64,000 nt of DNA from Nitrospirota bacterium (GTDB lineage Bacteria; Nitrospirota; Nitrospiria; Nitrospirales; Nitrospiraceae): contig CAVPGK010000016.1 of the NCBI GenBank assembly GCA_963703955.1, positions 64,001-128,000 on the forward strand. Direction: 5' to 3'. Both the position numbers and the translations under genes were made by a program. Under the pieces are notes generated by a model that was not told the origin of the DNA, searched no databases, and saw only the letters and a program-made list of their open reading frames with translations. Shown here in pieces: positions 1 to 64,000 of the stretch. Position 1 is the stretch's first letter. Every line of letters starts with the position of its first letter.

Positions 1-30
1 CCTCCATTCTTCAGCCAATCCCCATTCTCC

Positions 31-1148
31 TCATGGCGTGAATGGTCCACCGGCAAGCGGGTGAACTGGGGCAGGGGCTGCGCCGTAGCCCTCCTGCGGG
101 AGGATGCGGAAATGTGTGACGGCGTAAGACACGGACCGACCGACCTCGAACCGGCACTGACGAAATTCTTCCTTGTTCATTCGCGACCGGAGAATGAGGC
201 CGGCCTCTGTTTCAATCTCGAGACGGTATGATACACCGAGAAAGTAGATATGACGCAGCCGCGCCTGCTGGCGAAAGCGGGATGGGTCATCCGAGATTTT
301 GACATAGTAGGGTCGGAACCCGATGTGAATCCGCCGACCGTCCGGAAAGGTCTGCGCGGGAAACTCCAACGATCCTACGCGGGCGACCCCGCTCTTCACC
401 TCGGCGTCCACAATATTCATTGACCCGATAAAGCGGGCGACGAACTCAGTGGCCGGCTCCTCATACACCTCGGCCGGCGACCCGACTTGCTCGAGCCGCC
501 CCTTCGCAAAGACGATCAAGCGGTCCGAGACTTCCATGGCCTCCTCTTGATCGTGGGTCACAAACAGGCTGGTCACATCCAGGTCGTCGTGCAGACGGAT
601 CAGCCACTCGCGAAGTTCTTGGCGGACCTGCGCGTCGACCGCCCCGAACGGCTCGTCCAGCAGCAACACGCTTGGACGGCAGCCCGCGCCCGCGCAATCG
701 CGACCCGTTGGCGCTGCCCGCCGGATAATTGATGGGGATATCGATCTCCCATTCGCTCCAGCCCCATAAGCTGCAACAAGTCCGACACACGACGCGTGGT
801 ATCAGTCCGCGACCATTTCTTGACGGTCAACCCGAAAACGATGTTCTCATACACCGTCATGTGTTTGAACAGGGCATAGTGTTGGAAGACAAAACCGATG
901 TTGCGCTGCTGGACGGGCAGATCGTTCACTCGAACCTGATCGATAAAGATGTCGCCGGAGGTCGGTGTTTCAAGTCCGGCGATGATCCGAAGGACCGTGG
1001 TTTTGCCGCTGCCGCTGGGACCCAGGAGCCCGAGCAACTCGCCTTCCGTGACGCAGAAGGAGACGTTCGACACGGCGTCCACCGACCCGAAGCGTTTCGA
1101 GAGATTTCGGACCTCGATCTTCACACCGCGTCGCCCGACGTCACTCAT
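31..1148 (-). CDS. cysA: Sulfate/thiosulfate ABC transporter ATP-binding subunit (split by a frameshift near 665)
   Basis: ORF 600-1148 has Walker [17 protein letters not shown] and [13 protein letters not shown] 31-669 continues with [18 protein letters not shown] and a TOBE-like tail. Lies downstream of cysT/cysW. Confidence 0.9.
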
Positions 1149-1150
1149 GG

Positions 1151-1957
1151 CTAGGCTCCTACCCGCGAGACCCCGGCGGTCCGGGTCTTGGCCAGCTCAA
1201 GCACAATAAGGATCAGAAAGGAAGCGGCCAGCAACGATGCGGCGACGGCGTAAGCCCCCAGGTAGTTGAAATCAACGTAGCTCTGATAGATGTGCATTGT
1301 AGCGGTCTGGGTCAGCATGAGCACATTGCCCGAGACCACAAGAATTGCGCCGAATTCGCCGATCGACCGTGCGACGGTCAGCGTGGCGCCATACACCAGC
1401 CCCCAGCGGATTGCCGGCAGGGTCACTTTGAGAAAGACGTACCACTCACTCGCGCCCAGGGTTCGCGCCGCTTCTTCCGCTTCCGTGCCGATGGTCTGCA
1501 AGACCGGCGTCAACTCGCGTACGACGAAGGGAAACGTGACGAAGAGCGTCACGAGAATCATGGCCGGCATGGCATACAGGACTTTGATATCGGCCTCGCC
1601 GAAGAACGTCCCCAGAATTGTGCCAGGACCGAATAGCAGGATGAGCATGAACCCCGTGATGACCGGCGACACGGCGAACGGCAAATCGATGAGCCCGCTC
1701 ATTACGGTCTGGCCCATAAACCGCTGTCGGACGAGAACCAGCGCGGTCACCGTCCCGAAGATGACATTGACGATGAGAACGATGGAGGTGATCTGAGCGG
1801 TCAGCTTGAACCCATGCAGGGCTTCGGGACGAGTGACTTCGGTCCAGAAGACCGTCACTCCCTCGCCGAATGCCTGCGCGCAGAGGTAGGCAATGGGACC
1901 GATGAGCAGTCCGATGAAATACACCCACACAATGGCGATCAACATTCGACGAATCAT
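1151..1957 (-). CDS. cysW: Sulfate ABC transporter permease CysW
   Basis: Hydrophobic; DLPFAVSPV, FVTFPFVVREL, EAA loop EEAARTLGAS, ARSIGEFGA. Confidence 0.9.
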   Translation of the reverse strand: MIRRMLIAIVWVYFIGLLIGPIAYLCAQAFGEGVTVFWTEVTRPEALHGFKLTAQITSIVLIVNVIFGTVTALVLVRQRFMGQTVMSGLIDLPFAVSPVITGFMLILLFGPGTILGTFFGEADIKVLYAMPAMILVTLFVTFPFVVRELTPVLQTIGTEAEEAARTLGASEWYVFLKVTLPAIRWGLVYGATLTVARSIGEFGAILVVSGNVLMLTQTATMHIYQSYVDFNYLGAYAVAASLLAASFLILIVLELAKTRTAGVSRVGA

Positions 1958-1965
1958 AATCTTTC

Positions 1966-2033
1966 GAGTTCTGAGCCTTGAGTACTGAGTTCCAAATTGG
2001 TCGGATTTGTTCTCAGACCTCAGACCTCAGCAC
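1966..2033. repeat. Short degenerate heptamer-type repeats in inverted arrangement (TGAG units vs CTCAGAC/CTCAGCAC units)
   Basis: gagttctgagccttgagtactgag ... ctcagacctcagacctcagcac at the cysT-cysW junction. Confidence 0.4.
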
Positions 2034-2861
2034 TTTTTGCCTTATGAATATCGGCAGACGCTCGCCTGGCGGCCTGGTCAACCGTTCCAAGAGCATGAGC
2101 GCAAGGAATGAAATCAGCAGGACCACGACCGAAACGGACGTCGCGCCTCGCGGGTTGTAACTTTCAATCTCACCGTACACATAAACCGCCGCGACCTGCG
2201 TTTTCATCGGGATGTTACCCGCAACGATGACCACCGAGCCGAATTCACCCAGGGCGCGGACAAAGGTCAAGAAGATCCCGGTCAACAGACCCGGCAACAC
2301 GGAGGGGACCGTGACCCGCAAAAATGCTTTCCATGGGCTTGCTCCCAGCGTGTAGGCGGCTTCTTCCTGATCCTTCTCCAGTTCAATCAAGACGGGCTGC
2401 AAGGCGCGAATAGTGAACGGCATGGTGACGAACAACATCGCCAGGATGATGCCGGGAAGATTGTAGAGAACCTCAATACCGCCTTGCTGCAACCGCGCGC
2501 CTATGGGACTAGTCGTGCCATACAGAGCTGCGATCATCAGCCCGGCCACCAGAGTGGGAATGGCAAATGGAAGATCAACCAGCGCATTTAAGAATGCGCG
2601 GCCCGCAAAGTCATAGCGCACAAGGACCCATGCGGACAGTGTCCCAAACGCGGCATTGATGAGGGTGGTCACCAACGCTGCCTGGACGGTCAAGATGAGC
2701 GCTGAGGCCGCCGCAGGCTGGCGGACATCTTCCAGAAAGCGAGCGAACCCGCCTTCCATTGAATGCGCGCTGATGGTCGCAAGCGGAAGGAGGACGAGGC
2801 AGAGCACATAGCCGATGGCGGCCGATCGTAACGCGACTCTGGCCAAAGAATGACGGCTCAT
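2013..2861 (-). CDS. cysT: Sulfate ABC transporter permease CysT
   Basis: AWVLVRYDF, DLPFAIPTLVAG, EEAAYTLGAS, RALGEFGSV, AGNIP. Start placed at ATG 2861 (MSRHSL). Confidence 0.9.
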   Translation of the reverse strand: MSRHSLARVALRSAAIGYVLCLVLLPLATISAHSMEGGFARFLEDVRQPAAASALILTVQAALVTTLINAAFGTLSAWVLVRYDFAGRAFLNALVDLPFAIPTLVAGLMIAALYGTTSPIGARLQQGGIEVLYNLPGIILAMLFVTMPFTIRALQPVLIELEKDQEEAAYTLGASPWKAFLRVTVPSVLPGLLTGIFLTFVRALGEFGSVVIVAGNIPMKTQVAAVYVYGEIESYNPRGATSVSVVVLLISFLALMLLERLTRPPGERLPIFIRQKVLRSEV

Positions 2862-2944
2862 CGGGCGATAGCTTCGTGCAGGAGGAATAACAAGCAGGCC
2901 GAAGCGGCAACTATTAATGACGACTCGCCAAGGCCTTCTATTAT

Positions 2945-4066
2945 TTATTTTCCCGTGGCTAATTCCTCGACGGCTCGCGACCACACGCCCTGCGGTCCAA
3001 ACAAGACAGCAGCGATCTTGTCCCATCCCCCTAAGTCAGCAATGGTAAAAAGAGCCGAGGGAGTTGGATAGGACCGGACATCTTGCAGGTTCTGCGAGAC
3101 CGGCCGGAAATCCGAGTCGATGAAGGCGCGCTGCGCTTGGTCGCTGTGCAGGAAAACCACGAACGCTTCGGCCAGATCGCGGACACGATGTTTGTCGACA
3201 TGGCGATCCACGAGCGCAACTGGATTTTCGATCAGCACGGTCTGCGCAGGCAGTACCAGTTCGATGGGCCGGCCGCTCTTGATGCGAGGCAGCAGTTCAT
3301 TCTCATAGGTTACGATCACATCACCCACCCCGCGCTCGAAGGTCGTGACGGATTCCCGACCGCTTTTGTCCATCACTTTCACGTTCTTTTGAATCCGCTT
3401 GAGCAAGTCTGCAGCATATGATTCCGGGGAGCCTTGCTTCGGATCGGCCAGTTTAAGCCCGGCTCCATAGATCGCGATGATGTCCCACATCGCGCCGCCC
3501 GAGGTTTTTGGGTTGGGATACAAGACGTCGACGCCAGGCTTGGCCAGATCCTCCCACGTCTTGATGCCTTTCGGATTGCCTTTCCGGACGCCCAACGCCA
3601 CCACTGAAGCCGTGACGTTGCCCCCATGAGGACGAGAGCGCCAATCATGAGTGACGAGGCCGGCTTTCACCACCTGGTCGAGGTCACCCTGGACCGAGAG
3701 GGCAGCCACATCTGCCTCAAAACCCCCGATGATCGCCCGAGCCTGCGCCCCAGAGGCGCCATAAGAACTCCGGAAGCGGACGACCTCTCCCGTCCGTTCC
3801 TTCCAGTAACGCTGGAACGCCGGGATCAGTCGTGTTTCATAGGCCTCTTTGGGAACGCTGTACACGGCGAGCAGAAGTTCGCGAGACGCAGGGGCCTCGG
3901 CACGGCTTTTCCCCGACCACATCACGGTTCCCAGACCGAGAGCTGTGATGATCAGAATGAGAAGTGTGCTGACCCCGCCATGGCTGGCGCATGTTGTCGG
4001 GTTATCGTTCCGCACGACGGGTATGCCTCCCGGGGTGAGATAGCGCCTGCGGTGGGCGGGTGTCAT
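2945..4066 (-). CDS. sbp: Sulfate ABC transporter substrate-binding protein (Sbp/CysP family)
   Basis: SYGASGAQARA, RKGNPKGIKTWEDL, PNPKTSGGA, GDVIVTYENE. Start uncertain. Confidence 0.92.
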   Translation of the reverse strand: MTPAHRRRYLTPGGIPVVRNDNPTTCASHGGVSTLLILIITALGLGTVMWSGKSRAEAPASRELLLAVYSVPKEAYETRLIPAFQRYWKERTGEVVRFRSSYGASGAQARAIIGGFEADVAALSVQGDLDQVVKAGLVTHDWRSRPHGGNVTASVVALGVRKGNPKGIKTWEDLAKPGVDVLYPNPKTSGGAMWDIIAIYGAGLKLADPKQGSPESYAADLLKRIQKNVKVMDKSGRESVTTFERGVGDVIVTYENELLPRIKSGRPIELVLPAQTVLIENPVALVDRHVDKHRVRDLAEAFVVFLHSDQAQRAFIDSDFRPVSQNLQDVRSYPTPSALFTIADLGGWDKIAAVLFGPQGVWSRAVEELATGK

Positions 4067-4496
4067 TGGTCTGTTTCACAAAATCGCTGAGCCTGTAATT
4101 GTCCAGAATATCTGCGATGGCATTGCGCACATCCAACATAACCCGCTGAATAGGGCAATTCTTCGTGTCGTTGTCCGCGTAAGGGCAGTCTTCACACTTT
4201 TGGTAAGCGGTCTTGCTGACACAGGAAATGGGGGCGAGCGGGCCATCAAGGACTCGAATCACCTGACCGAGCGTGATTTCCTGGGGGGATTTGATCAGGC
4301 TGTACCCACCGCCGACGCCTCTGCGACTGGCCAAAAATCCGGCGTTCTTGAGCGAAAGTAGAATTTGCTCGAGAAACTCAATAGGAATTCGTTGACGCGC
4401 AGCGATTTCATGACGTTGAAGGAGAGACCCCCCGTATCGACCGGTGAGCTCGATCAGCGCTCGCAGCCCGTACTGGCTCTTCTTCGAGAAATTCAT
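4002..4496 (-). CDS. Rrf2-family transcriptional regulator (IscR/CymR-like)
   Basis: YGLRAL, FLEQILLSLKNAG, SRRGVGGGYSL, ITLGQVIRVLDG and a Cys cluster C-x8-C-x2-C-x9-C. First gene of the sulfate operon. Confidence 0.9.
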   Translation of the reverse strand: MNFSKKSQYGLRALIELTGRYGGSLLQRHEIAARQRIPIEFLEQILLSLKNAGFLASRRGVGGGYSLIKSPQEITLGQVIRVLDGPLAPISCVSKTAYQKCEDCPYADNDTKNCPIQRVMLDVRNAIADILDNYRLSDFVKQTNDTRPPQALSHPGRHTRRAER

Positions 4497-4662
4497 GGCC
4501 CGGCCATTGTCAACTGAGTTACTCGACTTTTGTGACAATACCCCGACCGGTGCCTTTGCGTCAAGACAGCGATTCTTGTGAAGGAGCAGACCCGTCCATT
4601 TCGATGGAGAAACGCATTACGCGGATTGCAAAATTTCTGACGCGATCACGGTCATGATCGTC

Positions 4663-4692
4663 TTGACAGTGAATAAGATTCCTTGTTAATTT
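4663..4692 (+). promoter_or_regulatory. Probable sigma70 promoter for glyQS
   Basis: TTGACA (4663) followed 17-18 nt later by TG-t-TAATTT, about 60 nt before glyQ. Confidence 0.5.
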
Positions 4693-4749
4693 GGCATAGC
4701 TTAACTATCCTCTAGCCATCCGTCATCCCCCCAAAGTCAGGGACAATCT

Positions 4750-5664
4750 GTGACCTTTCAGGAGCTGATTCTCTCCCTTCACCGCTTTTGGGCCGACCAG
4801 GGCTGTGTGATTCATCAACCCTACGATCTCGAAATGGGAGCCGGAACCTTTCATCCGGCCACCTTCTTGAAAGCCTTGGGTCCGGAACCCTGGCGAGCCG
4901 GTTATGCCCAGCCCTGCCGTCGTCCCACTGATGGTCGATATGGGGAAAACCCCAATCGATTGCAGCACTACTATCAATATCAAGTCGTGCTCAAACCGTC
5001 TCCGGACACTATTCAAGACCTCTATCTTGAGAGTTTGGCCACCCTCGGTATCGATCCCAAAAAGCACGACATCCGATTCGTCCAGGATGACTGGGAATCG
5101 CCCACCCTGGGCGCATGGGGGCTCGGTTGGGAAGTTCGGTTAGACGGGATGGAAATTACTCAATTTACCTATTTTCAGGAAATCGGCGGCGTCGAACTGA
5201 ACCCGATTACGGTCGAGATTACCTATGGCACGGAGCGGATCGCCATGTACCTCCAACAGATCGACAATGTGTTCGATTTGCAATGGACCGACAGCGTGAC
5301 CTACGGAGATATTCATCGCCGTACTGAAGTACAATTTTCCACGTACAATTTTGAAGAAGCCGATGTCGCGATGCTGAACGCCACGTTTCAAGCCTTTGAA
5401 GCTGAATCCAGGCGACTGACTGAAAAAGGTTTGATCTTGCCGGCCTATGACTACTGCATCAAGACCTCTCATGTCTTCAATCTTCTGGATGCGCGAGGGG
5501 CGATCAGCGTCGCAGAGCGCACCAGGTATATTGCCCGGGTCCGCGCGCTCGCTCGTTTGTGCGCAGACGGTTACCTCAAGGAGCGTGAAGAACTGGGATA
5601 CCCTCTGTTAAACGAAAAGAGGCCGTTACCGCGAAAATCCGCTGCGAAATCGCACGCCTCATGA
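4750..5664 (+). CDS. glyQ: Glycine--tRNA ligase alpha subunit
   Basis: [67 protein letters not shown]. Confidence 0.97.
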
Positions 5665-7823
5665 CACAAGACAGGAAAGACAGGTCGCTCAAGAAGCATG
5701 CGGCCGCGCGCCCAGAGGGCAAGGAATTGCTGTTGGAGATTGGAACGGAAGAACTCCCGTACCAGTTCGTTTCGATGGCTATTACCGGACTTCGCGAAGC
5801 GGCTGAGCGGCTCTTCAAGGAACACCGGCTGACGCACGGGCCATTGCGGACGTTCGGCACTCCCCGGCGTCTCTTGCTGGTGGTCGAGTCAGTGGCGAAC
5901 CGGCAGATCGAGGCGCTGAGGGAAGTCATGGGTCCCTCCAAGACTGTGGCGTTCGATTCGGGCGGGGAAGCAACGAAGGCCGCCATGGGATTCGCCGCAT
6001 CACAAGGTGTGACGACTCAAGACCTGGAAGTGCGGTCCACTGCGAAGGGGGAGTATGTCTTTGCCGTCAAGCGCGACCCGGGTCGGTTGGCTTCGGCGGT
6101 CCTGGGCGAATTGTTGCCGGCCCTGATCGGATCACTGTCATTTCCCAAATCCATGCGGTGGAACACAGTCGGGATTCGATTCGCACGACCGATCCGATGG
6201 GTGCTTGCGCTCTACGGCGGTCGGGGTGTCGACTTTCAGGTCGGAGGATTGGCCGCAGGGAACCGGACCTGGGGGCATCGGTCCTATGGATCTTCAAAGA
6301 CCTCAAATAGACAGGGACTTCTCATCAAGGACTTCAAGTCATACGTGAGCATATTGGAGCGGTATGGCGTTGTTCCTGACCAGGACAAGAGACGCACGAT
6401 GATCCTGGCGCAACTCACCGAGCTGTCGGCCTCGACTCGCGGTGTCGTCCATCGCGACGAAGACCTCTTGGAGCAGGCCGTCTATACTGTTGAGTACCCC
6501 CACGCGATTGTGGGGACATTCCACCCGCAGTACCTATCGGTGCCGAAGGACGTCTTGATGACCGCGATGAAGGAGCATCAGGGATTTTTTTCGCTGATGA
6601 ATAAGGATGGCTCCTTGCTTCCGGCTTTCATCTCGGTCACAAACACGAAGTTACCCGACATGGGATTGATTCGTGAAGGGAATGAGCGAGTCCTGGCGGC
6701 GCGTCTCGCAGACGCGAAGTTCTTTTTCGACGAGGATCGCAAGGTCAGGCTGTTCGATCGCGTCGAAAAACTCAAAGGCGTGACCTTTCACCAGAAGCTG
6801 GGGACTCTCTACCAAAAGACCGAGCGGGTCATCAAACTGGCGGAGAAGCTGGCCGATAAGCGAGATCGCAGCACCTGTCGCCGCGCCGCACAATTGAGCA
6901 AGGCCGACTTGCTGACCGGCATTGTGGGAGAATTTCCGACCCTGCAGGGGGTGATGGGTGGAGAATACGCCCGGCATGACGGTGAGAACCCAGAGGTATG
7001 CCTCGCCATTGCCGAACAGTATTTGCCGCGGACCATGGAAAGCGAATTGCCGAAAACACTTGCGGGGACAATCCTCTCGCTGGCTGATCGACTCGACACA
7101 ATTGTCGCCTTCTTTCATGCGGGGGTCGTTCCTACCGGTTCGGAGGATCCTCTGGGGTTGAGGCGGCACGCCTTGGCTGTTGTTCGGCTCATCATTGAGG
7201 GGAATCTCAAGCTGAACGTCGCTGAGGCCACCGGTTACGCCAAAGAACTGGTCCAGAATCAAGGGTTCAAGGAAGCCGGCGTGGCCGATCCAATCGAGTT
7301 TCTGGGCGAGCGACTCCGTTATTACGGTCGCACAGTCCATGGCCTGCGGGACGATGTCATGGAGGCGTTGCTGAAGCCGGCATTGCGCACCGATCGCAGG
7401 ACACACGTCGATCTTCTGGATCTTCTAGCAAGGATGAAAGCTCTTCAGGGTATCACAGTGCGGCCGGAGTTTGATCCGCTCATGGTCGGGTTCAAGAGGG
7501 CGCACCGTATTGTGGAAAAGGAGAAGTGGTCTCGCGAGGTCGTGGACGCTGCGCTGTTCCAGCACCCCACGGAAGCGGAACTTCATAAACTGCTTGCGGA
7601 CGCCAACGGGGCAGTCCCGGCCGCCATCACCCGGGGTGAGTACGCGGGGGCCCTGAACGTATTGGTCCAGATGAAGCCGGCCATCGATGGATTTTTCTCC
7701 GGGGTGCTGGTCAACGCGGAGGACGAAGCGCTGAGGGCCAACCGCCTCTCGTTGCTCGCGGCCGTGGACCGTCTCTTTCTAAGCTTTGCCGATTTCTCTC
7801 ACATTGTCGTTCAGGGAGCCTGA
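5661..7823 (+). CDS. glyS: Glycine--tRNA ligase beta subunit
   Basis: [66 protein letters not shown]. Confidence 0.96.
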
Positions 7824-7893
7824 TGAATTGAGCGCAATTCCGGCATGGCGTGGAAACGAGGGGGAGGACCCTGAGCCGATCCCTGCTCCGACC

Positions 7894-8352
7894 ATGGCCG
7901 AGCGGCAGGATCCTCGCGTCCGGCGCTACAGCCTGATCGTCACGCTGGCGATGATCGTCGTGTGCAATGCCATCTTTCTCCTGGGCATCCGGTGGAGCGG
8001 GGTCAATCTCGACGAATTGATTCGAACTCCGGACCTCTTCAATCCAAGGAAGGATGTCTGCCTCCGCATGACATGGCAGCAGGTTGAAGGAGACAATCGA
8101 CCCATTCAACTCTGTTCCGAATGGATCAATTTGTCGGATCCTACCGGGAACACCCATTCCTTCCAAAAGGGAACGGAGGTGGTGAAAGGAGGAGACGGGA
8201 AGCTGTACTTCGATCATGGCGTGCAAGTTGATTATCGGCTCTTTCTCTTCGGCGCGTTCGTGATAGCGGTGTTTGCATTCGGATTGCTGCTCAGGCGATA
8301 TATGATTCGCCGCTACCGGATGCGATTGGAGATGATAGCCGGCCAATCATAA
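7894..8352 (+). CDS. Hypothetical membrane protein (two TM helices flanking a Cys-containing loop)
   Basis: Clean ORF between glyS and ppdK with two hydrophobic segments. Start uncertain. Confidence 0.7.
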   Translation: MAERQDPRVRRYSLIVTLAMIVVCNAIFLLGIRWSGVNLDELIRTPDLFNPRKDVCLRMTWQQVEGDNRPIQLCSEWINLSDPTGNTHSFQKGTEVVKGGDGKLYFDHGVQVDYRLFLFGAFVIAVFAFGLLLRRYMIRRYRMRLEMIAGQS

Positions 8353-8373
8353 GCGTTCATCGATCTAGCAGGT

Positions 8374-8497
8374 CAGGATGTTCAAAAAGGCAGCCCAGCG
8401 AGGCCGCAGCGAGTGAAAAGCCGAAGCGTACTCTTTGCAGTACGTTGAGGCTTTGAGCGATGCGAGAACAAAGCTGGAGGCCTTTTTCAACATCCTG
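8374..8497. repeat. MITE-like intergenic element with 17-bp terminal inverted repeats
   Basis: caggatgttcaaaaagg (8374-8390) and cctttttcaacatcctg (8481-8497) are reverse complements with one mismatch. No coding capacity. Confidence 0.8.
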
Positions 8498-8518
8498 CTA
8501 ATCAAGAGGAGAGCAGTC

Positions 8519-11443
8519 GTGGCCACAAAGAAATACGTCTACTTCTTTGGCGATGGGAAAGCCGAAGGCACCAGGGATATGAAGGAACTCCTGGGCGGCA
8601 AGGGCGCCGGCTTGGCGGAGATGACCAATCTAAAGATTTCGGTGCCGGCCGGATTCACCATCACAACCGAAGCCTGCATCGAGTATTACCGCCGTCGCAA
8701 GGTCTACCCCCCAGGTATGTGGGAAGAGGCGCTCCATGCCCTCAAGAAAGTCGAGCGTGCCATGGGGTCTCGATTCGGCGATCCGTCCAATCCGCTGTTG
8801 GTCTCGGTCCGGTCAGGAGCGCGGGCTTCGATGCCGGGCATGATGGACACCGTCCTGAACGTCGGCCTCAACAGCCGGACGGTCGAGGGATTGGCCGCCA
8901 AGACACGCAACGAACGATTCGCCTTCGATAGCTATCGGCGCTTCATCGCGATGTTCGGCCACATCGTCATGGGCATTCCGCGCGACCGTTTCGAAGACGC
9001 CCTGGCTCACAAGAAGACGGAGTGCGGCGCGAAGCTCGATACCGATCTCGATGCCAAGGCGCTCAAGGATCTGGCCATCCGCATGAAGGCGATGGTGACC
9101 AAGGAGACCGGACGAGACTTTCCTGACGACCCGCTCGAGCAGCTTCGCATGGGGATCAATGCGGTCTTTTCGTCCTGGTACGGGGCGCGAGCAGTGACCT
9201 ATCGGCGTCTCTACGATATTCCGGATGGTTGGGGCACCGCGGTCAGCGTCGTGGCAATGGTGTTCGGAAACATGGGCGAGACGAGCGGGACGGGCGTGGC
9301 CTTCACCCGTGATCCGGCGTCCGGGCAGCGGACCTTTTTCGGCGAATGTCTGTTGAATGCGCAAGGCGAAGATGTGGTGGCCGGTATTCGCACGCCGCTG
9401 CCGATCGACGCGCTGGCCAAATCGATGCCCCAGGCCTATAAGGAGTTGCTGGACACCTACAAGAAGCTGGAGAAGCACTACCGGGACATGCTCGATCTGG
9501 AGTTTACGATCCAGGAAGGTAAGCTCTACATGCTGCAGACCCGGGTCGGCAAGCGGACCGGCATCGCGGCGGTCCGGATCGCCGTCGATATGGTGAACGA
9601 GGGTCTGATCAGCAAACGCGAAGCCGTGCTCCGCGTCGGCCCCGACCAGTTGTCCCAGTACCTGTACCCAATCTTCGATGCTGCAGAAGAAGGGAAGCAT
9701 CCAACGATCGGCAAAGGACTGCCCGCCGGGCCCGGCGCGGCGGCCGGCAAGATCGCGCTGACGCCCGACAAGGCCGTGGACATGCACGCGCGCGGCGAAC
9801 GGGTGATTCTGGTCCGTCAGGAGACCAGCCCGGATGACATTCATGGCATGCACGCGGCCCAAGGCTTTCTGACCGCCAGAGGCGGCATGACGTCCCATGC
9901 GGCGGTGGTGGCTCGTCAGATGGGAAAAGTCTGCGTCGCCGGCTGTGAAGCCGTCGATGTCGACAGCGGCACGACGCTGAAAATCGGGGCCCTGACTTTA
10001 CGAGAGGGAGATTACCTCTCGATCAACGGCTTTACCGGCAATGTGTACGACGGCGATATTCCGGTCGTGGAGTCGGAGGTCATTCAAGTGATCCAAGGCA
10101 AACTGGATGCGCGACGATCGGAAAAGTATCGCATCTTCTCCACCTTCTTGAGTTGGGCCGACGAGTTCCGCGTGCTGAAGGTCCGGGCCAACGCGGACGT
10201 GCCCGATCAGGCAAAGATTGCGCGCGGGTTCGGCGCGGAAGGCATCGGGCTCTGCCGCACGGAGCATATGTTCTTTGCCGAAGATCGCGTGCCGATCATG
10301 CAGCGGATGATTCTTGCCCGGACACGGGAAGATCGGGAACGCTACCTGGAGCAATTGCTTCCGTTGCAGAAGCAGGACTTCATCGGACTGTACCGAGAGA
10401 TGAAGGGCTTCCCGGTCACGATTCGCCTACTCGATCCGCCGCTGCACGAGTTTCTGCCGAAGCGGGAAGATCTCATGGTGGAGATCGCGCGCCTCGAGTT
10501 GACCGGCGGTGACCCCGCCGTCATCGAAGAGAAGCGCCGCCTGCTTGAACGGGTTGAAGAACTGCACGAGTTCAATCCCATGCTGGGTTTGCGTGGGTGT
10601 CGATTGGGCATTACGATGCCGGAGATTACGCGGATGCAAACTCGAGCCATCATTGAAGCCGCGTGTGAAGTCGCTCGCGAAGGCAAAAAGATCGTGCCTG
10701 AGATTATGATTCCGTTGGTCGGCATGGTCTCGGAAATGAAGGCCCAGAAGGACCTGATCCGCGAGGTAGCGGATGAAACGCTCCGTCGGAGCGGCGCAAG
10801 CCTATCCTATCTGGTCGGGACGATGATCGAATTGCCCCGCGCGGCGGTCACCGCGCGCCACATTGCCGAGGAGGCGGAATTCTTTTCCTTCGGCACGAAC
10901 GACTTGACTCAAACCGCCTTTGGGTTCTCGCGTGATGATGCCGCCAAGTTCGTCTCCTTTTACATGAAGCGGCAGGACAGTTGCCCCGTCTGTCTGAGTC
11001 CGCAGGTCAACTGGAAGGAGATGGTGTGCCTGAGTTGCGGTGCCCACATCGCGACGAAAGCGGAGAATATTTTGGAAGCCGATCCGTTCGCCGTTCTGGA
11101 CCGGGAAGGTGTCGGGGCGATGATGCGGATGGCCATTTCGGAAGGTCGGGCAACGCGACCGGATATCAAACTCGGCATCTGTGGAGAGCACGGCGGTGAA
11201 CCGAGTTCCGTGGAGTTTTGCCATCAACTGGGGTTGGATTACGTCAGCTGCTCGCCCTACCGGGTCCCGATCGCCCGCCTAGCCGCAGCGCAGGCCGCGC
11301 TGACGAACCCTTCCGAACAAAAAGAGACTAAGAAGCCGGTGAAGGCGTCTGCAAAAGCTTCCAAGCGTTCAGTTCGCCGCACTCCTCAAGCCGCGGGCAA
11401 GCGCGGCAAGAGCCGTCGGACATCCCCCAGTCGGGCTCGGTGA
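8519..11443 (+). CDS. ppdK: Pyruvate phosphate dikinase
   Basis: KKYVYFF, LLGGKGAGLAEM, SVRSGARASMPGMMDT, GGMTSHAAVVAR (phospho-His), GIGLCRTEHMF, GTNDLTQ, GICGEHGG. GTG start with GAGGAG upstream. Confidence 0.97.
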   Translation: MATKKYVYFFGDGKAEGTRDMKELLGGKGAGLAEMTNLKISVPAGFTITTEACIEYYRRRKVYPPGMWEEALHALKKVERAMGSRFGDPSNPLLVSVRSGARASMPGMMDTVLNVGLNSRTVEGLAAKTRNERFAFDSYRRFIAMFGHIVMGIPRDRFEDALAHKKTECGAKLDTDLDAKALKDLAIRMKAMVTKETGRDFPDDPLEQLRMGINAVFSSWYGARAVTYRRLYDIPDGWGTAVSVVAMVFGNMGETSGTGVAFTRDPASGQRTFFGECLLNAQGEDVVAGIRTPLPIDALAKSMPQAYKELLDTYKKLEKHYRDMLDLEFTIQEGKLYMLQTRVGKRTGIAAVRIAVDMVNEGLISKREAVLRVGPDQLSQYLYPIFDAAEEGKHPTIGKGLPAGPGAAAGKIALTPDKAVDMHARGERVILVRQETSPDDIHGMHAAQGFLTARGGMTSHAAVVARQMGKVCVAGCEAVDVDSGTTLKIGALTLREGDYLSINGFTGNVYDGDIPVVESEVIQVIQGKLDARRSEKYRIFSTFLSWADEFRVLKVRANADVPDQAKIARGFGAEGIGLCRTEHMFFAEDRVPIMQRMILARTREDRERYLEQLLPLQKQDFIGLYREMKGFPVTIRLLDPPLHEFLPKREDLMVEIARLELTGGDPAVIEEKRRLLERVEELHEFNPMLGLRGCRLGITMPEITRMQTRAIIEAACEVAREGKKIVPEIMIPLVGMVSEMKAQKDLIREVADETLRRSGASLSYLVGTMIELPRAAVTARHIAEEAEFFSFGTNDLTQTAFGFSRDDAAKFVSFYMKRQDSCPVCLSPQVNWKEMVCLSCGAHIATKAENILEADPFAVLDREGVGAMMRMAISEGRATRPDIKLGICGEHGGEPSSVEFCHQLGLDYVSCSPYRVPIARLAAAQAALTNPSEQKETKKPVKASAKASKRSVRRTPQAAGKRGKSRRTSPSRAR

Positions 11444-12568
11444 AAGTCGACGACCGCGACGCGATCTACATGGCGAAGGCGCTTCGTCTGGCCGCCAAGG
11501 GGCGGGGAGACACGTCCCCCAATCCGATGGTGGGCGCGGTCGTGGTCTCGAAAAATCGCGCCGTCGGGCACGGGTACCATCGCCGCGCCGGCGGCCCCCA
11601 TGCCGAGGTGATCGCCCTGAAGGCGGCGGGTAACCGTGCCCGGGGCGGCACCCTCTACGTGACCCTCGAGCCGTGCTGTCATACCAGTAAACGTACGCCT
11701 CCGTGCGTTCCTACCATCATCGCCTCGAAGCTCCGCCGCGTCGTCGTCGCTGTGCAAGATCCCAACCCTCACGTGCAGGGACGCGGCATCAGCCTACTCC
11801 GCCGGGCCGGGATCGATGTCGCCGTAGGCTGTCTGCGTGGTCGAGCGGAACGTTTGAACGAGGCATATATCCACTGGATCTCGCACAGGACGACCATTCG
11901 TGCTGATGAAAGCGGCCATGACGTTGGATGGGAAGATCGCGACGGCCGCCGGCGAGTCACAATGGATTACGGGAGAATCCGCCAGGCTGGAAACTCATCG
12001 CCTCCGTCGGCGGGTGGACGCCGTCATGGTTGGGATCGGAACAATCCTGAAGGACGATCCACAGTTAACTGCCAGGATGTCATCCAAACAGTCTTCCCGG
12101 GCCACCGGCCGGCAGCCCATCCGTGTAGTCGTGGACAGCCGACTCCGTATTCCGCTCAATGCCAAGGTTGCGTTGCCTTCGTCGTCAAGCCGCACCATTA
12201 TTGTGACCACGAAACTGGCCCCGACACACCGCATCAAAGCGCTGCGAGCCCGGGGCATCACCATTCTGACCGTTCCCGTCTATCAAGGACGAGTCTCCTT
12301 AGAGAGTTGTCTTACGGCTTTGGGCAAGATGGAGATCATCTCCATCATGCTCGAAGGCGGGAGCGAACTAAATGCCTCAGCCTTACGTGCTGGATTGGTG
12401 AACCGCGTGCGTTTCTACATTGCGCCGATGCTCCTTGGGGGGTGGGATGCCAAAGGGGTGGTCGGAGGCCGTTCGCCCAAGCAACTCGTCGATGCTCTCG
12501 CCCTGGAAGACATGACCATCAAGCGTGTCGGACAGGACCTCGTTCTGGAGGCGCGTATCCATTCGTGA
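11440..12568 (+). CDS. ribD: Bifunctional riboflavin biosynthesis deaminase/reductase (frameshift near 11890)
   Basis: PNPMVGAV, HAE, YVTLEPCCH, RTPPC in the first frame; KAAMTLDGKIA, SQWITG, DDPQLTAR, LEGG in the second frame. Confidence 0.92.
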
Positions 12569-12716
12569 ACGTGTACGTACTCATTTGGATACGTTCCAAA
12601 GTCATGCGCAGACCCCTAGAACCCCCTGTATTCCCTCTCCCATCATAAGTGCCTAATAACACTTAGGTTAAAATACCTATTATATGAGGCATCGGTTTTG
12701 CTGAAGCCTGAGCCCA

Positions 12717-13412
12717 ATGACACACATGGCTCAGACAACAATCAGCATACAACCGGACACGATGGCTCTCCTCAGTTCGCTCGGAGCGCCTTTCGACCTC
12801 CAAGATGTGGAAACATTCACGCATTGCCAGCGAACAGCCGGCTACGCCCTCATTCTTGGGCGCCGGTTGGGGCTTTCGATGGAGAACCTGCTAACGCTGG
12901 AACGGGGAGTGTTCCTGCACGACATGGGCAACGTACACATTCCCGACCGAATTCTCAAGAAGACTGCGCCTCTGTCCGACGCGGAATGGAAGGTCATGAA
13001 AAGCCACGTCGTGACCGGTTATGCCATGCTGAGTACGGTTCCGTCATTGCACGACGTCGCGGCCATCGTGTTGGCACATCATGAACGCTACAATGGAACC
13101 GGCTATCCTCACCGGCTGGAAGGGGAGGACATTCCCTTCGGCGCTCGGATCTGCGCGGTGGCTGACTGCCTGGACGCGTTGACCTCGCTCGATCAGATCG
13201 GCCGACGCCCGATGAACTTCTTCGACGCATGCCGGTACATCGCCTCCGAACGCGAGACCCGGTTTGATCCTCGCGTCGTCGACGCTATGCTGTCGGTTTC
13301 GACAGTGGAATGGTGTCGCCTTCAGCGCTCGGTCTCTCCGCCTTGCATTTCGCCGGCACGAGGACGGGAATCAGCCATCTTTCAGAGAGCTCGTGTTCAG
13401 CGGCCATTTTGA
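12717..13412 (+). CDS. Stand-alone HD-GYP domain protein
   Basis: LHDMG, IPDRILKK, HHERYNGTGYP, GEDIPFGARICAVAD, FDPRVV. Confidence 0.88.
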   Translation: MTHMAQTTISIQPDTMALLSSLGAPFDLQDVETFTHCQRTAGYALILGRRLGLSMENLLTLERGVFLHDMGNVHIPDRILKKTAPLSDAEWKVMKSHVVTGYAMLSTVPSLHDVAAIVLAHHERYNGTGYPHRLEGEDIPFGARICAVADCLDALTSLDQIGRRPMNFFDACRYIASERETRFDPRVVDAMLSVSTVEWCRLQRSVSPPCISPARGRESAIFQRARVQRPF

Positions 13413-13584
13413 CAAGCCCGCCGCAAAGGTGGTAGCGTGCTGAGGTGTTGGGCAAGTTTACTTCGAACGTGATTGCCTCCCTCGGTTTGACACATTTCTT
13501 TCCTCTTTCGTCGTTGTATCCCCTAGGCGGCCACTTCACGAAATTGATAGTCATTTCATCTCTCACCGTGGTGCTTGGTGTCGG

Positions 13585-14840
13585 ATGGTCTCCCGGGCCT
13601 CACCATTTCCTCGGCTCTTGACACGACGGGTGCCGGAAACCACCTCGCTCTCCTTGCTTGTTCAGGAATACCTTGGGACGGCGGATGCCGACCAGGCTGC
13701 GAGCATGCTGGCGGGCATCCTCAGACACCCGCAGGCCGATCTTGCCGGTGTCGAGGCCGCTATTCGTGTTGAGCCGACTCGAACTATGCAGCCGGTCGGA
13801 TCTCATCCAGGCGTTCCGGTTCGCGTCCATGAACGGACGTCTCGGTATGGGTTGTATGTGCCGCTATCGTATGTTCCGATCAAAGAGTACGCCCTGGTCA
13901 TCTGCCTGCATGGCGCAGGATTTTCGGGCGACAGCTATCTCGAACGCTGGCAAACCCGTCTCGGTGAGGACTATATTCTCGCCTGTCCCTCTTCCCCACA
14001 GGGTGTGTGGTGGACGCGTGAGGCGGCCGACTTGGTCCTGACGACCATGCGCGACGTCCAAGCTCGCTATCGGGTTGATCCGGATCGGATCTTTCTCACC
14101 GGCATGTCCAACGGGGGGATCGGGGTCTATCTGATCGGCAGCCATTACGCCCCCGTCTTTGCGGGCTTAGCGCCCATGGCCGGCGGTCTCGATGATGTGC
14201 TCTTTCCGCTTTTGGAAAACCTTCGGAACACTCCCGTGTATGTGATCCATGGCGCGAAAGATCAGGTCATGCCGGTTCAACTGAGCCGTTCGATCACCAA
14301 GGAGTTGACTCGTCTCGGCTACTCCTTTCGTCTATCGGGAGCATGATCGGACGCATCCGGTCGCCGGAGGACATTATTTTCCTCGGGAGGAATTGCCCGA
14401 TCTCGTCGCATGGTTCGGCACGTCGCCGACGCGATCCGCTGCCCAAAAAGCTCACCGTGGTGCGGGACGCGACACATCTGATCCCGTTCTGGTGGGTCCG
14501 GATTGATGCGACCGATCGGATTGCGTCGTTCAGCGATGGTTTGACCGACAGTCGCGACGAAGCCATCACGAACCGCCGCTTTGCCAAACTGGACGCGGAA
14601 TTTACGGCGCCGAATCGGATTGAGGTGAAGACGGAGCAGGTGAGGCGGTACAGCCTTTTCTTGAATGAGTCCCTCGTCGACTTTTCCAAGCCGGTCACGG
14701 TCGTCACCAACGGGAAGACCAATTATGAAGGCCCCGTCGTCCCTCGACTCGAGACGCTGCTACGGGAAGCGCGCCTGCGCCAGGACCGCCGTGTGCTGTT
14801 CCCGGCTGTCCTGACTCTCCAGGTGGAGAGCGGCTCATGA
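13585..14840 (+). CDS. Alpha/beta-hydrolase (esterase/peptidase-like), frameshift near 14330
   Basis: LVICLHGAG, VDPDRIFLTGMSNGG (GxSxGG nucleophile), HGAKDQV; continues in ORF 14343-14840. Confidence 0.78.
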
Positions 14841-14979
14841 TCAGATGGGCAGGCACAGCCATCGCAAGCATCTTGTCGGTGAATGCGCCGTCCACCCCAG
14901 CCACCGACGAGTATCAGGTTCCTGCTGAGCAGGGAAGCGCGACCGTTCCCGAGACCTCCGTCCTTTTCTCCTCCTCCCC

Positions 14980-16146
14980 ATGAGCCGAGACCGCACCTTT
15001 GTCCTGCTCTGCGGGATCGGCATCTTTTGTTTCATCAGTTATAACCTAGTCCGCATGCCGGTCTTGGCGCTGTTTGCGCAATCATTAGGCGCGGGGCCGG
15101 AAGCCATTGGCCTGATTGTCTCGGTCTCGACCCTGACGGGCGTCTTTTTGAAGCTTCCCTCCGGCGCGCTCTCCGATATTTATGGCCGCCGCCTGCTCCT
15201 GCGGGTTGGCGTCGTCGCATTCGGGCTTCCGCCGTTTGTCTATCCGTTCGTGTCCGATCTTGAAGTCTTGACTGGGTTGCGCTTCGTGCATGGTCTTGCG
15301 ACCGCGATCTTCGCCCCCAGTGCGCTGGCTACTGTCGCAGAACTCTACCGGGAACGGCGTGGGGCCGCCCTTGGAACCTACACGGCCTGTACCCAGACCG
15401 GAGCGCTGCTGGGGCCGGTGCTCGGAGGGTGGCTCGCCCATTCCGCCGGTTTCCCTACGACCTTTGTGACGGCCGGCGTGCTGGGCTGCATCGGCTCGAT
15501 TCTCTTCTACAGCTTGCGTCTCAATCCGCCGGCGCCCCGCTCCGCGGAGAAAGGGATCGGACCTGTGCTGGCCGACATGTGGAAAGGATTTCGTGTCGTC
15601 GCGAGCAATCTTCGCGTACTGGTGACTAGTTCGACGGACGCCGCGAAGATGATCGCCAATGGCGCGCTCATGGCCTTTCTCCCGATCTACGGTCTCTCCG
15701 TGGGCTTGAATTCCGGAGAGGTCGGCCTGCTGTTCGGAATCCAGGGGATCACGTCGTTTCTGTCCAAACCGATCATGGGGCGGGTCTCGGATCGGGTCGG
15801 CCGTCGGCCGCTCATCATCCTCGGCCTGCTCATTTGCGCAATCACGTTCGTGCTAATCCCGCAAGCGACGACGCTGCCGGTTCTGCTGCTCCTGGCCGCG
15901 GGATTCGGATTCGGCGAGGCGGTCGTCTCGTCTTCCACCTCGGCGCTCGTGGCGGACCTGTCCGAACTGAAAACACTGGGCGCCGGAATGGGCATGCAGG
16001 GCACGATTATGGACATCGGGCACGCGAGCGGTCCGCTCCTGGCCGGATTCTTGATCGCGCACACCAGCTATCCGGTCGCCTTTACGGTCATCGCCGCCAT
16101 CCAGCTCGTCGCAGCCGCCGTGTTCTGGGCGCTTGTCCGCCGGTGA
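14980..16146 (+). CDS. MFS transporter
   Basis: About 12 hydrophobic segments; motif A twice (GALSDIYGRR, GRVSDRVGRR). Confidence 0.93.
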   Translation: MSRDRTFVLLCGIGIFCFISYNLVRMPVLALFAQSLGAGPEAIGLIVSVSTLTGVFLKLPSGALSDIYGRRLLLRVGVVAFGLPPFVYPFVSDLEVLTGLRFVHGLATAIFAPSALATVAELYRERRGAALGTYTACTQTGALLGPVLGGWLAHSAGFPTTFVTAGVLGCIGSILFYSLRLNPPAPRSAEKGIGPVLADMWKGFRVVASNLRVLVTSSTDAAKMIANGALMAFLPIYGLSVGLNSGEVGLLFGIQGITSFLSKPIMGRVSDRVGRRPLIILGLLICAITFVLIPQATTLPVLLLLAAGFGFGEAVVSSSTSALVADLSELKTLGAGMGMQGTIMDIGHASGPLLAGFLIAHTSYPVAFTVIAAIQLVAAAVFWALVRR

Positions 16147-16174
16147 TGAGCGCATCGAGTTCCACAACCCCGAG

Positions 16175-16183
16175 TGCTATAAT
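16175..16183 (+). promoter_or_regulatory. Extended -10 promoter element
   Basis: TGCTATAAT, 28 nt upstream of the small ORF at 16212. Confidence 0.5.
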
Positions 16184-16211
16184 GCCGTGAATTAGACGCG
16201 GAGACAGAGCG

Positions 16212-16325
16212 ATGAGCGGCGAGATGGGAACAGGGGATATCGTTGTGGGGGCGCTTGCCGCGATCGGAGTCGTGGTATTGGTCGTCGTCTTCGTCATCGT
16301 GTTCAAACAGGTCATGTTGAAATAG
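16212..16325 (+). CDS. Small single-pass membrane protein (37 aa, below ORF-track cutoff)
   Basis: MSGEMGTGDIVVGALAAIGVVVLVVVFVIVFKQVMLK*; one clear TM helix and its own TGnTATAAT. Confidence 0.65.
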   Translation: MSGEMGTGDIVVGALAAIGVVVLVVVFVIVFKQVMLK

Positions 16326-16679
16326 GCGCACTTGGACTATAGCATGCCTAGTCGATCTTTGTAGGAATCTGCATGAGAACCGTCGATCGCTGCGTCGGGT
16401 GAGCGGCTCGCGCTCGGTCGGAGAGCTCAGGCGATTCATTCGACGGCGAGCGGCAAACGATCATGAGCAGTAGGACACCCTTGCGGCTTCGGCACCTACC
16501 GATCAGTTTACATGATTCACAAGGATCGGACAGGATTCGAAAGCAAATAAGCTCGGTGAGCTGTGGACCTTCAACGACTGCCTTCGCGGGAGGGTGAGAT
16601 TGTGAACGTGGGATTCGCCGAACTCAGCGAACGTGCTGACGAGTTCATTCAGGAGCGAAGAAGAACTATAGGTGTGTCT

Positions 16680-17336
16680 GTGTTCACCGGGATTGTCGAA
16701 GAAATGGGCGCGGTGAAGGCGCTGGACAAAAGCCCGGTGGGAGTGAGGCTGAGCATTTTGGCTGCTGCCGTCATGGATGATTTGCCCGTCGGCGCGAGTG
16801 TCAGCGTCAACGGCACATGCTTGACCGTGGTCTCGGCCGGCGATCGCGAATTTGCCGTCGATGTCTCGACCGAAACACTGTCGGTGACGACCCTCGGCAA
16901 GCTGGCCGCCGGTTCTCCGGTGAATCTCGAACGCGCCATGAAAATTCACGCTCGACTGGGCGGCCATCTGGTAGCCGGTCATGTGGATGCGATGGGATCG
17001 ATTCGCAGCCGGCGGCAGGACGGGAACACGCTGCTGCTAACGATCGAGGTGCCGAAGGAGATCTTGCGCTACTGTGTGCCGAAAGGGTCGATTACGGTCG
17101 ATGGGATCAGCCTGACGATCAACGAACTCACCGACCGGTCGTTCAGTGTAGCGATCATTCCGCACACCGCGAAAGTGACCACGTTGGGGCTAAAGCAGCC
17201 CGGGGATCTCGTGAATCTGGAATCCGATCTGATCGGTAAGTACGTCGAACGGCTCCTGCAGGAACGGGGTCAACTCCCGCCAAAGCCGGCGCCTGTCATC
17301 GATAAGGATTATCTACAGAAACGCGGGTTGATCTGA
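16680..17336 (+). CDS. ribE: Riboflavin synthase (alpha chain; RibC in E. coli nomenclature)
   Basis: GTG start giving MFTGIVEE; SVNGTCLTV, VNLERA, RLGGHLVAGHVD, KGSITVDGISLT, IIPHT. Confidence 0.95.
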   Translation: MFTGIVEEMGAVKALDKSPVGVRLSILAAAVMDDLPVGASVSVNGTCLTVVSAGDREFAVDVSTETLSVTTLGKLAAGSPVNLERAMKIHARLGGHLVAGHVDAMGSIRSRRQDGNTLLLTIEVPKEILRYCVPKGSITVDGISLTINELTDRSFSVAIIPHTAKVTTLGLKQPGDLVNLESDLIGKYVERLLQERGQLPPKPAPVIDKDYLQKRGLI

Positions 17337-17415
17337 ACGACAGAAGTAACAACTCTCAGCAGTCAGCCTTCTGCCTAAGCCCTTTCATTCCCTTCCGAAT
17401 CCACCGGCAAAGGAA

Positions 17416-17976
17416 TCAAGAGAAGATTTCTTCCACTCTGAGCGTAACGTGCGAAAGGAGAACCAGTGAGAGCGAAGTATGACCTGATGCCATTGAGAAC
17501 GTCCGGTACTGGTTGCCGGACGGATCACGGAAGATGTGGACTTCCTGGCGGTTGAGATCGACCAGCCAAACTTCGGGAATACCAGCTTCAGCGTAACGCG
17601 GGACTTTATCCGACCGATCCGTTTCTAAGGAAGTGTCGGAAACTTCGATCACCAACAAGACATCCTCAGGACAGGGTGCCCGGTCGCGATAGCGGTTGGC
17701 TTTGGGACGAAGGAGAGCCAAATCAGGGTACAGCTCAGCGTTGTTCGTTAACTGGAGAGGATTCTGGACATGGACCACGATGTCTGCAGAAACCCGCTGG
17801 ATGAGCAGCCTGGTCAGCCAATCAACACACGCGGCATGCTGAGGCCCAATTGGAGTCATCGGGATGATCTCTCCATCAATTAGTTCAACACGGTCGTCTT
17901 CCTTGAGAATACCTACCTCGGCCATTCGGTGAAACTCCTTAACCGAAAACCGGCGTGTCCGCACAGAACTGGTCAT
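17416..17976 (-). CDS. Uma2-family (PD-(D/E)XK) endonuclease-like protein
   Basis: RRFSVKEFHRM, RVELIDGEI, PDLALL, LVIEVSDTSL, DKVPRYAEAGIPEVWLVDL. Confidence 0.9.
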   Translation of the reverse strand: MTSSVRTRRFSVKEFHRMAEVGILKEDDRVELIDGEIIPMTPIGPQHAACVDWLTRLLIQRVSADIVVHVQNPLQLTNNAELYPDLALLRPKANRYRDRAPCPEDVLLVIEVSDTSLETDRSDKVPRYAEAGIPEVWLVDLNRQEVHIFRDPSGNQYRTFSMASGHTSLSLVLLSHVTLRVEEIFS

Positions 17977-18271
17977 TGTTCCAACCCTTCGAAACGCTTG
18001 TATTGGTAACATAGCGAGCTTGGTGCAACGAGTCAACGTCGAGCCGCGGGGTACGCTTCACAATGAAGCCAACCATCCGAAAAACCGAGGGGAGCCCAGG
18101 CCTTCCTGCGCTAGGCAAGGGGCGACTTCCAACGGGGCCGAACGTAGGGATTGCATGGCCTGTGGCGTGGCGAAGGCGAAGGGTGCCGCTCGCGTTCGTC
18201 GTTGGCGACTTCGTGCGGACGATGTGATTGTGGTGGTTGGATGGCGGGTGAACGAATCGCCCCACGCTTTG

Positions 18272-18645
18272 CTAGTCGTCCGCTCGGTAGTCGAACTCGA
18301 TGTCCGCCAAAAGCCAAAACGCCGAAATCTTGCCGTCGCGGAGATGGTAGAAATAGTTGGCTTCCGCGGAAATGGGTTGTCCGGAGGCCAGCTTCGCCGT
18401 GAACGCGAAACGGATCGCGAATTTGTCCTCCGCGGCAATGATGTCCTGGATGTCGTAGGTCGGATCCGTGTAACGTGGGTGGTCCGTCACGAGGCGATGG
18501 ACGACGTCGTCATAGTTCAGCCGCTGCTTGCGGTGGTAGCCGACCACGTCGCGTTGGTAGAAGCGTGGAACGGCTTCAGCGTCGAGCGGCAGCCGACCTC
18601 CCGCATGAGCCGCTCGGCGAACTTCAGGGTCTCCTGGCTGTTCAT
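18272..18645 (-). CDS. SnoaL-like/ester cyclase (NTF2 fold) protein, frameshift near 18590
   Basis: GAAGGAGG RBS then MNSQETLKFAERLMREV; continues LPLDAEAVPRFY...IQDIIAAEDKFAIRF...YHLRDGKISAFW. Confidence 0.72.
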
Positions 18646-18690
18646 GATCAGGCCTCCTTCGCGCCGCCCGCTGCGAGAGCATGCACCAGT

Positions 18691-19004
18691 TCAATGAGTC
18701 GATTCCTTCTCTCGCGCGAACCGGAATGTGGCCGCCTCCGGTGTCGCCCAATATGCCCGCTCAGGGGCGCGCCGCTTGCGGCCTGTCCGCTGTGGGGCGT
18801 GATCCAGCCCCAGCCCGGCACGCGCCTCACGAGCAACAAGAAACGCGGTACGAAGGAACGCAGCGCAGATAAGCGCCCTGACTACGACGTCGGGCCAAGG
18901 AGAAAGCATCATCCACACCGCCAACGGCGCCAGCAACACGGAGACGTTTGCGATGAGGTCGTTTCACGAGCAGAACCAGACCGGCCGCAACCGGAGATTC
19001 AGAT
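18691..19004 (-). pseudogene. C-terminal relic of a cation diffusion facilitator (CzcD-like) transporter
   Basis: Reads NLNLRLRPVWFCS*NDLIANVSVLLAPLAVWMMLSPWPDVVV..., matching the CDF motif NMRSVWLCSRND...WPD with an in-frame TGA. N-terminus missing. Confidence 0.6.
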
Positions 19005-19209
19005 TTCCTCAACACGGATTCGTATCCGCCCGGCTGACTCCTCAGAACGGGGCTTTGGATTGTCGGACCCCCCCAGCCGCGATCGTCTCAGTGTCCACTT
19101 CGGCGCAGAAAGCCAAGAAATTCTCTGCCAATTCAGCCAGAATTCCCGATCGGGTCTTGGTATCAACGGGTGCCGCGAACCAAGAACGATAGGTCAGAGC
19201 CATGAGGGG

Positions 19210-19287
19210 GCCTAACGCCCCGCATCACCTGCCGGCGGAGGCGGGCGAAGCCCGCTGTAGCCGGTCAGGTGGATGCGGATGTTATGC
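19210..19287 (-). mobile_element. Integron attC-like recombination site (solitary)
   Basis: Minus strand GCATAAC-atccgcatccacctgaccggc...gccggcaggtgatgcgggg-c-GTTAGGC: AAC/GTTRRRY core boxes and a long imperfect hairpin with extrahelical bases. Stop TAA of ORF 19282-19581 lies in the R'' box. Confidence 0.8.
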
Positions 19288-19387
19288 GGCATTTTGGTTG
19301 ACGCAGCCACTGGTTGTCCACTTTCCCAATAGAGCCATTCGGGGTCCGGACAAACGAATGGCTGCTTCCTGAGGTTCAGCAGCCTGC

Positions 19388-19442
19388 CGGCCGGGTGGCG
19401 GAATCAGCACCGCCAGCCGCTCGATCAGTTCGAGTGGGGGTC
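19388..19442 (-). pseudogene. Possible short IS91-family transposase relic
   Basis: Peptide PLELIERLAVLIPPP resembles the C-terminal motif of IS91-type transposases; the rest is unrecognisable. Confidence 0.4.
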
Positions 19443-19726
19443 CAGCATCAGCCTGACGTGCCGCCCGCTCCCGGCTTGACGCTCTCATAGACCAAGCGCT
19501 CTGCATCGATTCACGCAGCCGCTCCTTAGGTGAGAGTCGGGGAAAAGGTAGGAGCCTGAAGCGACCTTCGGCGGAATGCAATTATGCTGGCCAGTGTTGC
19601 GGTGGGTTCTGGAGGACATTGACAAGTCCTCGAAGACCGGTGAGAATCGCCGGAGCCTTTGCATGTCTATGAGATCAGGATAGTAGACCAACATACTGAA
19701 TTGTTAGCCCAAAACAGGAGACAACT

Positions 19727-20222
19727 ATGTCCGCACTGCAAAGTGTGATGATAGGAATTGCGTTCCTTGCTGCTGCGTCGGCGCCATACACGTTGGCTCA
19801 AGCACCAAAGACGGCTGAATCGAAGTCTCTCGGACCGCGGAAGGTATCTCGTGAAGATAGCCGGTTGTAACGACTGTCATACGCCCGGCTACGTTCAGAC
19901 AGGGGGCAAGGTTCCAGAAAAACAGTGGCTGACAGGCAGTAATCTCGGTTGGCGCGGCCCCTGGGGAACAACATATCCTAGCAATCTGAGGCTGTTTATG
20001 CAGAAGCTTTCCGAAGACCGGTGGGTCAAGATAGCGAAGACTGCACAGTTCCGACCGCCGATGCCTTGGTTCACCCTTCACGACATGACCGAGCAAGATC
20101 TTCGGGCCATCTACAGATTCATTAGATATTTGACACCTGCTGGCGAACCATCGCCGTCTTTTGTTCCGCCCGGTCAGGAGCCCAAGGGTCCATACGTTCT
20201 ATTTCCCGAACCACCGAAATGA
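19727..20222 (+). CDS. Periplasmic monoheme cytochrome c (frameshift near 19832)
   Basis: CAGGAG RBS and signal peptide MSALQSVMIGIAFLAAASA; then RGRYLVKIAGCNDCHT (CxxCH), GPWGTTYPSNL, PPMPW. Confidence 0.85.
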
Positions 20223-20393
20223 TTTTCGGCTCGGGAGAAACGGCTCGACACGGGCGCCCCCTGGCAAAACGGCGTGTCCCCCTGGCACGGGAGCGACAGT
20301 GTGCGGGCTGGCATAACCTGTGATCTCTTAAAACAGGTATTTTTCATCAGGGAAACGAGCTGAATAGGCTATTGCGAAACCCGGAGGTCCGCT

Positions 20394-21998
20394 ATGTCGA
20401 AGAATATCGTCATCTGTTCGGATGGGACCGGCAACTCGGCCATCAAGGGGCGGGGCACGAATGTGTTTAAGGTGTTTGAAGCCATCGATTTGAATGGTCA
20501 CAAGACCCGGCCTGAGCTCACGCCTCAGGTCGCGCTCTACGACGATGGGGTTGGAACGGAGGACTTCAAGCCGCTGAAGATCTTCGCCGGGATGACCGGC
20601 TGGGGTCTGAGCCGAAACGTAAAACAGCTCTACAAGGAGCTGGTGCGCATCTACGATCCTGGTGATCGCATCTTTCTCTTTGGCTTTAGCCGGGGCGCCT
20701 TCACTGTACGCACACTCGCGGGCCTCATCGCGAAGTGCGGCATTCTGGACACCGAGAAGCTGCCGACGACGGACGACCTCGAATTCTCCGTCCGTAGGGC
20801 CTACAAGGTATATCGGAAGTCCTACCGCACGGAACTGGCGAAGCTGTTTCTCGGCGAGCCGGACACCTCGGTAATCAAGCAGTTCAAGGATGAGCATTGT
20901 CGTCCGTGCGAGGTCCCGATCAAGTTCATGGGTGTGTGGGACACAGTCGACGCCGTTGGCCTGCCTTTCCATATAAGCGACTTCATCAACGTGGCCATCT
21001 ACCGTTTCAAGTTTCGTGATCATACACTGAGCAAGCTTGTCGAACGAGCCTGTCATGCGCTCGCGATCGACGACGAACGCCATTCGTTCCATCCTTTGCT
21101 CTGGCGCGAGGACGACAAGGGTGACGTCGAACGCATCGAACAAGTTTGGTTCGCCGGAGTTCATTCGAACGTCGGCGGCGGGTATCCGAAGCAGGGGATG
21201 TCGCTCGTGTCCCTTGAGTGGATGATGAGGAAAGCCGAGGACGCCGGTCTACGACTCCTTGCCGCCGACCGCGCGCTCTATTATGACCACGCGAACGTGG
21301 ACGACAAGTTGTACGACCCGCGCGCGGGCCTCGGAATCTTCTATCGGTGGAAGGTTCGGGACATTGCCGCGATTTGTCGCATGCACCAGGTGAGACCGGC
21401 GGTCCACGTGAGTGCCCTCGAACGTATCGCCCACGGGACTGACGACTACGCCCCCGGCAATCTGCCGGGCAACACGAATGTGGTCATCACCCCCACGGGT
21501 GATGCCGGAAAAGACGCAGCGGCGCTTCAACGGGCAAAGGAAGTCGAATCGGTTTTGCATTCCGCCCACGCCGGAGAGGAATCACTCTTGACGCGCGTTC
21601 GGGCTGCAGTCGTGATGGGGCTCGTCTCTTACTACGTCTATCTGTTGGCCTGTATTGTCGTAGTGATCGCCGCCTCGGCTCCTGACGGCGTTCGCGCCTT
21701 CTTGAACCCTTGGTTGGTCATGAAAAACGCAGGTCTATTCGTCGTCAATGTGGTCACGCTTCAACTGGGCGCCGTGTTCACGAGCATAAAACATCTGGCG
21801 ACGTCACCCTGGCGCATGGGGTTCCTCGGGGGTGGGTTTTTGGTGTCGTACCTTCTGGCGCTCTCCGCGGACCGCCGCATGAGCGCCGTATTCTCGGAAT
21901 TCTGGCATCGGGTGCAGCCGGAACTGCGAGATGCCTTGAAGCGCGCCCGCAAGGCCGCCCGCAAGGCATCGACCGGGGAAGATACCAGGGTCGCATAA
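20394..21998 (+). CDS. DUF2235 (Tle1-like alpha/beta-hydrolase/phospholipase) protein with C-terminal TM helices
   Basis: KNIVICSDGTGN, TNV, YDDGVGT, GFSRGAFTVR, GVWDTV, HALAIDDER, QVWFAGVHSNVGGGY. Confidence 0.9.
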   Translation: MSKNIVICSDGTGNSAIKGRGTNVFKVFEAIDLNGHKTRPELTPQVALYDDGVGTEDFKPLKIFAGMTGWGLSRNVKQLYKELVRIYDPGDRIFLFGFSRGAFTVRTLAGLIAKCGILDTEKLPTTDDLEFSVRRAYKVYRKSYRTELAKLFLGEPDTSVIKQFKDEHCRPCEVPIKFMGVWDTVDAVGLPFHISDFINVAIYRFKFRDHTLSKLVERACHALAIDDERHSFHPLLWREDDKGDVERIEQVWFAGVHSNVGGGYPKQGMSLVSLEWMMRKAEDAGLRLLAADRALYYDHANVDDKLYDPRAGLGIFYRWKVRDIAAICRMHQVRPAVHVSALERIAHGTDDYAPGNLPGNTNVVITPTGDAGKDAAALQRAKEVESVLHSAHAGEESLLTRVRAAVVMGLVSYYVYLLACIVVVIAASAPDGVRAFLNPWLVMKNAGLFVVNVVTLQLGAVFTSIKHLATSPWRMGFLGGGFLVSYLLALSADRRMSAVFSEFWHRVQPELRDALKRARKAARKASTGEDTRVA

Positions 21999-22608
21999 CG
22001 TACGTGTCGGACACTGGTCTCAGCTCCGATGCCACGGCGGTCGTGATTCGGTCGTCTGCGGGTGAGGACCGTGGCTCAGCGCGTCATAGACGAAAGCACG
22101 CTTCCGTCAGACTTTGCGCGACCCTCGGATGCGAATTCTGCAGATGGCAAAGTTAAGACCTGAGGCCTGACGCGGGCCTGCTAAGTACTTTTTCTTGAGC
22201 CAGCGCGGGCGTGATATCTGCGGCCCGACCAGAGTGGGTTTTGGAGACTGTAATAATGGTTTGATCAGAAACAGGAGAGTGCTCCTCGGCCGGCCATGCC
22301 CCAGGGCGCTTGCCGGTGGTTCCGTTACAATGGGGCGGAATGCTTACCGCCGGACGCCGTCCTGCACTAGGTGGTGCACCGCTATAGGGTGGGGGTGGCG
22401 GAGCTGTGTCGGCCGACGCGCCGGCCCAGCGAAGCCGGCCAGGTGGCCGTCTATGGTTGTGCCGGCGGGCGGGGTAGGGGTTGTCCGCGATTGCGCGCCG
22501 CATGGGGTTGAGCTACAGTGCGGTCAGCCGGCGAGGGGGCGCGGATTCGGGCGCAGAGGGGCAACGCTCTTTTCTCGCCTGTTTCATCCGACGAACAGAG
22601 GAGGTCAC

Positions 22609-22800
22609 ATGCAGTGGGAAAAACCATCATATATCGTTGTGAATATGAGTGCGGAGATCGGCTCATATCAAGATGACCTTGGCAGAACGGCGGATACGCC
22701 CGATGGCGCTCGGAGCATGCTTGAGGGTGAGCCTCGCGACCAGCCCATCGGCATCGAACAGACTCCAGCCGGAGTCCAACCATGCGAATCCATGTCCTAG
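22609..22800 (+). CDS. pqqA: PQQ precursor peptide PqqA with long C-terminal extension
   Basis: GAGGAGG RBS; MQWEKPSYIVVNMSAEIGSY carries W-x-K-P and E-x3-Y (E16/Y20); directly upstream of pqqB. Confidence 0.88.
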   Translation: MQWEKPSYIVVNMSAEIGSYQDDLGRTADTPDGARSMLEGEPRDQPIGIEQTPAGVQPCESMS

Positions 22801-23702
22801 GATCCGCTGCCGGTGGAGGATTTCCGCAGTGGAACTGTGGCTGCCCGAACTGCCGAAGCGTCCGCGAGGGCAGCGTTGACAGAAGACCACGGACCCAAAC
22901 GTGTGTGGCGATCACCACGGATGGCGACACGTGGTTCCTGCTTGGCGCTTCGCCGGAGATTCGTGGACAGATCGAAAGCTTTCCTTCACTTCACCCGCGC
23001 ACCGTTCGTCACTCTCCGATTGCCGGGATCGTCCTGACCAACGGTGACCTCGACCATTGCCTTGGTCTGTTTTCGCTTCGAGAGTTTCAGCCGCTTCAGA
23101 TTTACGCGACAGACCAGGTACGCCGTGGGCTTACCGAGGATAATGTCCTGTATCGCACGTTGGACCGGTTTCCCGGGCAGATGACGTGGCGCCCGCTGAA
23201 GCTGGAATGCGAGTGTCCGCTATTGACGGCGGAAGGGAAACCCAGCGGCTTGACGATCGCAGCGATACCGGTGCCCGGGAAGGTTCCCCTTCATTTGGAA
23301 GGACGCCTCCATCCCGATCCTGAGGATAACGTGGGCCTCGTCATTTGCGAGGTGGCATCAGCACGGATTGTCGCATATGTTCCTGGAGTCGCCGCAAGGA
23401 CTCGCGAGCTGGATCGGATCCTTCAGGAAGCCGACTGCATCTTCTTCGATGGGACGTTCTGGTCGAGCGACGAACTCATCGCATTAGGACTGGCTCAGCG
23501 GCGCGCCGAAGAGATGGCCCATTGGCCTGTTGGCGGTCCGACGGGCAGTTTACATATGCTTGCGAAGATGTCCGCCTCATCTCGCATCCTGATCCACATC
23601 AACAACACGAATCCTATTCTGCATGAAGGTTCACCTGAGAGACGACAGGTCGATGCCGCAGGGATCGAAGTCGCCTATGACGGAATGGAGATCACGCTGT
23701 GA
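22782..23702 (+). CDS. pqqB: PQQ biosynthesis protein PqqB
   Basis: VLGSAAGGGFPQWNCGCPNC, RTQ, LTNGDLDH, FFDGTFW, MAH, IHINNTNP, AYDGMEI. Confidence 0.96.
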   Translation: MRIHVLGSAAGGGFPQWNCGCPNCRSVREGSVDRRPRTQTCVAITTDGDTWFLLGASPEIRGQIESFPSLHPRTVRHSPIAGIVLTNGDLDHCLGLFSLREFQPLQIYATDQVRRGLTEDNVLYRTLDRFPGQMTWRPLKLECECPLLTAEGKPSGLTIAAIPVPGKVPLHLEGRLHPDPEDNVGLVICEVASARIVAYVPGVAARTRELDRILQEADCIFFDGTFWSSDELIALGLAQRRAEEMAHWPVGGPTGSLHMLAKMSASSRILIHINNTNPILHEGSPERRQVDAAGIEVAYDGMEITL

Positions 23703-24430
23703 CGGTAGCCGATGGACAGGCTCCTCTTTCGCCCGAGGCGTTCGTTGGCTGGCTTCGGCAAGAGGGGCTGCAGCGCTACCATCATGAACATCCGTTTCAT
23801 GTGCTGATGCATCAGGGAAAACTCAGCAAGCATCAGCTCCAACAGTGGGTACTCAACCGCTACTATTATCAGACTCGGATTCCGATCAAGGACGCGTTGA
23901 TCCTTGCGAAGTCCGATGACCCCGCTTTTCGACGACTATGGATTCGGCGCATCCAGGATCAGGATGGCGTGGATAACGACGAAGGCGGCTTGGCGCTGTG
24001 GCGAAAACTGGCTGGGTCTGTGGGTGTGGACGAGCCACAACTGGTGACCTTCAATTCGGTCTTGCCCGGTGTCCGATTCGCGTGCGATGCCTATGTCTCC
24101 CTGGTCCGGGAAGCGCCCTTGGTCGAGGCGGTGGCATCGTCGCTCACCGAACTCTTTGCCCCGGACCTGATGTCAAGGCGCCTGGCGGCGTGGGAGCGCC
24201 ATTATCCCTGGGTGTCTCGTGAGGCCCTTGAGTATTTCCGTCTCCGAATCGGTCGGGCAAACCGCGACGGAGAGGAAGCTCTGGCCTTTGTCGTCGCCAA
24301 TGCGACCAGTTATGAGCAGCAACGGCGTTGCGTGGCAGCGCTCATTCGGAAGACACAGATTCTTTGGCATCTGCTGGACTGTCTCTACACCACCTACGTC
24401 GTAGAGTCCGAACTCGTAGGCCATCCGTGA
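23699..24430 (+). CDS. pqqC: PQQ synthase PqqC
   Basis: YHHEHPFH, WVLNRYYYQTRIPIKDA, LPGVRFACDAY, SLTELFAP, HYPW, YFR. Confidence 0.94.
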   Translation: MTVADGQAPLSPEAFVGWLRQEGLQRYHHEHPFHVLMHQGKLSKHQLQQWVLNRYYYQTRIPIKDALILAKSDDPAFRRLWIRRIQDQDGVDNDEGGLALWRKLAGSVGVDEPQLVTFNSVLPGVRFACDAYVSLVREAPLVEAVASSLTELFAPDLMSRRLAAWERHYPWVSREALEYFRLRIGRANRDGEEALAFVVANATSYEQQRRCVAALIRKTQILWHLLDCLYTTYVVESELVGHP

Positions 24431-24717
24431 TCACGCTTGAAAGCCGGCCCAAATTAGCCTCGAAAGCGCGCTTGAAGTGGGATCGCAAAACGGATTCCTA
24501 TCTGTTGCTGTACCCGGAGAGCGGCTTGATTCTTAATCACACGGCAAGCGGCATCCTTCTTCGTTGCGGCGGGGATCACACCGTCGGGTCGATCATCGAC
24601 TCGCTGGTCTCCCGACATCTGAGCTCGCGGCGCAAGGACATCGAGCGGGACGTTGTGTCTTTTCTCCATGAAATGGTTACGCGCGGCCTTGTGCACGAGG
24701 AGACTGAAGCGCCGTGA
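24427..24717 (+). CDS. pqqD: Peptide chaperone PqqD
   Basis: GTG start overlapping pqqC stop; RPKLA..RLKWD...LLLYPE...LN..A..IL..C.G..TV..I...L...IERDV..FL. Confidence 0.9.
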
Positions 24718-25806
24718 TCACGACGTATCGACCATACGCGCTCATCGCCGAACTCACGTACCGATGCCCGCTTCGGTGCGTGTACTGTTCAAACCCGCTC
24801 TGCCTATCCGCAGGCTGCTGAATTGCCGGGCGATTCGTGGCGTACCGCGCTGAGAGAAGCCGAAGACCTGGGAGTCGTCCAGGTGAACCTGACCGGGGGC
24901 GAACCCCTGTTGCGAGACGACCTTGAGGAACTCATTGCGGAAGCGAATGCTCTGGGTCTGTATACGAATCTCATTACCAGCGGCACTCCGCTCGAGCGCC
25001 AACGACTGGAACGATTTCGGGATTGCGGCCTCAATAGCGTCCAACTGTCGCTCCAAGGTCTCAGTACCCAGGAGTCTCATCGGATTGCCGGCGGCGGCGT
25101 CTTCGAACACAAACTCGAGGTGGCGAAATGGGTGAAAGAACTTGGATTGCCGCTCACCCTGAATGTCGTGTTGCACCGGGAGAACATCGACGGGGTGGCC
25201 AATGTGATTGAACTCGCCGAGCGTCTCGAGGCAGACCGCTTGGAGCTTGCGAATGTTCAGTACATGGGCTGGGCGCTGCTGAATCGTCGAGCATTACTGC
25301 CGAGCCGAACGCAACTCGATTCCGCACGACAGATCGCCCAATTGGCGAAAGCGCGGCTCGCAGGGCCCATGGAAGTGATCTATGTGATGCCGGACTACTA
25401 TTCCGATTTCCCGAAGACCTGTATGGACGGATGGGGACGCCGATACATCGTGATCGCACCCGACGGCCTTGCTCTTCCCTGCCATGCGGCCCGAAGCTTA
25501 CCCGGAATGCATTTCGAACGGATCACCGAGCGTCCATTGAGCGAGATATGGCACGAGTCAGAAAGCTTCCGCCGCTTTCGAGGGGAAGAATGGATGCCGT
25601 TGCCATGCCGGACCTGCGATCGCCGCGCCATGGATTTCGGCGGATGCCGATGCCAGGCTTTCCATCTTACGGGGGACCCGGCGGCGACCGATCCGGCCTG
25701 CAAGTTTTCTCCTCACCATGCCCTTATTCAAGAAGCACGGATGGGTGCTGAAAGGATAGACGAGCCTATCCCGCTCCATTATCGCAGGTTGCTGATCACG
25801 CGATGA
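24714..25806 (+). CDS. pqqE: Radical SAM/SPASM enzyme PqqE (frameshift near 24800)
   Basis: First frame [19 protein letters not shown] (CxxxCxxC); second frame [37 protein letters not shown]...DFGGCRCQA. Confidence 0.93.
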
Positions 25807-26319
25807 GACGGCAGATGGATACGACGTTTCTGCTTCTCTTGTTCACCACGGTGGCGCTCGGTTTGTGGGTGCTCATGAAGCAACCGGCATTGTTCAAGAG
25901 CGCCCTCTTGGCATCAGCGAAATTGTTCGGAGGCGTCTGGCCGGAGCTTGCAATCGGATTCATTCTGGCAGGGCTTCTTGAGGTGTTGATCCCGGCGCCG
26001 GTACTCCTTCGCTGGATGGGTGCGGAAAGTAGTGCTCAAGGGATACTGATTGGATCGCTCGTCGGTCTCCTACTTCCAGGCGGGCCTTATCTGATCTTCC
26101 CCATTGTAGCCAGCCTTCTCAAACAGGGCACGGCCCCTGGTCCTCTGATCGCGCTGCTTGACCGCCAAAGTCCTGCTGAGTCCGATTCGAACGCTGACGT
26201 ATGAGGCGCCGTTGCTGGGATGGCCCATGACATTGGCTCGATTCCTACCGGGCCTTTTCCTCCCGCCTCTGCTTGGGCTGTTGGGCCAGTGGCTTTTCGA
26301 CCTGTTCAACCGAAAGTGA
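25803..26319 (+). CDS. Predicted permease (DUF318/ArsP-like half), frameshift near 26160
   Basis: Hydrophobic; GFILAGLLEV, GLLLPGGPY.IFPI; second frame TYEAPLLGW..TLARF. Confidence 0.7.
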
Positions 26320-26372
26320 TGGAGGTCCTGTAGATGAAGGCACATTGGCACACATCCAGTCGGGGGAGCAGG

Positions 26373-27492
26373 ATGAGTAGCATGATTCATCGTCTTGTTG
26401 CGGTCGTGCTGACGTCAATCATTGCAGGCTGCACGACTCAGAGTAACGCCGGTTCTTTGCAACTGGAAAAGATCAAACTTCCGCCTGGCTTTGAAATCAC
26501 CATCTACGCACGGGATGTGCCGAACGCGCGCGGAATGGCGCTCGGAGAGAACGGTACCCTGTTCGTCGGCACAAGAGCCAAAGGCAGCATTTACGCCGTT
26601 GTGGACCGAGATGGTGATCATCGGGCGGATGTCGTGCATACGATCGCGCGGGATTTACACATGCCGGGCGGCGTGGCTTACAAAGAAGGATCGCTTTATG
26701 TCTCCGCTGTGGATCGCATCCTCCGGTTTGATCAGATTGAGCAACATCTCAACGATCCTCCTGCGCCGGTCGTGGTGTTCGATCGCCTTCCGAAGGAACC
26801 CCCCCATGGATTGAAATACATTGCCTTCGGTCCCGACCGAAAGCTCTATGTCGCCGTTGGCGTCCCCTGCAACATCTGCGAACCGGATGCCGACCACGGC
26901 CTACTTGGCCGTCTAAATCGGGATGGGAGCGGGTATGAGGTTGTCGCGCGAGGGATCCGTAACTCCGTAGGCTTTCGATTGGGATCCCTTAACCAAAGAA
27001 CTGTGGTTTACGGATAATGGCCGAGACTGGCTGGGAGACAATCAACCGCCGGATGAACTGAATCATGCTCCGACAACAGGGATGCATTTTGGATATCCCT
27101 ACTGTCACGGTTCGTCGATTTCAGATCCGGAGTATGGGAGCAAACGTCCATGCAACGACTTGACGCCAACGGCTCTCGATCTGGGTCCTCACGTCGCGGC
27201 GTTGGGAATGCGATTCTATACAGCACGCATGTTCCCGGAAGAATATCAGAACCAAATTTTCATCGCAGAGCACGGCTCATGGAACCGCAGTGAAAAAATA
27301 GGCTACCGCATCACCCTGGCCTCGCGGGATCGCCAAGGACAGTTACGGTATTCAGTTTTTGCAGAAGGGTGGCTTCAAGGCACAGAAGCATGGGGGCGCC
27401 CCGTAGATGTTCTCGTCATGCCGGACGGGGCGCTCTTGGTATCCGATGATCTTGCCGGCGTGATCTATCGAATCGTGTATCAAAAAGGGTAA
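26373..27492 (+). CDS. PQQ-dependent sugar/sorbosone dehydrogenase family lipoprotein (frameshift near 26980)
   Basis: Lipobox IIAGC; LPPGFEI, NARGM, FGPDRKLYV.VG.PCNIC, GIRNSVGF, TDNGRD, PPDELN, HFGYPYCH, AEHGSWNR, GRPVDV, DGALLVSDD. Confidence 0.88.
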
Positions 27493-27623
27493 TCGCGCAG
27501 GTTGTCGCTTGCACTACTACGGTCGGATCTTGGCTTTGATAACTGGACAGTGGAACGTCGATCCCATTAGCCTCTCTCTCACCTCTCAGGGCAAGGTCTT
27601 CAGAGGCCGAGCCGAATGTCGCC

Positions 27624-28547
27624 TTACCGCTCTGTTGCCAGATACCAGTCGTTGAAGAGTCGGCAATTGGCCTGCAGCATGGCACCCTCATTCAAGTTCC
27701 ATCGGCTAATCAAGCCTATCCAACACAATGCGTCGGCGGCGGATTTAATGGTCGGAAGTCCTGCGGCCTCTGCCGCTTCCCGCGGATGAATGGGTCGCGC
27801 CTCCCGCACAAGATACTGAAGAAGAGCCTGCTCAGTCGGCTGCCGGAGGACTTCTCGGCAGGATTGGAAGAACGGGGCCAGCCGCTCTGCCGCAGTCTGG
27901 ATTGCGCCCCCAGGATCACCGGAAAGAAACAGAAGAGCGTGGGCAATCACCTTCAGGATGTAGGGGTGAGTGCCGCCGGCTGCAAGCGCTGCGGTGATTT
28001 GGTTCGGCGTCAGGTGGCGTTTCAGAAGTTCCCGCGCCTCGCCTGGAAGCAGAACCGCAAGGGGTGCACGCCGAAGATCCGCAGACCCTATCTGAACATC
28101 ATCGTGCCATGCCCGCCCGCCCGCCCATACGATCGCGTGAGCGAGGCCCTCCCTTTTCATGAACTGGCGTAGTGTGCCGACGCAATTATCGTGGAGGAGA
28201 TGGTCGCAATTGTCGAGAAGCAAGATCGGCGCGGGGTTTGCCCAGCGTCCAAAGAAAAGTTGTTTGCGGGCACCCTCATCGGCCAGGTCAAGATACACTG
28301 CCGCCGGTGTCGCTGAAGAGGCCTCGCGATCCTGATCCACAAGCCATTTCAGATGCAGCAGCATCGAGGTCTTGCCGAGCTTGGGTCCGCCAGAAAGGAG
28401 GATCGACTGGCGCCGAAGGCAGCGGCTCAGGAGATTCTGTGCGAGCCTCGTGCGACCAGTGAACTGAGTGGCGCCGAAGGCCGGTGTTTCAGAGAGCGCC
28501 TCCCAGGAAGGAATAACTGAAGTCATGGCGTGTATCGTATCGATCAC
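27624..28547 (-). CDS. P-loop NTPase (compact STAND/AAA-like) with C-terminal winged-helix-like region
   Basis: Walker A GGPKLGKTS, Walker B ILLLDNCD, GxP-like GGTHPYIL, ends LFNDWY. Confidence 0.7.
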   Translation of the reverse strand: MIDTIHAMTSVIPSWEALSETPAFGATQFTGRTRLAQNLLSRCLRRQSILLSGGPKLGKTSMLLHLKWLVDQDREASSATPAAVYLDLADEGARKQLFFGRWANPAPILLLDNCDHLLHDNCVGTLRQFMKREGLAHAIVWAGGRAWHDDVQIGSADLRRAPLAVLLPGEARELLKRHLTPNQITAALAAGGTHPYILKVIAHALLFLSGDPGGAIQTAAERLAPFFQSCREVLRQPTEQALLQYLVREARPIHPREAAEAAGLPTIKSAADALCWIGLISRWNLNEGAMLQANCRLFNDWYLATER

Positions 28548-28604
28548 ACTAACCGGCTGGCAATGAAGCGTAACGGAATTACCATTCCGAACTCATTGCG
28601 GTTA

Positions 28605-29534
28605 TTAGGAGGTCTTTCTTATCCATAAGCTACTTCCTCCATGTGGCAAAAAGAGCGGAAGATATTGTCTCATCAGGGCCTGGTGGTGTGTTGCGAGGTA
28701 TGAGTTAAACAAGAGGATCTCGAAGGAACTATTGAACTGGAGAAATGCCTTCACTAAATATGCTTCGTTCCATGCTATGCCTGAGAGAACCCAATCTTCC
28801 GGATACTCAAATGGCCAATAAATGTCATGAATATGAATTATGACTCCTTCCTGTAGAATTGGTAGTATGTCCGTTACTAATGATACGACATCGCTCCCGA
28901 CTTTGACGACGTGGGATGAATCGATAAATAGTATGTCATTAGTCTTCAGATCAGTGTATGTTGAACGTGGAACATGTTGTGCGACATTTACGAGGACATC
29001 ATGCCTTTCTCTGTCGTTTTTGGTTAATAGCGAAAGGAGTCTTTCAGGATAGGGTTCTATGAATGTGAACTGGATACGACCGTCAAGAAAACGATCATTT
29101 ACGTCAAGCATTGCAGCAGAAGAAAAACCAGAGCCAACTTCCACGATTTTTTGCGGACGAAAATGCCGCATAATAGAATACAAAATTATTGAAGAGCCAT
29201 GGCCAAAAAACGGATTGCTAAAGCAATATCTGTAACCATCCTGCTTTTCCTCTGAGAAAGGCATTTGGCTGTAATACGACGATAAGTCTCTAACAAGGTC
29301 TATTTGTTTTTGCGCGGCTAGGTCTATCCCACGAATTGAAGTCCTATCTCGCACAAAGAGGTCCCCACGGTGCCTCTGGACGTAAGAAAGGTCTGGAATT
29401 GGTGAATAAAAGTGACCGGGATGTGCGAACGTCAGGAACGGATCTTGTGGATTCTCATGTATTCGCAGTGATGAATAAACTTTCGTAACCCCGGGTATCT
29501 TCTTGATCAGTGATTTCACCGTTGGCAAACGCAT
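28605..29534 (-). CDS. Class I SAM-dependent methyltransferase (Methyltransf_24-like)
   Basis: GHFYSPIP, IVEVGSGFSS, IEPYP, LFIDSSHVVKVGSDV, IHIHDIYWPFEYP, WNEAY; visibly AT-richer than flanks. Confidence 0.88.
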   Translation of the reverse strand: MRLPTVKSLIKKIPGVTKVYSSLRIHENPQDPFLTFAHPGHFYSPIPDLSYVQRHRGDLFVRDRTSIRGIDLAAQKQIDLVRDLSSYYSQMPFSEEKQDGYRYCFSNPFFGHGSSIILYSIMRHFRPQKIVEVGSGFSSAAMLDVNDRFLDGRIQFTFIEPYPERLLSLLTKNDRERHDVLVNVAQHVPRSTYTDLKTNDILFIDSSHVVKVGSDVVSLVTDILPILQEGVIIHIHDIYWPFEYPEDWVLSGIAWNEAYLVKAFLQFNSSFEILLFNSYLATHHQALMRQYLPLFLPHGGSSLWIRKTS

Positions 29535-29900
29535 CGTCCAATTTCCTGCTAACAATTAAACATACTGATCGGCATAGAACGCGGATACAACGTGCCTACT
29601 GTCGCGTAGTCCTCGTTTTGTTTGATAGACTTGTCAATGCTATCCACAGCACACGGTCGGCGTGCTATCCAGATCGGCATAGTTCCCTTGTAGCTGCGAA
29701 GGGTGGAGTCCACGCATCAGGGCAGCCGCGGGGCTCCCCACGCCCTTTCCACCGCGATTCAGAATGTGGGTGTAGATTATGGTTGTCCTCCATCTGTGTG
29801 GCCCAGCAGCTCCTGAACAAATCAGCGACTCGCCGGTGGCGGACCTTTAATAATGGCAATACTCATGAAAAATCGCACCGAGAAAGCACCGAGCAGATCG

Positions 29901-30239
29901 CTACGGCATCTTCGTCGCTTGCGATTCAACCTGGTGGACTTGTTTCAGTAGATTCTCCCACTTTGGCTCTTCGCCGGTGAGCGCTTTGGCTTCCCTCACC
30001 AGCCGCTGTCCCTCTTCATACTGTCCAATCCCTATAAGCGATCGGGCTTGCTCGGTGAGCGTCATGATCCGCAGATAGGGCGGGAGATTTTCTACGCGAA
30101 CTTTGCTGAAGTGCTCGCCGCCGTTCCCGATTTGCGGTCTACTTCCAAATGGACGCATCCACCGAGTGCGAACAACAGACCCGCTACCCAGGAATCGAAC
30201 GGTCACGACACGTGTCGAAACAGGACGCGGCTGTCCCAT
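29901..30239 (-). CDS. Hypothetical small protein with TPR-like helix pair, possibly a frameshifted lipoprotein
   Basis: C-terminus ARSLIGIGQYEEGQRLVREA is TPR-like; an overlapping frame reads AGLLFALGGC (lipobox). Confidence 0.45.
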   Translation of the reverse strand: MGQPRPVSTRVVTVRFLGSGSVVRTRWMRPFGSRPQIGNGGEHFSKVRVENLPPYLRIMTLTEQARSLIGIGQYEEGQRLVREAKALTGEEPKWENLLKQVHQVESQATKMP

Positions 30240-30271
30240 AGTGTCCTCTGTTTGACGGGCCTCGGCGGCGG

Positions 30272-30856
30272 CTACTTAATCAGTACCGGTTTCGAGTCCT
30301 GGCCTGAGGCCGTCGTCAGCGACAGGATGACCAGCCCTTTCTTTTTGGTGGATGGCACGGTCGCGGTGATCTCGGTCTCGTTTTTCTGTCTGAATTTCGC
30401 CTGATTTCCTGGGCCGAATGATACGGAGTTCAAGCAGCCGGGCGACCCGAAATCCGTTCCAGTAATCGTGACTTGATCCCCGGCTTTCGCTTCATCCGGA
30501 GTGACCTTGTCGATTTTCGGAACCTGTCCGAAACAGGCTTGAGATTTCTCCACAATGCCGGCCCCTGACGCCTTGGTTGCGCCTTCCCTCATGCGGCTCT
30601 TTTTCGCCGGTTGAACCGTTTCTTTCTTGGCCGGCTTTGCTTTCTCTGCCGGTTTTTCTTGTGAGTCCGCCTTCTTCGGTTCGGCCGTTCCAGCCTGCTT
30701 TTCCTTCCCAGGTGCCTTCTCTGTTTCCCCCGGCTTGTCTTTTTCAGCCGCTGCAGCCGACCAGGTGGTTTCGTCTGGAATCATCAGTGTGAGAGATCCC
30801 ACGAACAAAACGCCTAGGGCGATGAGCAACGTGCGCTTGAGCAGACCGATATGCAT
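30272..30856 (-). CDS. Exported protein with Lys/Glu/Pro-rich linker and C-terminal IPT/TIG domain
   Basis: GGAGG RBS; N-terminal hydrophobic helix; PKIDKVTP..AKAGDQVTITGTDFG...V.FG...EITATVP. Confidence 0.8.
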   Translation of the reverse strand: MHIGLLKRTLLIALGVLFVGSLTLMIPDETTWSAAAAEKDKPGETEKAPGKEKQAGTAEPKKADSQEKPAEKAKPAKKETVQPAKKSRMREGATKASGAGIVEKSQACFGQVPKIDKVTPDEAKAGDQVTITGTDFGSPGCLNSVSFGPGNQAKFRQKNETEITATVPSTKKKGLVILSLTTASGQDSKPVLIK

Positions 30857-30893
30857 GATGCCTCCATGTAATAGATTTGGTGCAGGCTGACGA

Positions 30894-32789
30894 CTACTCT
30901 TCAATGGTCGAGATGTCTCCTGGGTCCTGACCCAATTCCTTTGCCTTGAGCACACGGCGCATGATCTTTCCGGATCGGGTCTTCGGGAGCGATGGGACAA
31001 TGTCTATTTCGTGTGGCACCGCGATCTTCCCCAGTTCCTTGAGCACGTGATCCTTCATGGACTGGATCAGATCGTTGTCCATCTGACATCCCTGCTTGAC
31101 GATCACAAAGGCCTTGATAGCCTCACCGGCCGTCCTATGTGGTTTGCCGATGACCGCGGCTTCGGCTACCGCCGGGTGGCTGACCAGTGCGCTTTCCACC
31201 TCCGCCGTGCCGATGCGGTTTCCCGCGACTTTGATCACATCATCCGCCCGACCCATAAACCAGAAATAGCCGTCTTCGTCTTTACGGCAGACATCGCCGG
31301 CCGTATAGCAGTTTGGAATGGTATTCCAGTAGACCTGATACCGCTCCGCGTCTTTGTAGATCGTCCGCATCATCGCCGGCCATGGTTTCTTGATGACGGC
31401 GAACCCGCCGGAATTGGGCGGAAGAGGACGCCCCTGTCGATCCACGACGTCGGCCTCCACTCCAAGAAATGGTCTCGTTGCCGAACCCGGCTTCAGCGGA
31501 ACGGAGGGCAGGGGAGTGACGAGGATCATTCCTGTCTCGGTTTGCCACCACGTATCCATGATCGGCTTGTTGCTTCCGGTCACACGGTGATACCATTCCC
31601 AGGCCTCGGGATTGATCGGTTCGCCGACGCTGCCGAGCACGCGCAATGTTGACAGATCGTATTTCTTCGGCCATTCCTCGCCATACTTCATCAACAGCCT
31701 GACTGCTGTTGGAGTCGTGTAGAAGATCGACACGCCGTACCGTTCGATGAGGTCCCACCATCGGCCAGGGTTGGGATAGTCCGGTTTCCCTTCAGCCGTC
31801 AGAATAGTGGCCCCGTTCAGCAGGGGCCCGTAGACGATATAGCTGTGACCGGTCACCCAGCCGGGGTCGGCCACGCAGAAGTAGACGTCGTCTTCCTTGA
31901 GATCGAATACGTACTTGGTCGTAATGTAGGTCCCCACCATGTAGCCGCCATGCACATGGACGACGCCTTTCGGCTTACCGGTCGTGCCGGATGTGTAGAG
32001 GATGTACAGCGGGCTCTCTGAATCCAGCGGCTCGGCGTCGCAGATCGCTCGTTCACCCTTGAGCCAATCCTGCCAATCGATTTCTTTCGGGGCCGAGAGG
32101 GCAATACCGGGCTTCTCACGGCGCACCACGACGACGGTTTCGACGGTGCCGCAGTTCGCGACCGCCTGATCCACCACACCCTTCAGATTGATGCTCTTCC
32201 CTCGGTCATATCCAACGTCCGCGGTGATGACGACTTTGGCTTCCGCGTCCTGAATCCGGCTTGCCAAGGCCGGGGCGCTGAAGCCCGAATAGACTACGCT
32301 GTGAATCACCCCGATGCGCGCGCAGGCCAGCATGGCCACGATCTGTTCCGGGATTTTCGGTAGATAGATCGTCACGCGATCCCCCTTGCGAAGGCCCAAC
32401 GCTTTGAGGGCATTGGCGCAACGATTGACCTGCCGGTAGAGCTCGCCGTAGGTGAAGACCCGTTCTTCCCCCTGCTCACCCACCCAAATCACCGCGACCT
32501 TATTCTTGCGCCACGTCTTCACATGGCGATCCAAGCAGTTATACGAGATGTTGCAGGTGGCTCCGACGAACCATTTCGCCCAGGGATAGTTCCATTCGAG
32601 GACTTTGCCCCAAGGCGAGAACCAGTCCAATTCCTTCGCGACACCGCTCCAGAAGGTCTCGGGATCGGCGATGGACTTTCGATAGTCAGAGTCGTAGTCT
32701 TGGATATACGCCTGAGCTTTGGTTTCCGAAGTGGGGTGCACGACGCGACTGACGCGGAGGAGACTGTCAAGTTTGTCGTCCGTGGCCAT
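30894..32789 (-). CDS. acs: Acetyl-CoA synthetase
   Basis: NCLDRH, YTSGTTGKPKGVVH, GWVTGHSY, SVGEPINPEAW, DTWWQTETG, GRADDVI, LPKTRSGKIMRR. Confidence 0.97.
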   Translation of the reverse strand: MATDDKLDSLLRVSRVVHPTSETKAQAYIQDYDSDYRKSIADPETFWSGVAKELDWFSPWGKVLEWNYPWAKWFVGATCNISYNCLDRHVKTWRKNKVAVIWVGEQGEERVFTYGELYRQVNRCANALKALGLRKGDRVTIYLPKIPEQIVAMLACARIGVIHSVVYSGFSAPALASRIQDAEAKVVITADVGYDRGKSINLKGVVDQAVANCGTVETVVVVRREKPGIALSAPKEIDWQDWLKGERAICDAEPLDSESPLYILYTSGTTGKPKGVVHVHGGYMVGTYITTKYVFDLKEDDVYFCVADPGWVTGHSYIVYGPLLNGATILTAEGKPDYPNPGRWWDLIERYGVSIFYTTPTAVRLLMKYGEEWPKKYDLSTLRVLGSVGEPINPEAWEWYHRVTGSNKPIMDTWWQTETGMILVTPLPSVPLKPGSATRPFLGVEADVVDRQGRPLPPNSGGFAVIKKPWPAMMRTIYKDAERYQVYWNTIPNCYTAGDVCRKDEDGYFWFMGRADDVIKVAGNRIGTAEVESALVSHPAVAEAAVIGKPHRTAGEAIKAFVIVKQGCQMDNDLIQSMKDHVLKELGKIAVPHEIDIVPSLPKTRSGKIMRRVLKAKELGQDPGDISTIEE

Positions 32790-32906
32790 ACGCACTCCTC
32801 AGGATAGGACGCGGGGGACGATGAAAATGAAGTCAAACCGTGATCGGCCTCATTATGAGGAAGGCTCGAAGGATGTTCAAGTATGGAATGCCGCGGGCTC
32901 CGTTTC

Positions 32907-32936
32907 TTGACAGTGAAAACGCGCGAGGCGTAGCAT
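32907..32936 (+). promoter_or_regulatory. Probable sigma70 promoter
   Basis: TTGACA-18 nt-TAGCAT upstream of the caspase-TPR gene. Confidence 0.55.
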
Positions 32937-32970
32937 GGTCAATAGTGAATTTTTCTATGGCTTGGTCGCG

Positions 32971-34326
32971 ATGAACCGGTTCACACGTCTCTCGCTGATA
33001 GCCATCTTCCTGGTGACGATCCCGCTGATCGCGCACGGCCAGCTCGGCAAACCGGAAGGCTTGTACTATAAGTCCTGGGGGTTGGTGATCGGGATCGAGA
33101 ACTACCTGGTGGCTCCGCCGGTCGGCGGCGCGATCGTGGAAGCCAAATCGGTCGCGGCTGCGCTTCGCAAACTCGGGTTCGACGAAGTCGTGGAACTCTA
33201 CGATAAAGACGCCAGCTTCCGTCGCCTGAACTCGGTCCTTACCGATTATCTACCGCGAAAGGTCGGCCGCATGGATCGCATGGTGGTGTTCTTCGCAGGA
33301 CACGCCGGCGTGACGCAAGACATGAATGGAAAGGAACTCGGGTACTTGGTTCCGTGGGATGCCCAGGTTGGGAATGCAGCTAAGGCGGTGACCTTGGATT
33401 ACCTCAAAGACTTCTCGCGTCGCGTCATGTCCAAGCACGTGCTCTTTCTCCTCGATACAGGTGTTTCGGGATGGGATGTGACGCCTCCCCAGCAATTGTC
33501 GTTGGAGGGTCGGGCGTCTCCGGAAGGGGAAACCGAGAAGCGGGCCGTCCAGATCATGACTGCCGCCGGAAAGGGAGAGCCGGTCGCGCGGAACGAGGGA
33601 GGCAGCGCATTCGTTCAGGCGATCATCTCCGGATTAGAGGGCGCCGCAGACACTGATAAGAATGGATGGGTCATGGCTACCGAGTTGAGCGCCTATGTGA
33701 AACAGCAGGTGGAGCAAAAGACGGGTGGCGCACAGCATCCCCAATTCGCCAGGTTGGACGGAGATGGGGATACGGTCCTGATTGAGGGGAAAAAGAGCGC
33801 GTTCAGAACTCGGCCCGAGCCGAAGACGGACGCTGAGCGGACCGCCGCGGCCAAGGAAGAGTATGAGCAAGCCTTTTCGCTGTTGCAGCAACAGGGACCA
33901 CTGGATGAAGCTGTTGAACGGCTCAACAAGGCGCTGCGATATGACCCCACGTACGGGGACGCGTACGTGTTGAAGAGCTACGTGTACTTGGAACTGGCGC
34001 CCAACCTGCAGGAAGCCACGGCTGCGGCTGAGGCTGCGGTCAAGTATGCGCCCAACAACGCTGATGCTCCCTACACGCTCGGACTCGTCCTTCAGCGAAA
34101 AGGACAGTTTGCAGAAGCGGAAAAAGCGATGCGCCAGGCATTGGCTGTGAACCCAGACTATTCCGACGTGTATTTGTCATTAGGGGATCTCTACGCCCAG
34201 GACCTCAAGGATCAAAAGAAATCCGTCGAAGCCTACCGTCGGTATCTTGAGACCGGTGGAACCGAAAACCGGGTCAAGACCTATCTCGAGCAAAACGGCG
34301 CGGTCGCTCCCGGCACGAAACAATAA
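32971..34326 (+). CDS. Exported caspase-like (Peptidase C14) domain + TPR protein, catalytic Cys absent
   Basis: Signal peptide; SWGLVIGIENY, VVFFAGHA, GYLVPWD, KHVLFLLDTGVSG, ADTDKNGWV...EL..YV; C-terminal TPR repeats. Confidence 0.85.
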   Translation: MNRFTRLSLIAIFLVTIPLIAHGQLGKPEGLYYKSWGLVIGIENYLVAPPVGGAIVEAKSVAAALRKLGFDEVVELYDKDASFRRLNSVLTDYLPRKVGRMDRMVVFFAGHAGVTQDMNGKELGYLVPWDAQVGNAAKAVTLDYLKDFSRRVMSKHVLFLLDTGVSGWDVTPPQQLSLEGRASPEGETEKRAVQIMTAAGKGEPVARNEGGSAFVQAIISGLEGAADTDKNGWVMATELSAYVKQQVEQKTGGAQHPQFARLDGDGDTVLIEGKKSAFRTRPEPKTDAERTAAAKEEYEQAFSLLQQQGPLDEAVERLNKALRYDPTYGDAYVLKSYVYLELAPNLQEATAAAEAAVKYAPNNADAPYTLGLVLQRKGQFAEAEKAMRQALAVNPDYSDVYLSLGDLYAQDLKDQKKSVEAYRRYLETGGTENRVKTYLEQNGAVAPGTKQ

Positions 34327-34372
34327 GGCAGGCGAAGGTCCAGCTCAGAACCCAGACCTTACCTGTCCCCTC

Positions 34373-34543
34373 TCAGTCCTGCGCCCCGCCTTTCAGATAC
34401 CCCAAGCCGATTTTTATTGCCCTCCTGGTGACTTCGGGCCATCGAGCTTCAGGATATTCCATAAGTACAGCCGCAGCTTTCGGGTCTTGAATGTCCAGCT
34501 CGATCACCTTGATGATCCCATCCTGAATTCTGACTTCCGCCAC
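34373..34543 (-). CDS. Small hypothetical protein (56 aa, below ORF-track cutoff)
   Basis: GGAGGAGG RBS + GTG; MAEVRIQDGIIKVIELDIQDPKAAAVLMEYPEARWPEVTRRAIKIGLGYLKGGAQD*; fills the intergenic gap. Confidence 0.75.
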   Translation of the reverse strand: MAEVRIQDGIIKVIELDIQDPKAAAVLMEYPEARWPEVTRRAIKIGLGYLKGGAQD

Positions 34544-34605
34544 GTTAACCTCCTCCAGACTATGGATCGATCCTCTTAAGGTCGACCGGATGGCTCTCCG
34601 TTGCG

Positions 34606-34634
34606 TTGACAGTGTAAGAGACGGATGCTAGCAT
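34606..34634 (+). promoter_or_regulatory. Probable sigma70 promoter of the lipoprotein operon
   Basis: TTGACA-17 nt-TAGCAT with a TG extension. Confidence 0.6.
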
Positions 34635-34736
34635 AAAATAAGTATTATTTGCGTTGATTTCCCGCCGACAAAGGTAATCATCGACCTCATCGAAAGCATG
34701 ACTACGAAGCCGGCTCGGACGAAGAAGGAGGCATCC

Positions 34737-35297
34737 ATGATTCTCACAAAAGGACTCGGCCGATTATTCGGCATCAGCATGGTGTTCATGGTGGCGGCAC
34801 TGGCGGCCTGCGGCGGCCCGCCTAAATGGGTCAAACATGGATCAGCGGCGTTCAATGACAAAGACTCCAAAGCCTTTTACGGCGTGGGGGCCATCACCGG
34901 AGTCAAGAATGAACCGCTGGCCTGGGATGCGGCTGAAAATCGGGCACGGGCCGAGGTCGCGAAAAACTTCGAGACCTACACCGCGTACTTGATGCGTGAT
35001 TATGCCGCGTCAACGACCGCAGGAGATTTTACCAGAAACGCGGAGGAACAGAATGTCGAGCGCGCGATCAAGACCTTCAGCGCCGTCACACTCAATGGTG
35101 TGCGGCCGATCGACCGGTACAAGGATCAGAAGAGCGGCACGTATTACGTGCTGGCCAAGTTGAATCTACAGGAAATGAAGGATGCCATGGCCCAGGCAAA
35201 GGAGTTGAATAGCCAGGTCCGGGACTACGTTCGTAAGAACGCCGACCGGCTCTTCGAGCGGCTCGAACAAGAGGAAGAGAAGCGCGCGGTTAAATGA
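34737..35297 (+). CDS. LPP20-family lipoprotein
   Basis: AAGGAGG RBS; lipobox LAAC; PKWV, FYGVG, AENRARAEVAK, YYVLAKL. Confidence 0.8.
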   Translation: MILTKGLGRLFGISMVFMVAALAACGGPPKWVKHGSAAFNDKDSKAFYGVGAITGVKNEPLAWDAAENRARAEVAKNFETYTAYLMRDYAASTTAGDFTRNAEEQNVERAIKTFSAVTLNGVRPIDRYKDQKSGTYYVLAKLNLQEMKDAMAQAKELNSQVRDYVRKNADRLFERLEQEEEKRAVK

Positions 35298-35319
35298 CCG
35301 CGATGAACGGGAGCGATGA

Positions 35320-35970
35320 ATGATGAACGGGCACATGACGAGTCATGAAATCAACACTCAGCGCCCTGCGTTCAGCATGGTGACGGTAATCGCGATCACC
35401 TTGCTGCTGACTCTCGTCGGCTGTTCCAGCGGCACAAGGGTGACCCGCGTCGATACGAACGTCGTGACGGACCTTAGTGGACGCTGGAACGACACCGACT
35501 CGCGGTTAGTCGCTGAAGCCATGGTCAAGGAAGCCTTATCGTATCCATGGTTGCAGACCTATACACAGACCAAAGGTCGCCAACCCGTCGTCGTGGTCGG
35601 CACGATCTTGAATCGCAGCCATGAGCACATCAACACGCAGACCTTCGTGACGGACCTCGAGCGCGAGCTGACCAATTCCCAAAAAGTCAGTTTCGTCGCC
35701 GGCAAGGGGGAGCGTGAGGAAATCCGGGAAGAACGGCGAGAGCAGGCCGTGCACGCTCGGGAGGATACCCAAAAATCGGCCGGAAAGGAGATCGGGGCGG
35801 ACTATATGATGAAGGGAAACATTTCGACGATTCTGGACGAAGCGAACGGAGTGAAGGCCGTCTTTTACCAAGTGGACCTTGAGTTGGTCGATCTGGAGAG
35901 CAACGTCAAGACCTGGTACGGACAGAAAAAGATCAAGAAGGTTGTCGAACGCAAACGGATGCTCTTTTAA
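35320..35970 (+). CDS. LpoB-family (PBP activator-like) lipoprotein
   Basis: Lipobox LVGC; DLSGRWNDTDS, NRSHEHI, IGADYMMKGNIS, YQVDLELVD. Confidence 0.8.
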   Translation: MMNGHMTSHEINTQRPAFSMVTVIAITLLLTLVGCSSGTRVTRVDTNVVTDLSGRWNDTDSRLVAEAMVKEALSYPWLQTYTQTKGRQPVVVVGTILNRSHEHINTQTFVTDLERELTNSQKVSFVAGKGEREEIREERREQAVHAREDTQKSAGKEIGADYMMKGNISTILDEANGVKAVFYQVDLELVDLESNVKTWYGQKKIKKVVERKRMLF

Positions 35971-36019
35971 CAGTGTTCAGTTGAGCCTTTTCATTTCAAA
36001 CTTCCTCCGCTCCACCTCC

Positions 36020-37486
36020 ATGGAGCACCTTTCTCATCTCTCTCGCGCGCTGTTTCAGACCCTATCGTTGTGGATTCTGTTCGTAAGCATTTCGGGATGC
36101 GGCCCCACGGTCAGCCGTTACGCCATGGTGGAGGACAGCTTGCTGGCCGGAGACACCCGGCGAGCCGACCAGATCGTAGAGGGCGCCGAGCCGGAATACG
36201 GATCGGAGAGTCGCGTTCTTTATCTGATGGATCGGGGAATGACCCTCCACTTGGCAGGGCAATATACAGCAAGCAACGGAATGCTCGAGCAGGCAGATCA
36301 GGAGGTCGAGCGCCTGTATACGCGGCGTCTGCGCACGGAGGCGAAGGCCTTTCTGATCAACGATACGAAATTGACCTACGAAGGCGACCCGTATGAACAG
36401 ACCATGATCAATGTGGTCAAAGGCCTTAACTATGCCGCGTTGGGAAATTGGAATGAGGCCTTGGTCGAGGCGAGGCGCATTGATCACCGGCTCAACATGC
36501 TGGGGGATCGGGCCAAACCCAAAGACGGGTATCGCGATGACGCTTTTGCTCGATATGTCAGCGGTCTCTTCTTTGAGATTAGCGGCGACCTGAACAACGC
36601 ATTTATCGCCTACCGCAAAGCGTATGACGAATATCGTCGAACACGCCCGTGGTCTCGGACCCCAGTTCCGCCCATGCTTCGAGGTGATCTCTTGCGGATG
36701 AGCGATGCCCTCCACCTGAGCCAAGAACACGGGGAGTATCGTCGTGAATTCGGCGAGATTGCCTGGCAGCCGCACACCGAGACGCAAGGACTCGCGCAGG
36801 TCGTGGTGGTCAGTTACAACGGCCGGGCGCCTCGCAAAGAAGACCGCTTCATCGACCTGCCCGTCAGTCTCGACGCGCTCAACCTCGTACTCCTGACGAA
36901 GCTGCCGCCTCACTCCGACTCACGGGAGCGCCGGGTGATGGAGAGCGCGCTTTACGGTTTGAACGGTCGAGTGGTTCGAGTGGCGATTCCAACTCTTGTT
37001 CCCCAAAAGACGCAGGTTCAGTATGCGCAGGTCACCGCATCTGACGGCAGTGAGTCATTCAGCGTACCGACTCAATTGGTTCATAACCTCACGGCGGTCG
37101 CGGAAAAGAGCCTGAACGATCGGTTGGCGGGCATTTCCGCCAAAGCGGTGGCCCGGGCCGCGGTGAAGTATGGCTTGGCCGACGGCGTGAGGTATGGCGC
37201 TCGAGCGGCAGCCGGAAAGAATAACGAAGCGGGCGAGCTGATCGGGTTGATCGCCGGCGGGTTGGCTCACGCATGGGCCGTCGCGTCGGAAGAGGCCGAT
37301 AAACGCAGCTGGCGGACATTGCCGGACGAAATTCAGATTGCGCGGCTCTGGCTACCGCCGGGGACGTATGAGCTTCAGGTTCAGTCAATGGGACGCAACG
37401 GCGCCACGGTAGGACGTCGCTCCGTTCAGACCGTGACGTTGCAAGCCGATGAAACCAAGCTGATCACGGAACGAGTTGTTCCCTAA
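36020..37486 (+). CDS. COG3014-family TPR-like lipoprotein
   Basis: Lipobox ISGC; YEGDPYE, ALVEARR, NNAFIAYRKA, ADKRSWRTLP. Confidence 0.8.
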   Translation: MEHLSHLSRALFQTLSLWILFVSISGCGPTVSRYAMVEDSLLAGDTRRADQIVEGAEPEYGSESRVLYLMDRGMTLHLAGQYTASNGMLEQADQEVERLYTRRLRTEAKAFLINDTKLTYEGDPYEQTMINVVKGLNYAALGNWNEALVEARRIDHRLNMLGDRAKPKDGYRDDAFARYVSGLFFEISGDLNNAFIAYRKAYDEYRRTRPWSRTPVPPMLRGDLLRMSDALHLSQEHGEYRREFGEIAWQPHTETQGLAQVVVVSYNGRAPRKEDRFIDLPVSLDALNLVLLTKLPPHSDSRERRVMESALYGLNGRVVRVAIPTLVPQKTQVQYAQVTASDGSESFSVPTQLVHNLTAVAEKSLNDRLAGISAKAVARAAVKYGLADGVRYGARAAAGKNNEAGELIGLIAGGLAHAWAVASEEADKRSWRTLPDEIQIARLWLPPGTYELQVQSMGRNGATVGRRSVQTVTLQADETKLITERVVP

Positions 37487-37494
37487 AGGAACCG

Positions 37495-38658
37495 ATGCGC
37501 TCGACAAAGATAGCCATCCTTCTGTGTCTCTGCGCACTGCTTGCCGTAAGTCAGGGATGCGCCTGGTTCAGCCGAAGTGCGGAGCCAAGCTGGGTCAACG
37601 GACAGAGTCGAGACTATCCCTCGGATCAATATGTCCTCGGGGTCGGGCAGGGGGAATCCAAACCGGTCGCAGCTGAACGGGCATACGGGGCCGTGGCCAA
37701 AGTGTTCAGGGCCGAGGTGAGCGCCCAGTCCCGAGACTGGGAATCATTTCTCGTGATGGAACAACGCGGGCAGGTGAATGCCGAAAGGCGTCTCACGCTC
37801 GATCGCGTGACTAGGGTCTCGACCGACAAGGTACTGGAGAACGTTCGGATCATCGACACCTGGCAGGATACCCAAACGGGCCAGCATTATGCCCTAGCCG
37901 GCACGAACCGCACACAAGCGGCGGCAGGGTTGCTCGAGCGCATTGCGGAACTGGATCGGACGGTGGAGACGGAGGTCATGGAGTCGCGGCAGACTCAGGA
38001 CAAGCTGGCGAAGGTGCGCCACCTTCGGCGCGCAATGAAAGACTTGGTGGTACGGGAAGCCTATAACAGCGACCTGCGTGTGGTGAGGCTAAGCGGCCAG
38101 GGTGTGGAGCCGGCCTATCGCGTGCCGGAATTGATGGGCGAGTTGGAGCAATTCCTGGCCGCCAGTCTCGTGGTTGGCGTTGAAGTGGCCGGCGAGCAAG
38201 CGGAGCTGACCCGCCAAGCCGTCATCGAGGGATTGATCCGAGAAGGACTCCCGGTCACCAATCGAGAAATCGGAACCCGGTCGGGGAATGAGGAGGCCCT
38301 AGCGTGGCCCAGTCCTCAACTCCTGGTGAAAGGCGGCGTACGTCTGTGGGATGTGCCGGTTCCTGACCCACGCTTTCGGTATGTCCGTTGGTGCGGGGAC
38401 TTCGTGGTGTTAGAGGTGGGAACCCAGCGGGTTGTGGGCGCCGTCTCAATCGGTGGAAAAGAAGGACATCTCACACCGCATGAAGCCAGAGCCAAGGCGG
38501 TGCGGATCATGCAGCAGGAATTGACGTCAAACCTGGCAAGAACGCTTGCCGCCTACGTGTATGGCGATGCCGATCCACCGAACACCCTACCCCCTTCGGC
38601 GTGCCCAAAGATCGAGGATCGAATCAGTCCGCCGTCTTCTGAAATTAAACCGCTCTGA
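37495..38658 (+). CDS. LPP20-domain lipoprotein
   Basis: Lipobox SQGC; PSWV...YP...YVLGVG...A.ERA...VAK.F. Confidence 0.75.
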   Translation: MRSTKIAILLCLCALLAVSQGCAWFSRSAEPSWVNGQSRDYPSDQYVLGVGQGESKPVAAERAYGAVAKVFRAEVSAQSRDWESFLVMEQRGQVNAERRLTLDRVTRVSTDKVLENVRIIDTWQDTQTGQHYALAGTNRTQAAAGLLERIAELDRTVETEVMESRQTQDKLAKVRHLRRAMKDLVVREAYNSDLRVVRLSGQGVEPAYRVPELMGELEQFLAASLVVGVEVAGEQAELTRQAVIEGLIREGLPVTNREIGTRSGNEEALAWPSPQLLVKGGVRLWDVPVPDPRFRYVRWCGDFVVLEVGTQRVVGAVSIGGKEGHLTPHEARAKAVRIMQQELTSNLARTLAAYVYGDADPPNTLPPSACPKIEDRISPPSSEIKPL

Positions 38659-39760
38659 CAGGAGAATCAATTAGGTTAAATTGATCAAACGTGTCAACCT
38701 GTTTCAGTGTCCAGTTCAATGCTTCCTTTAATTGTTTCTCCTGAGCTTCCCCGTCGCTACCGGGATTGCTCTGTGGCGAATTCTGTAGCTTGCGATTTAG
38801 CGCATAGAGAGGTTCAGCCGTGCGCTTGTCGGGCAACTTCCCTAGCGCCCAGACCACCTCGGTCTTGACGGCCAGGTCATCCGTGTTCAACGCCTGAAGC
38901 AACGGCTCGATAATCGAAAAGTCCCCGTGGAGCGCTCCCACCTGACCTAATCCCTTGGCTGCCGCGGCTTGAAGTTCCGGTTTGCCTGTCTTCAGTGTGT
39001 CGACCAGAGCCGCGATGCTCTCCTTCTGACCGATGTTCCCTAGAGCAACTGCCGAGGCTTTCGCAATGTTGACATCGGGATCTTTGAGCGCGATCAGCAG
39101 ACGCGGGACGGCTTCCGTCGCGAAGATCTCACCAAGCAGGTTGATGATTTTCACCTTTTCGGCCGGCGCAGTGGCCGGGTTATCCAAGAGTTTGAGTAAC
39201 CGCGCCTCCTGTCCCCATTCAGCGGTTAAGAGCAGGGCAAACGGGTATTCCTCGAGCCGGTCCCTCAATTTGGCCATGGCATAGTTCCCGGGATCGCCTG
39301 CCTGGGCCGTCGCTGCAGCCTGTCGCGCATCCTGAAAGTCGGTTCTCACTTCTTTTCGCCATCCCATCTTTTTACCGTCCAACAGGTAAAGAAATTGGCA
39401 GGCCGGCCCCTTCCACACGCGTGAGGGAGAGTCAGGTAGGTCGGCATCGCCTCCTGAGCGGGTCGTGCCTTCCCATACCTTTTGCTGCTCGCATTTCACT
39501 CTGAAGATCACGTCATGCGGCTGCTCCGGGTTGGTGACTACGGTGTAGCCGACCATCTTCATGCGCTGGGCGACGGTATCAGCCAGCGGTCCGGGTTCTT
39601 GGGTTCCTTTCTCCGTAATGGCGAGGACCTCCACCAGCACGCGCTCCACTTTCTCCAATTTCTCTTTCTGCTCCTGGGTGAATGACTCCCGCCGCGCAAG
39701 AGTCTCATCGGCGGCCACGCAGACACCCATCAGGAGGAAGAGAGCAATCCATCTGTTCAT
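38645..39760 (-). CDS. Exported HEAT-repeat (PBS lyase-like) protein
   Basis: Signal peptide; repeats AVPRLLIALKD, ALGNIG..ESIAALV, ALGKL.DKR..EPL. Confidence 0.85.
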   Translation of the reverse strand: MNRWIALFLLMGVCVAADETLARRESFTQEQKEKLEKVERVLVEVLAITEKGTQEPGPLADTVAQRMKMVGYTVVTNPEQPHDVIFRVKCEQQKVWEGTTRSGGDADLPDSPSRVWKGPACQFLYLLDGKKMGWRKEVRTDFQDARQAAATAQAGDPGNYAMAKLRDRLEEYPFALLLTAEWGQEARLLKLLDNPATAPAEKVKIINLLGEIFATEAVPRLLIALKDPDVNIAKASAVALGNIGQKESIAALVDTLKTGKPELQAAAAKGLGQVGALHGDFSIIEPLLQALNTDDLAVKTEVVWALGKLPDKRTAEPLYALNRKLQNSPQSNPGSDGEAQEKQLKEALNWTLKQVDTFDQFNLIDSPVRAV

Positions 39761-39864
39761 GCTATGCCTCCGATGCAGCGACCTCTCTCTCACTTTACCG
39801 AAGCCAAATGGCCGTGGCAAGATGATGGATTGAAGCATCCTCAAGGCCTGGTTATAATTCCGCA

Positions 39865-40686
39865 ATGCAATTGAAGCGACGGATTGCGTTTATCGGCTCA
39901 GGCAACATGACCGAAGCGCTCGTGGCCGGGCTATTGAAAGCCGGGGTCTCCCTGTCTGGCGAGCTTTACGCCACCGATATCGTTCCCGAGCGCCACGTTC
40001 ATTTCAAGACCCGATATGGAATCAAGGTCGGTGGCCGAAACAGTGACGCCGCTGCCTGGGGTCATATCGTCATCCTGTCCGTCGAGCCTCAGATCCTCGA
40101 TAAGGTGCTGGCGGAAATTCGTCCGACCTTGCGGGCGGACAGCCTGGTCATCTCGGTGGCCGCCGGGTATCCCATCGCCAGAGCTACCGCCTACCTCACG
40201 TCCACCACACGAATTGTCCGCGCCATGCCGAACACCACCTCCACGGTGCTCGAAGGTGTCACTGCGTTGTCCTTCGGACCCGGTCTGTCGGAAGACGATA
40301 GACAGGCCGCACGGGTCATTTTTGAATCGGTTGGGAAGGTCGTCCTGGTGGAGGAACATTTAATGGATGTCGTCACGGGGCTGAGCGGGAGCGGACCGGC
40401 GTATGTGTATGTCCTGATCGAAGCCTTGGCGGATGGCGGCGTCAAGATGGGGCTGCCGCGTGCGACGGCGGAACTCCTCGCGGCGCAGACCGCCCTGGGC
40501 GCCGCACGCATGGTTCTCGAAAGCGGTGAGCACCCGGGCCGCCTGAAGGATCGCGTCGCCTCACCAGGGGGCACGACCATCTCGGGCATTCATCGGTTGG
40601 AGGAAGGGAGGCTCAGAGCCACTCTCATGGATGCCGTAGAAGCGGCCACGAAACGGTCACGGGAACTTGGCGACACCAAGCAGTAA
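39865..40686 (+). CDS. proC: Pyrroline-5-carboxylate reductase
   Basis: IAFIGSGNM, ISVAAG, VRAMPNT, TGLSGSGPAY, LKDRVASPGGTTI. Confidence 0.96.
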   Translation: MQLKRRIAFIGSGNMTEALVAGLLKAGVSLSGELYATDIVPERHVHFKTRYGIKVGGRNSDAAAWGHIVILSVEPQILDKVLAEIRPTLRADSLVISVAAGYPIARATAYLTSTTRIVRAMPNTTSTVLEGVTALSFGPGLSEDDRQAARVIFESVGKVVLVEEHLMDVVTGLSGSGPAYVYVLIEALADGGVKMGLPRATAELLAAQTALGAARMVLESGEHPGRLKDRVASPGGTTISGIHRLEEGRLRATLMDAVEAATKRSRELGDTKQ

Positions 40687-40767
40687 AGAAGCCTTGCCCC
40701 GCCCGTGACGATCCAGTAGACTCCCTCGCCAGATTTGTGACGTTCCCTACCTATGGAGAGGTGACGC

Positions 40768-40962
40768 GTGGTCTATTGGGTCAAGGTCGTCTTTACCGAT
40801 AATCAGGAACTGTTGGTCAAGGATGCTATTCGACATACGATCAGCGACGACATGGAAGTGCTCGAAGTCGATACTGCCAAAGAAGTCACGATTATCCCCA
40901 TGAAGCAAATCAAGTACATCTCCTGCGATGCCACGGTTTTCGCAGGTAAAACAAAGAGTTAA
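40768..40962 (+). CDS. Small conserved-looking beta-rich protein (64 aa); integration target
   Basis: GAGGTG RBS + GTG; MVYWVKVVFTD...IPMKQIKYISCDATVFAGKTKS. A homologous second 3' end lies at 44581-44636. Confidence 0.8.
   Translation: MVYWVKVVFTDNQELLVKDAIRHTISDDMEVLEVDTAKEVTIIPMKQIKYISCDATVFAGKTKS
40907..40922 (+). repeat. attL core
   Basis: aaatcaagtacatctc, identical to 44581-44596. Confidence 0.8.
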
Positions 40963-41384
40963 TTTTCAGATTCCTCGTTACTCCCGGTTTTACCCCCGGT
41001 TCGCTGCCCGATTTTTCCATCCAGCACCGCGTCCAGCCGATCCACCGCCTGCCTGTTCCCGCCGGGGATGAGATGCCCGTAGATGTCCACCGTCACCCTG
41101 ATCGAGGAGTGTCCGAATTGCTCGGCTATGTATTTCAGGTTTTCGCCATTGGCGATCAACCGTGATGCGAACGTGTGGCGACAGGCATGTAGCGTGAGCC
41201 GTTGGACCTGAGCCCGTCGGAGCAGGGGAAACCAGAGGCGATAGCGCAAGTAGGTCTCCGCTATGTAGTACGGCTGCTGTCGAGTGCCGCCGAGGTTACC
41301 GGGGAAGAGAGTCTCCGGTTGTGGTTCGCCGAGTGCGGCGGCTTCAAGGTCCTGTAGCGCGATCCATTCCTTCAAGGCTTCCAT
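40959..41384 (-). pseudogene. C-terminal fragment of a tyrosine integrase
   Basis: LHACRHTFAS...GENLKYIAEQFGHSSIRVTVDIYGHL (HxxR, GH, catalytic Y); N-terminal and core-binding domains missing. Confidence 0.88.
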
Positions 41385-41553
41385 GACTTATGAGCCGGAA
41401 CGCGTCGTCCAGGCAGTGGTCGATTACTGGCGATCCCGTGCACTCCAGGCCGAAACAGACTTGGCGCGAGCGAATAGATGGATTAGTGATGCGACCTGCG
41501 ACATGGATGCCGAGTTGGAGAAGATGGCGCAGGAAATCGAGGGTGAATCATGA
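41383..41553 (+). CDS. Short phage-like hypothetical protein or fragment
   Basis: MTYEPERVVQAVVDYWRSRALQAETDLARANRW...; begins exactly where the integrase fragment breaks off. Confidence 0.4.
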   Translation: MTYEPERVVQAVVDYWRSRALQAETDLARANRWISDATCDMDAELEKMAQEIEGES

Positions 41554-41689
41554 GGGTGAAGCCGACACGACCGAGACCGAAGGGTAAAAAAGATGTCCGA
41601 TCATAACCTGCCTGTACCTATTGAACTCCCGCATCGGTTGTGAGCAAGCTGCTGTCCGTTAGCTCCATCCAGTTGGGCGTCAATTCGTC

Positions 41690-42151
41690 TCACGTCACTG
41701 AGTTCTTGACGAAGTATTGCTCCCACGCGTCCAGTGCTTCCGCCACGAAGTCTTCCGCGGCCACGCGCCGATAGGGAAGCTGAATCTTCAGCCGCCACCA
41801 AGGGCCTGCGCTCGCGGATAGGTGCGCTGGCATGACAGAGACGACCACTTCCGTAGTGGTTGGCGGATGCTTCACGTAGTCAGTGCGTTCCAGGTCGATG
41901 GTAATGTGTTGGCTGGCGTTTGCCAAATCTCGGCACACCCTCAGAGACTCGTGGAGCCCCAACGCATGTGTTACTGGCGTATTCAAATCGGGACGGTAGA
42001 CTTTGATCCAGTCCCACACGTGGTAAGTGGTCACTGCAAAGTTGAAAAGAGCTGAGCGCACGCTGGCCTCGTCCTTAGCGGACAGAGCCGACACCAGAGC
42101 AGCGCCATCTTGCCGAGCCTTGCCAAGTAACTCAGAGGGGGTTGAGTACAC
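41690..42151 (-). CDS. Hypothetical cargo protein (possibly HEPN-like helical fold)
   Basis: AGGAGG RBS + GTG; ALFNFAVTTYHVWDW...CRDLANASQH. Confidence 0.65.
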   Translation of the reverse strand: MYSTPSELLGKARQDGAALVSALSAKDEASVRSALFNFAVTTYHVWDWIKVYRPDLNTPVTHALGLHESLRVCRDLANASQHITIDLERTDYVKHPPTTTEVVVSVMPAHLSASAGPWWRLKIQLPYRRVAAEDFVAEALDAWEQYFVKNSVT

Positions 42152-42431
42152 GGCCTTCAGCCACCTCCTCGCTTCGACATCAAAATAAACGTCAAATATC
42201 GAGTCATAGTAAACTACCCCACTATTGACTGATCGGCATAGCTCCCCTTCCCACCGCGATTACTCTCTCACTAAGTATTATCCGCCCTCAGGTTATGCTT
42301 TTGCCGCAATGAGGGTAATTCATATCCGTGCTCATAGTACAGCCCTCCTATTTTGACAGGTTGTAATTGAGCGGGAGGCTCTGGGACGATGGACGAATGT
42401 CATCACCATCAACCAACGGGAAACTGGTGCC

Positions 42432-42701
42432 ATGCTGAATGATGCGCCCGTGACGATAGCAGTTTGGAATCAGTTGGTGTGTCTGGTGCGGGAGCCTAGC
42501 CAGCGGCGACCAGGCCAGCTTGCCTGGTGGGTCAGGCTCACGTTTGGCACGTTGGTCCCAAAACGGTTCGGGCCCTTTGGCTCGGAGGACGAAGCCATAC
42601 AGGCGTTTGAAGCCATCACCGCCGTTCTCGAAAGGACTCTGAAAGATGCAGCCTGTGATGCCGCGAACTCGGCGGGATATACGTTTGTCGAGGAGGTTTA
42701 G
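42432..42701 (+). CDS. Small hypothetical protein
   Basis: 89-aa ORF downstream of a TTGACA-containing repeat. Confidence 0.5.
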   Translation: MLNDAPVTIAVWNQLVCLVREPSQRRPGQLAWWVRLTFGTLVPKRFGPFGSEDEAIQAFEAITAVLERTLKDAACDAANSAGYTFVEEV

Positions 42702-43116
42702 GCCAACTACGGAGGTCGCACGTTGAAGGATCGCACCGTCAAGGTCTACGTCTCGCGAAGTGAAATAAGGAAAATTCAAACCCGAATACAGCAATTGAAA
42801 TTCAAGAACCGAAGCGCCTATCTGCGATGGCTCCTGGACGCCGAGGTCAAGCAATCCAAGTCAGGCTGCCCCGCGCCCGCATTTGGCTCAGGATGATTGA
42901 TATCCTAGCCCACACTCCAGGGGATGATAGCGTCCGGCTCATCTTAGAGCCTTCCAGGCCCGCCTACACGGCGATATTTTTTGCAGGTACCTGCAATTGC
43001 TGAACGTCATCAGCCGGGCTCTGCCGAAAGCGGACGGCTCCTGTTTTGACAGGTGCTATTGAGCGGGTAGTTGTGATATGCTTATAGGCTTGTGACAATT
43101 AACCGAGGAGACGAGG

Positions 43117-43353
43117 ATGAATACTGTGGCTCATCAGGACATGGAGTTATTGCAGGAAGCCTTTGCCATTATCGACAACAAGTCGGAGCAAGTACCGACG
43201 CGAGAGCATTTGGTCAACCTGCACGCGTACTACTTCCGCAAGCTGGTGAAGATTTACGAAGGCATGCGGAACATACAAATGATTGTCGATGGGCCGGTTT
43301 TGAATTTGACTGCTGAGAGCAACCACACACAAAAGGGGAAGGCGAAGTCATGA
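43117..43353 (+). CDS. Small hypothetical protein
   Basis: GAGGAG RBS; 78-aa ORF downstream of the second repeat copy. Confidence 0.55.
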   Translation: MNTVAHQDMELLQEAFAIIDNKSEQVPTREHLVNLHAYYFRKLVKIYEGMRNIQMIVDGPVLNLTAESNHTQKGKAKS

Positions 43354-43618
43354 ACAGCGTTTGCCGCCAAGACTGCCGTTCTCGACGGGGCGCTGTGGGA
43401 TGAACGGATGTCATCAACCAAAAACGAAGGAGGTCCATGTGCGGTATGCATGGAAGGGTAACCCGAATGATGGCAGAATCCGGCTTTACTTCTCCCCGGA
43501 TGAAATAGCGGGCCGCCAAAGAACGGATGCGGCAACTTGGGATCGGAACGTTCAGCGACTATCTGCGATGGGTGCTGAAGGGCGAGGGTTGCAAAGAGGT
43601 CAGGCGGGAGGTCGATGA

Positions 43619-43807
43619 ATGAGCGTATTCGAGATACTGAGCGGTGAACGAGAGAAGGTCCAGCGGCTACGGGATGCGCTGTCGGACCTCTTGGCCATGT
43701 GCCCGTCGTTGCCCAAACCGGGTACGGGTGCGGAACATATCTGGAATCAGCGAGTCGCCGCCGCTGAGGCCATCATGAAGTTGACGGAAACGAAGCACAA
43801 TGGTTGA
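43619..43807 (+). CDS. Small phage-like hypothetical protein
   Basis: GGAGG RBS; 62 aa, helical (RLRDALSDLL...AAAEAIM). Confidence 0.5.
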   Translation: MSVFEILSGEREKVQRLRDALSDLLAMCPSLPKPGTGAEHIWNQRVAAAEAIMKLTETKHNG

Positions 43808-44054
43808 GCAAACCAACCAGCCCACTCCGCGCACGCAGTTGCCACAGGATTAACGATCAGCATGCAGTCTGCTATCCCTCTCTTTTCAAATCCCCTTCCT
43901 TCCTTCGTGCGATCTCCCTCAACATTTTCCTTGACGGTTTCCTGATAGGACCGCTAGGTTTCTTCGGTAGAGGTAACCGCACCTTCAACTTCCGTTTCAT
44001 GGTTCGATGAATGCTCTAAACTCCGGCGCAAAGCAAAGATAGGGAGATTCTTAA

Positions 44055-44273
44055 ATGCATCAATGGCGCACTCTTAACAATCTTCAATTTCGCCTTGTTT
44101 CTTATGAAAGCCCTGGAACTGGCTGGATTCCTGCGGCTCAGATTCGGGAATCCACTGAAGGCATAGAAACCATAACACCGATTTGTGGCGACACTACTAA
44201 GCCTTTTGCTTCCGAGGAAGAGGCGAATAATGCTGCATTGGCAATGGCGATAGAATGGATGAACTCAAACTGA
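44055..44273 (+). CDS. Small hypothetical protein
   Basis: GGGAG RBS; 72 aa ending F.SEEEAN..A...A..W. Confidence 0.55.
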   Translation: MHQWRTLNNLQFRLVSYESPGTGWIPAAQIRESTEGIETITPICGDTTKPFASEEEANNAALAMAIEWMNSN

Positions 44274-44580
44274 CCACCTACACTTCATGCGACTGCTCTT
44301 GAAGGCGGAGGATCAATCCAAACCGCCTGTCCGGCACACACGGTTAGGATTAACGATCCGGGGATGAGGTGGACGTTGCTTTCTGACGGTCATCCAAGGA
44401 ACCACGTATGAGCATACGTAATTACGTCAGTCCCAGTTTTACTCCCGGTTCAGAGTCGTTTTTAATCACAATTAGGACCCTGTGAGACAGTCTAGGATTG
44501 AGTGAGAATAAGGCTCAAATGTTCTGATAAACCTCTCACTTATAATCTCTCTTAATCCCACTCAATCCCCATGCCTGTCA

Positions 44581-44636
44581 AAATCAAGTACATCTCTTGC
44601 GACGCAACGGTCTTTGCTTCTAAACCAAAGGCGTAG
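44581..44636 (+). repeat. attR core plus displaced 3' end of the 40768 gene
   Basis: Encodes IKYISCDATVFASKPKA* versus IKYISCDATVFAGKTKS* at 40909-40962. Confidence 0.85.
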
Positions 44637-44759
44637 GTTGCGGCCACTTCATTATTACGGTTCAAGTCACGGCTGGAGCCGCGGGCGACGCGCTCACGCA
44701 ATCAGGACTCTCGCCGCAACTGTAACGTGGTCGGCTTGAAAAACTAAGGTCGAGTCTGC

Positions 44760-46109
44760 CTAATCAGTGGACGTGTGAGCGGCGGAGGGATCGAGGGGCA
44801 GGCGAAGATAAAATGTCGTGCCCACACCTTCTTTGCTTTCGACGGTAATCCGGCCTTTATGCGCATCCACGACATCCTTGATAATCTTCATCCCCAATCC
44901 CGTCCCGCCGGCTTTGCGGCTGAAGATACGAGACGTAAACAGACTGTCGCGGACCTCAGGGGGCATCCCTCGTCCGGTGTCGGCGACCGACACGATGACA
45001 TCGCCGGTGGTGCCGTCCACATGCCCTCGAACGGTCACCATGCCGCCTGCAGGCACCTCAGGGATCGCATTGTTCACCAGATTATAGAAGGCATTATAGA
45101 GACGGCGTTCGTCGGCCTGAATAATCGGCAACTGATCCAAATCGTCGCTCAGGAGTCTGACTTTCTTTTCTTCCGCGATCATGCGAAGGATTTTTAATAC
45201 GTTCACAACCACATCAGCTATCCGGCAGGATGTGAACTGAGGCGGCGTGCTGAGACCTTTGACACAATCGGCAATTTCCTTCACACGATCGTTGATGCGT
45301 TGCGCGCCATCACTCACCATCGAAATTACGTCATCGCACAAGGCTTGACTCTCCTGTGCCTTCCCCGCATTGGTCTTCGCGACCTCGACGACGAGATCGT
45401 CAATCTCTGACTTCAGCACTCCGGCGCCGCAGGTAATCGGCATCAACAAGTTCTTGACATCGTGACTGATATCTCCCAGGACACGAGCCACCTCCGCCAG
45501 CTTGACATCCTCTTGCAAGCGCGCATGCTCGATCACCGTTGCCGTGAGCGCGGAAATAATAGACAGGATCGAGAGGTCATCACGGTTGAGCTGTCCTTCT
45601 CGTTTGTTCATCACTTCAATGACCCCGATGGCCTCTCCTTCCCATTGCTTCAACGGCAGCACAATCATGTCTTGCGTCTGATAACCCGTCGCTGAGTCAA
45701 TACTGGGACAATGACGCCCATCCTCTTTGGCGTTTGCAACCACCTCCGGTTCACCCGACTTAAAGACAGAGCCGGCGAGGCCATGATGCCAGGGAATCCC
45801 AGTCCCACGAGCGACAGGCTTTTCCCCGATCGAGTGGCGAAACACCAGTTGCTTTGATTCTCGATCCGCCAGGAGCACAGACCCTGTCTCTGCATTGACG
45901 AGTTCCAACGCAGTGCGTAGGGCGTGCTCAATCAGCTCGTCGACATCGGTATATTGAAAAAGGGCTTGGCAGATATGGCGAACCGCCTCAAGCTCGCGCT
46001 CGCGGGCGCGAAGCCGTCGATCTTGCTGTCTTCGATAGGCGGACCGCCGTTCAGAAGAAGGTGACAAGGGAAAGGGCGCCTGTGTATCGGAAGGCATTAT
46101 CATTACCAA
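44760..46109 (-). CDS. GAF-domain sensor histidine kinase
   Basis: GAF (GLAGSVFKSGEP, IGVIEVMNK); H-box SHDVKNLL; N, G1 and G2 boxes (NLVNNA, DTGRGM, GGTGLG). Confidence 0.93.
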   Translation of the reverse strand: MVMIMPSDTQAPFPLSPSSERRSAYRRQQDRRLRARERELEAVRHICQALFQYTDVDELIEHALRTALELVNAETGSVLLADRESKQLVFRHSIGEKPVARGTGIPWHHGLAGSVFKSGEPEVVANAKEDGRHCPSIDSATGYQTQDMIVLPLKQWEGEAIGVIEVMNKREGQLNRDDLSILSIISALTATVIEHARLQEDVKLAEVARVLGDISHDVKNLLMPITCGAGVLKSEIDDLVVEVAKTNAGKAQESQALCDDVISMVSDGAQRINDRVKEIADCVKGLSTPPQFTSCRIADVVVNVLKILRMIAEEKKVRLLSDDLDQLPIIQADERRLYNAFYNLVNNAIPEVPAGGMVTVRGHVDGTTGDVIVSVADTGRGMPPEVRDSLFTSRIFSRKAGGTGLGMKIIKDVVDAHKGRITVESKEGVGTTFYLRLPLDPSAAHTSTD

Positions 46110-46343
46110 TACGGTATTGGGTGGCTGAAAGGTCTTAGCACCAAGAGTTGGACCGTGACGTAATACTAGTATTTCTTACTGACGAAGGATGGGCAGAAAG
46201 CCTCATCTAGAACCTAAATCAGAAGCTCGACTGTACGCTGTTAACCCTCGGGTTTTCAAGTGGAGACCCCGCCCGTCAGCCTTGACTCTACAAACGGGTA
46301 ATGGCAAGTTTTTTGTCCCAGGGCCTCGTAGCGGAAAAGAGTC

Positions 46344-46706
46344 ATGAAAACGATTCTTGTGATTGACGACGATCGCGACGTGAGAGCCATCATCCGAATG
46401 CGGTTGGAGGCCGCGCGATATCGCATTCTTGAAGCCTCCGATGGCAACGAGGCGTTGGAACTCGCCCAAAATGAGCATCCCGACCTTCTACTCTTGGACA
46501 TGACGATGCCCGGCATAAGCGGCATTGAAGTTGTTGAACGTTTGCGGGGGGATCCGGCAACGGCGCATATTCCCGTGATGTTGATCAGCGGCGCGGAAGA
46601 GATTGCCGATAAACAATTTGCCCTGACCATCAAGGCAAATGATTATCTGGTCAAACCGATCGATGGGAAAGAACTCTTGGAGAGAGTTCGGAGTATTCTG
46701 GGGTAG
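46344..46706 (+). CDS. Single-domain response regulator (CheY-like)
   Basis: ILVIDDD, PDLLLLDMTMPGISG, DYLVKP. Confidence 0.93.
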   Translation: MKTILVIDDDRDVRAIIRMRLEAARYRILEASDGNEALELAQNEHPDLLLLDMTMPGISGIEVVERLRGDPATAHIPVMLISGAEEIADKQFALTIKANDYLVKPIDGKELLERVRSILG

Positions 46707-46710
46707 GGAG

Positions 46711-48366
46711 TTACCGATCGCTTGCTGAAACTCGCTTGGCGAGCCGATGAGCGAGGCGCAACATGGCCGGCGATCGATCCGCAGGATTTAACAGCACATT
46801 CAAAAGATGCAGGCGGTCTTTGTCGGCGAGCGCCGCTTTGAAGGCCTGCACCAATTCACCCTGGGTCGCAACACGATACCCGACGCCCCCTCCGATCAGC
46901 TCACAGGTCTTTTCGTATCGCCATTCATGCACATCGTTAAACGGCCCGTCGAGGATCTCGCGCTCGGTCGAGTATCCCCGGTTGTTGAGAACCACGACGA
47001 TCGGCGCCTGACCGTAGCGGACGCAGGTCGCCAGTTCCGAACCTGTCATCTGAAAGGCGCCGTCGCCCACCAAGACGATCGGCCGCAAGGATGGATCGGC
47101 GAATCCCGCACCTACCGCAGCCGGCACAGCAAAGCCCATAGACGTGTAATAGGCCGGCGACATGAATTCGCTGCGGCTGTGGACACGCAGGTCGGCCCCC
47201 GCAAACAATGACTCCCCGATGTCGGCAATGACCAGCATCTTCTCATCCAACAGCGCTTCCAGATGGCCGAAGAGCCCGCGCAACGTCATGGCTTGGTCCG
47301 GAACGGATGGCTCGACGGAACCGGTGTCGAACGTCGGCAGAGGGCGCGAGGGAAAGGACGGCAGCGGCGCAACCACGAGGGCGCGGATAAAATCTTCAAA
47401 GAACACGCGTTCATACCGGTGGTGTTTGATGGTGATCGCGTCGGCCGTTGCATGGATGGTTCGGCCTGCTCTCATGAGAGGCGAATTCGCATCGAGGTCT
47501 TCGATGTCCGTGAGAATCGAGCCGAGCATGACGAGGCAATCGGCCTCATTCACGAACTTTTGGACTTCGTCACGCCCAACGAGCCCGCCGTAGACCCCAA
47601 CAAAGAGCGGATGGTTTTCGCTGATGACGGATTTTCCCAGGAGGGTCGAGGTCACAGGAATATTCATACGCTCCGCGAGTCGGGACACCTCATCCTGGAG
47701 GTGGAAACGATGCACCTCTGCGCCGACCAACAGGACCGGGTTTTCCACCGCAGCGAGCATGTCTCGCACCTCGGCGACCGCTTCCGCCAACGCGGCCGGA
47801 TCACTGTGCGCATCCGGCTCGGTGTGAGATCTCTGTGAGGATTCGATCGGAGCATGGACGAGATCGCGCGGGATCTCCAAATAGATGGGGCGCTTGTACC
47901 GCACCAGCGCGGCCAGCGCACGGTCGATGGTTCGCTCCGCCGTCAGCGGATCGTCCAGCACGGCGGAGACGACGGTGACCTTTTCGAACACTTCTTTTTG
48001 AGTCGTAAAATCCCGCACCATGTGGTGCAGCAGCGGATTACGAACTCGCTCGGACAGCCCGGGCGATCCTGAGAGGAGGACCACCGGGGACCGCTCCGCA
48101 TAGGCGCATGCGATGGCATTGACGACATTGAGTCCCCCCACGCAATAGGTCACGCACACGGCGCCGATTCCCTTGAGCCGCGCGTAGGCGTCCGCCGCAA
48201 ACCCTGCGCAGTCCTCTCGCGTGGTTCCGATGAGCCGGATGGGAGATTGGTCGATCAATTCGTACAAACTCAGGACATAATCACCTGGGATGCCGAAAAT
48301 ATGCCGGAGCCCTAAGCGGTGCAATCGATCGAGCAGAATTGAGCCGATGGTATTCGTCGAGGGCAT
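46711..48366 (-). CDS. TPP-dependent alpha-keto acid decarboxylase (indolepyruvate/phenylpyruvate decarboxylase family)
   Basis: FGIPGDY, AADAYAR, LLHH, YYTSMGF, GDGAFQMTG...LNNRGY. Confidence 0.9.
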   Translation of the reverse strand: MPSTNTIGSILLDRLHRLGLRHIFGIPGDYVLSLYELIDQSPIRLIGTTREDCAGFAADAYARLKGIGAVCVTYCVGGLNVVNAIACAYAERSPVVLLSGSPGLSERVRNPLLHHMVRDFTTQKEVFEKVTVVSAVLDDPLTAERTIDRALAALVRYKRPIYLEIPRDLVHAPIESSQRSHTEPDAHSDPAALAEAVAEVRDMLAAVENPVLLVGAEVHRFHLQDEVSRLAERMNIPVTSTLLGKSVISENHPLFVGVYGGLVGRDEVQKFVNEADCLVMLGSILTDIEDLDANSPLMRAGRTIHATADAITIKHHRYERVFFEDFIRALVVAPLPSFPSRPLPTFDTGSVEPSVPDQAMTLRGLFGHLEALLDEKMLVIADIGESLFAGADLRVHSRSEFMSPAYYTSMGFAVPAAVGAGFADPSLRPIVLVGDGAFQMTGSELATCVRYGQAPIVVVLNNRGYSTEREILDGPFNDVHEWRYEKTCELIGGGVGYRVATQGELVQAFKAALADKDRLHLLNVLLNPADRSPAMLRLAHRLAKRVSASDR

Positions 48367-48482
48367 GGTATCCTCCAGGCCGAACTGTATCCTCAGACGA
48401 CGGAAAAATCCAGACGATCAGCGAGGCAGGGAGGCCGTGCGACGACGGTGTCCCATTCCGACCTATTGGCAAGAGACGGACC

Positions 48483-50456
48483 ATGAGCCGTGAACAGACC
48501 CCGGTCGTTCCGGCTACGGTGACTCTTCCCGAGATCACCGTCAAGGCGGTCGCGCTGTCGATTATTCTGGCAACGATCCTCGCCGCCGCCAACGCGTATC
48601 TGGGGCTCTTCGCCGGCATGACCGTCTCCGCCTCCATCCCGGCTGCCGTCGCATCGATGGCGATTCTTCGAGCATTCCGCCGCTCAAACATTCTTGAAAA
48701 CAATATCGTTCAAACAGCGGCGTCATCCGGCGAAGCGCTTGCCGCAGGGGTCATCTTCACGATCCCGGCGCTGCTCCTTGTCGGGTATTGGTCGGCCTTC
48801 GACTATTGGGAGACCGTTGCGATCTCCGGTGTGGGAGGCCTGTTGGGCGTGCTGTTTACCATCCCCCTTCGGCGCGCATTGATCCTGAAGGCGAGCTTGC
48901 GATTTCCTGAAGGCGTCGCCACCGCAGAGGTGCTGAAGGTCGGATCCGCCATGCCGAACCAGGGAGAGCGGGAGAGCAGTCACACCAAGTCCACGGGAGA
49001 CTTTCGCACGCTGCTGTCGGCCGCTCTCCTCGGCAGCGCCGTGAAGCTCGGCGAAAGCGGATTCCGCCTGTGGGCTGATGCCTGGGAAGGCGCCACCCAG
49101 CTAGGACGCTCGGTCATGTATCTGGGCATGAATCTGTCCCCGGCGCTTCTCGCGGTCGGATTCTTGATCGGCCTGAATACGGCAGTCGTGGTGTTTCTGG
49201 GCGGAGCAGTCGGCTGGCTAATTCTCATGCCGGCCTATGGCGTATGGATGGGGCTTCCAGACAGCATGAACGAAATGGCGGCAGCGAAAGCTTTGTGGAG
49301 CGCCCACATTCGCTATGTGGGAATCGGCGCGATGCTGGTTGGGGGCCTGTGGACACTCCTGCAGCTTCGCGAGCCGATCCTTGAGAGCGTCCGCAACCTC
49401 AAAGAGACCTATGGACAGGCAGCGACTGCCGCGATGCCTTCGACGAGACCATCCCGCCTCGAGCGCGATGCTTCGTTGCCTTGGATCCTCACGCCGTTGA
49501 TCCTCTCGCTGATCCCGATGGCGCTGATCTATACGAGCGTCGTCGGCCGGTTCTGGATCGGCGCGGTCATGACGGTGGTCATGACCGTCGCCGCATTCTT
49601 GTTTTCAGCCGTCGCGGCCTACATGGCCGGGCTTGTGGGAAGCTCGAGCAATCCTGTCTCAGGGGTGACGATTGCGACCCTGATGCTCTCTGCCCTTTTG
49701 CTGGTCGTCTTCCTTGGACAGGGACATCCCGCGGGACCGGCTGCGGCGCTTGTCATCAGCGCGGTCGTGTGCTGCGCGGCCGCGATGGGCGGGGACAATA
49801 TGCAAGACCTCAAGACCGGACAGATCGTGGGTGCCACCCCGTGGAAACAACAAATCATGCAGGTCATCGGTGTTGCCACGGCTGCTGTGGTCATCGTGCC
49901 GGTGTTGACGCTGCTAGAAGCCAAGTACGGCATCGGTGACGTGACAGTCGACCATCCTCACCCGTTGAGCGCTCCTCAAGCGACGCTGATGGCGAGCCTG
50001 GCCCGCAGCGTGTTTGGCGAGGGTCTGCCTTGGCTATTGGTCGGGCTCGGCGCAGTGCTCGGCGTGCTGGTGATCCTCCTCGATCGCCGCCGGCAATCCA
50101 AAGAGGCAGCCTTTCGGGTGCCGGTCTTGGCGTTCGCGTTGGGAATCTACCTTCCCTTGAAGCTGTCCGCTGCAATTCTCGTCGGAGGCATCATTGCCGC
50201 GTGCGCCCAAAGAGCGTCATCTCGCCAGGAAGGAGCTGTCGCGCGCCGAGGGCTCTTGTTTGCCGCTGGACTTATCACTGGAGAGGCGTTGATGGGGATC
50301 ATCCTGGCATTGCCGATCGCGCTCAGCAGCATGTGGCCGTCTCTGGGAACTGATCCGCTCGCTCTGTTCCCCGAACCACCACTTGGCGCGTGGCCCGGGC
50401 TGGCGGTGGTGGTGATCGTTGCTACTCTCCTGTACCGCAGCGCTGTTGATCGTTAG
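48483..50456 (+). CDS. OPT-family oligopeptide transporter
   Basis: NAYLGL.AGMTVSASIPAAV, LENNIVQT, LRFPEG.ATAEVL, GSSSNPVSG, MQDLKTG, APQATLM. Confidence 0.93.
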   Translation: MSREQTPVVPATVTLPEITVKAVALSIILATILAAANAYLGLFAGMTVSASIPAAVASMAILRAFRRSNILENNIVQTAASSGEALAAGVIFTIPALLLVGYWSAFDYWETVAISGVGGLLGVLFTIPLRRALILKASLRFPEGVATAEVLKVGSAMPNQGERESSHTKSTGDFRTLLSAALLGSAVKLGESGFRLWADAWEGATQLGRSVMYLGMNLSPALLAVGFLIGLNTAVVVFLGGAVGWLILMPAYGVWMGLPDSMNEMAAAKALWSAHIRYVGIGAMLVGGLWTLLQLREPILESVRNLKETYGQAATAAMPSTRPSRLERDASLPWILTPLILSLIPMALIYTSVVGRFWIGAVMTVVMTVAAFLFSAVAAYMAGLVGSSSNPVSGVTIATLMLSALLLVVFLGQGHPAGPAAALVISAVVCCAAAMGGDNMQDLKTGQIVGATPWKQQIMQVIGVATAAVVIVPVLTLLEAKYGIGDVTVDHPHPLSAPQATLMASLARSVFGEGLPWLLVGLGAVLGVLVILLDRRRQSKEAAFRVPVLAFALGIYLPLKLSAAILVGGIIAACAQRASSRQEGAVARRGLLFAAGLITGEALMGIILALPIALSSMWPSLGTDPLALFPEPPLGAWPGLAVVVIVATLLYRSAVDR

Positions 50457-50936
50457 TCAGTCGGAAGGTGGTTCGAAGTGCCCCGGCGGTCGTGTTTGCC
50501 ATGGAAGCGTGGCGTGTTTCGATTGCTTCACCAGACTCCGAAGGTTGACCTCAGCCGCCCTGAGAAGCTTCGGATCGCCACTTTGGATGAGGGCGGTCAG
50601 GAGCACATAGAGGTCAGGCGCCTCTCGGTGGCCAAGCAAGATCTGCTCGATCATGGGATTAATCGCGTCACCTGGCGGGTCTGTACCATCACCATCAGGG
50701 TCAGCGCCATCAGAGTCAGCGTTAAGGAGATCCAGATGCCGCGGATCCGCATGGAGCCATGAAGGGTGGACTCCGAAAGCGGAGGCGAGTGTGGCCAGTG
50801 TGGAAACGGGGGGATCCAGCTCACCTGTCTCGATAGCCTCTAGCGACGAACCCTCCAATCCTGTTCTTGCCGCCAGCGCCGCAATCGACAGTCCGCGCGC
50901 CACCCGCCAGACTTGAATGTTCATTCCGATCGACAT
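50457..50936 (-). CDS. XRE-family helix-turn-helix regulator
   Basis: IG.NI..WR..RGLSI..LA.RTGL....L..IETG..DP.V.TL..LA.AFGV. Confidence 0.85.
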   Translation of the reverse strand: MSIGMNIQVWRVARGLSIAALAARTGLEGSSLEAIETGELDPPVSTLATLASAFGVHPSWLHADPRHLDLLNADSDGADPDGDGTDPPGDAINPMIEQILLGHREAPDLYVLLTALIQSGDPKLLRAAEVNLRSLVKQSKHATLPWQTRPPGHFEPPSD

Positions 50937-51056
50937 GGCGAGATAATACTCAATCGATGGAAGTGAGGCAACCCGAGGGCCTTAGGCCTAGGCCAGTGAC
51001 GCCTGATCTGCCCGCGCTTGACACGTTCGAACATCGCTGTGTAAGGTGACGCCCGT

Positions 51057-51132
51057 GCCGAGGTAGCTCAGTTGGCAGAGCACAGCCCTGAAAAGGCTGG
51101 TGTCGACAGTTCGATTCTGTCCCTCGGCACCA
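51057..51132 (+). tRNA. tRNA-Phe (GAA)
   Basis: 76-nt cloverleaf: GCCGAGG/CCTCGGC acceptor, anticodon arm CAGCC-CTGAAAA-GGCTG, GTTCGATT T-loop, encoded CCA. Confidence 0.97.
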
Positions 51133-51218
51133 CTGCTCACCTACGTCGTTGATTCTCCTCGATTCCTCTCCACGAGCTTCACTCTGGGGTCTTCGTTCGG
51201 TACACAATGGAGGCCCGA

Positions 51219-51931
51219 ATGAGTACACAGAATCGCCGCACAGGGTATCACTCTCGCGTCGTAGTCCCCTCGGACCTACGTGCTATCCTTGATAGGCGAG
51301 AGTTCGTCAAAAGCCTGCGAACGTCGTCCTACTCCACGGCAGTTCTTCGAGGTCGTCAGTGGGAGGGGAGGCTTGCACGATTCTTCAGTTACGTCAAGGA
51401 GAACTATCGGCACATGACCCCACAGCAGATCGAGAAGCTTGTCCAGCAGTACGTCAGGGCGAGCCTCTGGCAGGGCGAAGAAGAACGCGCATGGCGAACC
51501 GTGGGACGACGACACGAGAGACGCCATCACAGCAGGTCTCGACGACGCCTTGGACAACTCCCAATTTGACCTCGTGAACAACTCCTATGACCGGATCGCG
51601 CCGACTGCTGAAGAACTGCTCGCAGCCAACCGTGTCACGACAGTTCCTAAGGGTTCACCGGACTATCAACGTCTCTGCCGTCGGCTCCTGCAAGCTCAAC
51701 AACTCAACAAGATGTTCTCCGGACAGAGATCAAACGGTGGAACGGGGTCTATCGCGGAGATGTAACAACTGGCGATGGAGGAGGAAGAGAAGGCAACGGC
51801 AATGGCGCTGCTGCCCCTGGTCCCGATGGTGGCCCTGCTTCCTTCTTCACGCCCCCAAAAGCTCCCGAAGATGCAGAGTTGGACGTGTCCGCAGAGATGT
51901 TCATGCCGGACGGCAAGCTGCTTATTTTTAA
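51219..51931 (+). pseudogene. N-terminal part of a DUF6538-type integrase, frameshifted and truncated
   Basis: GYHSRVVVPSDLR.ILDRREFVKSLRT...A (DUF6538-like); continues across frames (KGSPDYQRLCRRLL); no catalytic domain. Confidence 0.72.
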
Positions 51932-52096
51932 TCGTGACCGGACGAATATCGAAACGAAATGGATCACCGGCATGACGTTTTCGGGAGGTACGGCGATCAA
52001 GATAGTTTGATTCAAAGGGAGACAAACAGGCGACCATCCGTCCCCCTCGATCACTTCTCATGCAGTGTACCTACAGGCTAAACAGATGATCGACGT

Positions 52097-52168
52097 TCAT
52101 TTCTTGGGTCGTAACGCGAGCATCCAATACGCCACCGTGCTGAGCCCGAAAATAAACCAGAGGTTCAT
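52097..52168 (-). CDS. Putative 23-aa hydrophobic peptide
   Basis: GGGAGG 8 nt before ATG; MNLWFIFGLSTVAYWMLALRPKK*. Confidence 0.45.
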   Translation of the reverse strand: MNLWFIFGLSTVAYWMLALRPKK

Positions 52169-52310
52169 GGCGTTGTCCTCCCGGGTCCTGATAACAACCT
52201 TGCAGCTACGCTCATCCTGGTACTGGCGGTACCGAGCCGGATATTCAGACGTGCGCTGAGTCAGCCCGCCCTTTATAATACTAGCGATACTACGTAGCCT
52301 TGGACCTACG

Positions 52311-52895
52311 CGTCAATTCGACTTTGGTTCTAACTTTATGACAGAAGTCTTACTCAGGAGTTAGTCCAATGAACCATGTACTGGCTCAACTGGGATTGGA
52401 GAATGGTGGAGTCGGGTGCGTCTCGAGGAGTCAGCGATGGTCGCTCGAACCATCGGAATGGTTGTTGAAACCCTCGAAGGGCAGCTTAGGGCGGTGCGCT
52501 TCCTGAGGTAGGTCGTGGGGCGATTCGCGAGGTGAGGATGCTTGCGGAGGAGGCGCGAGAACAGACTTGGGCGCACGTACTACACGCACTTCACTTTCTC
52601 GCCGCGTTCGCGCCGCGTGGACCGCGAGGTATGCCCAGCGTGTGCTTCGGACCTCCACGTGAACCACACCGTCGCGGCCGATCACGACACCACACCACGG
52701 CGGATAGTCGCCTCGTTTTGGTTTCTTCACTTTGTGCTCTGTCTCTTCTTGAGTTCCTTGCGGTACAACTCGCGCATCTCGTCGCTCCACACTTCGCGCT
52801 TCGTGTTTGCACGTATCAATTCCACGAGCTTCGCTTCAACAATGGAAGCGATAGCAACCGCCGTTGGAACATTCGTCAATTCGACTTTGGTTCTA
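52311..52895. repeat. Exact 22-bp direct repeat pair (52311-52332 and 52874-52895)
   Basis: cgtcaattcgactttggttcta occurs twice, 563 bp apart. Confidence 0.85.
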
Positions 52896-53057
52896 TATCG
52901 CAGCGAAGCTCGGATCGTCCCTTGGACTTCTCATTCGCGAGTCTTTATACAGTACCGTGGCTCAGATGGGAGCTAGAGAAGCATACCTTCTTCTCTCCTC
53001 GCTTTTTTGTACAGACTTAGTTAAACTTTCAACTCGTTCTTTTACGTATAGGTATGC

Positions 53058-53255
53058 CTGTCTCTCGGCGAAGCCGACACTCGCGCCAAACTGATTGATC
53101 CGGCGCTCTATACCTGTGGTTGGACAGAGGACCTGATCCGCCGTGAAGAGACGGCAGGTGCCATTGAGATCGTCGATGGTAAGCCGCGCAAACGCGGCTA
53201 TGAGGAAAGCCGCTGGGGCTCACGCTCAGTGGACCTATCTGGATTCTCCCCTTAG
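53058..53255 (+). pseudogene. hsdR: N-terminal relic of type I restriction subunit R
   Basis: SLGEADTRAKLIDPALY..GWTEDLIRREETAGAIEIVDGKPRKR, then homology ends. Confidence 0.7.
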
Positions 53256-53297
53256 AAAAAAGTAGCCTGGGCAGGCTTCTTAGCTTAATAGGAAAAC

Positions 53298-53855
53298 ATG
53301 CGAAGGCCATCGCTTGCATTGATCAAAGAGCACGATACCGAAGGCGGGATCCATCTATTTCACGATCGGGGCAAGGATGAGCAATGGAAAATCTTCTTTG
53401 AGATCAAGATCAAAAATGAAGGTAGTGCTCGCGCAGAGAACTGGAGAGTTTGGTTTACTCCTCTTGATGACACGACCTGGGTCTTATTGGATCCTGCAGT
53501 TGCTCAGCAGGAAGCATACCGAAAAGATCCGCTATCCGGCAGGTATGAGACGATATTGGATGAAAGAACGCGGGTTCGGGACTTTTGCATTGAACCTCAT
53601 GAGGTCCATCCCATTCCAGGGCGCCACGCGATCGTATTGAAGGGCAACCCGTCGTTTGTAGAGATTCAGTTCAAATTGAACGCGGACAATATGGTGACCT
53701 TGTACGGGGTGTGGCGGATCACGCTTGATTGGAAAACCCATAAGGTTCTGTGGGACGAACAAATATCTGAAGAGGAACAAAGCGATCCCACAGAGCCGGT
53801 TGGTATTATTATTCATTTATTTGGCTGGATCCTTCGGCGGATTTTGGGTGGGTAA
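53298..53855 (+). CDS. Hypothetical protein (beta-rich, C-terminal hydrophobic tail)
   Basis: 185-aa ORF with IKIKNEGSARAEN Ig-like strand pattern; family not recognised. Confidence 0.55.
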   Translation: MRRPSLALIKEHDTEGGIHLFHDRGKDEQWKIFFEIKIKNEGSARAENWRVWFTPLDDTTWVLLDPAVAQQEAYRKDPLSGRYETILDERTRVRDFCIEPHEVHPIPGRHAIVLKGNPSFVEIQFKLNADNMVTLYGVWRITLDWKTHKVLWDEQISEEEQSDPTEPVGIIIHLFGWILRRILGG

Positions 53856-54684
53856 ATATGGCTGTACGGAAAAGTCGAGATGAGCTAACCCAGAGTAGGG
53901 GCACAGGGGGGATGTCGCGGCGGCTGATTGTCGGATAGCCTTTCACATTTTTTGCCAAAATGATTTCCGGCCTTTGGGGCGTATACGTAGTCCTGGTCCT
54001 CCGTCTTGACGATGCCCATCGCAACGAGGAACGAGCGCCCGTTGCTCAGATTCCCGGATGCATCACCCGTCTTAGTTCTCTCTCATGCAGAGATGATGAG
54101 GCATTTTGCTCCATGCTTTGCATCATACCCTAGACTGCGCCTGGGTCACGGACAAGTGGGCAGTTTCGGCGGATCCTGTCCGCTCCCATCTCCACAATTC
54201 ATGGTGCGGGTATGTGATTCGCGACGAGGTATTTGATGTCGAGAGGATGCAGCTTCGGCATAGCGACAATAACCTGCTTGGCGCGTTCGATGTCGCCCAA
54301 GGCAACATCGATCTAGACATCTTCCAGCACGTCGAGTATTTGGCCGAAGAGCGTGGTAAATGGCCTGCAAGCGGGAGGACAGCAGTTGGTGGACGCGATC
54401 TTTGACGGAGCCGAGGTAGCGCGCATCATGTTGTACACGTAACGTCCCGGCCCCTTGGAATATTCATTGCCCTGAGAGGTTCGAACGGGTATCCTTACTC
54501 GCCCAAGAAGCAGGGTCTAAGGACGACCTACAGGTGAGTGACCTAAGGAGGAACGGATGACGGATCAAGCGTTGACGTTCGGCGTCCGATCCAGCTTGAG
54601 GGGAAGACCCATAACAGGTCGGGATGACCGCGGTTGAAGCCGACGTAGTCGTGGAATCGGCGGGCGCCTTCAGGAGGAGCTTCA

Positions 54685-55093
54685 ATGAAACCCTCTAAGC
54701 AGAGCATCATTGCGTCCCCAAAAAGTGATTTCGATCGATTGACTGTGGCTCGTTTTATGGAAAGGGACGTGCAATACGTGGAACCGCAGACAAAAGCTGA
54801 TCGGATCGCTTTAAGGATGATCGAAGGATTCGGCGCCATTCCTGTCGCGAACAATAAACAGCAATTGGTCGGGATTGTCAGCGAATATGATCTTCTGGCT
54901 TCGTCCAGCAAGGTCGCGCATGGAGTGAGCTGATCGCGGAAGATATGTGACCACTCTCGTCTATGTCCTTCTGGCAAGCGATCTGATCCGAGTGCCGGTT
55001 GTCGACTCAGAGAACACATTGGTCGGAATCGTCGCCCGGCGAGATATCATTCGGGCGTATCTCAATTACGACGTAGAAAAGAACTCTAAATAG
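54685..55093 (+). pseudogene. CBS-domain protein, disrupted
   Basis: AGGAGG RBS; LTVARFMERDV...GFGAIPV...LVGIVSEYDLL; after frameshift/deletion VGIVARRDIIRAYL. Confidence 0.75.
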
Positions 55094-55379
55094 GAACTCC
55101 AACAAGCACACCTGTATTCCTCGACAATCCGGTTCAGCATTGGCTGATTTGCAGGCGGAAAAGCAAGGCGCTCACTTGATCCCGAGCAGAAGAGCGTTAT
55201 CTATTCAATGAGCGGAGGCCTCGGTGAGAGGAATACTCAAGGAATCGAGGTTAAGCGCAGGGGCGGTGTGCAGGCCCACCACTGAGTGGGAAGCCTAAAG
55301 CCTCTCCATGACCTCATCATGCAAGAACGAGCTCTCTAGACACGCCTCCGCTCTTCCGTAGTTCCTTCGCATCGGAGAG

Positions 55380-55979
55380 GTGATCATGCGCGGACACTTT
55401 CCTCTGGGCAATATGATCACGCCCACACATTTTGTTCGGTTCTATGATGATGATACCGCCCTGATCGAAGAGCTTACCTATTTTTTTAAGGCGGGGTTGG
55501 TGGCAGGTCAGGCCGCTATTGTTATTGCCACGAAACCACACCGAGATGCTCTTGAACAGCGACTGACGGCTGGGGGATACGATCTAGCGGCCTACCATCG
55601 AAGGGGGCAGTATGTTCCGCTGGATGCCGCCGCGACGCTCTCGAACATTATGGTGAATGACTGGCCTAACGAGCAACGGTTTCACGAGGTGGTGGGAAAT
55701 CTCATCGCCCAGGCGGACGCCCGCCATTTGTGGGTCCGGGCCTTTGGGGAGATGGTCGCCGTGCTATGGGCTGAAGGAAAACGGGAAGCCGCCCTTCATC
55801 TCGAAAAACTCTGGAATCGCCTCAGTGAAAGGCATTCGTTCTCATTGTATTGTGCGTACCCGACAGGAGCTTTTGACACAGCGTCCGCCAACGCTGGATT
55901 CAAGGACATTTGCATGGAACACATGTATGTTCTGCTTCCTGATCGCCAACGCGATAGTGCTCGTGAGCCATCACACTGA
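55380..55979 (+). CDS. Stand-alone MEDS sensory-domain protein
   Basis: HFVRFYDDD..L, IVIATKPHR, LDAAATL, VRAFGEMVAVLW, LEKLWN, LYCAYP. Confidence 0.85.
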   Translation: MIMRGHFPLGNMITPTHFVRFYDDDTALIEELTYFFKAGLVAGQAAIVIATKPHRDALEQRLTAGGYDLAAYHRRGQYVPLDAAATLSNIMVNDWPNEQRFHEVVGNLIAQADARHLWVRAFGEMVAVLWAEGKREAALHLEKLWNRLSERHSFSLYCAYPTGAFDTASANAGFKDICMEHMYVLLPDRQRDSAREPSH

Positions 55980-56684
55980 CTCCCGCATGTTGCTGAGGAG
56001 CGGCCCTACGCAAAGGAATCCATGAGTAACAGTAGACTGAATTGGTTCCTTGGCATCGTCTTCCCGCTGTCCGATCACAGCTGTCTCACCGGGCGCCACT
56101 CGGACACTCATAGCATAGAGTTGTCCGCTGTGGGTGCCCTTATTCAGAGGACACTGCCGGACCTCCTCCCAGCGAATACAGAATTCTTTGAGCAAGCCTC
56201 AATCGGACGGGTAGTCTTGGAGAATCCGCCTTGGGGTTGGCTCCGTATAGAGAGTAGGGACGCACGATGAGAACGTACAATCAATCGGTGTCAGTGCCGC
56301 CATTTGCGCGCCTTGTACTAAGACAACCATTTCTCGCCTCTCGTTAGCCAGAATGGAGATTGGCGATGGAACAGAAAGGGCCTCTTTATTTGCAAGAACA
56401 GTCTATGCCTGAATGGGATCTTACGCTGGCCAGGACTATTTTCTATCTCACCGTAGCCCTGAGCCTCTGGTTTTATTGGTTTGCCGGCATCAATTGTCCA
56501 TGTTAGCAGACAATTGACGCTCGTCGTGACCACCATCTCCACGATTTCGGTCTTACGCGATGCCGATTGCCATGAGCCAGAGCTTTGCGATGTCGAGGAG
56601 ATCAGTGAGGAGGCGTACCTCTTACAAGAGTTGAATAATCGGTTATTAGGGGTGGGGTGAAAGGATAGGAAAGGAGTAAAGGCC

Positions 56685-56933
56685 ATGAACGTGAGAGTCT
56701 ACAGCCTGGTCGCCGCATCTATTCTCCTATCATCTCCGACGTTCGCGGCTGATCATGTACCAAGCAAGATCGAGATAGTGGTCGCTTCGTGCGTCAAAGC
56801 TGTTAAAGAGGAGCACAGCAACTTCGATGCGCATGTAGATAGTGACAACAGAGTGACGATGTTTGGCAGACAAGAGGAAATGTCCGAATTTGAAAAGTGT
56901 ATGCGCAGGCGCGGGTTCTCTTTGAATCGGTAA
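56685..56933 (+). CDS. Small exported protein with two Cys
   Basis: AAGGAG RBS; signal peptide ending TFA-A; CV..V...FDAHV...FEKCM...G. Confidence 0.7.
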   Translation: MNVRVYSLVAASILLSSPTFAADHVPSKIEIVVASCVKAVKEEHSNFDAHVDSDNRVTMFGRQEEMSEFEKCMRRRGFSLNR

Positions 56934-57244
56934 ACTGGGTTCTCGGGTGCCATAAGGTCTCCCCCACCTTTGATTGGCCAAATAAAGCATGTGGTAATAC
57001 TCATCAGCCGACTTCAGCAAGTGCCGTATTAGACGAGCCATGCAAAAATCGATATTCCTCCATCCTGACAATCGAAGTCGGAACTTCATCAGAAGTCGGT
57101 TATCTGCCCCTCGCTGATCGTGACTCGCTCCGTTTGGCCAGCGATCTGAATGTCGAACGCCCCGGGCGGCAACCCGATGACTTGATCCCCATGCCCACTG
57201 GCGATTTCTTTGCCCCCGTCCAACACTGCCATTTGGTCTGTTCC

Positions 57245-57671
57245 TTACTCCCCTTCAATTCTCCATCCTTCCCCAAACGGATTCATCGGGCTATCGGGGC
57301 GCAGTGGGTTGCCGGTACCGAGCGGATTATTGATGCTGTCAGGCGACAGCGGGTTCCCGTACCGTCCGAAGGGATTGCTGATCGAGTCGGGATCAAACTG
57401 GTTGGTGCTGAGTTTCCCGCGGTAGTTCTCTTCCTGGTCATAGAGGCGGGGCGTCTCAGTGGCGAAGGGATTGGTCGTGGAATAGGGACTGAGGGGATTG
57501 CCATATGGACCAAAGTGATTCGTAATGCTGTTCGGAGTGAGCGGGTTGCCACCGCCAAAAAGGATTCGTCGTCGAGTTGGATCCGAAGGGATTGGCACTC
57601 AGATCACCGAGGTATTCCGCTTGAGTGATCGGCGGAACGAGAAGTAGGATGAGAACGAGGACTGCGTTCAT
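57245..57671 (-). CDS. Exported protein with S-x2-N-P-F-G-x-Y-G-N-P-x-S-P repeats (frameshift near 57555)
   Basis: GGAGGT RBS; signal peptide MNAVLVLILLL...AEYLG.LSANPF; continues in ORF 57245-57598 with repeated NPFG/GNPLSP units. Confidence 0.75.
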
Positions 57672-57854
57672 AGAACACCTCCAGCCGAAGCTGAGGACTA
57701 GGGTAATGTACTATACCCAGAAGGAAGGGTTCTACGGCTATAGGATGGCTGCTCGCTGTCTATATCCTGGAGTGGATTTGATCTGGCGGGACCGGCCTTC
57801 CAGGCGTCCCGATCATCGGATCCTGAACGGCACTCCGTAGACGTCAGAGATCCT

Positions 57855-58607
57855 TCAGGAATTGGAGCGGAAGGGGATCCTGCCGAAAGGGAAATGATTA
57901 CGCTTGCGGCTTGTGAACGTGTTTGAACCTTCCCGTTTGCCGAAGGCCCTTCGCCAAGCGAAAACCATTCCATAGAGCAGTAAGCCGCTACTAACTAGAA
58001 GAAGGGTCGCTGGCTCTGGTATCGGAGCGAACTCCAGGTTGAAACTATTGAGCTGACCGATGCCACCGCCGAAAGTGACAAAGGCGGCAGTCGCGAAGCC
58101 GCCACCTTCCAGGGTCAACTCCCCAAACGGCCCAATGACGTTGCCGCTGAAGGTGAAGTCCCCGAAGTTGGTTGGGAACGGCGGCAAACCAGACCCCGCT
58201 TCCAGGCTAGGGAAGGAGGCAGCAAAGCGGAAGGTGCCGGAGTAAATGGCCGAAGAGGGCGGTCCTGGGGGAAAAGGTTGTTGGTAGGTCACACCTTGAT
58301 AGGTCAACTGATCGGGCACTACAAAGGGAATGCAACATCGGATCGAGGAGAAGTTGACCGTCGTGGCTAAGGTAAATGGCTGCCCGATGGGGCCATTGAG
58401 GACGCTGGGGCGTGACAGTTCCCCCGTGGGAGCGGCCCCTGACAAATGAAAATCTGGGCCGAACAAACTAAAGCGGGGCTCCATATCGAGTCGTACTGAG
58501 GTACCAATAAAGCCTGATTCAATGGTGATGCTAGTCGCGAGGGCATCATCCTGCATTCCTAACACGCTGAGGATGCCCACTATCAACAGTCGCCCTGAGG
58601 TAGACAT
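57855..58607 (-). CDS. PEP-CTERM sorting-domain surface protein
   Basis: GGGAGG RBS; signal peptide; C-terminal PIPEPATLLLVSSGL...WRR. Confidence 0.85.
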   Translation of the reverse strand: MSTSGRLLIVGILSVLGMQDDALATSITIESGFIGTSVRLDMEPRFSLFGPDFHLSGAAPTGELSRPSVLNGPIGQPFTLATTVNFSSIRCCIPFVVPDQLTYQGVTYQQPFPPGPPSSAIYSGTFRFAASFPSLEAGSGLPPFPTNFGDFTFSGNVIGPFGELTLEGGGFATAAFVTFGGGIGQLNSFNLEFAPIPEPATLLLVSSGLLLYGMVFAWRRAFGKREGSNTFTSRKRNHFPFGRIPFRSNS

Positions 58608-59434
58608 GCTAGGCCTCCCGTGTCTTGTGGTGGCACACTACCTATCTCATCACTTCGGTACTGCCAACGGGTTTTACTTGGTCATTTAAATATTGCAAGT
58701 AAATACTGCAAGATCCAAACCAACGAGCATTCAGTGCGGCTGGTCGTCAGGAGGAGAAGAGTACTAATCAGGTACCCGAAGGTCTTGCTGTGACCCCTAA
58801 CGGGTTCTATGCGTGATGTCGTCGGCCGCTGAGCGCTGCGCGCAATGGAACCATTGGGTGGTGGCGCACATTCGTGACGACCCTTCAGAGCGACTGGGAC
58901 GTCCGCGCCCGCAGGATGATGGGGCGGTCCCGCACGGGGCGGCGAGATAGTTGTAAAGGGGGTTCCGTACCCCATGTCGGGGGGACGCCACCCCCACCTG
59001 CAATGGCCGAATATCGGCGAGCGGAGTCAGCGGCCCTGGTCCGTGATAACTCTGTTATAGACAACACACAGCGTGGATTAGCGAGGAGTTACGTATGTAT
59101 TAAGTATGTATCTCATAGTCGGGACGGCCAAACGCAGGTGTTCTGCTCTCCGGTACTTACATGTTATTGCAGCAACGAGACTGGGCAGGGTTTCTTTCTC
59201 CCGTCACAAAAATACAGTGCCTTGCATAACTATGAGAGCCTGGAACTCTCATTACCGGCCGATGTTACGTATGTTTGTCAACTTGTGCGAAACGTACTAG
59301 AAACCAATAATGTCTCCTAATTATTCAGGCGATGTGGCGCGGAATCATCCGGCTCGAACGTCTGCGATAGAACCGGAGACGGACGGGAAGCCACTGGCAC
59401 GTGACCATCGGGCCGGCTCGGTGGGATCATTGCC

Positions 59435-60881
59435 ATGACACTCAGTTGCGGTGAGCAACGGTTTTTCATCGGAACAGGGAGGTTTTCTGTGGCGGAACTG
59501 GATGAACGAGCAAGAAGGTTTGCTTGGCTCACGTTCACGATGCACCCGATTGAGTTGAATAAGAACCACACGATCCAAGCTCAGGGTCAGCTCTTTGATG
59601 GGGGCACCTACGCGCTACAGTTAACCGTCATACGGGTCGATACCGAAGGCGTGATGCTCTCTTATGCTGGTCGCGTGGCGGAGCATTGCTTCTTCGCACG
59701 ACGCTTAAAGGTCCCATTTGTAGCAGACCAACCGGTCCAGTTCGGTGTGACAAACGTGAGTCAAAGCCCAGCTACTCCGCCACTCTATGCCATGTGGGAG
59801 CGGAGTGTGCGAGTCGCGCCGGGCGAGACAGCCGTGATCATGATCGGACAGCTCGAAGGGGGAAGACTTGATGAGGCCGAGGAACTAGAGAAACTAGGCG
59901 GACTGATTAGTATAAGCCAACCTATGGTTGACCTACTCGCGCCGCTTCAGCTTATTGCTGACAGCGATGCCCCTGTGCTGGTCACCGGCGAAACAGGAAC
60001 AGGTAAGGAACTGCTCATGCGCGCTATCCATTCCCTGAGCCAGCGGGCGAACTCATCCTTCGTTCCCATTAATTGCGGTGCGCTGCCCGATTCACTGCTC
60101 GAGGCCGAACTCTTTGGTCACGAGCGGGGATCCTTTACGGGCGCTGACACCCGACGGGTCGGGCTATTGAAGGAAGCGGACGGAGGAACTGTTTGCCTCG
60201 ACGAAGTGGACGAGCTCACGCCGCGAGGACAGGTTGCCTTATTACGCGTGCTACAGGATAAGCGATTCCGTCCGATTGGGGCCACGCGCGAGCAGGTCAC
60301 GAATGTGCGCTTTGTTGCGGCCACCAACGCATCGCTCCATGACCTCGTCTGCACTGGTCGTTTCCGGGCAGACCTCTATTATCGGTTGTGCGTGTTTTCC
60401 CTTCATTTGCCTCCGTTGCGAGATCGCCGCGAGGACATCCTTCCGTTGGCCGAGCACTTCCTACGGAAGCATCCCACAGTCTCGGACATGATGCCCCGTC
60501 TTGCCCCTGAGGCTCGGCTGGCGCTTGTAGCTTATGCGTGGCCAGGCAACGTGCGGGAGCTCGAGAATGTCATGCTCCGCGCAGCTCAGCTCTCGCTCAA
60601 TGGCAATATTCGGCGTGGAGGCTCTCGGGATACCACCGGCACCTGCCGGCCTGGCCAAGGACCCCATCGACGAGTCCTTCACGACATTGAAGCGCCGTAC
60701 CATTGAGATGTTCGAGCATGACTATTTGACGCGTCTCATGCGTGATCACTGCGGAAACATCAGCGAAGCTGCGCGGGCTGCCGGAAAGGACCGACGGGAT
60801 CTTCGAAGGCTCCTGCAGAAGTACCGGATAAGTCGTACAAGTTTCTTGGCGTCCATTGCCGTGCTGGGGGCCGTTTGTTGA
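59435..60881 (+). CDS. Sigma-54-dependent (NtrC/Fis-type) activator with unrecognised N-terminal region (frameshift near 60610)
   Basis: VLVTGETGTGKEL, ELFGHERGSFTGA, LDEVDEL, FRADLYYRL, WPGNVRELEN; Fis HTH in the next frame (GNISEAARAAGKDRR). Confidence 0.9.
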
Positions 60882-61014
60882 GCGGATAGGACGGAGTCAG
60901 CGGAGCCGACTTTTAGCATCAGACGATCCTTTCTTGCTCGCTCGAGTATACAAATTCGGAAGAGCATACCTGTGAAAGCGAGCATAGACTGATCACACAC
61001 CATAGGAGGCAATC

Positions 61015-61551
61015 ATGCTACAAAGATGGTGTAGAGTTCTCGCGTTAATCGGGTTCATAGCAGTCCTGCTTCATTCGACCGCTACCATGCTCAAGGCCGG
61101 GATGGACGAGGCGGGACTGAGCTTAGCCATTGCCAAGGAGGACATGTCCCAGATGCTGGAGGCGGCCGCTCAAGAAAAGCTGAGAGTCTTTTCGGAACAA
61201 ACTGATAAATTTAAAAAGAACATGGATGTCGTTCAATATCAAATCGAGCAGGCTGGCAAGAACCTTCACGAGAAAGACCGCAAGTGGATAGCAGAGACAA
61301 CAAGGGAGAAGGCGCTTGCAAAATACATGAAGGTAGTGGCCGCTATTGCGTCAGTAAAACAGGCTCTAAGTGAAGCCAAATCCCCCTCTTCCGAAACAAG
61401 CAACCTCAAGAGCGAATGGGGCGAATTCTGCGATGCTTTCGACAAGCTATGGGATGACTACCAAAAACGGGGGAAACAGCTCGCGGAAGCCCAGAAAGAG
61501 GCGGAGGAAAGAGTAAAGTTGTTCAAAGAAGATTGCAAAAAGTGCTTCTGA
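61015..61551 (+). CDS. Exported alpha-helical/coiled-coil hypothetical protein
   Basis: AGGAGG RBS; signal peptide; helical and charged; ends DCKKCF. Confidence 0.75.
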   Translation: MLQRWCRVLALIGFIAVLLHSTATMLKAGMDEAGLSLAIAKEDMSQMLEAAAQEKLRVFSEQTDKFKKNMDVVQYQIEQAGKNLHEKDRKWIAETTREKALAKYMKVVAAIASVKQALSEAKSPSSETSNLKSEWGEFCDAFDKLWDDYQKRGKQLAEAQKEAEERVKLFKEDCKKCF

Positions 61552-61629
61552 GGCATCTGCGAGAAGGGCTGGTTCCCGATTATGTAGGGTATAGAGCTAA
61601 CTTTGCCGCAAACACACGGAGAGATCATC

Positions 61630-62104
61630 ATGAGGATGTACACGATTGCTCTGGGAGTTGCTTTCGACACTTGCCGGGGCTGTTGTACAAGCGGCTCCGG
61701 TATGTTCGACGGCTGAGTTGTTCGCTGGCAACCCTTCATATGAAGAACCGATGGACCGTGCCTCGGACGGCCAGGGTTTGCTGGACAATCCCCCTCTCGC
61801 ATGGCGATCGCTTCTCTTTGTTGATGGCAAGCTCGTCACTCAAGTTGGACAGGAAATCTGGTACACGGATTTAAAGGCAACCAAGCCGGTGATCAAGCGA
61901 CTCACGGGGCGAGAAAACCGTACGGGACAATCGATTAAACCAGGCGCTTGTCAAGATGCCCGCTTCGCAAACATCGCAGGCGTCGCTCTCAAAAGCGATG
62001 GCGCCATCGTTGGTGCCGATCAAACCGGCAACAACGTCTTTTTGATCAAAGACCCATTCGGCGCCAATTGCACAGTCACGTTTTCGGCATCAGGCGTTTC
62101 ATGA
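61630..62104 (+). pseudogene. Truncated exported NHL/beta-propeller-like protein
   Basis: Signal peptide (frameshifted); ELFAGNP...DG, GACQDARFANIAGVAL.SDG.IV.AD..GN; ends abruptly. Confidence 0.55.
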
Positions 62105-62363
62105 AGCCCTCCTTGCGGCAAATGACGCTCTATCGAAAGAGCGTGTGCTGCAGATCGCGAGCGAGGTGGGTTTGGATGTCGAGAAACTGGAGAGGGACAT
62201 GGAGAAACCCGAATGGCTTACGATCATCGAACGCAACCGAGCGCTGGCCAGAAACTTGGGCATCACTGGCACCCCGGCGTTTGTCGTGGGCAATGAGCTA
62301 GTGCCCGGCGCAATGAACCTAACGGCGCTCAAGGATCTTGTCCTACGAGGACGAGCGCGATAA
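62085..62363 (+). pseudogene. C-terminal half of a DsbA-family thioredoxin-fold protein
   Basis: AFHEALLA...VLQIASEVGLDVEKLERDM...NRALARNLGITGTPAFVVG; no CxxC N-terminal half. Confidence 0.8.
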
Positions 62364-62412
62364 TCAAGGTGCGTACATGGCTAAAACTGAGGCAAAGGAA
62401 GGTAGGCCATCG

Positions 62413-64000
62413 ATGGATCTCCTTTCACGCGTTCTGCAGGTCGTGATCGCGGTCGTGTTCCTGATCATTTCGACTACCGCGGAGGCCCGCGATTGGTTCG
62501 TGCGCGCCGGCGAGACCGGAGGTGACGGCTCGCAGGAGAAGCCCTTCACCGATCCCTGGCAGGCGCTGGACAAGCTCGAGGCTGGTGACAAAGTACACGT
62601 CACTGAGGGGAAGTACTACGGGAAAGTCGACGCTGGATACTGGGTAATCCCTTTTCCGCGCGTGGAGCTATACGGCGGCTATGACCCGACCTTCAAGGAG
62701 CGCAACCCCTGGAAGCGCCCGAGCGAGCTGCTCTGGAAGAAGGGTTCGCAGAACCGGACGGATACCTCCCGGGCGCGGGTCTCCGGCTCGAACAACGACC
62801 ATTCGGGCGCAGTGCTTGACGGGTTCATCATCGACATGAGGGACCTGAACAATTACAGCGGCGGTCCGGACGGAAGTCTCGCTGAGCCGAGACTGCAGCA
62901 GGCGGTGAATCTAGAGCATCCCGGATCGGTGATCCGTAACTGCGTGATTGCCAATTCCCCCCTGACTGGAGTCCGTATCCGCCAGGGCGTCACGGTCGAG
63001 AATAATGTCATCATCAACTCTGTAGACCTGGCGATCGACGCCACCGGCGGGAATACGCTCAGCGGGAACAAAAACACCGATCCTACGGTGATCCGCAGCA
63101 ACACGATTCTGGGAACCTGGGTGTCGGGATCCCCGGCCGGTAAGGGTGGTGCAGGGGGGATCGGGATTAAGATCGACAAAAGCACGGTGATTGAGGGGAA
63201 CATCATCGCGTTCACCGCCAATCACGGGATCTGGCTGGGTAACATCCCGCTCTCAGGCATCACGCTCAAGGGAAACGTCTTCCATCGGAACCTATTCTCC
63301 AACGTGAAGTTCTATCTGGACGGGAAGGACTCCGCAATCGATGACTCCGACATGGATTCGCTCGGGGAGCTGGGATTTCTCGTTCAGGAAGGCAACACCG
63401 TCGCAGAGCCCGAGTTCTCGTTTGACGCGGGATGGCTCGACCGCTTCACACTGCATGCGTTTGCGCATGGGAAGGTACTCAAGGCTGAGGATTGGAATGC
63501 CACCCGCAAGGCAGCTGGGCTGGCCCCGCTGACGGCAAGTGGCGACACGTTCGCACCCGCCTACGACGTGAAAAAGGTGTCTGGCCTGCTTGCTCCGAGC
63601 AACGCGGCGGTGAAAGCGGGGGCGCGTGTGTGGGAACTTGACGTCAAGCCCTTCATAGCTGCGGTGGCAGCGGGGCCTGCAAAGACCTACCAGAAGATGG
63701 ACATCGCAACCTGGGCGAAGAAGCCCGAATCAGTAGACGGGAAACTCTTGGAAATGGTTGTCTCGCTGCAAGGGGTCACTGGCGCCACCGGCCTGCCCGA
63801 GGTTTCTCCGGATACCCACGGCGCGAAGTTCCTCGAGGGCCGGGTGGGAGGCGGCGACCGCATCGTTGGCATCTACAAGAAGGGAACGAACGCAGAGCGC
63901 GTGTTTGAGGCTGCAAAAACATTTGGCAATTTCGTCGGAGAGGCCATGGAACTCTATGTCGTCCGTGGGACAGCGCGGGCCTCAACCGGAACCCCCAAAG
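62413..64000 (+). CDS. Large exported right-handed parallel beta-helix protein (runs off window end; absent from ORF track)
   Basis: Signal peptide ending AEA-R; DWFVRAG..GGDGSQEKPF..., GDKVHVTEGKY, ELYGGY, LDGFIID, IRNCVIAN, VENNVIIN, IEGNIIAF; open to 64000. Confidence 0.85.
   Translation, partial: MDLLSRVLQVVIAVVFLIISTTAEARDWFVRAGETGGDGSQEKPFTDPWQALDKLEAGDKVHVTEGKYYGKVDAGYWVIPFPRVELYGGYDPTFKERNPWKRPSELLWKKGSQNRTDTSRARVSGSNNDHSGAVLDGFIIDMRDLNNYSGGPDGSLAEPRLQQAVNLEHPGSVIRNCVIANSPLTGVRIRQGVTVENNVIINSVDLAIDATGGNTLSGNKNTDPTVIRSNTILGTWVSGSPAGKGGAGGIGIKIDKSTVIEGNIIAFTANHGIWLGNIPLSGITLKGNVFHRNLFSNVKFYLDGKDSAIDDSDMDSLGELGFLVQEGNTVAEPEFSFDAGWLDRFTLHAFAHGKVLKAEDWNATRKAAGLAPLTASGDTFAPAYDVKKVSGLLAPSNAAVKAGARVWELDVKPFIAAVAAGPAKTYQKMDIATWAKKPESVDGKLLEMVVSLQGVTGATGLPEVSPDTHGAKFLEGRVGGGDRIVGIYKKGTNAERVFEAAKTFGNFVGEAMELYVVRGTARASTGTPK

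Follow-up and report, generated by a model that had tools for sequence, protein, structure and literature searches.

Organization of the locus

The window, a 64,000-nucleotide stretch of a Nitrospirota genome, carries a gene for a 64-aa protein whose 3′ end, as the first-pass annotation had pointed out, is present twice, 3.7 kb apart, with differences at third codon positions (Table 1). The left block matches positions 44581-44630 at 41 of 50 nt (spacing, 3,674 bp), and both copies open with an exact 16-bp block (40907-40922 and 44581-44596) of which the whole 3.3-Mb assembly holds only these two exact copies. The best 50-mer identity within the surrounding 10-kb region is 41, compared to 29-32 in 12 mononucleotide shuffles. 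None of the six codon differences within codons 52-59 (tcc/tct, gat/gac, gcc/gca, gtt/gtc, ttc/ttt, and gca/gct) alters the amino acid; were these changes random, the probability that all six are synonymous would be ~1e-4. Amino-acid changes between the copies are confined to positions 60 (G/S), 62 (T/P), and 64 (S/A), such that the target gene now ends in the element-type tail AGKTKS and the displaced right-hand tail ends in SKPKA. The right-hand copy matches target residues 41-63 only and is thus a fragment, not part of a complete paralogue. A shared ATCCCCATG just upstream of both copies (with a 3-nt offset) was judged incidental, since it overlaps an element-internal motif that is also present in relative G023.

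Table 1. Coordinates of genes and putative recombination features at the locus
Feature	Position	Strand	Remarks
Host target gene, 64 aa, conserved within the taxonomic order, now ending AGKTKS	40768..40962	+	Predicted Sm/Hfq/Rof-like beta-barrel
Putative attL identity block (16 bp exact, 50 bp at 82%)	40907..40956	+	Repeat comparison
Inferred 7-bp overlap CAAGTAC (third base of I48, K49, Y50)	40911..40917	+	Imperfect inverted repeat flanks
Putative replacement 3′ end from element, codons 51-64 plus stop	40918..40962	+	
Tyrosine integrase relic, C-terminal ~140 aa	40959..41387	-	Pfam PF00589 Phage_integrase, E=2e-11
Tandem arm-like repeat, P′ side, +69 from K49	40981..41001	+	Per-site p 1e-6
153-aa cargo ORF, no family	41690..42151	-	Look-alike hypothetical clusters in other phyla
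89-aa ORF (homologue in G023 element) and 57-aa ORF	42432..42896	+	57-aa ORF: weak NikA-like match, E=0.009, below cut-off
Cassette of small ORFs	43117..44278	+	Parts recur at six other places in the genome
Tandem arm-like repeat, P side, -156 from right core	44430..44450	+	G023 element: same type, -155
Putative attR: second core copy (CAAGTAC 44585-44591), displaced tail ISCDATVFASKPKA plus stop	44581..44636	+	
Second P′-type tandem arm repeat, +68 behind displaced tail	44654..44674	+	Score 20.4, per-site p 7.5e-7
GAF histidine kinase (-) and response-regulator-like ORF (+)	44760..46706	.	Between displaced tail and TPP-enzyme gene

The integrase relic that the first-pass annotation placed against the left copy was recovered as a Pfam match on the minus strand at 40959-41384. 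It aligns to residues 260-397 of a 398-aa intact relative, and its stop codon overlaps that of the target gene, an arrangement also found in G023, G099, G100, and G123. Judged from its sequence, the element is a relic in which about two thirds of the integrase has been deleted, and it can therefore probably move only if another integrase acts in trans. No primase/replicase, small terminase, or capsid module was found among the scanned ORFs of the element.

Likely crossover region and arm-type repeats

When 14 left/right pairs were compared, identity was found in 12-14 of the 14 at positions -1 to +8, in 4 at position -2, and in at most 7 from -5 outward, suggesting that CAAGTAC is the likely crossover region, in which case 14 codons plus the stop would have been exchanged. 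The 16-bp core proposed earlier is indeed identical in both copies, but the crossover itself is likely narrower, comprising these 7 bp. A relaxed core pattern retrieved no third copy from the same genome, the assembly of which is 82% complete.

Arm-like repeats are located at +69 or +70 in all 13 left ends used for training, and the one at +69 in the window was scored with a profile trained without this genome; most right ends have such repeats at -138 to -181. The further repeat behind the displaced tail ranks as the fifth-best arm site in the genome. Thus, the 3,674 bp very probably represent a decayed integrative element whose integrase likely recombined at CAAGTAC, with the spare 3′ end carried by the attachment site completing the gene.

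An integrase clade associated with the gene

Among 371 family genomes, 14 integrase matches from other genomes have E<1e-33, and every one of them is located within ~0.3 kb of the 3′ end of the target gene, while 10 of the next 12 relatives are located beside tRNA genes. In a tree without a rooted outgroup, in which several rows are fragments and which does not give the direction of a tRNA-to-protein-gene shift, 16 gene-adjacent integrases, these 14 and two further copies, fall on one side of a 100/100 branch and 14 others, 12 of them tRNA-adjacent, on the other. A clade related to integrases adjacent to tRNA-His/Thr/Arg/Cys thus probably uses this protein gene as its site. Full-length integrases of ~400 aa are present at this site in G023, G099, G100, G112, G123, and G124; the first-pass annotation had suggested looking for intact integrases next to the core. 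It had also cited lambdoid elements as a precedent; no full lambdoid prophage is among the intact relatives examined, which are small island- or satellite-like elements, one of them with primase-, terminase-, and capsid-type genes.

A second tail copy is located 2.7-12.2 kb downstream on the same contig in 10 other genomes (frameshifted in G096). Of the 167 genomes with a match to the 28-nt core pattern, 19 contain it twice, and control matches number 0; 15 of these 19 are left/right-end pairs, whereas the candidate right ends of G025, G111, G368, and G391 were rejected as duplicates or second gene copies. Such counts come from non-independent kin, since 12 of 21 occupied genomes belong to one genus (g31). 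Across codons 49-58 of 14 pairs that were found by DNA similarity, excluding the frameshifted (G096, L204) and decayed (L196, L200, L226) right copies, 30 differences are synonymous and 1 is non-synonymous, where ~21% synonymous would be expected at random. A larger count of 36 versus 3 was dropped because it included pairs found by an amino-acid-fixing pattern.

Sixteen clean empty sites were found among relatives; each has a single tail followed by the TPP-enzyme gene, the match to which starts 15-73 bp from the target-gene match, and none carries both tails. Taken at the level of sequence, the 3′ end of the target gene is a family-wide attachment site, and the earlier proposal that this protein gene serves as attB and receives a replacement 3′ end extends to the whole integrase clade.

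History of the gene tails

Tails of the form x-x-K-x-K-x (64 aa) are found at 16 of 19 left ends in genomes and at 0 of 16 clean empty sites; they are also found at 30 of 32 left ends in metagenome loci, a set that includes near-duplicates and was ranked by likeness to a query ending in an element-type tail. The first-pass annotation took SKPKA for the host tail before integration. It is the previous tail, but probably not the ancestral one, because a separate arm repeat lies behind it at +68; this right-hand tail thus probably marks the scar of an older element. In several relatives, tails with arms occur in comparable positions: G112 has a second arm repeat plus an integrase remnant behind the right copy, L169 and L175 carry NKPKA plus arms as the left end with a different tail at the right end, and L209 and L212 retain an element-type tail with arms, immediately followed by host genes. 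Tail-plus-arm ends resembling the right end in the window are present in L169, L175, L209, and L218. Decayed elements would leave their tail on the host gene, and serial replacement of target gene tails seems to have taken place: SKPKA and the arm repeat behind it are likely what remains of an older element, and a younger one then put GKTKS in place of SKPKA. The kinase and regulator stretch to the right of the displaced tail is possibly the cargo of the older element.

A simpler history, in which a single integration displaced a native SKPKA tail and the repeat behind it is due to chance or unrelated, is somewhat unlikely. It would account for the lack of a third core copy and of an integrase remnant to the right, for a right tail that ends GCG-TAG with no overlapping integrase stop, and for SKPKG without a detectable arm in G086 (QKAKG or QKSKT tails without one occur in several g31 genomes). 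However, the tandem arm match lies within 1-2 bp of the canonical +69/+70, the tail-plus-arm stretch matches those of L175, L209, and L218 at 75-78% over ~90 bp, and an additional 2 kb, with the kinase and regulator, lie between the tail and the TPP gene. The empty site ending in SKPKA that had been expected in relatives was not found, nor was any SKPKA-type form among the 16 clean empty sites.

Predicted nature of the target protein

Relatives of the 64-aa protein are annotated as hypothetical proteins of Nitrospira/Nitrospiraceae. The gene was detected in 185 of 371 family genomes and missed in several complete ones; it is therefore conserved but probably not essential. Neither promoter- nor terminator-like consensus sequences were found around it. 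NCBIfam and PHROG scans and an Atlas search assigned no family, a profile search against solved structures gave no significant sequence match, and no Pfam Hfq match was obtained; weak Pfam ROF matches were seen in 56 of 148 members (best E=0.011), none above the cut-off. The Hfq family PF17209 was found in 0 of 5 family genomes, compared to 5 of 14 control genomes.

A model built from 148 sequences (used in place of a 13-sequence model with pLDDT 46) predicts a five-stranded Sm-like barrel with pLDDT 89.6, the last strand spanning residues 48-53. Among solved structures, it most closely resembles the folds of DUF903 proteins, Hfq, and Rof, with a best E of 8.5e-3 and none at E<=0.001. The self-association model scored 0.44 versus 0.08 for the best control, just above a mark of 0.42 that 20 of 30 solved pairs and 1 of 23 single chains attained in a calibration that fits this case only roughly; the pass may reflect resemblance to solved Sm rings. 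Between runs, agreement covers at least 86% of contacts, with pLDDT of at least 75, and the predicted self-interface places residues 35-44 against 48-56/58. These models suggest an Sm/Hfq/Rof-like protein in which the crossover falls within the last strand. Like Hfq, Rof, and DUF903 proteins, it would form a five-stranded Sm-like barrel, with a predicted subunit contact between strand 39-44 and strand 48-53; in contrast to them, the model lacks an N-terminal helix.

If the cut indeed lies within the last strand, and hence within the predicted subunit interface, only attP sites that faithfully re-supply residues 51-58 would persist, while residues 59-64 would be free to vary. Residues 61-64 are modeled with a pLDDT of ~52, and residues 60-64 vary freely in hosts. 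It has to be considered whether the tail swap is itself an adaptive conversion, in which the imposed lysine-rich K-x-K-x end alters binding, regulation, or degradation of the Sm-like protein. Several genera share a uniform element tail, while the tails at empty sites range from 62 to 69 aa, and element-type tails outlast element loss, both of which would fit such a role. Yet this reading is distinctly unlikely, as the core-arm spacing and the integrase stop overlap explain the length and last codon with no selection on the protein, and the residues concerned are those of low model confidence and free variation: a core-to-arm distance of 69-70 bp would keep the element tail near 64 aa, helped in several members by the integrase stop overlap. 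Equally doubtful is the broadest scenario, that the clade moved away from tRNA genes to a gene encoding an as yet unrecognised Sm/Hfq-like oligomer in Nitrospira-family nitrifiers without detectable Hfq, repeatedly rewriting its tail to K-x-K-x, and that these tails outlive the elements, become fixed alleles, and change function.

That the repeat is not an att site but a remnant of tandem gene duplication or of illegitimate recombination, into which unrelated mobile DNA later inserted, is scarcely credible: whole-gene duplicates do occur in the family (12.5 kb apart in G368; also in G111), but homology starts at an identical base in 14 pairs, repeats of the arm type are placed at fixed distances to the left and right, the integrase behind the left copy always belongs to one clade, and in a pseudogene fragment undergoing decay the differences would not be synonymous alone.

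Relation to known integration systems

An element that completes its target gene has well-described counterparts. Besides e14, phage 21 also occupies the E. coli icd/icdC locus. In e14, the intact gene occupies one end and a displaced C-terminal fragment the other, with copies that differ mostly synonymously (PMC13626634); an attP carrying replacement sequence is likewise described at icd and tRNA genes (PMC10111431). The locus in the window shares with e14 the insertion into a protein gene, the displaced C-terminal fragment, and the mostly synonymous copies, but it differs in its target (a 64-aa hypothetical, predicted Sm-like protein), in its phylum, in the small island- or satellite-like nature of the elements, and in a repeat block of ~50 bp, compared to up to ~250 bp for e14.

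The dusA-associated integrases are described as one family tied to dusA in many genomes with varied cargo, the island re-supplying a structural beta-strand (PMC4482086). One integrase family, one protein gene, varied cargo, and a re-supplied (here predicted) beta-strand are thus common to both; however, dusA is replaced at its 5′ end and the Nitrospira-family target at its 3′ end, and the nearest relatives of the clade studied here are tRNA-adjacent integrases. PICI-like satellites (HE-PICI, fis PICIs) are reported to cross over within 7 bp and to carry, at fixed distances to the left and right of the core, a doubled motif in the same orientation (PMC10111431). Both traits resemble the present case, and the G023 element, which shares an arm type and one ORF with the window element, encodes a primase-like protein, a small terminase, and a major capsid protein. 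In contrast to PICIs, motif and target are different, the window element has no primase, terminase, or capsid gene, and g31 members carry another gene set.

The mechanism is already known from icd/e14 and dusA, and the surprise is therefore limited; for the target gene and the integrase clade, no report was found in the literature searched, while the site may be recorded in TIGER/Islander or ProBord. For the Nitrospira family, the analysis adds a precisely mapped integration hotspot with its integrase clade, draws attention to a small, conserved, and so far overlooked protein as a candidate Sm/Hfq/Rof-like factor, the last strand of which would be preserved by mobile elements, and offers an apparent natural case of serial tail replacement with element-derived gene ends fixed in hosts.

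Mobility and potential use of the site

Members of the Nitrospira family are nitrifiers with few genetic tools. Since relatives have intact integrases and att sites, the site could be tried as a landing pad. Viral contigs contained neither the core pattern nor a relative of an intact integrase, and neither an excised circle nor an empty site from this species was seen, its genus having only one genome in the collection. Among the joints listed for contigs of eight public runs, in which cover is low and patchy, no left-to-right core joint (attB/attP) occurs. In three runs, near-identical contigs break off at 40917 or 40928, the point from which the tails differ, which is no more than a weak hint.

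A small protein-coding gene as an integration site

The 64-codon host gene downstream of proC (the target gene) carries a 3.7-kb decayed integrative element in its 3′ end. The first-pass annotation had held that this 3′ end occurs twice, 3.7 kb apart, with a 16-bp identical core, that the copies differ mostly at third codon positions, and that an integrase relic adjoins the left copy, all of which was borne out (see table); its proposal that integration swaps the C-terminal residues is supported. The 16-mer core has exactly two exact copies in the assembly, and 12 shuffled-sequence controls gave at best 29-32/50 identity, compared to 41/50 for the real pair. Codons 52-59 contain six third-position differences, all synonymous (chance ~1e-4), while codons 60, 62, and 64 encode different amino acids (left ...FAGKTKS, right ...FASKPKA). 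The integrase relic aligns with an intact relative of 398 aa over residues 260-397 only.

Features of the target-gene locus and related repeats in the window genome (G000; positions with C numbers refer to its contigs)
Feature	Position	Details
Target gene	40768-40962 (+)	64 aa
Left copy of 3′ end (attL)	40907-40956
Right (second) copy of 3′ end (attR)	44581-44636	spacing 3,674 bp; 41/50 nt identical, first 16 exact
Likely overlap, CAAGTAC	40911-40917, 44585-44591	7 bp
Tyrosine integrase relic		minus strand; C-terminal 141 aa; stop overlaps stop of target gene
Arm repeats of element	40981, 44430	left side, right side
Second arm repeat, other subtype	44654-44674	+68 behind right tail; per-site p 7.5e-7
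Cargo ORF	41690-42151	153 aa
Cassette of small ORFs	43117-44278	62, 72, 78 aa
Cassette recurrences	C6:173.9-175.2k, C10:282.9-283.8k, C11:163.1-163.8k, C11:274.8-275.3k, C13:215.4-215.6k, C19:5.4-6.2k	~79-92% DNA identity
Further arm-like repeats	C16:180261, C12:114787, C16:158661, C6:167064	strong, tandem

Across 14 left/right pairs, identity is 12-14/14 between the third base of codon 48 and +8, falling to 4/14 one base earlier and to at most 7/14 from -5 outward. These limits therefore place the likely overlap at CAAGTAC, which is flanked by an imperfect inverted repeat; the 16 exact base pairs reported earlier stand, with a probably narrower exchange segment inside them. The arm repeat is a tandem 9-bp repeat of period 12; left ends have it +69/+70 from K49, and most right ends have it at -138 to -181. 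PMC10111431 describes a 7-bp exchange segment, an attP that carries a replacement sequence, and doubled motifs with fixed spacing. Over codons 49-58, the 14 pairs found by DNA similarity show 30 synonymous differences versus 1 non-synonymous, a count in which kin are not independent and five decayed right copies are left out. Four of the 14 pairs are identical over these codons, suggesting that host sequence can serve to renew the tails of elements. Elsewhere in the genome, four further arm-like repeats were noted, one of them (C16:180261) just past tRNA-Thr, suggesting that they are relics of sister tRNA-targeting elements.

Family-wide occupation of the site

The integrase relic, used as query against 371 family genomes, gave 26 other matches at E<=1e-28. 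The best 14 all lie within ~0.3 kb of the target gene 3′ end, and 10 of the next 12 adjoin tRNA-His, -Thr, or -Arg genes; three paralogues in the window genome adjoin tRNA-His, -Cys, and -Arg. In a midpoint-rooted tree of 30 rows, nine of them fragments, the 16 target-gene-adjacent integrases are set apart from the rest by a 100/100 branch. Two matches to a degenerate core pattern were seen in 19 of the 167 genomes with any match (control matches, 0), corresponding to 15 left/right-end pairs and 4 gene duplicates. The site is occupied, as judged by arm repeats, a second copy, or an integrase next to it in the inspected part of the 185 target-gene genomes, in at least 21 genomes from 8 genera, 12 of them in one genus. 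Among the best 80 of 329 metagenome loci, a set biased by the query's tail and including near-duplicates, 77 were scorable; an arm repeat or integrase was present in 32 of these, and an integrase in 18 of the 80. At 16 clean empty sites, a single tail is followed directly by a convergent TPP-enzyme gene. The earlier proposal that this small gene is an attB site is thus upheld by the integrase clade and by empty and filled sites across the family, and the suggested search for intact integrases at the same core yielded full-length ones of ~400 aa in G023, G099, G100, G112, G123, and G124.

Mechanism and known systems

Phage 21 (icd) is a further system of the e14 kind. The target-gene element resembles e14 at icd in its way of working (PMC13626634), in agreement with the analogy drawn in the first-pass annotation: every icd/e14-kind feature tested was found, save observed excision. 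The dusA integrase family is a parallel that re-supplies a beta-strand, although at the 5′ end of its gene (PMC4482086). A PICI gene-content test was negative for the window element and positive for a relative. A literature search found no paper on an att site in the target gene, which island databases and further supplements may list; Nitrospira is not mentioned in the main text of PMC13626063, as far as accessible, or of PMC10111431, and one supplement of PMC12884075 names a Nitrospira genome but does not list the core. That the target-gene att-site element is real, with a mechanism of the known icd/e14 kind, is well supported.

Beyond what was observed (the repeats, the synonymous differences, the integrase clade, the spacing of the arms, and sites both empty and filled), the following steps are proposed. 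Recombination would occur at CAAGTAC. Since this cut lies within what is predicted to be the last strand and the subunit interface of the protein, attP would be under selection to restore residues 51-58. Tail length would be set by the core-arm distance and also by the overlap of integrase and gene stops (in the window and in genomes G023, G099, G100, and G123). Element tails would become fixed after element decay, and the window copy is presumably immobile. When attB/attP joints were sought, as earlier suggested, no excision was seen among the joints listed for low, patchy-cover contigs of eight public runs, and viral contigs showed neither the core pattern nor a relative of an intact integrase.

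Origin of the displaced tail

Left-end tails have the form x-x-K-x-K-x, ending a 64-aa protein, at 16/19 genome ends and 30/32 metagenome ends, and at 0/16 clean empty sites. The right tail of the window, ASKPKA, is of this element form and is followed by a second arm repeat, detected with a profile trained without the window genome. The earlier reading of SKPKA as an empty-site host tail is probably incorrect. A two-step history is favored and appears fairly probable: the native tail would first have been replaced by that of an older element, whose far end was then lost, and the present element would later have displaced the older element's tail. The older element might also have brought in the kinase and regulator genes that today lie between the site and the TPP-enzyme gene. 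Elsewhere, NKPKA with arms is a true left end (loci L169 and L175), a second arm and integrase remnant lie behind the right copy in genome G112, and the tail and arms are kept with no element left at L209 and L212. Against two steps, neither a third core nor an integrase remnant of the older element was found in the window genome, the right tail is not overlapped by an integrase stop, and G086 and several genomes of genus g31 have comparable tails that lack arms.

Target gene and its product

The target gene is present in 51/61 sampled relatives of the order and 185/371 family genomes; in a phylum sample of 201, it was found within the order only (23 genomes). It is probably dispensable, since two large genera include many genomes, some of them complete, in which it was undetected. 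In databases, its named relatives appear as hypothetical proteins of Nitrospira/Nitrospiraceae; residues 1-58 show 57-95% identity across the order, and the tail is variable. The fold predicted from 148 sequences (pLDDT 89.6) has strands at 3-9, 14-26, 31-36, 40-44, and 48-53 and a short helix at 56-59. Among solved folds, the closest are those of DUF903 proteins, Hfq, and Rof, with 0 at E<=0.001; Pfam ROF matched weakly in 56/148 members and Pfam Hfq in 0/5 family genomes tested. A four-copy model places residues 35-44 of one chain against 48-56/58 of the next, with a self-association score of 0.44 versus 0.08 for the best control, contacts agreeing >=86% between runs, and pLDDT >=75. The self-association mark is reached by 20/30 solved pairs and 1/23 single chains, a calibration that fits roughly only, and resemblance to solved Sm rings may account for the pass. 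The Sm-like label is thus a prediction.

A divergent protein (56-60% identity, SHRLSEDQEFIY replacing RHTISDDMEVLE) occurs in three genomes (G212, G241, and G009; loci L141-L143) of genus g10, most genomes of which have no detectable target gene. A pair in genome G368 (L087, C6:232542-245269) was rejected as an att pair: two full gene copies 12.5 kb apart, with tails AKKQG and AKKPG, indicate duplication.

Elements and their cargo

Elements with both ends on one contig span ~1-12 kb. Others than that of G023 carry metabolic or unassigned cargo. The G023 element (L035, C1, ~2860-2872 kb) is satellite-like and 12.2 kb long; it encodes an intact integrase, a primase-like protein, a small terminase, and a major capsid protein, is interrupted by an apparent IS21-type transposase pair (recognized by eye), and is a good candidate for experiments. 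The window element resembles it in the type and position of the arms and has one ORF in common with it. Mini-elements of ~1-2.4 kb (L169, L175, and L101 in G126) keep both att ends without an integrase, the first two with one or two cargo genes between them, and are possibly mobilized in trans.

The 153-aa cargo ORF of the window belongs to no Pfam, NCBIfam, or PHROG family; its close look-alikes in the Atlas (score 0.97) come from Pseudomonadota and other phyla. Parts of the cassette of small unassigned ORFs recur at six other places in the genome, some near tRNA-Ser or recombinase genes, and their order is shuffled in public contigs.
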